A DNA stretch of 64,000 nt from Mobula hypostoma (Eukaryota): positions 98,954,001-99,018,000 of the forward strand of contig NC_086107.1 of assembly GCF_963921235.1 (NCBI RefSeq), read 5' to 3'. Position numbers and translations under genes: made by a program. Under the pieces are notes generated by a model. That model saw only the letters and a program-made list of their open reading frames with translations. It was not told where the DNA came from and did no database searches. Numbering within the stretch: the first letter of the stretch is position 1; the number at the start of each line of letters is the position of its first letter. Shown piece after piece: positions 1 to 64,000 of this stretch.

Positions 1-3000
1 ATGATGGGAGATGTGTAGAGTCCATAGTGGGAGATGTGTAGGGTGAATAGTGGGATAATAGTAGGGTCCATAGTGCGAGATGTGTAGAGTCGATGGTGGG
101 AGATGTGTGGGGTCCATGGTGGGAGATGTGTGGGTCCATGGTGGAAGATGCGTGGAGTCCATGGTGGGAGATGCGTGGGGTCCATGGTGGGAGAAGCGTG
201 GGGTCCATGGTGGGAGATGTGTAGGGTCCATGGTGGGAGATGTGTGGGGTCCATGGTGGGAGATGTGTGGGGTCCATGGTGGGAGATGTGTAGGGTCCAT
301 GGTGGGAGATGTGTAGAGTCCATGGTGGGAGATGAGTGGGGTCCATGGTGGGAGATGTGTAGGGTCCAGGGTGAGAGATGTGTGGGGTCCATGGTGGGAG
401 ATGTGTGGGGTCCATGGTGGGAGATGTGTAGGGTCCATGGTGGGAGATGTGTAGGGTCCATGGTGGGAGATGTGTAGGGTCCATGGTGGGAGATGTGTAG
501 GGTCCATGGTGGGAGATGTGTAGGGTCCATGGTGGGAGATGTGTGGGGTCCATGGTGGGAGATGTGTAGGGTCCATGGTGGGAGATGTGTGGGGTCCATG
601 GTGGGAGATGTGTGGGGTCCATGGTGGGAGATGGTGAGGGTCCATGGTGGGAGATGATGTGGGGTCCATGGTGGGAGATGTGTAGGGTCCATGGTGGGAG
701 ATGTGTGGGGTCCATGGTGGGAGATGTGTGGGTCCATGGTGGGAGATGTGTAGGGTCCATGGTGGGAGATGTGTAGGGTCCATGGTGGGAGATGTGTAGG
801 GTCCATGGTGGGAGATGTGTGGGGTCCATGGTGGGAGATGTTGGGGTCCATGGTGGGAGATGTGTGGGGTCCATGGTGGGAGATGTGTGGGGTCCATGGT
901 GGGAGATGTGTGGGGTCCATGGTGGGAGATGTGTGGGGTCCATGGTGGGAGATGTGTAGGGTCCATGGTGGGAGATGTGTGGGGTCCATGGTGGGAGATG
1001 TGTGCAGTGTCCATGGTGGGAGATGTGTAGAGTCCATGGTGGGAGATGTGTAGAGTCCATGGTGGGAGATGTGTAGGGTCCATGGTGGGAGATGTGTAGG
1101 GTCCATGGTGGGAGATGTGTAGGGTCCATGGTGGGAGATGTGTGGGGTCCATGGTGGGAGATGTGTAGGGTCCATGGTGGGAGATGTGTAGAGTCCATGG
1201 TGGGAGAAGTGTGGGGTCCATGGTGGGAGATGTGTGGGGTCCATGGTGGGAGATGTGTGGGGTCCATGGTGGGAGATGTGTGGGGTCCATGGTGGGAGAT
1301 GTGTAGGGTCCATGGTGGGAGATGTGTAGGGTCCATGGTGGGAGATGCGTGGGGTCCATGGTGGGAGATGTGTGAGGTCCATGGTGGGAGATGTGTGGGT
1401 CCATGATGGGAGATGTGTAGAGTCCATAGTGGGAGATGTGTAGGGTCCATGGTGGGAGATGTGTAGGGTCCATAGTGGGAGATGTGTAGGGTCCATGGTG
1501 GGAGATGCGTGGGGTCCATGGTGGGAGATGCGTGGGGTCCATGGTGGGAGATGTGTAGGGTCCATGGTGGGAGATGTGTGGGGTCCATGGTGGGAGATGT
1601 GTAGGGTCCATGGTGGGAGATGTGTAGGGTCCATGGTGGGAGATGCGTGGGGTCCATGGTGGGAGATGTGTGGGGTCCATGGTGGGAGATGTGTAGGGTC
1701 CATGGTGGGAGATGTGTGGGGTCCATGGTGGGAGATGTGTAGGGTCCATGGTGGGAGATGTGTAGGGTCCATGGTGGGAGATGTGTGGGGTCCATGGTGG
1801 GAGATGTGTAGGGTCCATGGTGGGAGATGTGTAGGGTCCATGATGGGAGATGTGTGGGGTCCATGGTGGGAGATGTGTAGGGTCCATGGTGGGAGATGTG
1901 TAGAGTCCATGGTGGGAGATGTGTAGGGTCCATGGTGGGAGATGTGTAGGGTCCATGGTGGGAGATGTGTAGGGTCCATGGTGGGAGATGTGTAGGGTCC
2001 ATGGTGGGAGATGTGTAGGGTCCATGGTGGGAGATGTGTGGGGTCCATGGTGGGAGATGTGTGGGGTCCATGGTGGGAGATGTGTAGGGTCCATGGTGGG
2101 AGATGTGTGGGGTCCATGGTGGGAGATGCGTGGGGTCCATGGTGGGAGATGTGTGGGGTCCATGGTGGGAGATGTGTGGGGTCCATGGTGGGAGATGTGT
2201 AGGGTCCATGGTGGGAGATGTGTAGAGTCCATGGTGGGAGTTGTGTAGGGTCCATGGTGGGAGATGTGTAGGGTCCATAGTGGGAGATGTGTAGAGTCCA
2301 TAGTGGGAGATGTGTGGGTCCATGGTGGGAGATGTGTGGGGTCCATGGTGGGAGATGTGTAGGGTCCATGGTGGGAGATGTGTAGGGTCCATGGTGGGAG
2401 ATGTGTAGGGTCCATGGTGGGAGATGTGTAGGGTCCATGGTGGGAGATGTGTAGGGTCCATGGTGGGAGATGTGTAGGGTCCATGGTGGGAGATGTGTAG
2501 GGTCCATGGTGGGAGATGTGTAGGGTCCATGGTGGGAGATGTGTGGGTCCATGGTGGGAGATGTGTGGGGTCCATGGTGGGAGATGTGTGGGGTCCATGG
2601 TGGGAGATGTGAGGGGTCCATGGTGGGAGATGTGTGGGGTCCATGGTGGGAGATGTGTGGGGTCCATGGTGGGAGATGTGTAGAGTCCATGGTGGGAGAT
2701 GTGTAGGGTCCATGGTGGGAGATGTGTGGGGTCCATGGTGGGAGATGTGTAGGGTCCATGGTGGGAGATGTGTAGGGTCCATGGTGGGAGATGTGTAGGG
2801 TCCATGGTGGGAGATGTGTGGGGTCCATGGTGGGAGATGTGTGGGGTCCATGGTGGGAGATGTGTAGGGTCCATGGTGGGAGATGTGTAGAGTCCATGGT
2901 GGGAGATGAGTGGGGTCCATGGTGGGAGATGTGTGGGGTCCATGGTGGGAGATGTGTGGGGTCCATGGTGGGAGATGTGTAGAGTCCATGGTGGGAGATG

Positions 3001-6000
3001 TGTAGGGTCCATGGTGGGAGATGTGTGGGGTCCATGGTGGGAGATGTGTAGAGTCCATGGTGGGAGATGTGTAGGGTCCATGGTGGGAGATGTGTAGAGT
3101 CCATGGTGGGAGATGTGTAGGGTCCATGGTGGGAGATGTGTAGGGTCCATGGTGGGAGATGTGTAGGGTCCATGGTGGGAGATGTGTAGGGTCCATGGTG
3201 GGAGATGTGTAGGGTCCATGGTGGGAGATGTGTAGGGTCCATAGTGGGAGATGTGTAGGGTCCATGGTGGGAGATGTGTGGGGTCCATGGTGGGAGATGT
3301 GTGGGGTCCATGGTGGGAGATGTGTAGGGTCCATGGTGGGAGATGTGTAGGGTCCATGGTGGGAGATGTGTGGGGTCCATGGTGGGAGATGTGTGGGGTC
3401 CATGGTGGGAGATGTGTAGGGTCCATGGTGGGAGATGTGTAGGGTCCATGGTGGGAGATGTGTGGGGTCCATGGTGGGAGATGTGTAGGGTCCATGGTGG
3501 GAGATGTGTAGGGTCCATGGTGGGAGATGTGTAGAGTCCATGGTGGGAGATGTGTAGGGTCCATGGTGGGAGATGTGTGGGGTCCATGGTGGGAGATGTG
3601 TAGGGTCCATGGTGGGAGATGTGTGGGGTCCATGGTGGGAGATGTGTAGGGTCCATGGTGGGAGATGTGTAGGGTCCATGGTGGGAGATGTGTAGGGTCC
3701 ATGGTGGGAGATGTGTAGGGTCCATGGTGGGAGATGTGTAGGGTCCATGGTGGGAGATGTGTAGAGTCCATGGTGGGAGATGTGTAGGGTCCATGAATGT
3801 GTGATGTGTGGGGTCCATGGTGGGAGATGTGTGGGGTCCATGGTGGGAGATGTGTAGGGTCCATGGTGGGAGATGTGTGGGGTCCATGGTGGGAGATGTG
3901 TGGGTCCATGGTGGGAGATGTGTAGAGTCCATTGTGGAGATGTGTAGAGTCCATGGTGGGAGATGTGTAGAGTCCATGGTGGGAGATGTGTAGGGTCCAT
4001 GGTGGGAGATGTGTGGGGTCCATGGTGGGAGATGTGTAGGGTCCATCGTGGGAGATGTGTAGGGTCCACAGTGGGAGATGTGTGGGGTCCATGGTGGGAG
4101 ATGTGTAGGGTCCATGGTGGGAGATGTGTGGGGTCCATGGTGGGAGATGTGTAGAGTCCATGGTGGGAGATGTGCAGAGTCCATGGTGGGAGATGTGTAG
4201 AGTCGATGGTGGGAGATGTGTAGAGTCCATGCTGGGAGATGTGTAGATTCCATGGTGGGAGATGTGTAGGGTCCATGAATGTGTGATGTGTGGGGTCCAT
4301 GGTGGGAGATGTGTAGGGTCCATGGTGGGAGATGTTTGCGGTCCATGGTGGGAGATGCGCAGTGTCTCTGGTGGGAGATGCGTGGGGTCCATGGTGGGAG
4401 ATGCGTGGGGTCCATGGTGGGAGATGCGTGGGGTCCATGGTTTGAGATGTGTAGGGTCCATGTTGGGAGATGTGTAGGGTCCATGATGGGAGATATGTAG
4501 AGTCCATGTTGGGAGATGTGTAGGGTCCATGGTGGGAGATGTGTAGAGTCCATGGTGGGAGATGTGTAGGGTCCATGGTGGGAGATGTGTGGGGTCCATG
4601 GTGGGAGATGTGTAGGGTCCATGGTGGGAGATGTGTAGGGTCCATGGTGGGAGATGTGTAGGGTCCACAGTGGGAGATGTGTGGGGTCCATGGTGGGAGA
4701 TGTGTAGGGTCCATGGTGGGAGATGTGTGGGGTCCATGGTGGAAGATGTGTAGGGTCCAAGGTGGGAGATGTGTAGGGTCCATAGTGGGAGATGTGTAGG
4801 GTCCATAGTGGGAGATGTGTTGGGCCCATGGTGGGAGATGTGTAGGGTCCATGGTGGGAGATGTGTAGGGTCCATAGTGGGAGATGTGTTGGGTCCATGG
4901 TGGGAGATGTGTAGAGTTCATTGTGGGAGATGTGCAGAGTCCATGGTGGGAGATGTGCAGGGTCCATGAATGTATGATGTGTGGAGTCCATGGTGGGAGA
5001 TGTGTCGGGTCCATGAATGTGTGCTGTGTGGGCTCCATGGTGGGAGATGTGTACAGTCCATGGTGGGAAATGTGTAGTGTCCATGAATGTGTGATGTGTG
5101 GGGTCCATGGTGGGAGATGTGTGGGGTCCATGGTGGGAGATGTGTAGGGTCCATGGTGGGAGATGTGTGGGGTCCAAGGTGGGAGATGTGTAGGGTCCAT
5201 AGTGGGAGATGTGTTGGGCCCATGGTGGGAGATGTGTAGGGTCCATGGTGGGAGATGTGTAGGGTCCATGGTGGGAGATGTGTAGGGTCCATAGTGGGAG
5301 ATGTGTTGGGTCCATAGTGGGAGATGTGTTGGGTCCATGGTGGGAGATGTGTGGAGTCCATTGTGGGAGATGTGTAGAGTCCATGGTGGGAGATGTGCAG
5401 GGTCCATGAATGTATGATGTGTGGGGTCCATGGTGGGAGATGTGTAGGGTCCATGAATGTGTGCTGTGTGGGGTCCATGGCGGGAGATGTGTACAGTCCA
5501 TGGTGGGAAATGTGTAGTGTCCATGAATGTGTGATGTGTGGGGTCCATGGTGGGAGATCTGTAGAGTCCATGGTGGGAGATGTGTAGGGTCCATGGTGGG
5601 AGATGTGTGGGGTCCATGGTGGAAGATGTGTAGGGTCCATAGTGGAAGATGTGTAGATTCCATGGTGGGAAATGTGTAGAATCCATGGTGGGAGATGGGT
5701 AGATTCCATGGTGGGAAATGTGTAGAATCCATGGTGGGAGATGGGTAGATTCCATGGTGGGAGATGTGTAGAATCCATGGTGGGAGATGTGTAGAGTCCA
5801 TGGTGGGAGATGTGTAGGGTCCATGGTGGGAGATATGTAGAGTCCATTGTGGGAGATGTGTAGAGTCCATGGTGGGAGATGTGCAGGGTCCATGGTGGGA
5901 GATGTGTAGGGTCCATGGTGGGAGATGTGTGGGGTCCATGGTGGGAGATGTGTGGGGTCCATGGTGGGAGATGTGTAGGGTCCATGGTGGGAGAAGTGTG

Positions 6001-9000
6001 GGGTCCATGGTGGGAGATGTGTGGGGTCCATGGTGGGAAATGTGTAGTGTCCATGGTGTGAGATGTGTAGAGTCCATGGTGGGAGATTTGCAGAGTACAT
6101 GGTGGGAGATGTGTAGAGTCGATGGTGGGAGATGTGTAGATTCCATGCTGGGAGATGTGTAGATTCGATGGTGGGAGATGTGTAGGGTCCATGAATGTGT
6201 GATGTGTGGTGTCCATGGTGGGAGATGTGTAGGGTCCATGGTGGGAGATGTTTGCGGTCCATGGTGGGAGATGTGTGGGTCCATGGTGGGGGATGTGTGG
6301 GTCCATGGTAGGAGATGAGTAGAGTCCATTTTGGAGATGTGTAGAGTCCATGGTGGGAGATGTGTAGAGTCCATGTTGGGAGATGTATAGGGTCCATGGT
6401 GGGAGATATGTGGGGTCCATGGTGGGAGATGTGTAGGGTCCATGGTGGGAGATGTGTAGAGTCCACGGTTGGAGATGTGTAGGGTCCACGGTGGGAGATG
6501 TGTAGGGTCCACAGTGGGAGATGTGTAGAGTCCATGGTGGGAGATGTGTAGAGTCCATGGTGGGAGATGTGTAGAGTCGATGGTGGGAGGTGTGTAGATT
6601 CCATGCTGGGAGATGTGTAGATTCGATGGTGGGAGATATTTAGGGTCCAGGAATGTGTGATGTGTGGGGTCCATGGTGGGAGATGTGTAGCGTCCATCGT
6701 GGGAGATGTTTGCGGTCCATGGTGGGAGATGCGCAGTGTCTCTGGTGGGAGATGCGTGGGGTCCATGGTGGGAGATGCGTGGGGTCCATGGTGGGAGATG
6801 CGTGGGGTCCATGGTTTGAGATGTGTAGGGTCCATGTTGGGAGATGTGTAGGGTCCATGATGGGAGATATGTAGAGTCCATGTTGGGAGATGTGTGGGTC
6901 CATGGTGGGAGGTGTGTAGAGTCCATGGTGGGAGATGTGTAGGGTCCATGGTGGGAGATGTGTGGGGTCCATGGTGGGAGATGTGTAGGGTCCATGGTGG
7001 GAGATGTGTAGGGTCCATGGTGGGAGATGTGTAGGGTCCACAGTGGGAGATGTGTGGGGTCCATGGTGGGAGATGTGTAGGGTCCATGGTGGGAGATGTG
7101 TGGGGTCCATGGTGGAAGATGTGTAGGGTCCAAGGTGGGAGATGTGTAGGGTCCATAGTGGGAGATGTGTAGGGTCCATAGTGGGAGATGTGTTGGGCCC
7201 ATGGTGGGAGATGTGTAGGGTCCATGGTGGGAGATGTGTAGGGTCCATAGTGGGAGATGTGTTGGGTCCATGGTGGGAGATGTGTAGAGTCCATTGTGGG
7301 AGATGTGTAGAGTCCATGGTGGGAGATGTGCAGGGTCCATGAATGTGTGATGTGTGGAGTCCATGGTGTGAGATGTGTAGGGTCCATGAATGTGTGCTGT
7401 GTGGGGTCCATGGTGGGAGATGTGTACAGTCCATGGTGGGAAATGTGTAGTGTCCATGAATGTGTGATGTGTGGGGTCCATGGTGGGAGATGTGTGGGGT
7501 CCATGGTGGGAGATGTGTAGGGTCCATGGTGGGAGATGTGTGGGGTCCAAGGTGGGAGATGTGTAGGGTCCATAGTGGGAGATGTGTTGGGCCCATGGTG
7601 GGAGATGTGTCGGGTCCATGGTGGGAGATGTGTAGGGTCCATAGTGGGAGATGTGTTGGGTCCATAGTGGGAGATGTGTTGGGTCCATGGTGGGAGATGT
7701 GTAGAGTCCATTGTGGGAGATGTGTAGAGTCCATGGTGGGAGATGTGCAGGGTCCATGAATGTATGATGTGTGGGGTCCATGGTGGGAGATGTGTAGGGT
7801 CCATGAATGTGTGCTGTGTGGGGTCCATGGTGGGAGATGTGTACAGTCCATGGTGGGAAATGTGTAGTGTCCATGAATGTGTGATGTGTGGGGTCCATGG
7901 TGGGAGATGTGTAGGGTCCATGGTGGGAGATGTGTAGAGTCCATGGTGGGAGATGTGTAGGGTCCATGGTGGGAGATGTGTGGGGTCCATGGTGGAAGAT
8001 GTGTAGGGTCCAAGGTGGGAGATGTGTAGGGTCCATAGTGGGAGATGTGTAGATTCCATGGTGGGAAATGTGTAGAATCCATGGTGGGAGATGGGTAGAT
8101 TCCATGGTGGGAGATGTGTAGAATCCATGGTGGGAGATGGGTAGATTCCATGGTGGGAGATGGGTAGATTCCATGGTGGGAGATGTGTAGAATCCATGGT
8201 GGGAGATGTGTGGAGTCCATGGTGGGAGATGTGTGGGGTCCATGGTGGGAGATGTGTAGGGTCCATGGTCGGAGATGTGTAGAATCCATGGTGGGAGATG
8301 TTTAGGGTCCACGGTGGGACATGTGTAGGGTCCACGGTGGGAGATGTGTGGGGTCCATGGTGGGAGATGTGTAGGGTCCATGGTGGGAGATGTGTAGGGT
8401 CCATAGTGGGAGATATGTTGGGTCCATGGTGGGAGATGTGTAGGGTCCATGGTGGGAGATGTGTAGTGTCCATGGTGGGAGATGTGTAGGGTCTATAGTG
8501 GGAGATGTGTGGGGTCCATGGTGGGAGATGCGTGAGGTCCATGGTGGGAGATGTGTGGGGTCCATGGTGGGAGATGTGTAGAGTCCATGGTGGGAGATGT
8601 GTAGGGTGTATAGTGGGAGATGCGTGAGGTCCATGGTGGGAGATGTGTGGGGTCCATGGTGGGAGATGTGTAGGGTCCATGGTGGGAGATGTGTAGGGTC
8701 CATGGTGGGAGATGTGTAGGGTCCATGGTGGGAGATGTGTGGGGTCCATGGTGGGAGATGTGTAGGGTCTATAGTGGGAGATGTGTGGGGTCCATGGTGG
8801 GAGATGCGTGAGGTCCATGGTGGGAGATGTGTGGGGTCCATGGTGGGAGATGTGTGGGGTCCATGGTGGGAGATGTGTGGGGTCCATGGTGGGAGATGCG
8901 TGAGGTCCATGGTGGGAGGGTTGTAGAGTCCATGGTGGGAGATGTGTAGTGTCCATGGTGGGAGATGTGTAGGGTCCATGGTGGGAGATGTGTCGGGTCC

Positions 9001-9017
9001 ATGGTGGGAGATGTGTG
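1..9017. repeat. 23-bp tandem satellite, consensus GGGTCCATGGTGGGAGATGTGT(A/G), about 390 units; may continue left of the window
   Basis: Directly visible periodicity; the ORF track returns the same peptides (MCRVHGGRCVGSMVGDVWGPWWE) in rotating frames; the array ends at about 9017 next to a SINE. Confidence 0.98.
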
Positions 9018-9039
9018 GCGTGCTGGTGAATGCTGCCCT

Positions 9040-9290
9040 TGGCGGTGCCTGCTGTAAGATTAGGGTTCAAATTCCGTCGCTGCCTGTAAGGTGTTTGTAT
9101 GTTTTTCCCCGTCAGAGCGTGGGTTTTGTCTGGCACTCCTGTTTCCTCGCACATTCCAAGTTGTGGGCATGCTGTATGGCACTAGGAGCATGGCATCGCC
9201 TGTGGGCTACCCAGTACGATCCTCGCTGATTTGATCTAATGCAAAGGACACATTTCACTGTATGTTTCGATGTACATGTACCAAATAAAG
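9040..9290 (+). mobile_element. Degenerate tRNA-derived SINE (V-SINE/HE1-like)
   Basis: B-box-like GGTTCAAATTCC followed by gctgcctgtaagg(t)gtttgtatgtt...ccccgt...gcgtgggttt, the same core as the copy at 59826. Confidence 0.6.
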
Positions 9291-9504
9291 ATGGTCCTTT
9301 CAGATTTCAGTCAGCTCCATCATGGGTACTGTACCAACCTCAAAACGGCAGCACCCATCACCCAGGACATTCCTTGCTCTCATTACTACCATCAGGAAGG
9401 AGGTACAGAAGCCTGAAGGCACATATTCACCAATTTAGGAACAGCTTCTTCCCCTCTGCCATCCGATTTCTGAATGGACATTGAACCCATGGGCACTACC
9501 TATC

Positions 9505-9990
9505 ACCATATAATAATTACAGCACGGAAACAGGCCATCTTAACCCTTCTAGTCCATGCTGAACTCTTACTCTCACCTCGTCCCACTGACCTGCACTCAG
9601 CCCATAACCCTCCGTTCCTTTCCTGTCCATATAGCTGTCCAATTTAACTTTAAGTGACAACATCGAACCTGCCTCAACCACTTCTGCTGGAAGCTCGTTC
9701 CACACAGCTACCACTCTGAGTAAAGAAGTTCCCCCTCATGTTTCCCCTAAACTTTTGCCCTTTAACTCTCAACTCATGTCCTCTTGTTTGAATCTCTCCC
9801 ACTCTCAATGGAAAAAGCCTATCCACGTCAACTCTATTTATGCCCCTCATAATTTTAAATACCTCTATCAAGTCTCCGTTCAACCTTCTACGCTCCAAAG
9901 AATAAAGACCCAACTTGTTCAACCTTTCTCTGTAACTTAGGAGATCAAACCCAGGTAACATTCTAGTAAATCTTCTCTGTACTCTCTCAG
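9505..9990 (-). mobile_element. CR1-type LINE 3' fragment (ORF2 C-terminus plus 3' UTR)
   Basis: ORF 9674..9961 (YRERLNKLGLYSLERRRLNGDLIEVFKIM...NFFTQ) and ORF 9517..9714 (WNELPAEVVEA) are typical CR1 ORF2 C-terminal motifs. Confidence 0.88.
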
Positions 9991-10559
9991 TACTTCCTTA
10001 TTTCTATTTTTGCACTACTTACTTAACTTCAATATTTAGTATACATTGTAATTCACTTTTTTCACTATTAATATATATTGCCATGTACTACTGCTGCAAA
10101 TACAAACAAAATTCACAACATATGCGGGTGATATTAAACCTGATTGGAGTGCTTTTGAGACTGTTGCATTTAGTTCTATTTAGTCATGCCTGGAAAATGT
10201 AAACACTCAGCTCCAGACAGCTTTTAATGCTGATCTGAGCTGATCCCCAACTTTCGTAAACAGAAGTCCCAAACTGAGGCCTCACACTGCCACTTCCCTT
10301 GACCACAAAGTATCAACGTCCTGGTGACTGAGGGCCTCTGTTGGGCCAATGTAGAACTGCAAGCACAGCAGCCACACGCGGAGGACGCCTGCTGGAAAGA
10401 GGCGGAACTGCAACAGAACTCAGAGGGCACCCACTGATGGGGCTCAGAACAGGAAGACCACCCACATCTCCCAGCTCAGCGCACGTAACCCACCCCATGA
10501 CAACCAATTCCAAGTTCCTCAAATCTGAGGTTGAAGACAAGCAAAACAGCTGGTCATTG

Positions 10560-11020
10560 CCTTCAGGAGGGGGCCGATGCCTATACTCCTATCCACATGA
10601 AAAGAGCTGTGGTCGACAGCCTTAAATTCCTAGTAGTGAACATCACCAACAGCCCGACCTGGTCCGACCACCATGGCCAAGAAAGCATGCCAGCTTCTCT
10701 ACTTCCTCAGGAGGCTAAAGAAATTTGGCACGTCCCGTCGACCCTTACCAATATTTATAAATGCGCCATAGAAAGCCCCCTATCTGGACACATGATGTCT
10801 TGGTACGGCAACTGCTCTGCCCATGATCGCAAAAAATTGCAGAAATTTGTGGACACAGTTCAGCACGTCACGTAAACCAATCTCCTCTCCATGGACAATG
10901 TCTATACTTAGTAAAGCAGCCAGCATAATTAAAGACCCCTCCCACCCCGTACATTCTCTCTTCTCCCCCTTCCGTTAGGCAGAAGATACAAAAGCCTGAA
11001 AACACCAGGCTCAAGGACAG
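10560..11020 (+). mobile_element. Rex1/Babar-like LINE ORF2 C-terminal fragment
   Basis: Peptide fragments LTNIYKCAIES...WYGNCSAHDRKKLQ resemble the element at 63005-64000; frameshifted. Confidence 0.65.
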
Positions 11021-11544
11021 TGGAATACGCCACTGTTGTCACTGACTTCATCAAGACCCGTAAAGATGAATTTCTGCCTTCAAGAGCGTACTGGATATAC
11101 ACAAACCAAAAGCCGTCAGGCAGGAGATTTGCAGTAAACTGAGGGCTTGATCTGTGGCGTCAAAGCCAGTGACCCCAAACGATACAAGAAGTTCAGGTAC
11201 GATGAATAGAAGGGTATGTTAAGAGTGGAAAAAAAACAATCTGATCGAAATTAGAAATGGAATCTGATGCACATCACCTCTGGCAGTGTTTGCAGGCAAG
11301 GTGAAACCTAACATCTGGAATGGCTGCGATGCTTCGCTCCCAGATGAGCTCAACTCCTTTTATGCACACTTTGAAAGGGAGAATAAAACTACACCTGCAG
11401 CCTCTGGTGACCTGTGATTATAGCTTTTATCCTGCCATTATAGACTATGGAATTGTTCCTAGTAAGATCAGGTCTTGACCTCACAAGCTAACTCGTTTGC
11501 ATCTTGTTGTTTACCTGTACCGTTGTTTCTCTGTAGCTGGAATA

Positions 11545-12400
11545 GGTAGATAGACACTGTTGAGGAAGCAGGGAGTTTGCAGGGACTGATTGGGAGAATG
11601 AGTGAACAAGTATCAGATGGAACACAGTGTTGGCAAGTGTATGCTCATGCACTTTGGCAGAAGGAATAAAGGTGAAGATTATTTTCTAAATGGGAGAAAA
11701 TTCAGAAATCAGAGGTGCAAAGGGACTTGGGAGTCCTCATGTAAGGATTCCCTAAAGGTCAACTTGCTGGTTGAGTTGGTGGTGAGGAGGACAATGTGAT
11801 GTTAGCATTCATTGTGAGAGAACTAGAATACAAAAGCAAAAATGTATGGCTGAGGGCTTAGAGGGCAATGGTCTTGGAGTATTGGGAGCAGTTTTGGGCC
11901 CATAACTAGGAAAAGATTTGTTAGCATTGGAGAGGGTCCAGAGGAGGTTCACAAGAATGATTCCAGGAATGAAAGGGTTAACATATGAGGAGCATTTAAT
12001 GGTGCTGGGTCTTTATTCATTGGAGTTTATAAGAATGAAGGGCGATCTCATTGAAACCTATTGGAAGGCCACGATCGAGTGGATGTTTCCTATCATAGGG
12101 AGTCTAGGACCAGAGAGTACAGCCTCAGAATAGAAGGACTTCCATTCACAAGAGACGAGGAACCATTTCTTTAGCCAGAGGGTTGTGAATTTGTGGAATT
12201 CATTGCCACAGATGGCTGTGATGGCCAAGCAATTGAGCATATTTAAAATGGAGGTTGATTGGTTTTCGGTTAATCAGGGTATCAAAGGTTATGGGTAGGA
12301 GACAGAACAGGGTTGAGAGGGATAATAGATCAGCCATGATGGAATGGCAGAGCAGATCTGATGGGCCAAATGGCCTAATTCTGCTCCTATGTCTTATGAT
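11545..12400 (+). mobile_element. CR1 LINE 3' fragment
   Basis: KC..MHFGRRN, LERVQRRFTRMIPG, GLYSLE..RMKGDLIET motifs; ends in a ctgctcctatgtcttatg tail. Confidence 0.88.
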
Positions 12401-13381
12401 AACACTTTATTCTGCAATGTTGTTTTACCTCACTGCACTGTCATGATTTAATCTGTGTGAACAGTATACAAGCTTTTCACTGTATCTTAGAACATGTGAC
12501 AATATTGAACCAATTCAGTCAACCAGAGCATGCTCAGGTAGCGGCTTCAATTACCCCTAAAAATCATCGATAATTCCACCCAAGATGCTGCTGCAGCCAC
12601 TGAGCTCCAGCAGTTCATGTTTCACTGGGTTAAGTCAGTGACTGAGACATTCTCCCTTTCTTAGACCATTCCACTTCATTTTAAGAGGTCTAAGACGTTT
12701 CACCATTACCCTCAGAGGCTGGAGCGTGGCTGTCCACACTGCCTTCACCCCTCAGTCAAAAACTCACTGAGTCAGGCAACAGCTGTGATGGTCAATATTT
12801 TTCTGTGGAGTCCCTGCATTAGCAGTGCAGAGGGAAGACAGGTGATAGAAAGAGACAGAACCAGGTGAGGTGGGGTGGGAGAAGATCAGCAGGTGGAGGC
12901 AACCAAATGGTATACAGAATGAATTCTCTGATTTCAGGTTACCCACTCCCATCAGTTCACCCGGAGCCTCTGTTTCTCTGTTCACCATTTCCCCGTTACC
13001 AGATTCATGACCCTAGTCCATCTGCATATTATCCACATTCCCAACCACCTTCTCTTTACTCTTAACATCCCTTATCCCTTCCCCATTTGCCCAAGGTTAT
13101 CCCTTTCCTTCCTACCCTCCCAAACCTGGGCTCCACCTGCCCATCATCTCACACCCTCCCTTTCCCCTCTGAATTCCCTGCCCTGATGCACGGTCTCCAC
13201 CTGAAATGTCACCCACTCTCCCACCAACACCACCCTGCTTGACCCACTGACCCCACCACCCCAGCAGTTTGTTTTTTTTGCTCTGGATTCCACCTTCTCC
13301 ACTTCTTGTGCCTTTACCTCTCAATTATCTTTCTTGTTTCCAAATGACCAACACAGGACACGGTGTTTATGATACTGGCTG

Positions 13382-13387
13382 TTTATT
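13382..13387 (-). terminator. Candidate polyadenylation signal (AATAAA) of RRP7A, giving a 3' UTR of about 1.07 kb
   Basis: tttatt on the + strand about 1.07 kb past the stop; an ATTAAA alternative lies near 13915-13920. Confidence 0.5.
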
Positions 13388-14449
13388 TACAAATATCTTA
13401 GAAAATCTGAAACACGTTTCCAGGTATGAAGTTAAAACGCTCCAGGTTCAATAAATAGTGTGAAAATCAGCCTCCTCCTCTGCACCACCTGAACGGACTG
13501 CAACGGGAGAAGTCAGTGAAGTGAACTGATTCACGGCCGCAGTGACAAACAGGTGAATTACTGTGAGAGGCCTCAGCTTTTCTCATTATTCGCTCAAAGA
13601 ACCCTGCGAATATCTGTACCATTCACCTACATTTGACCGCAGCAAGGTTGTTTCGGGGAACGACAGATTGGTCCCGGAGAATTTGATCCAGCAGCTCAAC
13701 CACCTGCATACTGAGGAACGCTTGGGCAGTGAGACTTAACCCCTGGACTGGGAGCTTTGGCGAGGACAAGATGTTGAAGTGGTTCGATAACATGGACAAG
13801 ATCCAAGCTTACGCAAAAACTGAGCTGCAGGAAATTTATCTCTCGTTCCTATTACTTTTTAATTTTAAATCATGGCACCTCAGGACTTCCTGTCAAAACT
13901 TGACAATGTCATCATTTAATAAAATCTTAGATTTCGCAGTTAGTAATAGACTTTTATATAGCGGGGTTCTGTAGGGAACATACACATTCAGATCAGCGAT
14001 GTGTGCAGTCAATGTGCAAGTTCCAGTTACAAAGAACGGCGGCCTTAAACTCTGGATCTCTTTCCACAGGTGCCACCTGACCAGGTGTGCATCCAGCCTT
14101 TTCTGTTCCTCTGCCATACCCAGCGGACGGCACCCCCAGGGCACAAGGTGCCCACTGACTTGTGACTGGATGAGCTCATTCACTGTTCTGCCAGCTGAAA
14201 ATATCATCTCTGGTTCACTCACCACGGGTCCAGTTACCAGAGTAACGTGATAAAGCCCCGGCCCCTGTCACCCACCCCAAGGTCCTGGCCAGTCGCAAAT
14301 AGCTACGCCCAGTTATAGTCCCGAGCTGTTGTGGACCCAGGACCGAGCACGAGGGAAGAACCCTCTCTGAAGCCCTTCCTCATTGCTGCAGCCTCGCTGT
14401 CGACCCGAATCCCACTCCCTCCCCCGCCGGCCCCCGCCCCGACCGGATT

Positions 14450-14535
14450 TCAGTAAGGCTTGAACTTCCGCTCGGCCCTCATCACAGCAATCCTCTGCTT
14501 ATCCTCTTCAAACTTCTTCCGAAGCTGGGCGATAT
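14450..14535 (-). CDS. RRP7A: RRP7A exon 7 (last coding exon): (H)IAQLRKKFEEDKQRIAVMRAERKFKPY*
   Basis: ctctttgcag acceptor, phase 1, TGA stop; matches the vertebrate RRP7A C-terminus (LRKKFEEDKQRI...RKFRPY). Confidence 0.96.
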
Positions 14536-14682
14536 CTGCAAAGAGAACGGCAGAGGCTGAGCTGGGGGAGGATCAGAGATGCCCGAAGATGGAGAGGGGA
14601 GGGGAAGACAGTGATGTCAGGGAGGAAGGGAAAACTCCCCAGGGGGCAGGAGATGAGCGGATATCTCATGGAGGTGCACTAA

Positions 14683-15175
14683 ATTAGCTCCCGCTGCCTA
14701 TTAAATGCTCCCAATACAGTGTGTCCCAAATAGCTTCTGACAACCGAGTCCAGCTCCTGGGCTTCACGTGATTTAGCTACTAAGCCCAGCGGAACCATTT
14801 CCACTGACAGGAGAAGGGGCAAAGGTGGGTTACTGGCACCTTAAAACCAGTCGTTTCGGGCAGATGGGGCTCGTCAAGCAGGGTTGGCAGCTCATCTAGG
14901 AGAAAGAAAACTCCGATCTCAAACCTCCGCTGCCTTGCTCATGGGGGAAGGCTTCAGGAGTAAACACCAAGGGAAAAGTCCGGAGCTGACCGGTAATTTC
15001 TGCAGACACGGGTGCCAAACTGCATCGGTCTCTGCCTTTCATTTGGACTCATCAGCTGCATGGAGGGGGTGGGCCTGCTGTATAGGCAACAGCTTGCTCT
15101 CCGTATCACACTGCCCTGGCTTGTGTATCATGTAGACAGCTGGGACGTAACATCCAGACCAACGAAGGGCCATAA
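14683..15175 (+). mobile_element. Probable RTE-related non-autonomous repeat in RRP7A intron 6
   Basis: Contains ggagaaagaaaactccgatctcaaacctccgctgccttg, resembling RTE-clade 5' regions; recognised from memory only. Confidence 0.4.
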
Positions 15176-15716
15176 TACAAAGTTAAGTACAGGCAGGCTG
15201 AGACTCGAACTGGAAGCCACAGGTTTAATGAAAGGTGAAATGTTTAAAGAGAATCTGAGAGGGAGCTTCTTCACTCAGGAGGAAGCGAGTGTGGAATAAG
15301 CCACCAACAGAACTAGACGCGAGTTCATTTGTAACATTTATGAGAAGTTTGGATGGACACAAGGATGAGAGGGGCATGGAGGGACTTGGTCGGGGTGCAG
15401 ATGGATGGGTCTAGGCAGATCAGGCTGACACAAGTTAGATGGGTCAAAGCGCTTGTTTCTGTGTTGTAGTACTCTGTGATTCAATAAGACAAGAGACCTC
15501 GGTGGGGGAAATCAGAGACACTCGTCTGTAGGTCCTGGTTGTGATGGAGTGAGAACTCTCACTGGAGAGCACTCCTCCCCCGTTACACTTGCCCACCACC
15601 CCATCCCGGAGTCGAAACAGAAGTAACCCCCCTCCCCACAGCAGGAGCCTCTATGGGCCACGCCTAGGTCAGCAATTGCACCCCCCCCCGCACACAGAGC
15701 CCACTGTCAGACTCAC

Positions 15717-15915
15717 GCTCTCGCTTGGCGTCCTTTCGCTGCCAGCTGTAGAAGTTGAGCAGCTCTTTCTGAGCTCGCTTGCGTTTCTCCCGCTGGATCG
15801 CCTGCAGGCTGTGTGCCTCGGTCCGGGGAACACCAGGCCGACGGCCCTTCCTGGTCACCTTCACCCAGCCCTCCTCGTCCGGGACCCCGTCCTCGGCCTC
15901 GGCGACGGCCTCCAG
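15717..15915 (-). CDS. RRP7A: RRP7A exon 6: LEAVAEAEDGVPDEEGWVKVTRKGRRPGVPRTEAHSLQAIQREKRKRAQKELLNFYSWQRKDAKRE
   Basis: cactcgcag acceptor and gtgagt donor, 199 nt; RRP7 signature motifs PDEEGWVKV and ELLNFY.WQ. Confidence 0.97.
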
Positions 15916-16254
15916 CTGCGAGTGGAACGAGGGGCGTGAGAGGCCCTGGCTTGTAACCCACCATCCCCACCACACCCACCCACTCAGTGACTCACCATCC
16001 AACCACAGCATCTACCCCACTGTCCAATCGCACCCGCCAGGCTCCCCCACATCTAACCATCAGGAACCACACTCCACCCAATCCCATGAACCATGTTGCA
16101 GCCACCCACCTACTCCACTGCGTGCCCATGCTCATACCCACCCTGCCCACTGACCCTCCCCAGACCATCTTCTCCCCAATAAACCACATGGCCACCCCTC
16201 CCCACAACCCGAGGCAGATCTGCTCATCTGCCACACGCAAGACTAGCCAACCCA

Positions 16255-16622
16255 CACCCCCGGCACCCAGCTCTCCCGCCAGTGACAGACAGCGTCCCCC
16301 ACCCCCGGCACCCAGCTCTCCCGCCAGTGACAGACAGCGTCCCCCACCCCCGGCACCCAGCTCTCCCGCCTGTGACAGGCAGCGTCCCCCACCCCGAGAC
16401 CCACCCTCGGCACCCAGCTCTCCCGCCAGTGACAGACAGCGTCCCCCACCCCGAGACCCACCCTCGGCACCCAGCTCTCCCGCCTGTGACAGACAGCGTC
16501 CCCCACCCCGAGACCCACCCTCGGCACCCAGCTCTCCCGCCTGTGACAGACAGCGTCCCCCACCCCGAGACCCACCCTCGGCACCCAGCTCTCCCGCCTG
16601 TGACAGACAGCGTCCCCCCCCC
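16255..16622. repeat. GC-rich minisatellite in RRP7A intron 5 (45-bp and 57-bp unit variants, about 7 units)
   Basis: Repeated cggcacccagctctcccgcc(a/t)gtgacagacagcgtcccccacccc, with or without gagacccaccct. Confidence 0.95.
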
Positions 16623-16634
16623 TGCCGCACTTAC

Positions 16635-16732
16635 CTCTGCCACCCGCTTGTCGTGTTGCTTCATGAACTCATCAATGTCGCTCTGTAGTGCCTCAGGGTC
16701 GACGATGCCGGATGAGTATTCCTGGATCCACT
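16635..16732 (-). CDS. RRP7A: RRP7A exon 5: (K)WIQEYSSGIVDPEALQSDIDEFMKQHDKRVAE
   Basis: ttccccag acceptor and gtaagt donor, 98 nt, phase 1 to 0; homologous to WISDY...DPEAL...DTFM. Confidence 0.96.
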
Positions 16733-16944
16733 CTGGGGAAGAAACGGGACTGGAATTCAGGAGCAGACGCAGCCAGCCTGGGTTCCCAATCAACAGGGGT
16801 TACACTGGCACAGTGGTTCCAAAACCCCCTCCTTTGCCCACCACCCCAGGATTACGTACTCCCCCACCCCCGCAGGGGCTGCTTCCTACCTCGCCCCAGC
16901 ATCACTCTGCCGTCACGGTTAGCGACCCCACCCGGGGTACTCAC

Positions 16945-17062
16945 TCTGAAGGCCTGATCTGATGGGGTGCTCCTTCGGAGACAGGACCCAAGGCTCTTGG
17001 ACTTTCAGGGCAGACATCATCCCGGCTGGTTTCTGAAACACGACGTAGGCCACCTGGAAGCC
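16945..17062 (-). CDS. RRP7A: RRP7A exon 4: GFQVAYVVFQKPAGMMSALKVQEPWVLSPKEHPIRSGLQ
   Basis: ctttgctgcag acceptor and gtgagt donor, 118 nt; GFQVAYVVFQKP matches mammalian RRP7A as recalled. Confidence 0.96.
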
Positions 17063-18657
17063 CTGCAGCAAAGACGGAGGTTAGGCACCACCGCGAGGGG
17101 CAGCGTCCAGCACACGGGTTGCAGAACACGGCCACTCTGGCTCATAGAGACGCAATCGGAAGCCAGGTAGTCCTGTCGGTCCCATCACCATAACTGACTG
17201 TACCAAGTACTTGACTCTATGTACTCCTCTCCCCTTCGTCAGTAGGTGGTGGTGAAGACAACAGCGCTCATCATTGAGGACCCTCACCACCTGGGACACG
17301 CTCTCTTCACACAAGGGTTGCAGCAGGAAACTTTCTCCCCCAGTATTAGTGTGCAAGGTGTCTAAAAGTGATTCCATTTAATATTGGAGGGAAAAAAAAT
17401 TAAAAATGCACCCAGGGAGCCTTATGTGACTGTATGTAGAGGGGCAGTTTTGGACCCAGACTCAGAGAATTGCAGAAATGAGGCGGTGAATCTCATTGCC
17501 ACAGGCAGCTGTGGAGGCCGAGTCATTGGGTGTATTTAACCAGAGGTTGATAGGGTCTTGGTAAGTCAGGGCATGGAACGGTACAGGGAGAAGACAGGAG
17601 ATTGGGGTTGAGAGGGAAATGGATCAGACATAATGAAATGGCAGAGCAGACTAGATGGGCTGATTGGCTGAATTTTGCTCCCATGTCTTATGGTATTATT
17701 AGTGGCTAAAGTATCAGTGGGAGAACATTTTGGAGACAATAACCATAACTTTGCATGTTTCAAGGTTGTTATGGAAAGAGAAGATGGTGGTCCAGAGACT
17801 AAGGTCCTGAATTGGAGGAAGACCAGTTTCTAAACCAGACAGAACTTGGCAAAAGTAGACAGGGAGGAGTTACTTTGAAGACAGGTCAACATCGGAGTAG
17901 TGAATCATTTTGAAGTGAACGAGAGTTCAGGGACAACGTGTTCCCGGACACTGGAACACAAGCACGGCAAATCTGATGTCAGGGATCTAGATTTGGAAAC
18001 AGGGGATGCACCTCAAGTGTCGGGGTGGAGCAGAACAGTAGGGAAAAGAAAGATTAGGAGAGCACGGGCGGGGGGGAGGGGGCACGTAATATTTCTGGCA
18101 GACAACACTATGGAAAAATTCAAAAGCATTTTTCTGTATATTAAGGGGAATGAGGTCCCATAAGGAACCAACACAACGACCTGTGTGTATACAGGACACA
18201 GATCAGCTCTAAACAAACACTTTTCACCTGTATTCACTAAGGAGAAGGCTATTGTAGATGGAGAATTCAGGGTGCACAGCGGAAGGGGGAGGATAGTGAA
18301 ACTCTGGAACATGTTATCATTACTGCACTGTCACAGGGCAGGCTGCTCCCAAGGCAAACAGCAAACCAAAACTTCACTTGACCTATGATGGTTATACAGA
18401 ATGTTCACTGACAGTTGAGATCCCACGAGTTACCCAACGACACCACTCCCATGCTCACACACATCTTTTATTAATGCCAAAGACAGTCAGTGGTCATTGT
18501 GTAAAGAGAAACTCACTCACGACTCTCTGATCTGAAGTCAACTCCTTTCAGGCCACCCAAGCAATGATTCCCAGCTCCCCCTTACGGTCTTTTAGTTCAC
18601 CACGTTCCAAAGAACTCTGGCTTGTAATGATAATCACACCAGACACTGAAGCATTAC

Positions 18658-18783
18658 CTCCGCAGGTTTCCTGGAGAAGAACTTTGATTTCTTTGCCTCA
18701 GGTTTGGTTCCTGGGCCTGGTCTGTCTTGCAGTTCCACTGACGCGATGGCACCGCATTGTGAAAAGAGCCTGTGCAGGCTCTC
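18658..18783 (-). CDS. RRP7A: RRP7A exon 3: ESLHRLFSQCGAIASVELQDRPGPGTKPEAKKSKFFSRKPAE
   Basis: tactag acceptor and gtaatg donor, 126 nt, phase 0/0; homologous to ESLSRLLSTCG..SVELQEKP...SKFF. Confidence 0.95.
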
Positions 18784-19739
18784 CTAGTACCCAACAGAAA
18801 GGGACAAAAACTTCAGGCAGATTCAGCATTGCTAAACTAATATTTAAAAATACTCCAAGGAACAGATTTTTGTGGTAGTAAGAGGACAGCAAATCCCTTT
18901 TGTCTGCCCAACCTCCCTCCAAGACTCCAACGCCTAGAATGCTGACCCTCACTTTCATCCCTATTTCGAGGGCTCAAGGCCTGCAACCAGCTGGCACCCT
19001 CACCTCAGTGTCCAGGGCTCATTACCAGTGAGGGAAGATTTCCTTTTATAATCATTCTATTAATTTTCAAGTTCATAAACATAATAACAGTACTAATACA
19101 AAAAGATTGGGATTACATTATTGGTAATTGACAAGTAAAAACTACAGATAATACAAGTATAATAGATCTCCCAAACTATATAGTTAACCATGATAAAAGG
19201 AAAAATGAAAAAAAAACACAAACCAAAAAAAAACCAAAGTGAGGGAAGATTTACATGATCAGTAGTGGGATGCATAATCTCATATACAAAGATTGGACAG
19301 AGCAGATTACATCACTGGAGTACAGAGCAGGTGAGAGGGGACTTGATTGAAACACAAGATACTGTTGAGGTATCTGGTGGAAGAATCAAGAGGTCAGCTG
19401 CTTTGGACAGAGATGAGGTGAACTTCTCTCTTACTGAGAGCTTTCAGGGTTCTCTTCTGCAAGTAGTACCATTAATAAAACCGCTGAATACATACATTTG
19501 TAAGAGGACTGATTCTTGTAAGTGAAGGGCTAAAAGTTTCCCAGAGGGAGGGCGGGGATTCAGCTGGATTGGACTGTCACATGGTGGAGCAGCTACAAGA
19601 GGCTGAGAGGCCGTTCCCGCTCCTCCCGAACCGTTATGCGCGGTTCGATCTCCTCCGCTTTCCCCTGCACCCTCCTCTCCTCTCACGGGATTCCACCCCT
19701 CGTCCCCCCTTACCCCCACCACTGTCGACCGTACCCCCA

Positions 19740-20655
19740 CCTCCCGTCCCTCCATCCCACCCCACGTCTCCCCTTACCCCTCACCCCCGCCTCCTGACCC
19801 TCATCCCACCCCAGGTCTCCCCTTACCCCTCACCACCATCCACCTCGCCCTCCCATCCCTCCATCCCACCCCTCGTCTCCCCTTACCCCACACAACCATC
19901 CACCTTGCCCTCCCATTCCTCCATCCCACCCCACGTCTCCCCTTACCCCTCACCACCATCCACCTCGCCCGCCCGTCCCTCCATCCCACCCCACGTCTCC
20001 CCTTATCCCTCACCACCACCCACCTCGCCCTCCCATCCCTCCATCCCACCCCTCGTCTCCCCTTACCCCTCACCACCATCCACCTCGCCCTCCCGTCCCT
20101 CCATCCCACCCCACGTCTCCCCTTATCCCTCACCACCATCCACCTCGCCCTCCCATCCCTCCATCCCACCCCTCGTCTCCCCTTACCCGTCACCACCATC
20201 CACCTTGCCCTCCCGTTCCTCCATCCCACCCCACGTCTCCCCTTACCCCTCACCACCATCCACCTCGCCCTCCCGTCCCTCCATCCCACCCCTCGTCTCC
20301 CCTTACCCCACACCCTCGTCCACCTCGCCCCTACCTCCCGACCCTCCATCCCACCCCACGTCTCCCCTTACCCCACCCCACACCACCATCCACCTCGCCC
20401 TCCCGTTCCTCCATCCCACCCCACGTCTCCCCTTACCCCTCACCACCATCCACCTCACCCTCCCGTCCCTCCATCCCACCCCACGTCTCCCATCCCCACA
20501 CCCTCGCCTCCCGTCCCTCCATCCCACCCCACGTCTCCCCTTACCCCTCACCACCATCCACCTCGCCCTCCCGTCCCTCCATCCCACCCCACGTCTCCCC
20601 TTACCCCACACCACCATCCACCTCGCCCCCGCCTCCCGTCCCTCCATTCCACCCA
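19740..20655. repeat. 60-bp C-rich minisatellite in RRP7A intron 2 (about 14 units)
   Basis: Unit ccatcccaccccacgtctccccttacccctcaccaccatccacctcgccctcccgtccct aligns line-over-line in the 60-column layout. Confidence 0.96.
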
Positions 20656-20667
20656 CTCCCCCGGTAC

Positions 20668-20807
20668 CTGGGTGCAGTAGGGCGGCACGTTGAGCACGAA
20701 GAGTGTCCGGTTCTGAGGCCGGGCGGCAGCAGGTTCACGGGCCCGGTGCGGCTTCACCAGGAGGCGGCGGGAGACCGGGCTCTTGTCCGCGAACCTCACG
20801 GGGATCT
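20668..20807 (-). CDS. RRP7A: RRP7A exon 2: (E)IPVRFADKSPVSRRLLVKPHRAREPAAARPQNRTLFVLNVPPYCTQ
   Basis: ttccccgccag acceptor and gtaccg donor, 140 nt; RTLFVLNVPPYCT is the RRP7A RRM start. Confidence 0.96.
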
Positions 20808-20897
20808 CTGGCGGGGAAGATGGAAGTCAGTCCGGGCCGCATCACCCCCTGCCCCTCCCGGTTCCCTGGGTCTCCCCCGACACCGACCCCTCGGTAC

Positions 20898-20949
20898 CTG
20901 AGAAACCCGCCGACTCCGCTCCGCCGACTCCCTCACGGCGCGGCGCCAT
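20898..20949 (-). CDS. RRP7A: RRP7A exon 1: MAPRREGVGGAESAGFS (an in-frame ATG lies one codon upstream, at 20952)
   Basis: ATG inside a CpG island, cag|gtaccg donor in phase 1 joining exon 2 across a 90-nt intron; total CDS 819 nt, open throughout. Confidence 0.85.
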
Positions 20950-23900
20950 CATACGACCAGGATGCAACGCGCGGCACCGCGCCTGCGCAGTGGTAACGAG
21001 GGAGGGAGGGAGGGGATGGGAAGGGACGAGGAGGGAATTCTGTCTCCCACCGTCCCTCCCTCCACTTTGCAGGACCACTGCCGGAGTCCCGAGGGTCGGA
21101 ACACTTCTGTCCAGTTCCCGGGCGTGTGGAACAGGGTGGGAAAAGGCAGGTACCTGGATGTGTCAAAGCAAGGCTGCTGGAAATGGGATCAGGCTGGTCG
21201 CTGTTCTCTGCCAGCCACAGGCAGTTGGACACGTCCAGTATCTATGATCCTGTGCCAGACCACCCGAAGCATCTCTTCACAGCTCCGAACTCACATCGAT
21301 ATCAGAACCCGACCTATCTACAAGATGCTGGAGGAACGTGCTGCGTCAGGCAGCATCCGTGGAGGGAAATGGGAAAGTCAAAACCCTTCATCTGGACTGC
21401 TCATCTCCATCCAGTCCCCACCCAGTCCCAGCTACAAGCTCTCCCAACTTTCAGCTGCCTGGTTCCGCACCACCCTAATTTTCACCTGTCCAGTTGCAGG
21501 GTCTCGATCTGAAACATCGACTATATATTACCCCCCGCCCCCCCCCAAACATATCAGAATCGGGTTTATTATCACTGATATATGTCATTAAAGTTCTTGT
21601 TTTGTGGCAGCAAGACACGGAAAGAAAACTAAGTTATAATAAATAAATAGTGCAAAAAAAAAAGAATTGAGGTAATGCTCGTGAACCATTCAGAAATCTG
21701 ATGGTGGGGGGAGAAGTTGTTCCTGAAACTTCGGGTGCCGGTGCTCAGATTCCTTTACTTCCTACCTGATGGCAGGAACAAGATGGCATGTCCTGGATGG
21801 TGAGGGTCCTTAATGATTGATACTACCGTTTGAAGATGTCCCAACACTGCTGACCTGCCGAGTTCTTCCAGCATCTTGTGTATTGCTCCAGATTCCAGCA
21901 TCTTCAGCTTCTTCTGCCACCAACAGACCTACCTATTCCCCTGCAGCGTTGGATCACACAGGACAAACCTATCTAGTCCTGTGCGAGAACTGACACTGAC
22001 ACCAAGACCATTTCTCAGAGGTGGTGAATTCCTGCTTTCAGTCCCCAAGAGGTTCAAGCCCTGGGCAAAGACCCCTCATACTAAACAAAGATCTATCCTC
22101 TTATTTCACCCCTTACACCACAACACTCCTTTACTGGACATCAATTGCACGCATGAAGTTCTGTGTAAGATCACCGGCAAGGTGGAGCAGACCAAGGGGA
22201 TGGAATTCTGACCAGTGCGTGGCTCGAATTTGGCCCATGTTCTACACAGGAATTTATGCAGGAGGGTGATAGAGCCAGAAAGGTACTTGGATCTGCACCT
22301 GATGAGTCAAACCAAGACTGCTGTCTCGAAGGGTAATTTGGCTGACGGATAGCATTCATCCGTCATCCCAGAATCAAGCCACACCAGCAGACAAGGTGCA
22401 AAGCTGCTTTAACGGAGCATGGCATCCCCATTCTGGACAGGAGCCCTCTCTTAGCTAAACCCCAGCCCACAGCTCAGCAACTTTTGAAATGCTGGCGGCA
22501 GATGTAAAATCCTCATAACCCAATGTGGGGAACTCAGTTATTTAGAGATACAGTGCATAACAAGCACTCCCAGCCCAAAGAGCTGCAATGCCCAGGAACC
22601 CACCCGTTTAATCACAGGACAATTTACAATAACCAATTAACCTATCAACCAGTACGTCTTTGGACCGTGGAAGGAAACCCATGCGGTTATGGAGAGAATG
22701 TAACAACTTCTTATGGACGGTGCTGGAATAGCATCATGCTACGCTACCATGGTGCCCTTGGATCAACTGGTCAAACTCCAATCACAATATTCAGTAATTA
22801 CTAAATATCAGCCATGTCTCTGCTTTCCATTATGAGATCAGAAGGATTGTCCCGATGGGAAATCGAGGTTATACCTTGGCCCTTTAGTGAGCAGAGGAAT
22901 TTGACAGTATTACCAGTGTATAATAGGAGTCACTGACCAACACACTGACCGACGCCCTAGGGAAAGCATAGATAGTGCACGAGATTATTAGTGCATTGCA
23001 GATATTGCATCCAGAATGTGGATTTCAGGAACTTTCATGCTCAGTTTGAAGGAGTCACTGATCCATTATTTCAATAAAAATATTCAAAATATTGGAAGTT
23101 TAGCTTTATTTGTCATGTATACATGAAAACATAGTGTGAACTGTGTCGTTTACATCGATGACCAACAGGCCAATGATATGCTGAGGGACAGCTCACGTTA
23201 CCCCACCTCTGGTGCCAACATAGCAGGCCCACAACTTATGGGCCTTATCCATGTTTCAGGAATGCAGGATGAAACTGGAGCACCTGGAAAAGTCCCACAT
23301 GGTCACAAGGAGAACACACAAACTCCTTATAGACAGCGGCAGAAATTGAACGCTGATTGTTGGTGCTGTAAAGCATTATGCTGACCGCTGCTGGAAGACT
23401 GGTGAGAATTTATAAGCATCTCCACCACAGGAGGGGGCAGGTTTGCTGTCTTTAGCCATGGGCAGATGGTCGGAGTTTTTTGATGCCGTGATCCGGTCTT
23501 CATGAAGGGTCAGTGAAGACGATCAACGGCCAAGCTGAAAATGGAACTGGATACGTTCTGAAAATGGAGTATTTGGCTGGGCTGCTGGGAAAGGAACATT
23601 AGGGTGTCACTGAGTAATTCTTTTAATGAACCAGGCATAATCATTGGGCTGAGATACTGAGGCCTGTGTACAAGGAACAGCAACAAGAAATAATGTGAAG
23701 ATTTGTACTGATTTTATCTTTCATTTCCTTGCAAAATGTCCTGAACTGGTCTACAGCCAGTAAAGTGTTGTGGAGAACCAGTCAGCCAATTTGCACACAG
23801 CTCCCACAAAACTTCCAGGGAATAGAAAACCAAATAACATGTGATTTGAATTTGATTTTTGTTTTGATTGGGGATTGAGGTAGGGGTGAATGTATGTGTG

Positions 23901-24059
23901 TGTGTGTGCGTGTTTTACTGAGATTAGCTCTATTCTGTAGAGGCAGGTAAAGGCAGAGGGAATGCTGAGCAGATCTGGATCAGATCAAGTTACCAGGTAG
24001 CTGGTTAACGTTGCTCAGCAGGCGGGCTGTGTGTGCTGCACAACTTTACAAACAATACG

Positions 24060-27000
24060 TTGTGTACCTTTAACGTTTAATGCTGTATGAAAGAAAGACA
24101 ACGGACAAGTATTTTCTGTACAATATCTATTTAGTTGTATTGTAAATGAGGAACAGAACACACTGTTTAAGGTAAACGTATTTACACAACCTGTCTGACG
24201 CCCAGTGCTGGTCTGTATCAGACATGGTCTTTGACAGGTGCACAAAGCACAGTTTAAAATGGTCAAACGCCAAACCTGCTTACAAAGGCCACTGTCCAGG
24301 CAATAACGACACGAGATTGTGCGCATGTCAAAATGGTGACAGCACCGTCCCTGGTGTTACAAGGGGTGCGGATCTGCCTGTGTTCACCCGCAGCTGCCTT
24401 TATTCTGCATCCAGAACATGGGAGCCCGCCTCAGACCATAACCAAGCCCAAATTATATCCCTTGACCCGATCTCGAGTTACAGTACCTTTCCTGAGTCGA
24501 CACACAAGTTCAGCACCACAGCATCTGGAGCACCTGTGAGCAGACTGTGAGTCTCAGGTAATCCACATACATGCACCTCACGTAGAGCAGAGGACAGGAG
24601 CACACTTAGAAAGGTGAGGCACAGCTCAACCCGACTGGGCACTGACAACAAAATCTGTGGGTTTAATGCACATCTCCAGCTAAACCAAGTGTTCCTGGAG
24701 GCTTTACTTCTTAAAAAAAAATCAAAAGTACATTTCAACCAACTTCACCCGCCCCAAGTGGAACATATCCATGGTTACGGTTGGTAGGCAGCTCCAGGTT
24801 TTATTGGAAAACTATCGGGGGTGCAACAAGATGGTCTAGGTGGATAGGACACCATGGCTGCAAAACATTCACATTAATCATCCAGCACATCAAGATATCC
24901 CTGTGCCAAGGCTGACTCCACACATGGCGAGTGGTTGGACTTCAGTGGATGACGTATCTCCTTTTATGGTTTGAGTGAGACCGTGGCCCGTCTTGGTACT
25001 GGAAAAGAGGACTTCTCAGCACCAATCTAAGCTCCATTAGTCTCTGAGCAGCTGCTCTCCAGCACGGATAACACAGCAGGCAGCCAGAACCGCCCAGAAA
25101 AACAGAGTGAGGGGTGGGGGGGCAGACCCTGGCTACAGCTGGAGCAAAAACAATGTGTAGTTGTTGGGACAGGGTTACAGGTCTGTTCTTTTGGCCTAAT
25201 CCATTCCCAAAGGGAACCATACAGTTACCACTGATTTATTAGGAAAAAAAGCTCTCTTCCACACATCCCCCTTATCTTCCCCTTTCTGATCACAGTGAAT
25301 GTGCAGATAATAGGCACATTTTAACCAGTCAGCAATACATCAGAAGCATTTAGAATTTGAGTCTTCCCATTGATTCTTCCTCAACAATGAATCAACCAAC
25401 ACAAGTAGGGGCCTGCATCTCATTCTGACTATGGTTCAGTCAGTATTCAGGTTATTATCACAATAGATCCCATGCTCTTTCCACACAAACTGAGTGATGC
25501 TCGGCACCAACCTGTTCAGCAGCATTGCCTCAAAGCCCAGCTGCGTCCCTTGCACTGGCACACAAAATCACACTGAGGTTCACTGACGCTCACACACTTC
25601 AACCGTAAATAAAAATTACACCCTCCTCCTCTATATAATCCCTAAATGATCACCCAGTCACGTCGACTTACAGCTAAAAACAACACAAACAGGAATTTAC
25701 TCTACAGAAACGATCTAGGAAAGGTCTGGAAATTGAGGAACCTGCCAAATGCACAGAGCTAGAGGTCCACGTCCCTCTGCTCCTGTTGCCAGTCCCTGGG
25801 AGTAAAACTCCCCACAGCAAAGAGAAAGGGGCAAAAACTTCAAGAATATTTTAAAAAGACAGAATGATAGAATTATTCTAATCAAATAGGGGAGGACTTA
25901 CTCACTTTGTTATAATTCTTTAACACGATCTACTCATCCTTGCAGACATGGGCTGATTCACTCTAGACCAGGGGTTCGCAACCTGATGTCCATGGATTGC
26001 TTGCTTAATGGCTTTGGTTCATGGCATAAAAAAGGTAGAGAACCCCTGCCCTAGATGGACAACCCATCAGTGACATCTGTCTGCAAACCACAAGCAACTG
26101 AACACATTTTCCTTTTAAACACAATGTGACCTTGTATCTGCAAAATATTTCTGATCTAGATCCTTTATCGCTCACAAGGTCACTCATTAGGCTGTGAAAT
26201 TCTTCCACTTCTTGAACGAGAGGCCGAAGAACTTATTAACTGAGATGATCAAATACTTTAACCACATTTATTAAATGCAGGAGGTTCTGGGCAAGCCAGC
26301 TCTCCTGCTGAGGCCTGTTGTTTGAGTGCCAGGTATCAGTGTACCTGGCAGTTCACCTCTGTAGCAGTCCAGGTTCCTCATGGTGCAGGGAGACAGCAGC
26401 CCAAACAAACACAGGAGACATACACCTCGACTAATCTGGAGAAATTCTCCAGGGTGGGTCATGTAGAATCTCAAATGTAATTCTGAGTCGGCAAAGCTGC
26501 TGGCAGCTGCATGGAGAGATGCAGTGAGAGTGGGAGAGGCAGCGGTGACAGCCGAGTCTTTGCCCCAACTGGCTCTATTCCACTGCTTGTGAATGCCCTC
26601 AGCAACACCTGGAACCACAGCCCTCGCGGGCCGGGCAGAGGGTGCAAACCAGCTCCTGCCAGGCCTGGGCTTGTGATTTAAACTGCGGAAAGCAAAGGAC
26701 ATGATGAACATGCAGTCGGTGAGAAGCCAGTCTCATTATATTAGTACCCGGAGCACACACACCATAAACAGGGATTGGTGATCAATAAAACAAGTGGGGA
26801 ATGCAGTTTATTCCTGCCAGGGACACTGATCTAGTCTGCTGCCTTTCCTTGGTCAACCTTGGGGAAGGTGTGTGAGAATAACAAGGTGAGGGGCTGCTCG
26901 GAGCACGGGAACGTGGTTCAGCTCTGTTCCCTGTGGGGAGAAGCGAAGCTCCTGAGAGAATGGGCTTGGGGCAGTAGGTTAAAGCACCTCATCTCCGTCA

Positions 27001-27322
27001 CTCAAGCCACCTTCTGCCAGAGAGAGGAGTGAAATGAGCAATCGTGACCAGATCGGTCTGTGGAACAACCTGTATCACCAGCACCGGAATGCACTTAGAC
27101 CAGGTGGCCAATGAGGCAAGTTCACTGGCCTGGCCGAGCAGGTCAAGAGACAGCGTGCTGACGGACAGGGGCAGAGGGGACCTCAGCTACTGCCCACTGA
27201 ACACCACCTGCCCCGACAGCATCAGGTGGAAGGGACCTAAAGGAGGTCAGGAAACTATTAAGATGCCGAAGGCCGAGGAATTGGGCTGTGGTCGAGTCTG
27301 AAGGTGGTCTCACTGATGCAAG
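24060..27322 (-). other. Probable long 3' UTR of POLDIP3 with several candidate poly(A) signals (AATAAA near 26807, 26267, 25235, 24801; ATTAAA near 24076)
   Basis: Nearly repeat-free 3.2 kb after the stop; hexamers seen on the minus strand; the true 3' end cannot be determined from sequence. Confidence 0.5.
25969..26048. mobile_element. 80-bp hAT (Charlie-like) MITE
   Basis: TIRs CAGGGGTTC...GAACCCCTG; 8-bp flanks ctctagac and ccctagat fit the NTCTAGAN target preference. Confidence 0.8.
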
Positions 27323-27494
27323 TTAGAGTTTGATCTTGAACGCGGTGGGATGGGCCGATGTCGAAGGTCCTGAGGATTTGAAGAGCGCTTTCAGGATGAT
27401 CTCTGGGTCAACCTCTGCCGGAGGCTGGTTGGATGGACGGGGCTTGACCCTGGGGAGCTCGGGCTTCTTCACCACTGGACTGTCGCTCAGTCTC
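27323..27494 (-). CDS. POLDIP3: POLDIP3 exon 9 (last): RLSDSPVVKKPELPRVKPRPSNQPPAEVDPEIILKALFKSSGPSTSAHPTAFKIKL*
   Basis: tttgctgcag acceptor, phase 2, TAA stop; PPAEVDP..ILKALFKSSG...FKIKL is the POLDIP3 C-terminus. Confidence 0.97.
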
Positions 27495-30314
27495 CTGCAG
27501 CAAAGGTTGGAGGTGATCAGCGATCGGCAACCCTGGCGTTTCAGTCCCCTGTCCTCTCCACCCACCACCCCCACCCTCAACAGCCCCTCCTCCACATGAT
27601 GGTGCTCATATTGCCAAGACTAAATCAGCCCAATAAATGTGTGGGAAACCACTCTGCCTCTGGAAAGCCCCACGGTAGAATAGCAGCACTCGGCATCACT
27701 CATCACAAGGAGATGTGGACTGAGCTCTGGCAACCGTGGAGGCTGTAAATGGGTGGAGGGAGAGCCACCGGACACCAAGAAGGAGATGATGAAAAGCCTC
27801 CCACTGCTTTCTACATACAGTAAAACAAAATCGTACCAGCAGGCTCAAGGAGGGCTTCTATCCTACTGTTATAAGACGCTAGAATGGATCTCTTATATGA
27901 TAACATGGACTCTGGCCTCTGCAGCTGTTACACTTTATTCTGCATTGATACTGTTTTACCTTGTTCTACCTCAATGCACTGTGGAATGATTTGATCTGTA
28001 TGAACAGTGTGCAAGACAAGCTTCGCACTGTTTCTTGCTACACGTGATGATTAAACCGTACCAGCTTGCAGCCTGTGGATGTGCTTTGGGGAGAGCACCA
28101 CCCCAGGGTGGCTTCCTGAGCAAACCCTTTTCCTGACAGGTAAACAGCTCCCCGTCAGCACTAGGGCAGCCAGGAGTCTGAATGCAGCGCTGTCTCACAG
28201 CTCTGAAGACCACAGTTCAATCTCGACCTCCAGTGCAGTCCGCACAATCTCCATAACCACATGGGTTTCCTCTGGGTGCTCCGCTTTAAAAACACGTGTG
28301 GGTTTTTTGGTCCCAAGTGTGTAGGTGAAGGGGTAGAATCTGGGGAATGTTGATGGGACAGTGGAGACCATCAGTTGCTGAGAAATAAGCTGGGGAGTGA
28401 GATTTATGGGCCAAGTTCTATTGTAAGCAAACAAAGAAACTGCCCCAGGTCCAGAAATTGGTGTAGGCAGTGGGAATGGTGGATAAAACTCACACCCAAC
28501 CCAGCCAAACGTCTCAGTACAGCATGTAGTCATCTACCCCCGTCCTACCCACTGGCTCGACCCCACTACAGATTCCACACTGCTGGATACCCCTCAAATC
28601 TGCCATGGATAGTCCCAAGCTGGGCTGTGAAAGGAGGGTTGGGTATGGGTCTAGAGTCAGAGCTACAGAACAGCCAACAGACGCTCCAAAACCTCATCCC
28701 TGGGAGAGGAACGACTATCGGTGGGCTACTTATACCTGGGGACAAGCTGTAACACTGGCTCAGGACGGAGGACTCTAGTGAGCTGCTGTTGGCAGCATAC
28801 GCCCCAGTAGCGGTGATGGGCTTAAGCAAGTAGGAACACCCTTAGAGCCCTGCACGTGAACATACTCAGGGAGTTCAATTGTAAATCATTAGGAACCATT
28901 CCAAATGGTGAGACACCAGGTAAAAATCAGTAGCTAAATCTCTCGCTGGTGGTTCTCCAGAGGTACCCTTGCTTAATCCTGGTGCACATGACAGGAGGAG
29001 CAATAATAGGCGACTCCGACCATCCAGTGTGACTGTGGCTGATCTACACTGACCTCATCTTCTGTGTCAGTTTCCCACAACTCACGATTCCTTGCACTTT
29101 CAAATATTAATCCATCTCCACCTTAAATACTTCTAATGATGCTGTCCTCCACCACACTGGGCATGGAATTCTACAGATTTAAGGCCGTCTGAGGGAAGAA
29201 ATTTCTCAAGTTCTTTGTTTTAAATTACTGACCCCTATGCTTCCCTCAACTACTGAAACCATTTCAAACCCTCTCACAATTTTATGTTTGAATATCGCCC
29301 TATCATTGTTCTAAGCTTCGAGGAACACAGACCCAAACTGTACCTTCCCCTGTTCGGACAACCACCTCAACTCAAGAATTAGCCTGGTGAACCTCCTCTC
29401 AACTGTGTCCAGTGTTATTGTTATCGTTTTTAGTTAAGGGGACCAAAACTGCACAGTATTCTAGGTGTGGCCTCACCAACACCCTGTACAACTATGATGA
29501 AATCTCCCTAAACATAAACTCCCATCCCTTTGCCATAAAGGCCAATATGCCATTTGTCTCCTTAGCTACTTGCTGGACCTGGCTGCTAGTTTTTGTGATT
29601 CATTCACTGGAACAACTGGATCCCCTCTTAACCTCACTCATTTCCAGTCTCCATTTTGATATGGAGTGCTGATGTTATTCATCCCCACACTAAATTCCAC
29701 TTCAATTAATCCATACATCCCATTTCAGAATCAAAATGTCCTCGTCACCACACGCTCCTCCACCCAATCGTGTATCAATGACAAAGTTGGAAACCTTGCA
29801 TTTCATTCCCTCCCCCAGGTCAATAATGTAGAAGCAAATAACTGAAGAAGAGCCAATCCCTGGGTCATTCCACTAGTGGCACTCCCCCAGGCTGAAAAAG
29901 ACTCAACTATTCTAGCTGCAACACACACATTGCTGGAGGAACTCAGCAGGTCAGTCAACATCTATGGAGAGGAATAAATAGTTGAGACCCTTATTCTAAC
30001 TTTTTGTCTTCCACATGACTGCCAGTTTTCAATCCATGCACCGGCTGCCTATGAGGTCAAAGGCCTGTTGGAAGCCTAAATATATTAAATCTACAGGATT
30101 CCCTCTGATCAACTGGCAGACAGGCTAGGGCTGATGCATTACCAGGACAGAGGGGGGAGGGAGGAAGCAGCGATGAAGGAGTCCTCTTGGTAGACAGAGC
30201 TCAGCTGGTTTGTGGGGGAGGGCAGGAGCTGGAATGTGGGGTGGGCGGGGGAGGAGGACTGGAACATGGGGGAGACACCTCAGTATACACGTTGTATTTC
30301 TCTAACCAACTTAC

Positions 30315-30381
30315 AACAAGATTGGCTGCTCTGAAGTGATGACGTTTCCATTCACATGAAGGTTGCATTTCATTGGCTGAC
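30315..30381 (-). CDS. POLDIP3: POLDIP3 exon 8: (G)QPMKCNLHVNGNVITSEQPIL(L)
   Basis: ctccacag acceptor and gtaagt donor, 67 nt. Confidence 0.97.
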
Positions 30382-31143
30382 CTGTGGAGGGGAAAGGGCA
30401 CGTCCAGTGAGAATTCCCAGAACAAATAGACTCATGCCCGGAAAGTTTTAACTCCCCGCCGCCCCACTCCCAAACAACCCTGCGCAGTTTCAAAACTCCC
30501 CCAACCCACTGTTTCAAGGCTAACCCACCCACCACCCTAGACTGATCCAAGTTTCCACCACAAGCCTCAGGAGCTCCAGGAGAGGAGAAGCGAGGATCAA
30601 CACTCTGTTCACTCCCATCTGCATCAACATGATTTCGCTTACCATCCAAAACCACCCCCCCCCCCCACTTGGAGTAAACCCTTCTCACCCTCCACAAAGC
30701 ATTAGGATGCCTTCACAACCCTTCCTTATCTCCGTGCAACACTAACACTTCGAGAAACCTGCTCAGTCTCTGTAACACATCAGTATTTCCTGTAAACCCT
30801 TTCCCCCATCCTCAAACTGCACTGACATTGCCAAAGGGAACTGAGACAGAATCGATTGGTGTGAAGACCTCCCTGCCATGGGAGAGGGACCGAGATCAGA
30901 CACACATAGTCGGGACCCAGTGCTGGGGTGGGGGTGCAATTTTGCTGCAACCAGCCCACTGTGACACCGAAAACAACAGTCCAGAGCCTCCATGCTACAG
31001 GAGGTGGTGTATGAGGCATGGAAGAAAGGAGCACTGGGAACAGGGAGGGAAGGATTCCAGTACAACTGCCCCAAACATCAGTTACTACAGCCCAAACTTC
31101 ATCAGGACAGGATTTACAACAGCGCCTGGAACGGCCAGTTTAC

Positions 31144-31273
31144 CATCTAAACATCTGTTGTTGTATTTCTTGTAAGCCGTGATGGCATCGTCCTTTCTGA
31201 CGAAGACGACTTCTGCAACTCCTGGGTGTACGAGGCGGGCACGCTTTAGAGCACCACAAACACAGAACAACTC
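31144..31273 (-). CDS. POLDIP3: POLDIP3 exon 7 (RRM): ELFCVCGALKRARLVHPGVAEVVFVRKDDAITAYKKYNNRCLD
   Basis: tttctag acceptor and gtaaac donor, 130 nt; nearly identical to the mammalian RRM as recalled. Confidence 0.98.
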
Positions 31274-31794
31274 CTAGAAATGGGAGGAAAAGCAAAGAGT
31301 GAATCCTGGAACCCGTGCTCACCTCCGTGCACCAGCTACTCCACCACACCCCCTCGGCTTTGTTCTTGAGCAAAGACCCTGGTCGGAACTAGAGTGAGGG
31401 CTGAAAATCAGTGATTTATACCAGCACCGAAGGCCAGAGTCACTTCACGGCTCTCTGGCAGCTCCATCTCATGAACCGAACTACACACCAGCTCCTGCAA
31501 TAACTGCACTACAAGATGCAAGGAATTATTCTGCGCTGTCTATAATTCCCTCCCTCTGGGAATGGAGCAGGTCCACAATCTGCCAGCACTGCTCCATGCC
31601 CAGGGAACAGGAAGTGGAGGCAGACTGCACTCATTGCCATTAACTCACACACCAGACACTCTTTCCTTTGTAAATCCCCACACCGTCTCTGCCATGAAAC
31701 CCTTTTCAAGAACAGCGTTAGACAGCTCTTCCTCCATGAATCTGTGGGAGCACCTTCATCAGGAGGGTTGCAGTGGTTCTCAAGGAGACAGCTT

Positions 31795-31932
31795 ATCACC
31801 ACCTTCCCCAGGCGTTGGCAGCTCAGCACCACCTTCCCCACGCGTTGGCAGCTCACCACCTTCCCCAGGCGTTGGCAGCTCACCACCTTCCCCAGGCGTT
31901 GGCAGCTCACCACCACCTTCCCCAGGCGTTAG
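31795..31932. repeat. Short minisatellite (27-33 bp, about 5 units) in POLDIP3 intron 6
   Basis: Repeated caccaccttccccaggcgttggcagct. Confidence 0.9.
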
Positions 31933-32008
31933 CAGGGGAGAGTGTAAATGACTGACACACTTGCATTCGGAGAAATCAAATCTAGATATGGAGCCCAGTC
32001 AGACTCAC

Positions 32009-32086
32009 CACTATATCCTCCTCAGTCACACGTGGATGGAGATTATTCACAGTCATTTTCGTTCCTTCCAATGGGCTCAGATTTAG
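32009..32086 (-). CDS. POLDIP3: POLDIP3 exon 6: LNLSPLEGTKMTVNNLHPRVTEEDIV
   Basis: ccttcacag acceptor and gtgagt donor, 78 nt; start of the RRM. Confidence 0.97.
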
Positions 32087-32559
32087 CTGTGAAGGAGAGC
32101 AGAGACTTACTGCACTGGTAATAACATGTGCACAGCATAGCTTGAGCCCTCAGCTCTGGTTACTGGTCATACAGTAAACACGAGCAGGAGATGGACTGAA
32201 CTGCTGCAATGCCCAGGGGTGATGTGGATGTAGCATTGACCGTGAACCAACCAGGTGAAAGTGAGATTGGACCCTTCTCCGGGGATGCGAGACTGGATCG
32301 GACACCTCCCTGGGGGACGTGAGAAGAGACCAGACAACAACCCAGGAACGCCAGACCAGGTCCCAACCCGGGAACGGGAGACTGTGCACCCAACCACCCC
32401 AGTGAAGTGGGACTGGAAATATGCTGCTGCAACACTATCAGGGGCAGGGGAGAGCGGAAGGCTATTTACCCGTCAAAGCCACAAGAGCACTACTTAACAA
32501 AAACAAGCGGCCACAGAGCTGAAAGAAGAAGTGAAGGCCCAGAGATAAAGCATTAGACA

Positions 32560-32848
32560 TTTATTTATTCATTTACTGAGATGCAGTGCTGACTAGGCCC
32601 TCCCAGCCACCCAGCAATTCCCAAATCTAACCCTCGCCTGATCACGGGACAGTTTACAATGACCGATTAGCCTACCAACTGGTATGCCTTTGGACTGTGT
32701 GAGGAAAGTGGAGCACTCTGAGGAAACCCAGAAACCCACACGGTCACGGGGAGGACGTACAAACTCCTTACAGACAGTGGCGGGAATCGAACCCAGGTCG
32801 CCTGTATCGTAAAGTGTTGTGCTAACCACTAAGCTACCTTGCTGCCCC
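32560..32848 (-). mobile_element. tRNA-derived SINE (V-SINE/HE1-like); further copies near 22540-22750, 35050-35290 and 48380-48610 (all minus strand)
   Basis: A-box tagcttagtggttag and B-box ggttcgattccc, conserved core ctgtaaggagtttgtacgt.ctccccgtgacc, (aaat)n-like tail. Confidence 0.85.
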
Positions 32849-33772
32849 AATCTTCAAATGGCGTTGCCTCAAAGCATCTGATGGACCTCCGTCACTCAGG
32901 ACATTCCCTCTTCCCATGGCTACCATCGAGGAGGAGGTACAGTGGGGAGTGTGGTTTAATTCCCTAATGCGGCAGTGAGCACCAAACTGTGGTCAGGGAT
33001 CTCGAAAGACACAGAATGCAGTCTGAGTATTGGCCCTCTAGATAGGAGAAACAGGGCCAGTAGCATTTGGTTGTTCTGTGAGGAAGAACCATTTTTTATA
33101 GGCCAGTATGGTTGAAATTCTCAACGCAGGTAAATTTTGAGTGTGTTTTACTTCAACCCCCTTTTGGCATCACTTGTGCCAAATTAGAAAGTGCAGGGAG
33201 GAAGGAAATGGAATAAATTTTCCAATGGGCACAATGGTACCCAGAAGTGCAAACCAACATGGGAAACGGGTCTGGCTCAAGTGGACAACTCAGTTGGCAC
33301 GGGTAAGTTGGCCGAAGGGCTTGTGACCAAATAGTTTCCAGCTCAGGAGTTGATGAGATCACTTCGGCTGTCTCAGCTATATTTTTCCAGAATTCCTCTC
33401 CATTGGAGAGCTGATCCTGCAGGCTGGAAACTCGAGCACACGACTATGCCACTTAACAAATGTTAAAGAGGTAAACCCGGGAGTTACAGACAAATTGGCT
33501 CAGTATAAGAGCGAATTCAAAAATAACATGAAAGCAGAGTTTCTAAAGGTAATAACAAGAGAGCAGCCAAACAGCACAGATACAGACTGGGTAACTGCTT
33601 TGTGAAACACCTCCCCCATTCAGACACCAGACTTCCAGTCCCTATCACTCCCATTCTCACACATCGGGAACTGAACTGCAGCAGTTTGCTGTCTGTCATT
33701 GCCGGGTGAGATCCACGCCTGTGTTAACCGTCAAGGTACTTGGACTTGGATGCACTGAGGAGGGGTGGGTAC

Positions 33773-33964
33773 CTCTGGAGGCTTCACATCTTCAGCTGGT
33801 TCCGGCTCTGCCGCGAGGGCTGGTGCTCTTGACACATTTGTCGAAGGTCCCGAGCGAGTGAGGGTGAGAGGAGGTTGTGGAGGAGCAGTGTACGAGTCGT
33901 TCTGGACCACTTTGGTCAACGGAACAGACTTTCCAAGAGACAGCTTCGAGGCAGTCAAACCAGG
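33773..33964 (-). CDS. POLDIP3: POLDIP3 exon 5: PGLTASKLSLGKSVPLTKVVQNDSYTAPPQPPLTLTRSGPSTNVSRAPALAAEPEPAEDVKPPE
   Basis: ctccctgcag acceptor and gtaccc donor, 192 nt; PLTKVVQND.YTAP is conserved. Confidence 0.92.
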
Positions 33965-34214
33965 CTGCAGGGAGCAGAGGAAACAAAACAGGGTTAATCC
34001 TGCGCAGGTAAATTTAACCCAGGCACATCACACATTGGTTATTTATGTCAATCACTATGACTAGATGATTCTTTGGACAGTTATGACACTTTAAAGCTGA
34101 ACATTTAAGAATTTAAAAATATTGGACAGACACTGAACATGTCTCAGATTTGAAATACAACCCATATCAATACAACTAAAACCTCTGAGCAGCTAAGAAC
34201 CTATTTTACATAAT

Positions 34215-34590
34215 TCATTCATTATGTGCTGTGTCGTACGATGTGGGTAATCATGGTCTTGACCATTATTGTTCTTGGTAAGTTTTTCTACAGAGGTGGT
34301 TTGCCATTGTCTTCTTCTGGGTAGTGTCTTTACAAGACAGGTGACCCCAGCCATTATCACATTATCAATACTCTTCAGAGATTGTCTGCCTGGCATCAGT
34401 GGACTTGAGATATACACCAGCTCCACACATGACCATCCCCCACCCGCTCCCATGGTTTTTTGTGACCCTGATCGGGGGGGGGGGGGGCTAAGCAGGTGCT
34501 ACACTTTGCCCAAGGATGACCTGCAGGTTAGCAGAGGGAAGAAACACCTTACACCTCCTTTGGTAGAGACATATCCTCACCCCGCCACCC
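34215..34590 (-). mobile_element. Probable RTE-partnered SINE-like repeat
   Basis: Contains gaagaagacaatggcaaaccacctctgta, resembling RTE/BovB-type 3' tails; ends in (tgaa)n. Confidence 0.5.
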
Positions 34591-35679
34591 AAATCTCACA
34601 TAATAAACGCTTCTAATGATGAGGGTCCTGCTGAGCCTGTTCAGTGAACCCATTCTACTCACATTTCCTGTGTTTAGCAATCACCTTCCATTGCATTGTC
34701 ACTTCACAGTTCTGTAACTTCAAATCATTTCTCCTGTACATTTTCAGATCACATGGGACTGACTTCGGACCCCTGATTTATTGCTCCTGATAACACAGCA
34801 GCGCTAGTGTAATGGGCCCTTTAAAAGCACAAAGGTCAGATGGAAGGACCAGAGATGCCAGGGTTCCCAAGGACTGCAATGAGGCAGAGATCCAAGGATT
34901 CTGCACTGTGGGATTGAGCAGAGGTGCAAACATTCCGTTCGGTGGGATGGGTCAGAGCTGGCGAATATCCCTGCTCAGTGCATTAGATCAAAGGTATTTA
35001 GGTTAGAATGGCTCACAATGGGCGAATTCCCTGCTACGGTGGGATTGATTGATTTATTTATTGAGATAGAGCGGGGAATAGACCCTTCCGGCCCTTCGAG
35101 CCACACCGCCCAGCAGCTCCCAATTTAATCACAGAACAATTAACAATGACCAATTAACCTACCAACCAGGGATATTTTTGGACTGCGGGAGGAAACCAAA
35201 GCACCTAGGGGAAACCCAAGAGGTTATGGGGAGAATGTAGATGCTCCTTACAGACAGTGGTAGGAATTGAACTCGGGTCACTGGTACCTTAAAGCGTATA
35301 GTGCAGCGATACCAAAAGCCCTGCTGGCAGGAACAAGTGGAAGATCATAGCTTCCAGCTGAGTTGGAAGGTTTACATGCAGCAGTATTTCCTGATTAGCA
35401 TTCCCTTATAATGCTCGCACCCACACTGAGACTGTCTACCCAAACATGTCGTGGAGTGACGGCACAGCAGGAGGAAGCACAGAAAGACATGCTGAGAACA
35501 ATGTCAGGTACGCCTAGAAATGAGGTGCAAGGTTAGTGAATCTGCAGGACTATACACACGCTCAACAAGGAAAAACAGTAATTTCATAATCAATAGATCA
35601 GATCAAAGCTCTGCAGTCCCATTAGATCTAGCTGTGAGTGGTGGAAGACAATTAAACCACTAATAGGAGAGGGCAGATC

Positions 35680-36520
35680 AGAATCAGAAACAGATTCAGG
35701 TTTATTATTGGTGACACACGTCACAAAACTTGTTGTTTGGTGGCAGCAGTACAGAGCAACACATAGTGAGAAATATTTTAAAATAAGTAATGCAAAAATA
35801 GAGAAAAATGTGAGGTAGTGTTTATGGTCCGTTCTTAAATCTGATGGCAGAAGGGAGAAGCTGTTCCTAACACGTTGAGAGTGCATCTTCAGGTAACTGT
35901 GCCTCCTCTCTGATGTTAGCATAAGTTGTTTGAAGTTCAAAGTAAATTTATTATCAAAGTACGAACATGTCACCATATACAACCCTGAGATTCATTTTCT
36001 TGCAGGCATTTACAGTACAAATAGAATAGAATCAATTAAAAACTACAAAGACTGACAAACAATCTATGTGGAAAAGACAACAAACTATGTAAAGACAAGA
36101 TAATAAATGAATAAATAATACTGAGAACATGAGTTGTAGAGTGAAAGTGAGTCCGTAGGTTGAGGAATCAGTTCAGACTTGAAGAGCCTGATGGTGAAGG
36201 GTAATAACTGTTTCTGAATCTGGTGATGTGGGACCTACAGCTCCTGAAACTCCTTCCTGATAGCCGCAGTGAGAAGACAGCATGATCTGGATGGCGGGGA
36301 TCGTTAATGATGGATGCCATTTTCTTGTGGCAGCGTTCCTTATAAATGTGCTCAACGATGGCGAGGGCTTTGCCTGTGATGGACTGGGATGTAGCCAGGG
36401 CATGCCCTGGATGGCAAGGGTCCTTAATGAAGGATGCCACCTTCTTGAGTCATCGGCTTTTGAAGATGTCCTCGATGGTGGGGAGACTAGTGCCCGCGAT
36501 GGAGCTGGCTGTGCTTACAA
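35680..36520 (-). mobile_element. Stacked 3' fragments of Rex/Babar-like LINEs
   Basis: ASIINDPRHPDHAVFSL.LSGRSFRS...TRFRNSYYP peptide; recurring tails such as (tctga)n and gataataaatttactttgaac. Confidence 0.65.
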
Positions 36521-36971
36521 GCCTGTGCAAGAATCCCCATCCTCAGCAATAGTGGGGAGAAGGTGGAAACATTCACAACTATGCTCAGCCTGATCTGAGA
36601 GCTCCCCACTACCACAAAAGGCAGTCTTTAGTTAACTTGATTCAGTCTAAATGAAGTCAAAAAACTGACAAGAGCACTGGATATGGGACAAGATCTTACA
36701 GGACCAGATAGCATCCAACATCCGAGCTGTAATATTGAAGACCCATGCTACAAAATTTGATGTACCTGTAGCTTAGCTATTCCAGTACAGTTCAAAAAGA
36801 GGCTCTGGAAAAATGTCCAATTACATCCTTTTCACTAAAAACAGGACGTATGCAATTCAGCTAATTAATGCCGAATTAGTCTGCTCTCTATCAATGCAAA
36901 GTAATGGAAGGTGTCAGCTACACTGCCATGAAGCTGCACTTACTCTGCAATAACTTGCTTGCTGTTACCAA

Positions 36972-37111
36972 TGGTTAGTCCTGACGAAGGGTCTCGGCCT
37001 GAAACATCGACTGCACCTCTTCCTATAGATGCTGCTTGGCCTGCTGCGTTCACCAGCAACTTTGATGTATGTTGCTTGAATTTCCAGCATCTGCAGAATT
37101 CCTGTTGTTTG
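36972..37111 (+). mobile_element. Penelope-derived short element with a type-I hammerhead motif; 13-bp TSD ttgctgttaccaa
   Basis: TSD at 36959-36971 and 37109-37121; AGTC-CTGACGA-AGGGTCTCGGCCT-GAAAC-ATC-GACT at 36977-37012. Confidence 0.8.
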
Positions 37112-37289
37112 CTGTTACCAAGTTCTAATTTGGCCAGAGCCACTCAGACCCAGGCCACAGATGAATCCATGTGTGGCTCAGAAGGGAAGTGGGGAGAAGA
37201 GGCGAACTACAGTGATAGGGATTTCAATGGTGAGGGGAACAGGCAGGAGGTGCTGAGCATGGGAGCTGAAAAAGATCTTAGATGGATTG

Positions 37290-38160
37290 TTTGCATCTGT
37301 ATTTACTCAGAAGATGGACACAGGGTCTACAGAGGTGAGGCAAAACAGTAGGGAGGTCATGGACAGTATACAGATTACAGAGGATGAGGTGCTCACTGTC
37401 CTGAGGCAAATTAGGCTTGATAAATCCCCAAGGCCTGACAAGGTGTTCCCTTGGACCTTGAGGGAGACTAGTGCAGAAATTGCAGGGGCCCGAGCAGAGG
37501 TATGGACTTTAGCAAGGCCTTTGACAATGTCCCGCATGGGAGGTTGGTCAAAAAGGTTCAATCACTTGACATTCAGGATGAGTTAGTAAATTAGTTCAGA
37601 CATGCTTCACGGGACAAGCCGAGAGTGATTAGTAGATGGTTGCCTCTCTGACTGGAGGTCTGTCACTGGTGACGCGGCGCAGGAATTGATGCTAGATCCA
37701 TTATTGTTTGTCACCTGTATCAGTAATCTGGATGATAATGTAGTAACACACATAAAAGTTGCTGGTGAACGCAGCAGGCCAGGCAGCATCTCTAGGAAGA
37801 GGTGCAGTCGACGTTTCAGGCCGAGACCCTTCAGGATCCTCACGAAGGGTCTTGGCCTGAGACGTCGACTGCACCTCTTCCTAGAGATGCTGCCTGGCCT
37901 GCTGCATTCACCAGCAACTTTTATGTGTGTTGCTTGAATTTCCAGCATCTGCAGAATTCCTGTTGTTTGATAATGTAGTAAACTGGATCAACAAATCTGT
38001 GGACGACACCTAGATTGGGGGTGTAGTGGACAGTGAAAAAGACTATCAAAGCTTACAGCAGGAACTGGACCAGCTGAAAAATGGCAGATGGAATTTAATG
38101 CAGGCAATTGTGAAGTGTGGCACTTTGGGAGGACAAACCAGGGTAGAACTTGCATGGTGA
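37290..38160 (+). mobile_element. CR1 LINE RT fragment interrupted by a palindromic insertion
   Basis: DKSPRPD, MDFSKAFD, ISNLDDNVV/NWINKSVDDT (degenerate FADD) motifs. Confidence 0.85.
37747..37969 (+). mobile_element. Palindromic Penelope-derived element with arms of about 90 bp; 14-bp TSD tgataatgtagtaa
   Basis: Inverted arms centred near 37835; TSD at 37733-37746 and 37968-37981; removing the insert restores the host CR1 reading. Confidence 0.85.
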
Positions 38161-38999
38161 GATATAAAAGAAGGATGCGGTCTGTTCTAAGTACTTCCAG
38201 AATTATCAGTTTTATTTTGGCTTTCCAATTTTCTACAGTCTTTCATCTTTCAAATCAATGAATGATTGATGAGCTGGAGCGGAGTGGAAAAAACATGTGA
38301 TAATAGACGTCAAATCATGGACCACTGGAGAGCAAACTACGGTCATCACCTAACATGCTGCTTCACCAGTAAACCCACATCCAAGAAGTGCACTCTCCCG
38401 CATTCACGAGAAATGCTGCAACTTCTGCAAGAATCCATACCTGTCCCATTCGCCAGCACCAGCCTTGACTTCCTTGCACTTAACTGGGTACCCTCTTCCA
38501 TGCAGGGAAGAACATCTGTCTGCTGCAGTAAACCAGCACAGGCAAAGGAGCTGCCCAGTTCAGTCCCAATCCCATACTCTGTGACCAGAGACCTGCAACT
38601 TTGTCTAGTTCTTTGTTTCTAAGTTATTATCCTCACTGAAATGTTCCCACAACCAATGGACTCACTTTCAAGGACTCGTCATCTCATGTTCTTGAAATTT
38701 ATTGCTTCGTTATTTGTCATTAATATTTCATCTTTTTGCATTTGCACAGTTTTTCTTTGTCTTCTGCACTCGGTTGAATGCCCAACATTGATTCTGTTAT
38801 GGTTGTTACTCTATGGATCTATTGAGTATCCCACAAGAAAATGAATCTCAGGGCTGTTTATGGTGATATACATCTACTTTGATAATAAAATTTACTTTGA
38901 ACTTTGAATATGTTTAGTTAGTGCATTCCAAATCACGAACAGATGCATTAAAAAAAATCCTTTTCTTTCATCCTAATCCTACACAAACAGAAACTCCTT

Positions 39000-40192
39000 T
39001 GTCTGTTAATTTCCAGAAGGCATTCGATAAGGTGCCACATAAAAGACTTATCCATAAGATAAGGATGCATAGAGTCGGGGGTGATGTGTTAGCATGGATA
39101 GAGGATTGGTTAACTAATAGAAAGCAGAGAGTTGGGATACATGGGTGTTTCTCTGGTTGGCGTTTGACGTTCCCCCTCCCCAATCAGTGGTGAATGGTGT
39201 GCCGCAGGGGTTGGTGCTGGGCCTGCAACTGTTCACAATATACATTAACGATCTGGAAGAGGGGACCAAGTGTAGTGTATCTAAGCTTGCTGATGATACT
39301 AAATTGAGTGGAAAAGCAAATTGAGCAAAGATACAGAGTCTGCAGAGAGATATAGATAGGTTAAGTGAGTGGGCAAGGGTCTGGGAGATGCAGTAGTGTT
39401 GGTAAATGCGAAATCATCCACTTGGAAGGAAAAAGGAAAGAGCAGATTATTATTTAAATGGAAAAAAAATTGCAGCATGCTGTTGTGCAGAGGACTTGGG
39501 AGGGCTTGTGCATGAATCACAAAAGGTTGGTTTGCAGGTGCAGCAGGCTATCAAGAAGGCAAATGGAATATTGGCCTTCATTGCTAGAGGGATTGAATTT
39601 AAGAGCAGGGAGGTTATGCTGCAACTGTACAGGGTACTGGTGAGGCTGCATCTGGAGGACTGCGTGCAGTTCTGGTCTCCTTACATGAAGAAGGATATAC
39701 TGGCTTTGGAGGCGGTGCAGAGGAGGTTCACCAGGTTGATTCCAAAGATAAGAGGGTTAGACTATGAGGAGAGATTGAGTCGCCTGAGACTGTACTCACT
39801 GGAATTCAGAAGAATGAGAAACATAAAATTATGAAAGGGATAAATAAGATAGAGGCAGGAAAGTTGTTTCCACTGGTAGGTGAGACTAGAACTAGGGGAC
39901 ACAGCCTCAAGATTCGGGGGAGTAGATTTAGGACAGAAGTAGTAACTGCTTTTCCCAGAGAGGGGTGAATCTGTGGAATTCTCTGCCCAAGAAGCAATGG
40001 AGGCTACCTCAGTAAATATATTTAAGACAAAGTTGAATAGATTTTTGCATAGTAGGGGAATTGAGGGTTATGGGGAAAAGCAGGTAGGTGGGAGTTGGGT
40101 CTATGGCCAGATCAGCCATGATCTTATTGAATGGTGGAGCAGACTCAATGGGCCAGATGGCCAAATCCTGCTCCTATTTCTTATCTTCTTAT
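39000..40192 (+). mobile_element. CR1 LINE RT to 3' end
   Basis: FQKAFDKVPHKRL, GVPQG.VLG, SKLADDTKL and LEAVQRRFTRLIP motifs with frameshifts. Confidence 0.92.
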
Positions 40193-40426
40193 GCTTCCTG
40201 GTCCTCTGGCAACTTACCCTCATCACAGATCACACAGGACTGGAGGGTGGCCATTTGGCTCACTGTGCCAACTTGAATTCTATCAAAACTCTTCCTAATT
40301 TTGAACACCTTCATTAATCTGCATGACCTTAAAAGCACAAAACCCTAACCCAGAAAGTCACATTATTCTTCTGTAACAAATCTCATGGAAACTTCAAACA
40401 CCGAAGAACAAAGTATAAACTCTCAC

Positions 40427-40546
40427 CCTTTTTTGAGTGAAGTTGTTTGCCACTGTAGTGGTGACTTTCATGGTTTTGTTTGCCATGGGGATTGAACGTA
40501 GAATATGGTCTTCCTCCTCCTCTTCAATATCCTCTTCATCAATAAC
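40427..40546 (-). CDS. POLDIP3: POLDIP3 exon 4: VIDEEDIEEEEEDHILRSIPMANKTMKVTTTVANNFTQKR
   Basis: ttcatctcag acceptor and gtgaga donor, 120 nt, phase 0/0; acidic run plus K.MK as in mammalian exon 4 (DLDEDDD...TKQMK). Confidence 0.88.
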
Positions 40547-40942
40547 CTGAGATGAAGAGCACAGTTAAGACTGCTTCACAGAGTTTTTTCTGAATCCAGG
40601 CCACAACCAAATGCTTCACATACAAACAATAAGCCTGTTCTGCAATTCACTGCTGTTCCGTATCGTAACTCCATATCTTTTTTACCCTGTATCTCTTCAT
40701 ATCAAGGAAGTTTGTGTCATCTCTCCCCCTTTTGGAGTCTGGGTATCACTCTTGTAATCTCATTGCTATAATAACTCCAAGCCTAATTTATCCTTGCCTT
40801 GGTGTGGTGCCATTCATAGTTTAGGTGTGGTCTAACCTGGAAGCTGTATAAATGCAACATTACCATCCTCCTTTTTTCTTTAATATTTTCAAAGTCAGAT
40901 GAAAATGAAACTGCTGTTCCAAAACACTAGTATGGACAGTAA

Positions 40943-41141
40943 GCAGCACACATCAAAGTTGCTGGTGAACGCAGCAGGCCAGGCAGCATCTATAGGAAGA
41001 GGCACAGTTGACGTTTCAGGCCGAGACCCTGAAACGTCGACTGCGCCTCTTCCTATAGATGCTGCCTGGCCTGCTGCGTTCACCAGCAACTTTGATGTGT
41101 GCTGCTTGAATTTCCAGCATCTGCAGAATTCCTGTTGTTTG
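40943..41141 (+). mobile_element. Palindromic Penelope-derived element; 14-bp TSD agtatggacagtaa
   Basis: TSD at 40929-40942 and 41142-41155; inverted arms of about 80 bp centred near 41025; same 3' end gcatctgcagaattcctgttgtttg. Confidence 0.85.
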
Positions 41142-41809
41142 AGTATGGACAGTAATGTAACTTTAACCATTGCAACTGTTCCCCAATGTTATACAGTACT
41201 GTGCAAAGGCCTTAGACATCCTAGATCTTTTATATGGTTTCAGATGGTATGGCCTCGACAGAGCCGTGATCTCAACATCATCGAGGCAGCCTGGGATTAC
41301 CTGGAGAGACAGAAGCAAGCGAGACAGCCAAAGCTGTTTGCAATCCCAAGCTCAATTAGAATCAAATACGAATCTGAGGTTGCCAATAGCCTGGCTCAGT
41401 TTTACAACCGTGACACGGAAATGGATGGAGTTAGAGAATTGATTTTCCAATGGGGAACAAGGACAATAGCCTTGCTCATGCGAACATTTAGTTGGAAGAA
41501 ATTTCTGGGCACCTGACACCAAATACCGCAGAAGCAGCCCGACAACTTAGTATCTGCTGGGCAAATACTGGTGGTGACGAAGGGTATCTCAGCACAGTGC
41601 AGCGATAGACCAACTCAGTCATATTGTTTCTCAATCCCTGTACACCTCAGCACTGCATTCCAGTGTGACATGTATGATTAAGCACAATATGTTATTTAAG
41701 AAGGATTTTTGCTACATTGTAAGTAAAGAGGACGAAGAGGAGGGAATGAAGATAGTCTCTTCCTTTCCTGCCGAAAAATCTGTGTGTTGCATAGTCACAC
41801 AATACTCAC

Positions 41810-41887
41810 CTGGCCAGGGCTTTGGTCATTCACCACATTAATCTGCATTCCCAAGGGATGTGACAATACAGGAGCAGAAGACTTTTT
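41810..41887 (-). CDS. POLDIP3: POLDIP3 exon 3 (cassette-type): KKSSAPVLSHPLGMQINVVNDQSPGQ
   Basis: cccattcacag acceptor and gtgagt donor, 78 nt, phase 0/0; HP.GM.INVVN matches mammalian exon 3. Confidence 0.93.
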
Positions 41888-42124
41888 CTGTGAATGGGAA
41901 TGAAAACACCCACATCAATAGGTTAAGTTTAAGAGCAGCTGAATGTAGCTGACCTGAGACAACACAGAGAAATTAAACAGATTTATAAACCAACAGTTTC
42001 AAGTACTTAACAGCTAATTACTTTCTGAATTTTAATCTCAAGTGTCACAGATGATGACCAAATTACACGTGACAAGTTTCGACAAATTACCAGCTCATAT
42101 TTTAATGAACTGGTGATAAGGAAA

Positions 42125-43220
42125 GGTTGAGTAGGTTAGGGCTTTATTCCTTGGAACGTAGAAGATTCAGAGGACATTTCATAGAGGTATACAAACTTCT
42201 GAGAGGTGTAGATAGGGTAAATGCAAACAGACTTTTTCCACTGAGGTTGGTTGGAACTACAACTAGAGGTCATGGGTTAAGGGTGAAAGGTGAAAAGTTT
42301 AGATATAGAAAACCTACAGCACAATACAGGCCCTTCGGCCCACAAAACTGTGCCGAACATGTCCTTACCTTAGAAATTACCTAGGGTTACCCATAGCCCT
42401 CTATTTTTCTAAGTTCCATGTACCTATCCAGGAGTCCTATCCAAAACCCTATCGTATCCACCTCCACCACCATCACCGGCAGCCCATTCCACACACTCAC
42501 CACTCTCTGTGTGAAAAAAACTCTTTAGGGCACGAGGGGAGACTTCTTCATTCAGAGGATTGTGAGAGTGTGGGATGAGCTGCAGTGCAAGTGGTGCATG
42601 CGAGCTTGATTTCAATGTTTAAGAAAAGCTTGGATAGGTACATGGATGGTAGGGGTATGGAGGGCTATGGCCTCAGTGCAGGTCAATGGGAGGAGGCAGC
42701 TTAAATGTCTCGGCATTGGCGGAGCAGACTCGAGAGGCCAAAAGGCCTGTTTCTGTGCTATACTCCTCTGTGAGCCTATGGTTGTGAATTAATGGATTAC
42801 AGAACTTCAAACAGTTTAGTAATGGAGCAGAGAAATGGTCCTCCAGCCCATCATGTCCACTGTAAATAATGTGTCTACTGATACCAATCCCATTTGCCCT
42901 CAAGTCATACCTATTCAAATGTCTATCTAAATACCTCTTAAATGTAGAGATTGTATCTGATTCCATCACCTCTTCTGGCTGTGCGTGCGAGATATCAACC
43001 ACATTGTGTTAAAAAACTTTCCCCTGAGATTCCCTTTAAATCCACTCCCTCTCACCTTAAACCAAAGCCCTCTTGTTTTTGACACCATAATTACATTCAC
43101 TTCTATCAGGTCAACCCACAGCCTCCTTCACTCCAGGAGACAAACCAAGACAACCCAATCTCTCCTTATATCTAAAATCCTGCAATCCTGGCGACACCCT
43201 GGTGAATCTCCTCTGTACCC
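42125..43220. mobile_element. Cluster of nested CR1 3' fragments in both orientations
   Basis: A + strand copy (RLGLYSLERRRFRG) is interrupted at about 42302-42520 by a minus-strand CR1 tail; another minus-strand copy lies at about 42790-43220. Confidence 0.8.
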
Positions 43221-43560
43221 TCTCCAAGTTATTAACTCGTTAACTCCAGCATTATTTCTCAGCACTCTTCTTTCCTTTCTAAACACATGGTATCCCCCGC
43301 ATCTCTGAAACTTCAAGAGCAGTGCACCTACATCCTCTTCCTCCTGTAAAGAACACTTTTTTTTTGTTGTAGTTCATGTTCTAATATCTATACCCTTGTT
43401 TTGAACTTCTTTAGGACAGGGAAGACCGTGTCATATCCACTCTGTCAAATCTGTTCATTATCCGCTCTTAACTCGATCACCATTAGTAAGGTTGAATCAA
43501 ATCTCCACTGGATGTTTACTCAATACCCATTTACTGTTTCCTCTTTTATGGAAATATAGT

Positions 43561-44193
43561 TGTAACCCTGAAGTCTTTATAAATTTATAACTTTTGTACA
43601 ATGTAATGTAACAAAATGGAACCTGTGAGATCCCAGAGCGCTTGGCTAATTTGTTGGTTGTTTTGATAGAGGGTTATAATGAGAGTTTGTATGTTTTATA
43701 GCCAGGGTGTGTGTTCATGGCAGGTAGTGTTTTGACAACAGAGAAAAACAGGACACAGCTGTCATGAGAGGAAGAAACTCAAAAGATAAATTGACTGATT
43801 AATGGACTGATAAATGGACTGATGAATCGACGGATGCAGATAAAGAAGAAATACTATTATGAGATGGAACGACCTTAAAGACTTGAAGCTGATGAGTCAC
43901 TGGTCTCCATAAAAGTATAAATATGGTTTGTTTTGTGCAGTAAGATTGAAATTACCTAACAACGACAAGGTATGGAGGTAGACTTTCTCTTGCAAGTAAT
44001 AACATGAATTTGCTGTGGTTTGTTGCTGTATATTAGAAGACCTAGCTGAACAGTACACAATACCTTCCACCCTAAATGATGATACTTTGCAACCTCCTGT
44101 ATCAGTAGATTGAAGTTGAAGTACCAAGAAATCTTATTCTCTATGACTTTATAACCACTGTTTCCCATCAGCTTCCATATCCAAATTGTCACA
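43561..44193. mobile_element. Possible solo LTR
   Basis: Begins TGTAAC and ends GTCACA, AT-rich with a TATA-like ataaaagtataaa; the TSD is imperfect (tagt vs taaa). Confidence 0.3.
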
Positions 44194-44711
44194 TAAATCC
44201 ATCTTTTTACAAAACACTGACTGTCCCAGCAAACTCAGTATGCCATCAGCTGAGTTGTTACTCTTAGTATCAACCCCAAATTAGAAGCAGTGGAAAATGC
44301 TGCAGTTTCTCCTTTCATATCCAGACATATGGCTTTTTAAAAGAGATAGAGAAATGCCTTTCATGCATTTTTCAGGATGCTGGTGTTCCAGATAAGGCCA
44401 GCATATCTTGCTACAGCTCCTCTAGTGAAGGTACTCAGTGAACAATGAAAACTTGGCTGAATCGTAATAATGTGTCTCAGAGGTTGTTTGCATGCATCTA
44501 CTGCCCCTCGACTTTCTTGATAGCAGATATCTCGGTTTTGGGAGGTGCTAACGGGGTTTCTTGGGAAGTAATTGCAATGTATTTTAGTGACAGTGCAGTC
44601 ATGGAGAAGGGTGGTAGAGGGGTTTCAGTCTGGTGGGCTGCTTGGTCCCTGATGATTCAGGCTTCATGACTGTAGAAGCTGCATTCACTTTAGCAAATGG
44701 AGACCACTTGA

Positions 44712-45258
44712 TCGTCTCATCATGGCTGATCCATTTTTCCTCTCAGCCCCAATCTCCTGCCTTCTCCCCATATCCCTTCATGCCCTGACCAATTAAGAAC
44801 CTATCAACCCCTGCCTTAAATATACCCAATGGCTTGGCCTCCACAAATGCCTGTGGCAACAAATTCCCACATTCACCATTCTCTAGCTAAAGAAATTCCT
44901 CCTCATCTCCATTCTAAACGGAAGTCTCCCTATTCTGAGGCTGCGTCCTCTGGTCTTAGAGTTCCCCACCATAGGAAACATTCTCTGCACGTCCAATCTA
45001 TCTAGGCCTTTCAACATTTGATAGGTTTCAATAAGAACCTCCCAATTCTCCTGAATTCCAGAGGGTCAGATCCATCAAACGCTCCTCGTACGATAAGCCT
45101 TTCAATCCCTGAATCACTTTCGTCAACCTCCTCCGAAACCTTACCAATGTCAGCAAATTCTTTCTTAGATAAGGCGCCCAAAACGGCTCACAATATTCCA
45201 AGTGAAGGCTCACCAGTGCCTTACAAAGCCTCAACATTACATCCTTGCTTTTACCCAC
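44712..45258 (-). mobile_element. CR1 LINE 3' fragment
   Basis: KSKDVMLRLCKALVSLHLEYC..FWAPYLRK peptide plus a CR1 3' UTR. Confidence 0.85.
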
Positions 45259-45709
45259 AGTACTACTTCTAAGTTTTGTTCAACAAGGAGCACTGATTCA
45301 TCATCTGAGAGAAGACAAGTGGGGACCAGAAGGACACTTCCTTGCCCATATTTGTTCTGCGTGTTGTCCAACCACCTAACACCATTAAGAAACCGGACAG
45401 CACTTCACTTCACATTTGTCAGCTTAACTGTTAAAAACATTTTACAGATGAATGTTTTGTAAAATTAATTCCAGAGAAAACAGAGAGGAAAAGCACAGCG
45501 TGCAGTGTTGGCACAGAGCAGTTCTGCTCATGAATGCTGTTTGTTTTATACCTCGACCTGGTCATTACATTAATACTGGTGACTAGGCTAATGCCAGCAG
45601 CATAGTGACTGGAACACCAGCACCCCTGTAAATAAATGTCAATTTAGTTAACGTCTGCATAAGCTTTTTTGTGCCAAATATTCTGAGGCTGTAGGTTAAA
45701 AGTTTCAAC

Positions 45710-46130
45710 CTGTGGTACTTGGATTGTTTTGGTTATCCTTCCTCCTGTGTTGATGGTTCCTGTGGCTGGAACAGTGGCCGCAGCTGGAGCACTTCTCCTG
45801 GCACTCAGCCGCTCCCGAGCATCCAAAATCTTCTTCACTGCCAGCCCCTTTTCACTCGCATCCTGGTTTTTCCTTGAATTGATCATTTCACGGGCATCGA
45901 GAACCTTTGGGGTGCCCCCTGTTATTTTTGAGCGCATGTCCTTCTGTCCCAAGCGATCGCGAGCGTCTCTCATGGTTAACCGCTGCCGAGCGTCAGTGAT
46001 GCCAATCTTCTGCCGTGCATCAAAAGTCCTCTGAAAGCTGCTGGCTGGCCAGCTTGTGCTTAAGTTTACAAACTGATCTCCAATCCGTGACTTAACACCA
46101 CCAATGATAGGCCTGGGACTCGATAGCGGT
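45710..46130 (-). CDS. POLDIP3: POLDIP3 exon 2 (DAR-repeat region): (R)PLSSPRPIIGGVKSRIG...FDARQKIGITDARQRL...ITKTIQVPQ; an alternative donor would end the exon at 45719
   Basis: ttgtttcag acceptor, phase 2; FDARQKIG, DAREM.NSRK and TKTIQ are conserved; the 3' boundary is ambiguous by 9 nt. Confidence 0.93.
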
Positions 46131-46881
46131 CTGAAACAATACAAGAAGCACAAATGAATCGTTCAGAGTCAAACACAAATTGAACAATGCTGCAAGCAAA
46201 ATACTGCAGAGGCTGGAAACCTGAAATAAACTTAGAAACACCAAGGTCAGGCAGCACATGTGGAGACAGTAACAGTTAATATTTCAGGCCAGTCATCAGA
46301 CTGGGAACATATCACCAGCCAGGGACGTTCATTTTGGACAGTTATCCCAGCTCGAACATGCCACTGCTCTGGGTACCAGGAAGGGTGAGCACTACACTCT
46401 GTTGTAGCCACTGTGATTTCACAGAGATGAACGTTTGCACTTGATCTTCGTTTTAAAACCCAGTCTGACAGAGGTGGCATTGGGTGCGGATGGGAGGAAA
46501 AGTACCACATACAGCCCAGGACGAGTGTGCTATGTGTAGCCCAGTGAGGTGAGAGGCACGGGTAGGGTATCTGGGCTTGGGTTCCATGTTCATTTATGCA
46601 TTCATGGGATGCGGATGCTGCTGGCTACTGGTCACCCCCAACGGTCGTTATGCGGAACTGGTAACTGCCATGCTGGGCTGGAAGCACACACTGTTATACA
46701 AATGGCAGATTTTCTTCTCTGAAGAATATTAGCGAAACAGATTTTTTAAAATCAACATGGTCGTTATTTCTCTTACTAACCTTTCATCCCAAACATAACT
46801 GATTACCTGAATTTAACTTCCACATCTGCTTTAGTGGGATCTGATCTCTACACCGGTGGTTTGGGAATCTGGACAACAGTC

Positions 46882-46998
46882 AGGCCTGAAACGTCAACTG
46901 TACCTCTTCCTAGAGATGCTGCCTGGCCTGCTGTGTTCACCAGCAACTTTTATGTGTGTTGCTTGAATTTCCAGCATCTGCAGATTTCCTCGTGTTTG
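46882..46998 (+). mobile_element. 5'-truncated copy of the Penelope-derived short element
   Basis: aggcctgaaacgtcaactg...gatgctgcctggcctgctg...gcatctgcagatttcctcgtgtttg; no TSD seen. Confidence 0.75.
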
Positions 46999-47471
46999 CG
47001 TAATTGATACACTACCACCTTTTTCACCAAGGGTAGGGAAGTCCAAAACTAGTGGACGTAGGATAAGGAGAAGAAGGGCAATATTTATTTAGTTATTTTT
47101 ATTTTACAGAGGGGGTGCTGAGTGTATGGAATGAGCTGCCAGAGGAAGTGGTTAAGGTATCGTCTAAGAAGCACTTGCACTTGGAATGCAGGAAATGGGA
47201 TTGACTAGCTGAGTGGACAAGGTGCTTTGCATGGACAGACTGGGGCAAAGGGCCTGTATCTACGCTGTATCGCTCTATGATTCTACTGTTTCTTTCAAAT
47301 ACAGGTGGACTGCTCAAGATGCAGGCAGCATCTGGGATAACTCGAGTATAGCAGGAGGCACAGGAAGGTTGGAGTAAGGATGGTGAAGAGAGTGTGGCTT
47401 TCAGGGTCCAGGGTTTGGAAACAAACAGTATGGTGCACACTGAGGTTGAAAGTCTCTTTCAAAATTCAGGG

Positions 47472-48012
47472 CAAGGTATATCATTCAAGGAAGTATGAAT
47501 AGAAAGTTGAGGGAAGAAACATAGAAAATAGGTGCAGGAGTAGGCCATTCGGCCTTTCGAGCCTGCACCGCCATTCAGTATGATCATGGTTGATCATCCA
47601 ACTCAGAACCCTGTACCTGCCTTCTCTCCATACCCCCTGATCCCTTTAGCCACAAGGGCCATATCTAACTCCCTCTTAAATATAGCCAATGAACCGGCCT
47701 CAACTGTTTCCTGTGGCAGAGAATTCCACAGATAAGAGTCTGTGCATTATATAAGGATAGAGCCAATAGGATCAGGATGGGCCAAATGAGCATGGGGGCA
47801 GAGTACTGTGACTGTAATGTAGAGAGTCCTGAATGTCATGAGCGACAAGGTATATCATTCAAGGAAGTGTGAATAGAAAGCTGAGGGACGAGTCGGTGCA
47901 ATACATAAAGATAGAACCAATAGGATCAGTACACAGGGTCCAGGATGGGCCAAATGAGCATGGGGGCAGGGTATTGTGACTGTAATGTAGACGATCCTGA
48001 ACGTCGTGAGCA
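47472..48012. repeat. Tandem duplication of a unit of about 160 bp; the first copy is interrupted by a minus-strand CR1 tail (about 47517-47733)
   Basis: caaggtatatcattcaaggaagt...gggccaaatgagcatgggggcag...gtgactgtaatgtaga occurs twice. Confidence 0.85.
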
Positions 48013-50049
48013 ACCAGAGTGCAGGGTCCAACAGTCATATGGATTTGGAGTTGCAGAACTCTTCAAGTACATACAGTACAAAGATTACATTTTTCTGTAA
48101 GATCACGAGGGATGGATCAGTACCTGATTTAGTTTTAGGGAATAAAGCTGGGCAAGGGGGTAGGGTGGTAAAGCCGCGGTATTTGATGCAGCAATCATAA
48201 TTCAGTTATCAGAGTTTTGGAAAAGGACAAATATAGGGCAGAGTTACTTTAAACTGGGGAAAGGTCAATTTTACCATGCTCAGATATGATTAGAAGTGGG
48301 CTCTAAAAAGCTACTCAAAGGCAGTGTAGCGCTAGAGCACAGGAAGCACCGGAAGAAGAGAAGTATGCTTATCCACTTTTATTTTTTATTATATTTAGAG
48401 ATACAGTGTGGATAAGCCCTTCCAGCTCTTTGAGCTGCGCCACCCGCAATCTACCAATTTAACCCTCACCTAATTACAACGACCAATTAACCTACTAACT
48501 ATGTGGGACCCCTGCATTCACGGGGAGGACAAACAAACAGATGACGTCAGAATTTAAGTCCGGTGCCCGAGCTGTAGTAATGTCATGCTAATCATCACAC
48601 TACCGTAATGCCTGTAGCTGATAATAGAAAAAGGGGGTTATAAAGCACACAGGACAAGATAAAGCCCAGGGGGTGTGCGTGAAAGTAAATTTGATTCATT
48701 ACATGAAATCAAGAAACGGCTGACAGTACTAGGTGCATTAAAGGCTGTGGTATAAGAATGTCTGCACTCCAGATTTTCTGTGCCTCTTGCCGAGCTGTTC
48801 TAGTATAGTTACAACAGTGGCATCTGCTCTATGTGGAAATTGTCCAGGTATGTCTCATTCACAAAAGGCAGAACTGATAACTGCCAAATCTCCACCATTA
48901 CCAAAGTAATGGAAGCTGTTGTCAACAGTGCTGTTAAGCAGCACTTACTCATCCATACCCTGTTCGTCGATGCCCAGATTTCACAAAAATATTTGGCTCT
49001 GTCTCCAACAAGTGAGCATGTAACTCCTTATCCTTGACATCAATGGCATTGCCATTACTAGTTCCCCACCACAGATATGTTGGGAGGAGGGAGGGGTGGA
49101 ATTCACTTCAGACTCGAAACTTAACTGGAACACAAAGTTCATGGCTATGAACACACCAGAGATTCCTCCAGGTAGCCAAAGGCAAGGCAAGAATGTGACC
49201 AAATACTCTGCACTTGCCTGGATCAGTGCAGCATAGACAGCTTGCAAGCAGCTTGACACCATCAAGAGCTTTACAACTCCCTTGAATGACACTCCAGTCA
49301 CCACCCTGAACATTCATTCCCTCCACCACTGGCACTAGTTGCTGCACTGTGAACCAGCTACAAAATCCTCCGTAGCTACTTGTCCAGGCTACCCTAGAGC
49401 CACCCAAGCCTCTACCATCAAGATGAATAGGGAAAGCAAGTACTTGTTCTCCTCCAAACTGAACACGTCCCTGACTTTGAAATGTATCGCTAGTCATTCG
49501 TCACTTGGTCCAAATCCAGCATTTTGTGTGTACTGCTCAAGATTTCCAGTATCTGCTTGTGTTTATGAGGTGCTAAATGAATATTTCTTTTCTGCATTTA
49601 CCCAACGGAGAACAAAACAAGAGAGTTCAGGGAGAGGAACAGAAATGTTCTGAAGCATGCTAGCATCAGGAAGGAGGATGTGCCCTGATGAGGTGAAGCC
49701 CAGACGGCTATGGGAAGCAAGGAAGGTGACTGCTGGGCCCTTATGGACATTTTTGCATCTTCATTTGCCACAAGGGAAGTACCTGATGATTGAGCGCAGA
49801 AAAAGTGTTCCTTTATTCATAAAGGACGATAGGGATACATCACACAACTACAGGCCAGTGATGTTCATACCTGTGGTAAGATATTATTGGAAAATAACAG
49901 AGGAACAGGATTTACCCTCACTTAGAAGGACAGAGATTGATTAGTTCAAGGGAAAGCTTGCCTAACAACTTTGAATTTATTGAGGGGATAATTAAGTTAC
50001 TAATGAGGAGAGTATGGTAGATGTTGTCCAGATGGACTTTAAAGTCATG

Positions 50050-50830
50050 GAGCCACAGAAAAGTACAGCACAGAAACAGGCCCTTCAGCCCATTTCTAAA
50101 TGACAATAAACGAGGACTGAGTGTCCTCATAATCTAATTTTAGTCCATGCCAAAACCATTTAGACTGCCTATTCCCATTGACCGGCACTGGGGCCATAGT
50201 CCTCCATACCCATACTATCCAAACTTCACTTAAATGTTGAAATCGAGCTCACATGCACCACTTGTGCTAGCAGCTCATTCCACATTCTCATGACCCTCAT
50301 GTTCCCCTTAGACTTCTCACCTTTTACCCTTAACCCATAACCTCTGGTTGCAGTCTAACCCAACCTCAGTGGAAAAAGTCTGCTTGCATTTACTATATCT
50401 ATACCATTCAGAATTTTGAATGCCGCTATCAAATCTCCTCTCAATTTTCTATGTTCGAAAGAATACAGTCCTAACCTATTCAATCTTTCCTTACACAGTG
50501 GTCAGTTCTCTGGCACTGAGTCTGCCTCTTTAACTCTGGTCCTCCAGACCCCGCAACATCCTTGTAAATTTTCTCCGTACTATTTCAATCTTGTTTACAT
50601 CTTTCCTGTAAGTAGGTGATAAAAAGAGAAAAGAAATTCCAATTCACTACCTCATCCTGAATGCCGAGCGACTGAACCTTCTTGACCAGACTCCCGTGCG
50701 AGACCTTGCCAGATGCCTTACCAAAGTCCTTGTAGACAACATCCACTGCTTTGTCTTCATCCACTTTCCTGGTAACTTCCTCAAGACACTCTCTAAGATT
50801 GGTTAGACATGACCTACTACGCACAAAGCC
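50050..50830 (-). mobile_element. CR1 LINE fragment nested in an older + strand CR1
   Basis: RSCLTNL...VDVVYKDFGKA..KVSH..LVKK peptide plus a 3' UTR. Confidence 0.8.
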
Positions 50831-50969
50831 ACAGGATTTGTGGTGGCACCTTTGATATTTGTGACGTAGATTAACAACTTGGATATGAATGTATAAGGTA
50901 AGATAAGTGAATCTGCAGGTAATACAAAAATTGGTGATATTATCTGAAGTAAAAGGGAAGATTGGTAGC

Positions 50970-51447
50970 TGGGGTTGTTTGCTTGTTTGCAGAGTTGTTT
51001 GCTGAGCCTAGAGGTTAGGTCGTAAACGTTTTGTCACCACTCCAGTGACATCATCAGGTGCGCAATTGAGTGTTGTTTCTGCCGAGCGCTCATATTTAAA
51101 TTGGTCCGACTTCTTAAAAGCTTGGTTCTCAATGGAAGACTCTATTATCAAGCATACTGAACTGGATGCAATTTACAAACCTATGCATCTGTGGGATTGG
51201 GGCCAAGGAAACCACGCTTACAATGGTGAAATAACCAGGGATATGGTTCGGCAGAAATCACTCAGCTAGCTGGTTGGCCAGGACCCAACAGAGACCAGCA
51301 GTCAGTGTGACACCCAACCAATCAGAACAATGAGCCGGATCAATATAAACGTAAGCACTCGGCAGAAACAACACTCAACTGCGCATTAATGGTGACGAAA
51401 TATTTGCAACCTAACCTCTGGTGTCGGCGAATAACCCTACACACAAG
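50970..51447 (+). mobile_element. Penelope-like element remnant: endonuclease C-terminus flanked by inverted hammerhead-bearing repeats
   Basis: DFLKAWFSMEDSIIKHTELDAIYKP resembles the PLE GIY-YIG tail; inverted repeats agaggttaggtcgtaaacgttttgtcacca (51010) and tggtgacgaaatatttgcaacctaacctct (51390). Confidence 0.7.
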
Positions 51448-52869
51448 ATCCTTTAAAGCTAGAGTTGGGAAAAGATCGGCAAGAATGTGGGACAGAGCTA
51501 AGGCAAATGGAATTAAATCCTGACAAATGTTAATGCCCTAAGCAGTGTTACTGAACAGAGGGAGTTTGTGGTAAAAACGCACACATCCCTGAGAGTGGTA
51601 TCACAGATGGAAAAGGTGGTGAAGAGGACATATGGAATGCTTGCTTTCATTGGCTGACACATCGTGTAAGAATTATAAAATATTGATTAGGTCATATCTG
51701 GCATACTGTGTGCAGTTCTTGTTACTGCACTACAGGAAAGATACCATTATTGTGCATAGTGTGCAGAGTAGATTTGCCAGGATGTTGCCTCGACTGAAAC
51801 ATACTAAAGTGGCAATGGATAGTTTTTAGCTTTGGTGCAGGGGAGGGTGAGCTGAAAGACCTTGAAAATTATGAGGGGGATATAGGGTCAGGTGTTAAAA
51901 AAAAGATTCCCATGCGAGACTGTCCCAAGAGAGGTCGGAGGTTTGGAGGGAAGCTAAGGGAAGATTTTCTTTCCCCCTCGGTGTGTGGATGGAGTCTGGA
52001 ACGTAATGGCTGAAAAGATAGTGATGGCAAATAATCTTCCAACATTTAGGGAGCATCCAGCCAAGTACTTGAATAGGATAAGGAAATACACGACAGGATT
52101 ATGGTTGATCAAGTCATCTGATTGGTAGATTAATGATGGCAGTTGTTAACAAATAAAACAAAGACACATGCAAAAGCTGCGAAGTGCGGGTCAGAGCTGC
52201 AAGAAATGCCTAACAGACCAGACAGTGTTAGTGAGAGAGAATGTCAGCTAATATTATTGGTGGACAATCTACGGCAGAACTGGCAAATTCAAATACAGCC
52301 CACGTTATATGACATTGTTTAATTCAGTAAAATTAAAAGTTTGATGCTGCTCCTTAAGCTTACATGGAATAGTGGCAAACGTTGAAGACAGATAGGTGAG
52401 GGTGGGAGTGAGATGGGAATCGGAAACTCAGGATCATTCCCGCAGATGGAATGAAGGTGTGTCACAAAGCAATCACCCAATCTGCCTCTAGTTTCTCCAA
52501 TGTAAAGGAAACACTATCATGAGCACCAAGTGGTGGGAAAAGTGCAAATGAAACACTGATTTACCCCAAAATAATTTTGGGTTTCTGGGTGTGAAGTGAG
52601 GTGAGGTGTGGTCGATGATAAAGTGCTGTCAGAAGGGGCGAGATTGACCAAACTAACATCAGTGGTGGACAAATTGTAAATGCATTTTAGGGACAGATAT
52701 CAGCATTTACGGAGGTATAAATTTAATCATTAGTTAGCTTTGTTGATTAGAATCTAAAGAGTTATTTTTCTTTTACTTATATGTTTGTATAATCACTTGT
52801 TTGTCTCTAAATGTTCGGTGGATTTTCAGTAGTTTGAAGTATAGGGGGTTCTGTACATATGTAGTTCCT

Positions 52870-54580
52870 TTGTCTCTCAGGCCTTTATCAAATCTGCTCG
52901 GTCCTGATGAAGAGTCATGGCCCACAACATCAACTGGTTATTCATTTACATAGATACTGCCCGACTTGTTGAGTTCCTCCAGCATTTTGTGTGTGCTGCT
53001 TCAAATCTTCCCTTCCTGCACAAGATTCTTAAGAAAGTTATTTTCAAACCAACTCTCTGAATGAGAACAACGTTCTAGAGAAGTTTCAGTCAGGCTTTAG
53101 AGCAAACCACAGCTCAGAGACAGTGCGTACTAAAATTGTCAGCGACCTTAGCCTCAGCACTGATGCCAACAGAGTCTCAGTTCTAATTCTTCCAGATCTA
53201 CATGCTGCCTTAGACTCAATTGATCACAACATTCTCCTAGATTGTGTTGAGAATTGGTGTGGCCTGTCTAATAGTGCCCTTAATTGTTTTGTTCATATAT
53301 CTTAGAGTTAAAATTTTTTGTCTGTCTTGGAGACCAATCTATTAGGAGTTACAATGTACCTCCTGTTGTTGTTCAGGGAAGCTGCCTCTTCTCCCTATAC
53401 ATGCTCTCCTTTAAGAGACATTATTAGAGAGCATAAACCTGATTCATGGTCATTCAGATGACACACAACTGTGTATCTCCATTGAGCCTGATGATGATAA
53501 CACCCTATCTTCTCTGACTTCTGAAACAGCTGCAATAAACAAATGCATGAGCAATATTTTCCTAAAACTAAATGAAGACAAAACTGAAATTCTTTTGCAA
53601 TATACACAAAATGCTGGAGGAACTCAGCAGGTCAGGCAGCATCTATGGAAATGAATAGATAGTCAACGTTTCAGTCCAAAACCTAAAAGAAGGGTCGCTT
53701 TTTATTTCCATGGACGCTGCCTGACCTGCTGAGTTCATCTAGCACTCTGTGCATGTTGCTTTGGATTTTCAATAGAATTCCTTTGCTGGTCCCAAAGCCA
53801 AAAGAGATAAACTTCTTGATAAACTTGAGAACTTTGCTCCCCTTGTAAAATCAGAAATAACTAGCCTGGGTTATTATCCTCGATTCAGATTTGAATTTTA
53901 AAATTGCAGATAAAGAGTGACCAGAGCAGCATTTCTACACTTAAGAAATATTGCAAAGGTACTGCATGTCCGTTCCTGTCATGTAATGACACTGAAAAAC
54001 TACAACTCACGCTTTTATATCAAATAGACTCGATTACTGCAATGCATCTTATACTGGCCTTCCAAAGCAATCTCTTGACAAACTTCATTCAGTATGTTGC
54101 TGCTAGACTTTTAACCAAAAACGGGATGAGGGAACATATCACTCCTGTACGAGTCACTCATCATTAGCTTCCTGTCTCTTTTAGAATTGATTTTAAAGTT
54201 CTCTTAAAAAACTTTTAAGAGAAATGCCCTGGCACAAGAGTACATCACAGAATCACTTTCATTTATAATCCTACTTGAGCTCTCGGGTCGTCTTCCACCG
54301 GTCTTTTAAATTTAAACTATCTCCCTCAAAGGATAATTGACAAGTCGTCTTTTTTGAACTATGCTTCTAAACTGTGAAATTTCATACTTAAAACTATAAG
54401 GGATGCAGACTCAACTGACACTTCTAAACACCAGCTCAAAACCTATTTAGTTGTTCTTGCTTTTAACTAATATCTCTTCGTCTTTTATTTTAGTGTCACG
54501 TTTGCACTTCATCCCATTGTAAGGCATTTGAACTGTATCATCTGTATAAAAAGTGTTCTACAAATAGTTATTATTATTAT
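52870..54580 (+). mobile_element. Decayed L2-clade LINE RT to 3' end, carrying two nested Penelope-derived insertions (52896-53000 and 53599-53774)
   Basis: LPFLHKILKKV, EKFQSGFRANHSSET, LILPDLHAALDSIDHNILL, DDTQL, AARLLT...REHITP; (tta)n tail. Confidence 0.85.
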
Positions 54581-56839
54581 AAGCCTGAAATGCCATGGCT
54601 GTATAAATCAAAGTTGAATATTGTCTCACAGGCTATTCTTATTAGAGAATTCCTTTATCTGTCCAGCTTGAAACAGTTTGCAGTATAAAGAAAAACCACA
54701 AGGAAGGATCTTTGTTAGAGTGAGTTGGTTACAACTAGAGTTAGTTACCTGCTGCTGTGATTTACTGTTAGAGTGATTTGGCTACAGTTAGAGTTAGTTA
54801 CCTGCTGCCATAATTTACTGTTGTTTCTTTGTTATGAACATCTAATAAAACCATAAGTTTTGAGCCTCATTCTTGACTTGCGAAGAACCCTCTGGACAGC
54901 ATTATCTCCAGAGCCAACACCATTTTTGCTGTTCCTTACTGTAAGGTAGTGTCATTGCCTACTCTTTCTAGAGCTGCCATAACATTTTAATTGCTCTTAT
55001 GGACCTTGCAACATCATCTATTGGGATCAGGACTGCTGCAAAATAACTTCCTTCTGAAATGTCCCATTTAAATCTGGACTCAGGATAGTAAGACAAGTGT
55101 GTGTCTCATAGCAGGAAAGACAAAACCCAAGTAACAGGATCCTACCCACTAATACATGGAAGGAGATCCAAGATATTTACGTAAATATAAGACTTCTTGT
55201 TCCAAGAACTCAAACTGTTTCTTAATGCCTGATAGGAACCTTGTCAGATTACAACATTCTTATGGTGCACTGTCAATAAAAATTCCATTATTCTATTTGG
55301 GACGGTGTAACGAATCATTAATTGGTTAAGGAATAATTGCATGGGCAATTATTTTTTGAGGTAATACAGAGGAATAACATTTGATTTAGTTTGAGGTGGA
55401 CAAAGCTAACACTTTACTGAAGTCCCACACGACCAACTGACTCCAAGTGCAAAGTGGGGTTAAAAAAGTAATGAGAAGAAAGCACAGCATGCCTAAAATA
55501 CTAGACAATCTAAGACCTACTAAGAATAGGATGGAGATTTGTACAAGTGACAAAAAGACACTAGTCAATGCATAATGAGGTGAGGTTAAAAATCGCTGAT
55601 TATTAGGGAACTGCTGCTCTTCTTCTCCAGTTAGAGTCACAGAGCAATCCAATACAGACACAGGCCCTTCAGGCCAGTGAGTTCATGCCAACCACAGTAA
55701 CCACCAGCTGGTTCCAATTTCCTACATTCAACCCATATCCTTCCAATCCCCTCCCCTTAATGTACCTGTCCAAGTACCTTTTAAAAGTTGTTATTGTTCC
55801 TGCCTCAGCCACTTCCTCTGGCAGCTCATTCCATATACTCAACCACCCCCGTATGAAAAGATTGTCCCTCGTGCCTCTTATATCTTACCCCTCTCACCTG
55901 AAACCTGATGCCCCTTAGTTTAGGAGCCTTCACCCCACCCCTCATCCTGGGGAAAGAACTGTAACAATCCACCACTTGTGTCTTTCATAATAATAAGCAT
56001 TTCTACAAGGTTGCTCCTTGTTCTTACATTCCAAGGACTAAAGACATAGCCTGGCCAACCATTCCTCATAACTCAGGCCTTACTAGTCTGTCAACCACCT
56101 CGTAAATGTCTGCACTCTTTGTTTAACCACATATTTTCCAAAGTAGGGTGATCAAAAATGTACACATTGTCCAAAAGCAGCCTTGCCAATGATCGGAAAC
56201 AGAAGAGCAGAGCCTTTCCCTCCGAAACCAGAGACCTGGGTCCAACTCTGAACTTGCAGTGCTCCAGTTTCTTCCTACCTCCCAAAGATGTGCACGTTGT
56301 AAAAGATGTAAAAGCTTTAGGGAGGGTGCAGAAGGAATTTACTGAAATAAGTGACCAGGGGCTTTAGATATGTGACTAGACTGAAGATGCAGCAGTTGAT
56401 AGCCATTAGCAGAGGATCAGGAACTAGGTACCACAGAATGTGTTGTTGGCAATACAGCCACACTAACATTCAGCAATGAGCAAGATCTGCCATGGATCAC
56501 CAAGAGTAGTAGCAGAAGCAGATTCAATTGTAGAGGATGAGCTATAACTCTAACAGTGAGCTGGAATGCGGAGGTAATCGATACGCCATGAAATGGCAAA
56601 GGATGCCACAAACTCATGCAGGCTGCTGGGGAAGAGGAGGAAGGAAAGAATGAGATCGGGGTCACGGAAAGAAGGCTTTAAGAGGATCGGGGAAAGAAAG
56701 AGTGAAAGAGCCCGGGGGTCGGGGTTGGTGAAGGGGTCTGGAGGGGTCCGGGGAGAGGAGAAGGGAGAGGGGGGAATAACGAAGTGAGGTGGCCTGGGCC
56801 TGCACCTCTCACGACAACCATTCTTGCTCACGGACAAGA

Positions 56840-57640
56840 CTGACAACACAATAGCCAATGACAACACCGGTTCTCAGCTGGGTAGCCAATCGGGAACCCT
56901 GGGGGCGGTACAAACTTAGGTGCGCGACGCGAGGTGAACTTCCGTTTCCAACGAGTTTGCAAAGGGGCCTGGACGGAGAGGCTGAGCTCGGCGCTACGAG
57001 CCCCGGCACCGAGATCATCGTTGGCCTGCCCCGGCCGCCAGCGCACTCTTCTCACCTGCCTTTAACGCGCAGCCCGCGCCTCCGGATGATGTCGTCCAGC
57101 GAGGAGTCCGCCATGGCCGTACGGATCGAGCTGGGCGGGCGATGGGGGTGGTGAGGGGGGATGGGCACGGAGGCCGGCGCGGCTCAGGGAGGTGCGGGGA
57201 GCAAAAGCGCAACCGGATCGAAATCTCGAAATCGCAGCCCGGCGTCAGAGCAGGCGTGGGATTCGGGAGCTCACGCTGCAATCGACGGCTGGCACTTGCT
57301 GCGACTTAAAGAGGCGATAAGGCCCCCTCGATATGTCGCTCACCGTCAATGGAATCACCGGGGACGGCCATCCCCTAACTCCCGGCCTTTATCCTGGACC
57401 CTTCATTGCGCTCCGCACGTCTGCTCCTGTGAGGTGGATGGACAGAGTGGACACACACCGAGACAGACATTAGGTGCTGCTGGAAGGGGAAGGACGCCGC
57501 TCGGTCTCCCAGCATGCTGACTAGCCGGCTACAGGGGTGTGCACTGAACTTCGGTGCGGCCGATGCAAATCCCGGTGGGGAAGGACCACCGTCTGGGGTC
57601 CGGACACTGAACGGCCGGGCCTCGGGCAACAGCCTCTCAG
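56840..57640. promoter_or_regulatory. CpG-island promoter of POLDIP3: two TAGCCAAT boxes (about 56852 and 56883), a GC box (about 56901), ETS-like ACTTCCG, SPH/ZNF143-like CTCCCAGCATGCT (57506-57518) and octamer ATGCAAAT (57563-57570)
   Basis: CpG density and motifs read directly; function is inferred. Confidence 0.7.
57056..57114 (-). CDS. POLDIP3: POLDIP3 exon 1: MADSSLDDIIRRRGLRVKG(R)
   Basis: gccATGG Kozak context, ag|gtgaga donor, 59 nt, phase 2; SLD.II UAP56-binding-type motif; total CDS 1317 nt, open throughout. Confidence 0.95.
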
Positions 57641-57767
57641 ACTCCTCATGGGCGCATAATTTAAAGAGGAAACAGGAGTAACGTGTTGACGCACTGTTAG
57701 AGAATGTATTGAATTAACTGTCTGATGAACACAGAAATATGTGATATCTACAGTATATTATGAATAA

Positions 57768-59000
57768 GTTCAAAGTAAATCTATTATCAAAGTATATAAG
57801 GTTTAATATCCACGTGTCGATAAGTTTGTTAACTTTGCTGCAGCAATACATGATAATATGGGTATAAAACTGTAAAGTACGGTAAATATATGTCTATTAA
57901 ATAGTTTAGTAGTGCCAAAACAGGAATAAAAAGTGGTGAGGTAGTGTTTGTGGGTTCAGTGTCCATTCAGAAATGGATGGCAGAGGGGAAGAAGCTGTTC
58001 CTGATCGTTGAGTGTGCGCCTTCAGGCTTCTGATGGTAACAGTGAGAAAAGGGCATGCCCTGCGTGGTGGGGTTCCTTAACGATGCATGCCACCTTCTTG
58101 AGGCGCAGCTCCTTGAAAGGTGTCTTGGATAGTACGGAGGTTAGTACTCATGAGAGAGGTGACTAACAACTCTCTGCAGCTTACTTTCATCCTATGCAGT
58201 AGCCACCCGCCCCCCCCCATACCAGTTGGTGATGCAGCCGGTCGGAGTGTTCTCAGTACATCTGCAGAAACTTTCCAGTGTTTTAGGTGGCATACCAAAC
58301 CTCCTCAAACTATGATCTTCCTTTCTTTATAGCTGGGTCCAGGTTAGATCCTCATAAGAAGATAAGAAATAGGAGCAGGAGGTGGCCATCTGGCCTGTCG
58401 AGCCTGCTCCACCATTCAATAAGATCATGGCTGATCTGACCATGGACTCATCTCCACCTACCTGCCCTTTCCCCATAACCCTTAATTCCCCTACTGTGCA
58501 AAAATCTATCCAACCTTGTCTTCAGTGATCTTGACACCCAGGAACTTGAAATTGCTCTCTCTCTCCACTTCTGATCCCTCTGTGAGGGTTGGTGTGTGTT
58601 CCCTCATCCACAATCAGATTTTCGGTCTTACTGATGTTGTTGCTGTGACACCACTCAACCAGCTGGTATATCTTGCTCATAATTCATCAGACCTATGCCT
58701 TAAGGTCTTGAAATGAGCCTCAAGTTTGTACAGGATGACATAGACTCAGATAGTGATGAGAGGATCTACAGGAGCAGAATTAGGCCATTCAGCCCATCGA
58801 GTATGCTTCACCATTCCATCACCACACAGTCCCACACACTCACCTTTTCTCCATATCCTTTGATCCCCTGACCAATTCGGAAACTCTCAACTTCCACCTT
58901 AAATATACCCACAGACTTGGCCTCCACTGCAGTCTGTGGCAGAGCATTCCACAGACTCACTACTCTCTGGCTAAAAAAAAAAATCCTCCTCATCTCTGTT
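57768..59000 (-). mobile_element. Rex/Babar-like LINE 3' remnants with nested CR1 tails (about 58350-58515 and 58770-59000)
   Basis: Same 3' tails as at 35680-36520; CR1 peptide FFSQRVVSLWNALPQTAVEAKS. Confidence 0.65.
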
Positions 59001-59825
59001 CTAAAGGGTCAGCCCTCAGTTTTGCCTTCTCCTGGATCCCATTCTTCCCTTTCTCCTATGGTCCACTCCTTTCCTATTAGATTCTTTTCTCTCCACTCCT
59101 CCTACCTGACTGCACCTATCACCATCTAGCTATCCTCCTTCTCCGTACTCAGCAGTGGTGAATGGCCCGTCCTACACAGACTCGGTCTACACTTCTCACT
59201 GCCTTGGCAGAACAGCCAGCCTCAACGACTTCACCCACCCCTGACATTCTCTCTTATCCCCCCACCATTGGGCAGAAGATAACAAAACCTGAAAGTACAA
59301 CCCACCAGGCTGAAGAATAACTTCTACCCCCCTGTTACGAGACTATTGAATGATTCCTGAATATGATAAAATGGATTATTGACCGCAATCTTTCTTAGTT
59401 ATTGCCTTGATTTTATTGCTTATCACCATCACTGCACTTTTACATATTCTGTTCCTGTTTTTTTCCCTCGTATTTCCTCAATGCACTATTGTAATGATCT
59501 GCATGAATTTTATGCCAGACAAAGTCTTTCACTGAACCTCAGTGCATGCAACCAACATTTCAACTGGTGTGGGCTATATCCCCCATCACACTCAGAGGGG
59601 CTGCAACCAGGGTACGAGCCCTCAGACTGTGCTCAAGGGGAGTACCTGGAGGAACATTCATTTCACGGTGTATACAATGTAAATGTTGTGGAAAAAAGTG
59701 GAAATGTAGGATGTCATATCGTGAACATGCAGAGGGTTGCAGTAATCAGAATCTGACTTTTTATCAGTGATGTCAAATATGTTGTTTTGTGGCAACAGTA
59801 TGGTTGTGATAAATTACAAAATTGG

Positions 59826-60085
59826 TGCGGCACGATAGCGTAGTGGTTAGCACAACGCTTTACAGTACCGGAGACCCGGGTTCAATTCCCGCCGCTGCCT
59901 GTAAGGAGTTTGTACGTTCTCCCCGTGACCGTGTGGGTTTCCTCCCACAGTCCAAAGACATACCGGTTGGTGGGTTAATTGGTCATTGTCAATCGTACTG
60001 TGATTAGGCTAGGGTTAAATCAGGGGATTGCTGGGCAGATCTAAGGGCCGGAGGGACCCTATTCCACACACTATCTCAATCAATC
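59826..60085 (+). mobile_element. tRNA-derived SINE (V-SINE/HE1-like), near full length
   Basis: A-box tagcgtagtggttag, B-box ggttcaattccc, core, and a CR1-like tail gggccggagggaccctattcc. Confidence 0.85.
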
Positions 60086-60444
60086 GATAATAACATTGTA
60101 GTGTTCATGGACCGTTCAGAAATTTGTTCCTGAATTACTGAGTGAGGATAATCAGGCTTCCTGTACTTCCTCCCCGATGGTAGTAACGATAGTGAGGGTC
60201 CTTAGTGATGGATGAGGCACCACCTCTGGAAGATGTCTTCAATGCTGGGGAGGGTTGGGCCCCTCGCGCTGCTGGCTGACTGTAGAACCCTCTGCAAAGG
60301 AGCAAACAAACCGGGCTTGGCTCAGCCAGTTAGAACTCTCTCCACCGTACATCTGTAGAAACTCGTAAGAGTGTTCGGTGACATATGGGATCTTCTCAAA
60401 CTCTTGATGGAGTAGGGTGGTGTGGAGGTGATGCTTATCTAGAA

Positions 60445-60512
60445 CAGGGGTTCCCAACCATTAAGGGCCAATACCATTAAGTAAGCCACGGTTCCCATGT
60501 TGGGAACCCCTG
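60445..60512. mobile_element. 68-bp hAT (Charlie-like) MITE
   Basis: Perfect 14-bp TIRs CAGGGGTTCCCAAC/GTTGGGAACCCCTG; 8-bp TSD atctagaa/atatagaa. Confidence 0.85.
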
Positions 60513-61327
60513 ATATAGAATGAAAGGGCACAGTTCAAAATCATGGAGGATGGGGATAAGAAGGATAATTTTCCACGGAAATCGAATTTTAAAAAGAGCA
60601 GATGCTTGAAATACTCAGCAGGTCAGGCAGCACCTGTGGAGAGTAGCCTTCAGAACTGGAATCCCCTACCTCAGAGCTCCATGGTGGCAGAGTCATTGAG
60701 GTTACCAATGCGAGGAACAGAAAGTATTGACCCAGAAGCCCATGTTCCTGCACAGCTACTACCCAGTGCAGGCATGATGAATTTCTTTAGCCTCCTGAGG
60801 CATCTTACTGTGCTGGAAGACCAAATTTCAGGCCGTTCGATAAGCCTCTTTCATTGAGTTGATGACCTCCCAGCAGCACCTGAGGTCTGTCTCGGTGTGT
60901 GTGTGTCCCCCCGGGAACACAGTTCTTCTGCTAAGCAGATGAGATGAACCATGATGAAGATAGTGGCCTCAATCAGGTTAGGCCGACGTTGCCATGCTGT
61001 TGCGGTGGAAATGGCCCCACTTCCCGGGTATCTGTGGAGGCCTGGATGAGAGAGTGGACTGACATCCGGTGTCTGTGACCTCACTGAAACCAGTGACCTC
61101 ATCAGGACGTAACGGCACCTGCGGTTGGAAAGGGGAAAAGAGGATCATGCAGATGTTGTCTACAAGGGAGGTGGAGGTGAGCTGGGATTGGCAGGGGAGC
61201 ATTTGGAGAGGTGGGTGATAGTTCTGGGGAGTGGGTTGTGTAGAGGTTAGGCGGGATGGGGAGGGAGACAGCTGAGCACGACTGACAAACCAATGCAATA
61301 CCTGAAATATCCAATTCCCTTCCGGGT

Positions 61328-61462
61328 AAACACGAGGAAATCTGCAGATGCTGGAAATTCAAGCAACACACATCAAAGTTGCTGGTGAACGCAGCAGGCC
61401 AGGCAACATCTCTAGGAAGAGGTGCAATCGAGGTTTCGGGCCGAGACCCTTCGTCAGGACTC
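61328..61462 (-). mobile_element. Penelope-derived short element with a hammerhead motif (61425-61462)
   Basis: Minus strand reads GAGTC-CTGACGA-A-GGGT-CTCG-GCCC-GAAAC-CTC-GATT, followed by the shared body. Confidence 0.78.
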
Positions 61463-63004
61463 GGGATCTACCCGCGCACGCCTCCACGCAGAAGCCATTG
61501 TTGCAGACGGGGCGGGAGCTTCTTTTAACTTCAAATTAAGCTTTTATTCATAATGGAATGTGCAGCATACAGAAAGAAAATCACTGTACGAAACACTTTA
61601 CATTCCCAGTGTCGTTTGGTTGATACTTTTAATGGTGTTAACTTGATATTTTTGTTTTGAACAATAGGACCATTAACCGTGATGTGATCCCTGGGCTGAA
61701 GCACCGTTTCACAGTTTGAGGGGCCTCCCCATCTGGTCCAGTCTCCCCGTGTTCTGTAGCAGAAGTGTGGACTATGGTCCTTCGCCAGGCCCTTGGTGAC
61801 TCCCACGAGCTTCAGCGACTAATTCAGCAGCCTGGAATGCGCCGGCTAATGGTGTTGGCTGATTATTTTCACCAGCGGTTCCAAGTTCAAAGTACGTATA
61901 CGTCACCATGTACAACCCCGAGATTCATTGTCGATATATGAGTACTTTGATAATAAGTTTTCATTTTCACCAAGATACTATGAAAAGCTTGTCTGGCATA
62001 CGAGTCACACCCATCAGATCGTTACAAGGCGCATTGGTGCAGAACCTCCTCCACGACCAGGTTCAACACGTTGACGTCCTGTGGAGGCTTGCGTGCTTCA
62101 AGGACCCCTCCGGGCGATGCCAGCTCAGGGCCACCCACGTTGGAACGGCTGTGGAGGAGATGCCAGGCGAAGATCGATCCAACCCCGGCTCCCGAACGGA
62201 CGGACTCGCGCCTGCCCCTCCCGGGACACACTTCATCATGAATCAAGCCAACCTTCCAATATATGAACCCCCAGCTTGCCCCTGTGGTGCCCCCAAAAAA
62301 GCCGGGACGTCCCCCACCTAGTCCAAACATGGCCTCTCAACCAAGATCCAAGGCGGCTTTGCCGCGGTCCATCGAAGCGGCCGCGAGTTGGACTTTGACA
62401 AAAAAACAATTAGAAATGTGAAGAGAGAAAAAAAAAACCTGCCATTCGAAATAACAAGAGTGGAACCTGGGAAAGCAGTAACAATGCAGAATAAAGTGTA
62501 ACAGCTACGGAGAAAGTGCAGTGCAGGCAGGCAATAAGGTGCAAGATCATAACAAGGTAGATTGTGAGATCAAAAGCCCATCTCTAGTACAAGAAGTCCG
62601 TCCTGATGGCGGCGCGATAGAAGCTGTCTATCGGTCTGGTGGTACGTGCTTTTGCATCATCTTCCCGATGGGAGAGGGGAGAAGAGAGAGGGCGGGATCT
62701 TTGATTATGCTGGCTGTTTTACCGAGACAGCGAGAAGCGTAAACAGAGTCCGTAGCGGGAAGGTTGCTGCTGTGATGGGCTGAGCGGTGTCCATAGCGCG
62801 CAGAGCAGCTGGCATACCAAACTGTGATGTGTCCGGATAGGTGACGGCGCCTCGGTGCAACTGTTGAAGGTCATCCGGAATTTCTTCACCCTCCTGAGGC
62901 AGCTTGCTCTGCTGGGACACCGACACGCCTCACTTCGTTCAATCAGCGTCTCTCACTGACTTGATCTTCCAGCAGCACGAGTGAGTGAGTGTGTGTGTGT
63001 GTAT

Positions 63005-64000
63005 GTCATAGTCATAGTCATACTTTATTGATCCCGGGGGAAATTGGTTTTCGTTACAGTTGCATCATAAATAATAAATAGTAATAAAACCATAAATAGT
63101 TAAATAGTAATATGTAAATATGCAAATTGTGCCAGGAAATAAATCCAGGACCAGCCTATTGGCTCAGGGTGTCTGACCCTCCAAGGGAGAAGTTGTAAAA
63201 TTTGATGGCCACAGGCAGGAATGACTTCCTATGACGTTCTGTGCTGCATCTCGGTGGAATGAGTCTCTGGCTGAATGTACTCCTGTGCCCAACCAGTACA
63301 TTATGTAGTGGATGGGAGACATTGTCCAAGGTGGCATGCAACTTGGACAGCATCCTCTTTTCAGACACCACCATCAGAGAGTCCAGTTCCGTTCCCACAA
63401 CATCACTGGCCTTACGAATGAGTTTGTTGATTCTGCTGGTGTCTGCTGCCCCAGCACACAACAGCAAACATGATAGCACTGACCACCACAGACTCATAGA
63501 ATATCCTCAGCATCGTCCGGCAGATGTTAAAGGACCTCAGTCTCCTCAGGAAATAGAGACGGCTCTGACCCTTCTTATAGACAGCCTCAGTGTTCTTTGA
63601 CCAGTCCAGTTTATTGTCAATTCGTATCCCCAGGTATTTGTAATCCTCCACCATGTCCACACTGACCCCCTGGATGGAAACAGGGGTCACTGGTACCTTA
63701 GCTCTCCTCAGGTCTACCACCAGCTCCTTAGTCTTTTTCACATTAAGCTGCAGATAATTCTGCTCACACCATCTGACAAAGTTTCCTACCGTAGCCCTGT
63801 ACTCAGCCTCATCTCCCTTGCTGATGCATCCAACTATGACAGAGTCATCAGGAAACTTCTGAAGATGACAAGACTCTGTGCAGTAGTTGAAGTCCGAGGT
63901 GTAAATAGTGAAGAGAAAGGGAGACAAGACAGTCCCCTGTGGAGTCCCAGTGCTGCTGATCACTCTGTCGGACACACAGTGTTGCAAGCACACGTACTGT
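63005..64000 (-). mobile_element. Rex1/Babar-like LINE, RT C-terminal half to 3' tail; frameshifted; runs off the window
   Basis: GTPQGTVLSPFLFTIYTSDF...QKFPDDS, LNVKKTKELVVD, YKYLG; AATAAA plus a (tatgac)n tail next to a (gt)n tract. Confidence 0.9.

What the first reader, a model, noticed from the sequence alone, without database searches (positions are those of the whole stretch)
36959..37121. Short mobile elements carrying a minimal type-I hammerhead ribozyme motif
Seen: 36976-37013 reads TAGTC|CTGACGA|A|GGGT-CTCG-GCCT|GAAAC|ATC|GACTG. That is stem I (AGTC/GACT), the CUGANGA box, a hairpin stem II, the GAAA box, an NUH triplet and a loopless stem III. Other copies have the self-complementary GAAACGTC (41031, 46888). 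A second copy with both core boxes intact is on the minus strand at 61425-61462. Degenerate relatives lie near 13188, 21495 and 52903. Known: Penelope-like elements and retrozymes carry minimal type-I hammerheads that typically need dimerisation to cleave. Inference: this is a non-coding, ribozyme-bearing retroelement family of 130-220 bp mobilised in trans by a Penelope RT, which repeat libraries could mislabel as a MITE.
Basis: partly seen in the sequence, partly recalled or inferred. Interest (0 to 1): 0.75.

Follow-up and report, generated by a model that had tools for sequence, protein, structure and literature searches.

The report
Penelope retroelement tails with minimal hammerheads
The short repeats are the tail ends of Penelope-like jumping genes in a cartilaginous-fish genome, each carrying the small hammerhead self-cutting RNA motif already described for such elements, so the catch is correct but of a known kind.

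Summary
Window 36959-37121 is a 137-bp insertion between 13-bp target-site duplications, and 36976-37013 has every sequence feature of the minimal type-I hammerhead (min-HHR) of Penelope-like elements (PLEs).

The family is very large. The intact 36-nt motif occurs 32,886 times in the 3.48-Gb genome, against 0 for the reversed control.

The same 137 bp ends copies that encode reverse transcriptase and a GIY-YIG endonuclease (L024, L092).

I sampled 100 copies by tail motif, without choosing them:
- 27 run at least 213 nt upstream into the PLE 3'UTR.
- 46 are fold-backs whose inverted 5' arm lacks the last ~30 bp (the PLE "tail").
- Target-site duplications are mostly 13-15 bp.

These are the usual 5'-truncated, often fold-back, dead-on-arrival PLE insertions. 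I do not read them as a separate retrozyme-like family: there are no tandem units, the hammerhead cut site is not a copy boundary, and short and long copies share the same variants.

The focal copy carries a G-to-A change that breaks the dimer palindrome. There is no stem covariation, no Rfam match, and cleavage was not tested.

One item goes beyond the literature I read: 14 of 73 mapped 5' ends fall in a 5-nt window at the hammerhead's 5' edge, which hints at a defined RNA 5' end.

The scan reached the same reading before on other shark-type genomes (e1-7788964, e1-7788970, e1-7788743).

The parts
36959..36971 (.). Left target-site duplication (13 bp, TTGCTGTTACCAA)
   Evidence: Identical to 37109-37121. 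The modal duplication length in the genome sample is 13-14 bp.
36972..37108 (+). 137-bp 5'-truncated Penelope-like element tail. Two extra bases (TG) precede GTTAGTCC. Element coordinate e = window position minus 36971.
   Evidence: It is 95% identical to the 3' end of the RT/GIY-YIG-bearing copy in L024.
36976..37013 (+). Minimal type-I hammerhead motif. Helix I 36976-80/37009-13; CUGACGA 36981-87; unpaired A 36988; helix II 36989-92/36997-37000; GAA 37001-03; A15.1 37004; C17 37008. The predicted cut lies between 37008 and 37009. 37006 is A where the family has G.
   Evidence: In one search other runs read G at 37006 in 78-95 contigs each. In one search, 47 of 52 copies keep ACGT.
37031..37096 (+). 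Predicted long-range stem (GATGCTG/CAGCATC) enclosing two hairpins. It lies at or next to the two 3' boundaries, so it is a likely reverse-transcriptase recognition and start region.
   Evidence: MFE fold. Conserved in older families. There is a weak, non-significant UnaL2-like match at 37054-37107. The role is inferred by analogy with PMC11167929.
37076..37108 (+). About 30-bp 'tail' (about e105-137), present on the direct copy and absent from inverted arms.
   Evidence: 41 of 46 inverted arms end at e91-110. Partial tandem copies end at e108. The tail concept comes from PMC8557442 and PMC11167929.
37109..37121 (.). Right target-site duplication
37747..37968 (+). Fold-back insertion: inverted arm about 37747-37832, direct copy 37837-37968. 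The core is mutated (CTCACGA, GAGAC). The 13-bp duplication gataatgtagtaa lies at 37734-37746 and 37969-37981.
40943..41141 (+). Fold-back insertion: inverted arm to 41030, direct copy from e28 at 41028. The CUGANGA box is lost on the direct arm. The 14-bp duplication agtatggacagtaa lies at 40929-40942 and 41142-41155.
46883..46996 (+). 5'-truncated monomer starting at about e26, with no CUGANGA box
61329..61461 (-). Monomer starting at e7 (GTCCTGACG). Both boxes are present, 11.1 is C, and it reads GAAACCTC.
52901..53004 (+). Old diverged relative (68% identity) with a decayed core and no tail
53597..53771 (.). Old diverged fold-back (74-78% identity)
21495..21907 (+). Old relative in two pieces (21498-21522 and 21847-21907)

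Best explanation
[quoted passage not shown] The PLE encodes a reverse transcriptase and a GIY-YIG endonuclease joined by a Neptune-type Cys linker.

Shown here:
- The 137 bp is the 3'-terminal module of that element. It holds a minimal type-I hammerhead (min-HHR), then a structured region, then a tail of about 30 bp.
- Copies carry 13-15-bp target-site duplications and have variable 5' ends.
- Nearly half have an inverted, tail-less 5' arm inside the same duplication.

Inferred from published PLE biochemistry: the endonuclease nicks AT-rich DNA. Reverse transcription starts at one of two internal sites of the RNA, here about e106 and about e137. cDNA synthesis usually stops early or turns back on itself.

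The hammerhead belongs to the parent element's RNA. By its sequence it could act only as a dimer or with protein help, cutting 3' of GUC. It does not define the ends of these copies. The focal copy is a lone, mutated, probably inert monomer.
For: Motif: all core positions are present, with the extra base after A9 and the family consensus ACGU palindrome. These are the features listed for PLE min-HHRs in PMC4209133.

Link to the PLE:
- L024 is a single insertion with a 14-bp duplication. It holds an inverted arm, ORFs with RVT_1 and GIY-YIG, a C-rich 3'UTR of about 290 bp, then the element.
- L092, L093 and L094 have the same architecture, with inverted arms of 1.1-1.5 kb.
- The L092 ORF has the GIY-YIG domain and a CKRNKCYTC linker.

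Population, from 100 copies taken in genome order by a tail 22-mer:
- 27 run at least 213 nt upstream.
- 46 are fold-backs, and 41 of those 46 arms end at e91-110.
- Duplications were found in 50 of 68 assessable copies, and 38 of those 50 are 13-15 bp.
- 3' ends vary over about 6 nt.

Literature match:
- An inverted 5'-truncated copy and a one-sided 30-40-bp tail (PMC8557442).
- Two internal RT start sites that define the tail (PMC11167929).

Abundance: 32,886, 49,707 and 59,248 exact motif hits against 0 for the controls.
Against: - No Rfam hammerhead model matches, even at E up to 10, on the focal copy or on an intact copy.
- 0 of 9 stem pairs show compensatory change across 12 diverged copies, and shuffles do as well. 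Support for the fold therefore rests on conservation and on precedent.
- The predicted monomer fold pairs GACG of the core with CGUC: -15.7 against -7.7 kcal/mol for the hammerhead register. The 139-nt fold has z = -0.84.
- No full-length element with the module at both ends was recovered.
- RVT_1 in L024 scores below Pfam's cut-off (26.5 against 29.6 bits).
- The 5' ends are not a smooth truncation curve. 14 of 73 lie at e4-e8, which plain truncation does not predict.
- Cleavage and expression were not tested.
Confidence: 0.82

Rival explanations
1. A separate, non-coding, hammerhead-bearing short retroelement (retrozyme-like or SINE-like, about 130-220 bp) has its own transcripts and is copied in trans by the PLE enzyme.
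For: - 5' ends and fold-back turn-points pile up at the hammerhead's 5' edge. 28 of 100 direct starts lie in e-3..16 and 14 lie in e4-e8 (my arithmetic: about 1.2 expected if the 73 mapped ends were spread evenly over 317 nt). 13 of 46 inner arm ends lie in e3-e8. 14 of 46 fold-backs are symmetrical.
- Only 5 ends lie in the next 169 nt upstream.
- Monomers L087, L110, L121 and window 61461 start exactly at GTCCTGACG.
- The 7 best genome hits that I inspected all start within about 6 nt of e3.
- Drosophila Penelope has an internal, LINE-like promoter (PMC2377424 abstract).
- Animal retrozymes derive from PLE pLTRs (preprint 10.64898/2026.07.22.740005).
Against: - Short and long copies share the same variants. 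The focal copy's two diagnostic variants also occur in L045, which runs at least 216 nt upstream.
- Fold-back arms of short copies carry 3-20 nt of PLE 3'UTR.
- No head-to-tail units in 0 of 60 copies.
- No boundary at the cut site.
- The same data fit a PLE mRNA that starts in its terminal repeat and is reverse-transcribed from the nearer of two start sites, which needs no separate element.
Confidence: 0.15
2. The elements are MITE-like DNA transposons with long terminal inverted repeats. The hammerhead resemblance is incidental.
For: 46 of 100 copies are fold-backs with arms about 100 bp long. There are short flanking direct repeats.
Against: - The arms are unequal, with the tail on one side only. 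The inner junction varies from copy to copy.
- Half of the copies are single-armed with variable 5' ends.
- Duplications are 13-15 bp.
- The same sequence ends RT/GIY-YIG-coding copies.
Confidence: 0.02
3. The block is a true PLE terminal module, but the hammerhead-like part no longer works as a ribozyme. It would be conserved as a protein-binding, promoter or cDNA-joining sequence.
For: - No covariation.
- A stable alternative fold.
- No copy boundary at the cut site.
- The whole 137 bp is conserved between families, not just the motif.
- In the Anolis PLE, hammerhead mutants did not change insertion in vitro and no reads ended at the cut site (PMC11167929).
- Naiad PLEs thrive without hammerheads (PMC8557442).
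- Several fold-back junctions join e3-12 to e38-46, the two strands of helix I.
Against: - All 11 invariant core positions, H17, the extra base and the ACGU palindrome are kept in the family consensus and in older families of 71-85% identity.
- The Anolis PLE hammerhead does cleave when its protein is present, with C3/G8 rescue.
Confidence: 0.2

Closest known systems
Minimal hammerheads (min-HHR) in the terminal repeats of metazoan Penelope-like elements (Cervera and De la Pena 2014, PMC4209133; main text parts 1-2 read)
   Same: - Type-I motif with no helix III hairpin and a helix I of 4-5 bp.
- An unpaired base between A9 and 10.1, and a palindromic 15.2-16.2.
- Mostly dispersed single motifs, or opposite-strand pairs 100-700 bp apart.
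- Sits in PLE termini and occurs in thousands of copies in fish, coelacanth and frog genomes.
   Different: - Helix II here is 4 bp, against 6-8 bp in the schistosome and fly examples.
- The young family has G-U rather than G-C at 10.1-11.1.
- No compensatory changes were seen here.
- The copy number is far higher than the roughly 4,000-9,000 quoted for coelacanth and Xenopus: 32,886 exact 36-mers.
Canonical endonuclease-positive PLE insertion units (Craig et al. 2021, PMC8557442, passages) and the two internal RT start sites of the Anolis Poseidon element (Frangieh et al. 2024, PMC11167929, main text)
   Same: - Heavy 5' truncation with an adjacent inverted 5'-truncated copy.
- A 30-40-bp tail at one end only.
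- The hammerhead lies about 90-100 nt upstream of the 3' end.
- AT-leaning targets.
   Different: - In Anolis the ORF starts inside the hammerhead region. Here no ORF start is seen in the module.
- The clade looks Neptune-like by its linker motif, not Poseidon. This was not tested by a tree.
- The 5'-end hot spot at the hammerhead's 5' edge is not mentioned in the passages I read.
Animal non-LTR retrozymes (Cervera and de la Pena 2020, PMC7229834, listing only; Li et al. 2026 preprint 10.64898/2026.07.22.740005, abstract and Results part 1)
   Same: Short non-coding units with type-I hammerheads that need dimers, related to PLE terminal repeats.
   Different: Retrozymes are head-to-tail tandem arrays that give unit-length linear and circular RNAs cut at the ribozyme site. 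Here the copies are dispersed, carry target-site duplications, are often fold-backs, and are not bounded by the cut site.
Schistosome Sm-alpha/Sj-alpha SINE-like elements with hammerheads (as described in PMC6765202, passages)
   Same: Short, very abundant, hammerhead-bearing retroposed units.
   Different: Those have a promoter followed by a canonical hammerhead with helix III. No such organisation is shown here.

Membership tests
PLE min-HHR (Cervera and De la Pena 2014) | Core boxes CUGANGA and GAAA, U16.1, H17 | tested here: met
   Focal copy. 39 of 52 sampled copies reaching e3 keep both boxes.
PLE min-HHR (Cervera and De la Pena 2014) | [quoted passage not shown] | tested here: met
   A at 36988. 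A in 11 of 12 diverged rows.
PLE min-HHR (Cervera and De la Pena 2014) | G10.1-C11.1 pair | tested here: met
   G-C in 9 of 12 diverged rows. The young family, including the focal copy, has G-U.
PLE min-HHR (Cervera and De la Pena 2014) | Palindromic 15.2-16.2, which allows a dimeric helix III | tested here: met
   ACGT in 47 of 52 copies. The focal copy reads ACAT, so it fails individually.
PLE min-HHR (Cervera and De la Pena 2014) | Consensus families with covariation in helices I and II | tested here: inconclusive
   0 of 9 pairs have two-sided changes. 87% of cells are paired against 14-48% when slid, but 500 of 500 shuffles do as well. There is too little variation to judge.
PLE min-HHR (Cervera and De la Pena 2014) | Location in the terminal repeat of a PLE | tested here: met
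   L024, L092-L094.
PLE min-HHR (Cervera and De la Pena 2014) | Self-cleavage 3' of H17 (weak, dimer- or protein-dependent) | not testable with these tools
   Folding only. The inactive rod is favoured for the monomer.
Rfam hammerhead models (Hammerhead_1 and relatives) | Covariance-model match | tested here: not met
   No hammerhead hit at the gathering score or at E up to 10 on the focal copy and an intact copy. I believe this is expected if the models include a helix III hairpin, but that is my recollection, not a call.
Endonuclease-positive Penelope-like elements | Reverse transcriptase followed by a C-terminal GIY-YIG endonuclease | tested here: met
   In L024, GIY-YIG scores 27.6 bits (cut-off 22.6). 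RVT_1 scores 26.5 bits (cut-off 29.6) in a frame-shifted neighbouring ORF. Both domains lie in one 529-aa frame in another PLE family of this genome (L019).
Endonuclease-positive Penelope-like elements | 5'-truncated insertions with an adjacent inverted copy and a one-sided 30-40-bp tail | tested here: met
   46 of 100 are fold-backs, and 41 of 46 arms stop at e91-110 while direct copies end at about e137.
Endonuclease-positive Penelope-like elements | Direct pseudo-LTRs flanking a full-length ORF | not tested
   No full-length copy of this family was recovered. Direct repeats in L021 and L023 flank ORFs of a different PLE family.
Neptune/Nematis-type PLE | CX2-5CxxC motif between RT and endonuclease | tested here: met
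   CKRNKCYTC lies upstream of the GIY-YIG motif in L092. No phylogeny was done.
Animal non-LTR retrozymes | Head-to-tail tandem units bounded at the ribozyme cut site | tested here: not met
   0 of 60 copies with all hits listed have a second direct unit. 6 of 73 5' ends lie in e36-46 and none at e38.
Animal non-LTR retrozymes | Unit-length linear and circular RNAs | not testable with these tools
   Only contigs of uncertain RNA or DNA nature were available.
MITE | Equal terminal inverted repeats with fixed ends and a transposase-type duplication | tested here: not met
   Arms are unequal, junctions are variable and duplications are 13-15 bp.

The most novel reading that the evidence does not exclude
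The sharp pile-up of copy starts and fold-back turn-points at e3-e8, inside the 5' strand of hammerhead helix I, may mark a defined RNA 5' end. The sequence there reads like two initiator motifs (TCAGTT, TTAGTCC). That would mean a transcription start inside the PLE terminal module.

If so, a roughly 130-nt RNA made of the hammerhead plus the RT-start structure would itself be a preferred template. It could be the 5' leader of the PLE mRNA, copied from the nearer of two RT start sites. Or it could be a self-transcribing mini-element with an internal promoter. Either would explain why a quarter or more of about 10^5 insertions are 'unit-length' minis.
Probability: 0.3. Interest if true: 0.4.

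Novelty: new member of a known kind. Interest (0 to 1): 0.2.

Why it matters
Mostly for annotation. In this genome, tens of thousands of 130-220-bp units and fold-backs should be labelled as Penelope-like tails, not as MITEs, SINEs or retrozymes. An isolated "intact hammerhead" in an intron or near a gene is most likely an inert by-product.

The family also offers an unusually large natural set of PLE insertion junctions: about 33,000 intact min-HHRs, with many young copies at 97-100% identity. That set could be mined for three things:
- how PLE reverse transcription starts (the two 3' boundaries);
- how it ends (the hot spot at the hammerhead's 5' edge);
- how it turns back on itself.

These steps are still poorly understood for this class of retroelement.

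Tried and rejected
- Rfam scans gave no hammerhead. Only weak chance-level matches appeared: UnaL2 at E 2.2-6.8, PK1-TEV, snoU6-53.
- The covariation count on 12 diverged copies was uninformative.
- Scoring the active dimer with ViennaRNA failed because the topology is crossing. Only monomer and duplex MFEs were obtained.
- Expression: no RNA holder was listed. The 8 runs are contigs of guessed type. Laying 4 of them shows thousands of contigs over 36966-37119 only and cannot show RNA ends.
- No full-length element of this family was found. GIY-YIG loci L019, L022 and L026 belong to other PLE families with no similarity to the module. A relaxed hammerhead regular expression found no other hammerhead lineage in the ten loci scanned (L019-L026, L029, L030).
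- The direct repeats in L021 and L023 turned out to be young tails next to ORFs of a different PLE family.
- An ORF start inside the module, as in Anolis, was looked for by eye and not found.
- Supplement search of PMC4209133 for the motif: 0 hits in 2 files, and file 1 was not searchable.
- Lunse et al. 2017 is not held.
- Pfam on 12 ORFs around 35.5-42 kb gave only a weak RVT_1 fragment at 38918-39193.
- The earlier-findings look-up by sequence found nothing.

Full report
**What is at the coordinates**

The window lies in a 3.48-Gb, 200-contig eukaryotic assembly. Earlier notes on the same genome call it a cartilaginous fish; I did not test this.

- TAGTC at 36976-36980 and CTGACGA at 36981-36987.
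- An extra A at 36988.
- GGGT-CTCG-GCCT at 36989-37000.
- GAAA at 37001-37004, then C-A-T-C at 37005-37008.
- GACTG at 37009-37013.

The insertion proper is therefore 36972-37108, which is 137 bp. Below I use element coordinates, e = window position minus 36971. The G of GTTAGTCC is e3, the predicted cut is e37|e38, and the end is about e137.

**Is it more than chance**

The loose two-box pattern alone is not significant: 4 matches against a mean of 1.0, and 3 of 100 shuffles reach 4. The 25-mer with up to 3 mismatches occurs 3 times in the window, and in 0 of 100 shuffles.

blastn finds the following in the window:
- Five young copies: 36971, 37837, 41028, 46883 and 61461 (minus strand).
- Two inverted partial copies abutting two of them.
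- Several old relatives, including 21498, 52901 and 53597-53771.
- 13182, which is only a weak match (E 0.98).

Genome-wide exact counts, each against 0 for the reversed-pattern control:

| Pattern | Hits |
|---|---|
| 36-nt motif (helix I, core, helix II, GAAACGUC, helix I) | 32,886 |
| e3-28 26-mer | 49,707 |
| Tail 22-mer | 59,248 |

**What the motif is**

The family consensus has CUGACGA, an unpaired A, a 4-bp helix II, GAA, then A-C-G-U-C, and a helix I of 4-5 bp.

Cervera and De la Pena (PMC4209133, main text read) define the PLE min-HHR by these same traits:
- No helix III hairpin.
- A helix I of 4-5 bp.
- G10.1-C11.1.
- A palindromic 15.2-16.2 that allows a dimeric helix III.

They also note opposite-strand pairs 100-700 bp apart and mostly solitary, truncated copies. 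All of this is seen here.

Caveats:
- The young family has G-U at 10.1-11.1. It is G-C in 9 of 12 older rows.
- The focal copy has A for G at 37006, which breaks the palindrome. Four runs read G there in 78-95 contigs each, and 47 of 52 sampled copies keep ACGT.
- No Rfam hammerhead model matches at any threshold tried.
- Across 12 diverged copies, 0 of 9 stem pairs show a two-sided change, and column shuffles pair as well as the real data. Covariation therefore neither supports nor contradicts the fold.
- ViennaRNA predicts helices I and II in the hammerhead register, plus an extra GACG/CGUC helix that would lock a monomer in an inactive rod: -15.7 against -7.7 kcal/mol. This agrees with the published weak, dimer- or protein-dependent activity.
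- Cleavage itself was not testable.

**What the element is**

A Pfam GIY-YIG search of the genome returns many loci: 39 matches from 27,350 first-look candidates.

In L024, one insertion bounded by a 14-bp duplication reads, on its coding strand:
- an inverted arm (reverse complement of about e112 back through the module and into the 3'UTR);
- ORFs with RVT_1 and GIY-YIG;
- a C-rich 3'UTR of about 290 bp;
- then e4-e139.

L092, L093 and L094 are 97% identical relatives with 2-kb direct parts and inverted arms of 1.1-1.5 kb. The 398-aa frame of L092 ends in a GIY-YIG domain preceded by CKRNKCYTC. That is the CX2-5CxxC linker that PMC8557442 ascribes to Neptune-type PLEs.

The 137 bp is therefore the 3'-terminal module of a coding PLE.

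Other PLE families in the genome (L019, L022, L026) share no similarity with it. A relaxed regular expression found no other hammerhead lineage in the ten loci scanned (L019-L026, L029, L030).

**Population structure**

To avoid the bias of best-hit lists, I took the first 100 genome hits of the tail 22-mer, in contig order, each with 330 bp upstream.

Direct-copy 5' ends:

| Position | Copies |
|---|---|
| Run off the stretch, at least 213 nt into the 3'UTR | 27 |
| e-212 to e-44 | 5 |
| e-43 to e-4 | 14 |
| e-3 to e16 | 28 |
| e17 to e104 | 25 |

(One copy falls just outside these bins.)

Other features of the sample:
- 46 of the 100 are fold-backs. 41 of the 46 inverted arms stop at e91-110, so they lack the last ~30 bp that the direct copy carries.
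- 3' ends vary over about 6 nt...GTTGT...GTTGTTT...GTTTGCG(T).
- Duplications of 8 bp or more were found in 50 of 68 assessable copies. 38 of those 50 are 13-15 bp. They enclose the whole fold-back and are 67% A+T, against 60% in the flanks.

This matches the published PLE insertion unit: high 5' truncation, an adjacent inverted 5'-truncated copy, and a 30-40-bp tail at one end (PMC8557442). Frangieh et al. explain the tail by two internal reverse-transcription start sites, located about 85-92 nt past the hammerhead cut site in the Anolis element (PMC11167929). Here the distances are about 70 and 100 nt.

The copies decay roughly neutrally. Mismatch is 3.5% in e5-42 against 5.8% in e43-104, and the second figure includes subfamily polymorphisms. 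19 of 52 copies match the consensus over e3-42, and 39 of 52 keep both boxes.

The link to Penelope and the need for dimers are supported by structure and precedent. A separate retrozyme-like family is not:
- The focal copy's two diagnostic variants also occur in copies that run far upstream, such as L045.
- Arms of short fold-backs carry 3-20 nt of PLE 3'UTR.
- No head-to-tail units were seen in 0 of 60 copies whose hits were all listed.
- The cut site is not a boundary: 6 of 73 mapped 5' ends lie in e36-46 and none at e38.

Animal retrozymes, by contrast, are tandem arrays related to PLE pLTRs (preprint 10.64898/2026.07.22.740005).

The MITE reading fails on unequal arms, variable junctions and the RT/EN link.

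**What plain truncation does not explain**

14 of the 73 mapped 5' ends fall at e4-e8. By my arithmetic, about 1.2 would be expected if they were spread evenly over e-212..104. In addition, 13 of 46 inner arm ends fall at e3-e8, and 14 of 46 fold-backs are symmetrical, most of them turning at e-3..e14.

Monomers L087, L110 and L121, and the window copy at 61461, begin exactly at GTCCTGACG with clean duplications. L003, L007 and the focal copy begin at e3, with zero to two extra bases.

The density of ends then drops about 45-fold upstream, yet 27% of copies continue for hundreds of bases.

This bimodality suggests that many templates have a real RNA 5' end at the 5' strand of helix I. The sequence there resembles initiator motifs; that is my own reading and is untested. 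PLE promoters are reported to lie in the terminal repeats (PMC6765202 passage). They are reported to be internal and LINE-like in Drosophila Penelope, whose start lies a short way upstream of its hammerhead (PMC2377424; PMC4209133).

One mechanism that fits is a PLE mRNA that begins in its upstream module and is reverse-transcribed from the nearer of the two start sites. A self-transcribing mini-element is the bolder alternative.

Some junctions instead join e3-12 to e38-46, the two strands of helix I. That hints at snap-back priming through the hammerhead's own self-complementarity.

None of this could be tested without RNA data. The only runs offered are contigs of guessed type.

**Comparison and verdict**

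This is the known PLE min-HHR in the known PLE insertion architecture.

A full-text search for Penelope-like + shark + hammerhead ribozyme returned one paper, in which "shark" refers only to the motif's shape. The 2026 preprint sampled one chondrichthyan. The family is therefore a new member of a known kind rather than a new kind. I could not check Repbase or Dfam.

The same scan reached the same conclusion on other shark-type genomes (e1-7788964, e1-7788970, e1-7788743). I treat those notes as agreement, not as evidence.

Interest is low. The 5'-end hot spot is the one lead worth a follow-up.

Noticed in passing
window 1-9016: A 23-bp minisatellite (unit ATGGTGGGAGATGTGTAGGGTCC, about 392 copies, 91% matches) runs off the window start. 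It explains the GC skew of about 0.65-0.69 there.
   Followed up: partly
L023 (G000:C130:560000-569999) and neighbours; L021 (G000:C18:109596000-109605999): PLE GIY-YIG ORFs of a different family recur every ~4.9 kb on a small 621-kb contig and every ~2.8 kb on C18. Each unit is preceded by a young hammerhead tail (e4-139 or e4-108). These are tandem or partial-tandem PLE arrays.
   Followed up: partly
L026:1746-5187, L022:1649-5312, L019:4265-5851: Longer PLE ORFs of other families (up to 529 aa with RVT_1 and GIY-YIG in one frame). They have no similarity to the 137-bp module, and a relaxed regular expression found no hammerhead in them.
   Followed up: partly
L076 (G000:C1:2224936-2225357), around locus bases 170-230 of the oriented copy: A three-part junction: inverted arm to e5, then a short direct piece e13-45, then a direct copy from e-1. 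This suggests repeated template switching within the hammerhead region.
   Followed up: no
window 37054-37107 / L003:1582-1635: The tail stem-loop gives a weak full-length match to Rfam UnaL2 (LINE 3' element): 15.9 bits, E 2.2-6.8, gathering score 55. This is probably chance, but both are RT-recognised 3' hairpins.
   Followed up: no
window 36966-37119 in coded runs X1, X2, X5, X6: Runs from two other studies and organisms hold 1,769-3,711 contigs each that match only the element, not its flanks. Depth is about 3-fold higher over the 3' half than over the hammerhead. The family, or a close relative, is therefore abundant beyond this assembly.
   Followed up: partly
L005:1357-1482 (minus strand): An older relative family sits directly upstream of a young copy. 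Its core has decayed (CTGATTA, CAAAATG) but helix II and the tail are kept.
   Followed up: no
window 38918-39193 (+): A weak reverse-transcriptase fragment (RVT_1, E 4.4e-5, below cut-off). The neighbourhood of the finding is decayed transposon debris.
   Followed up: no
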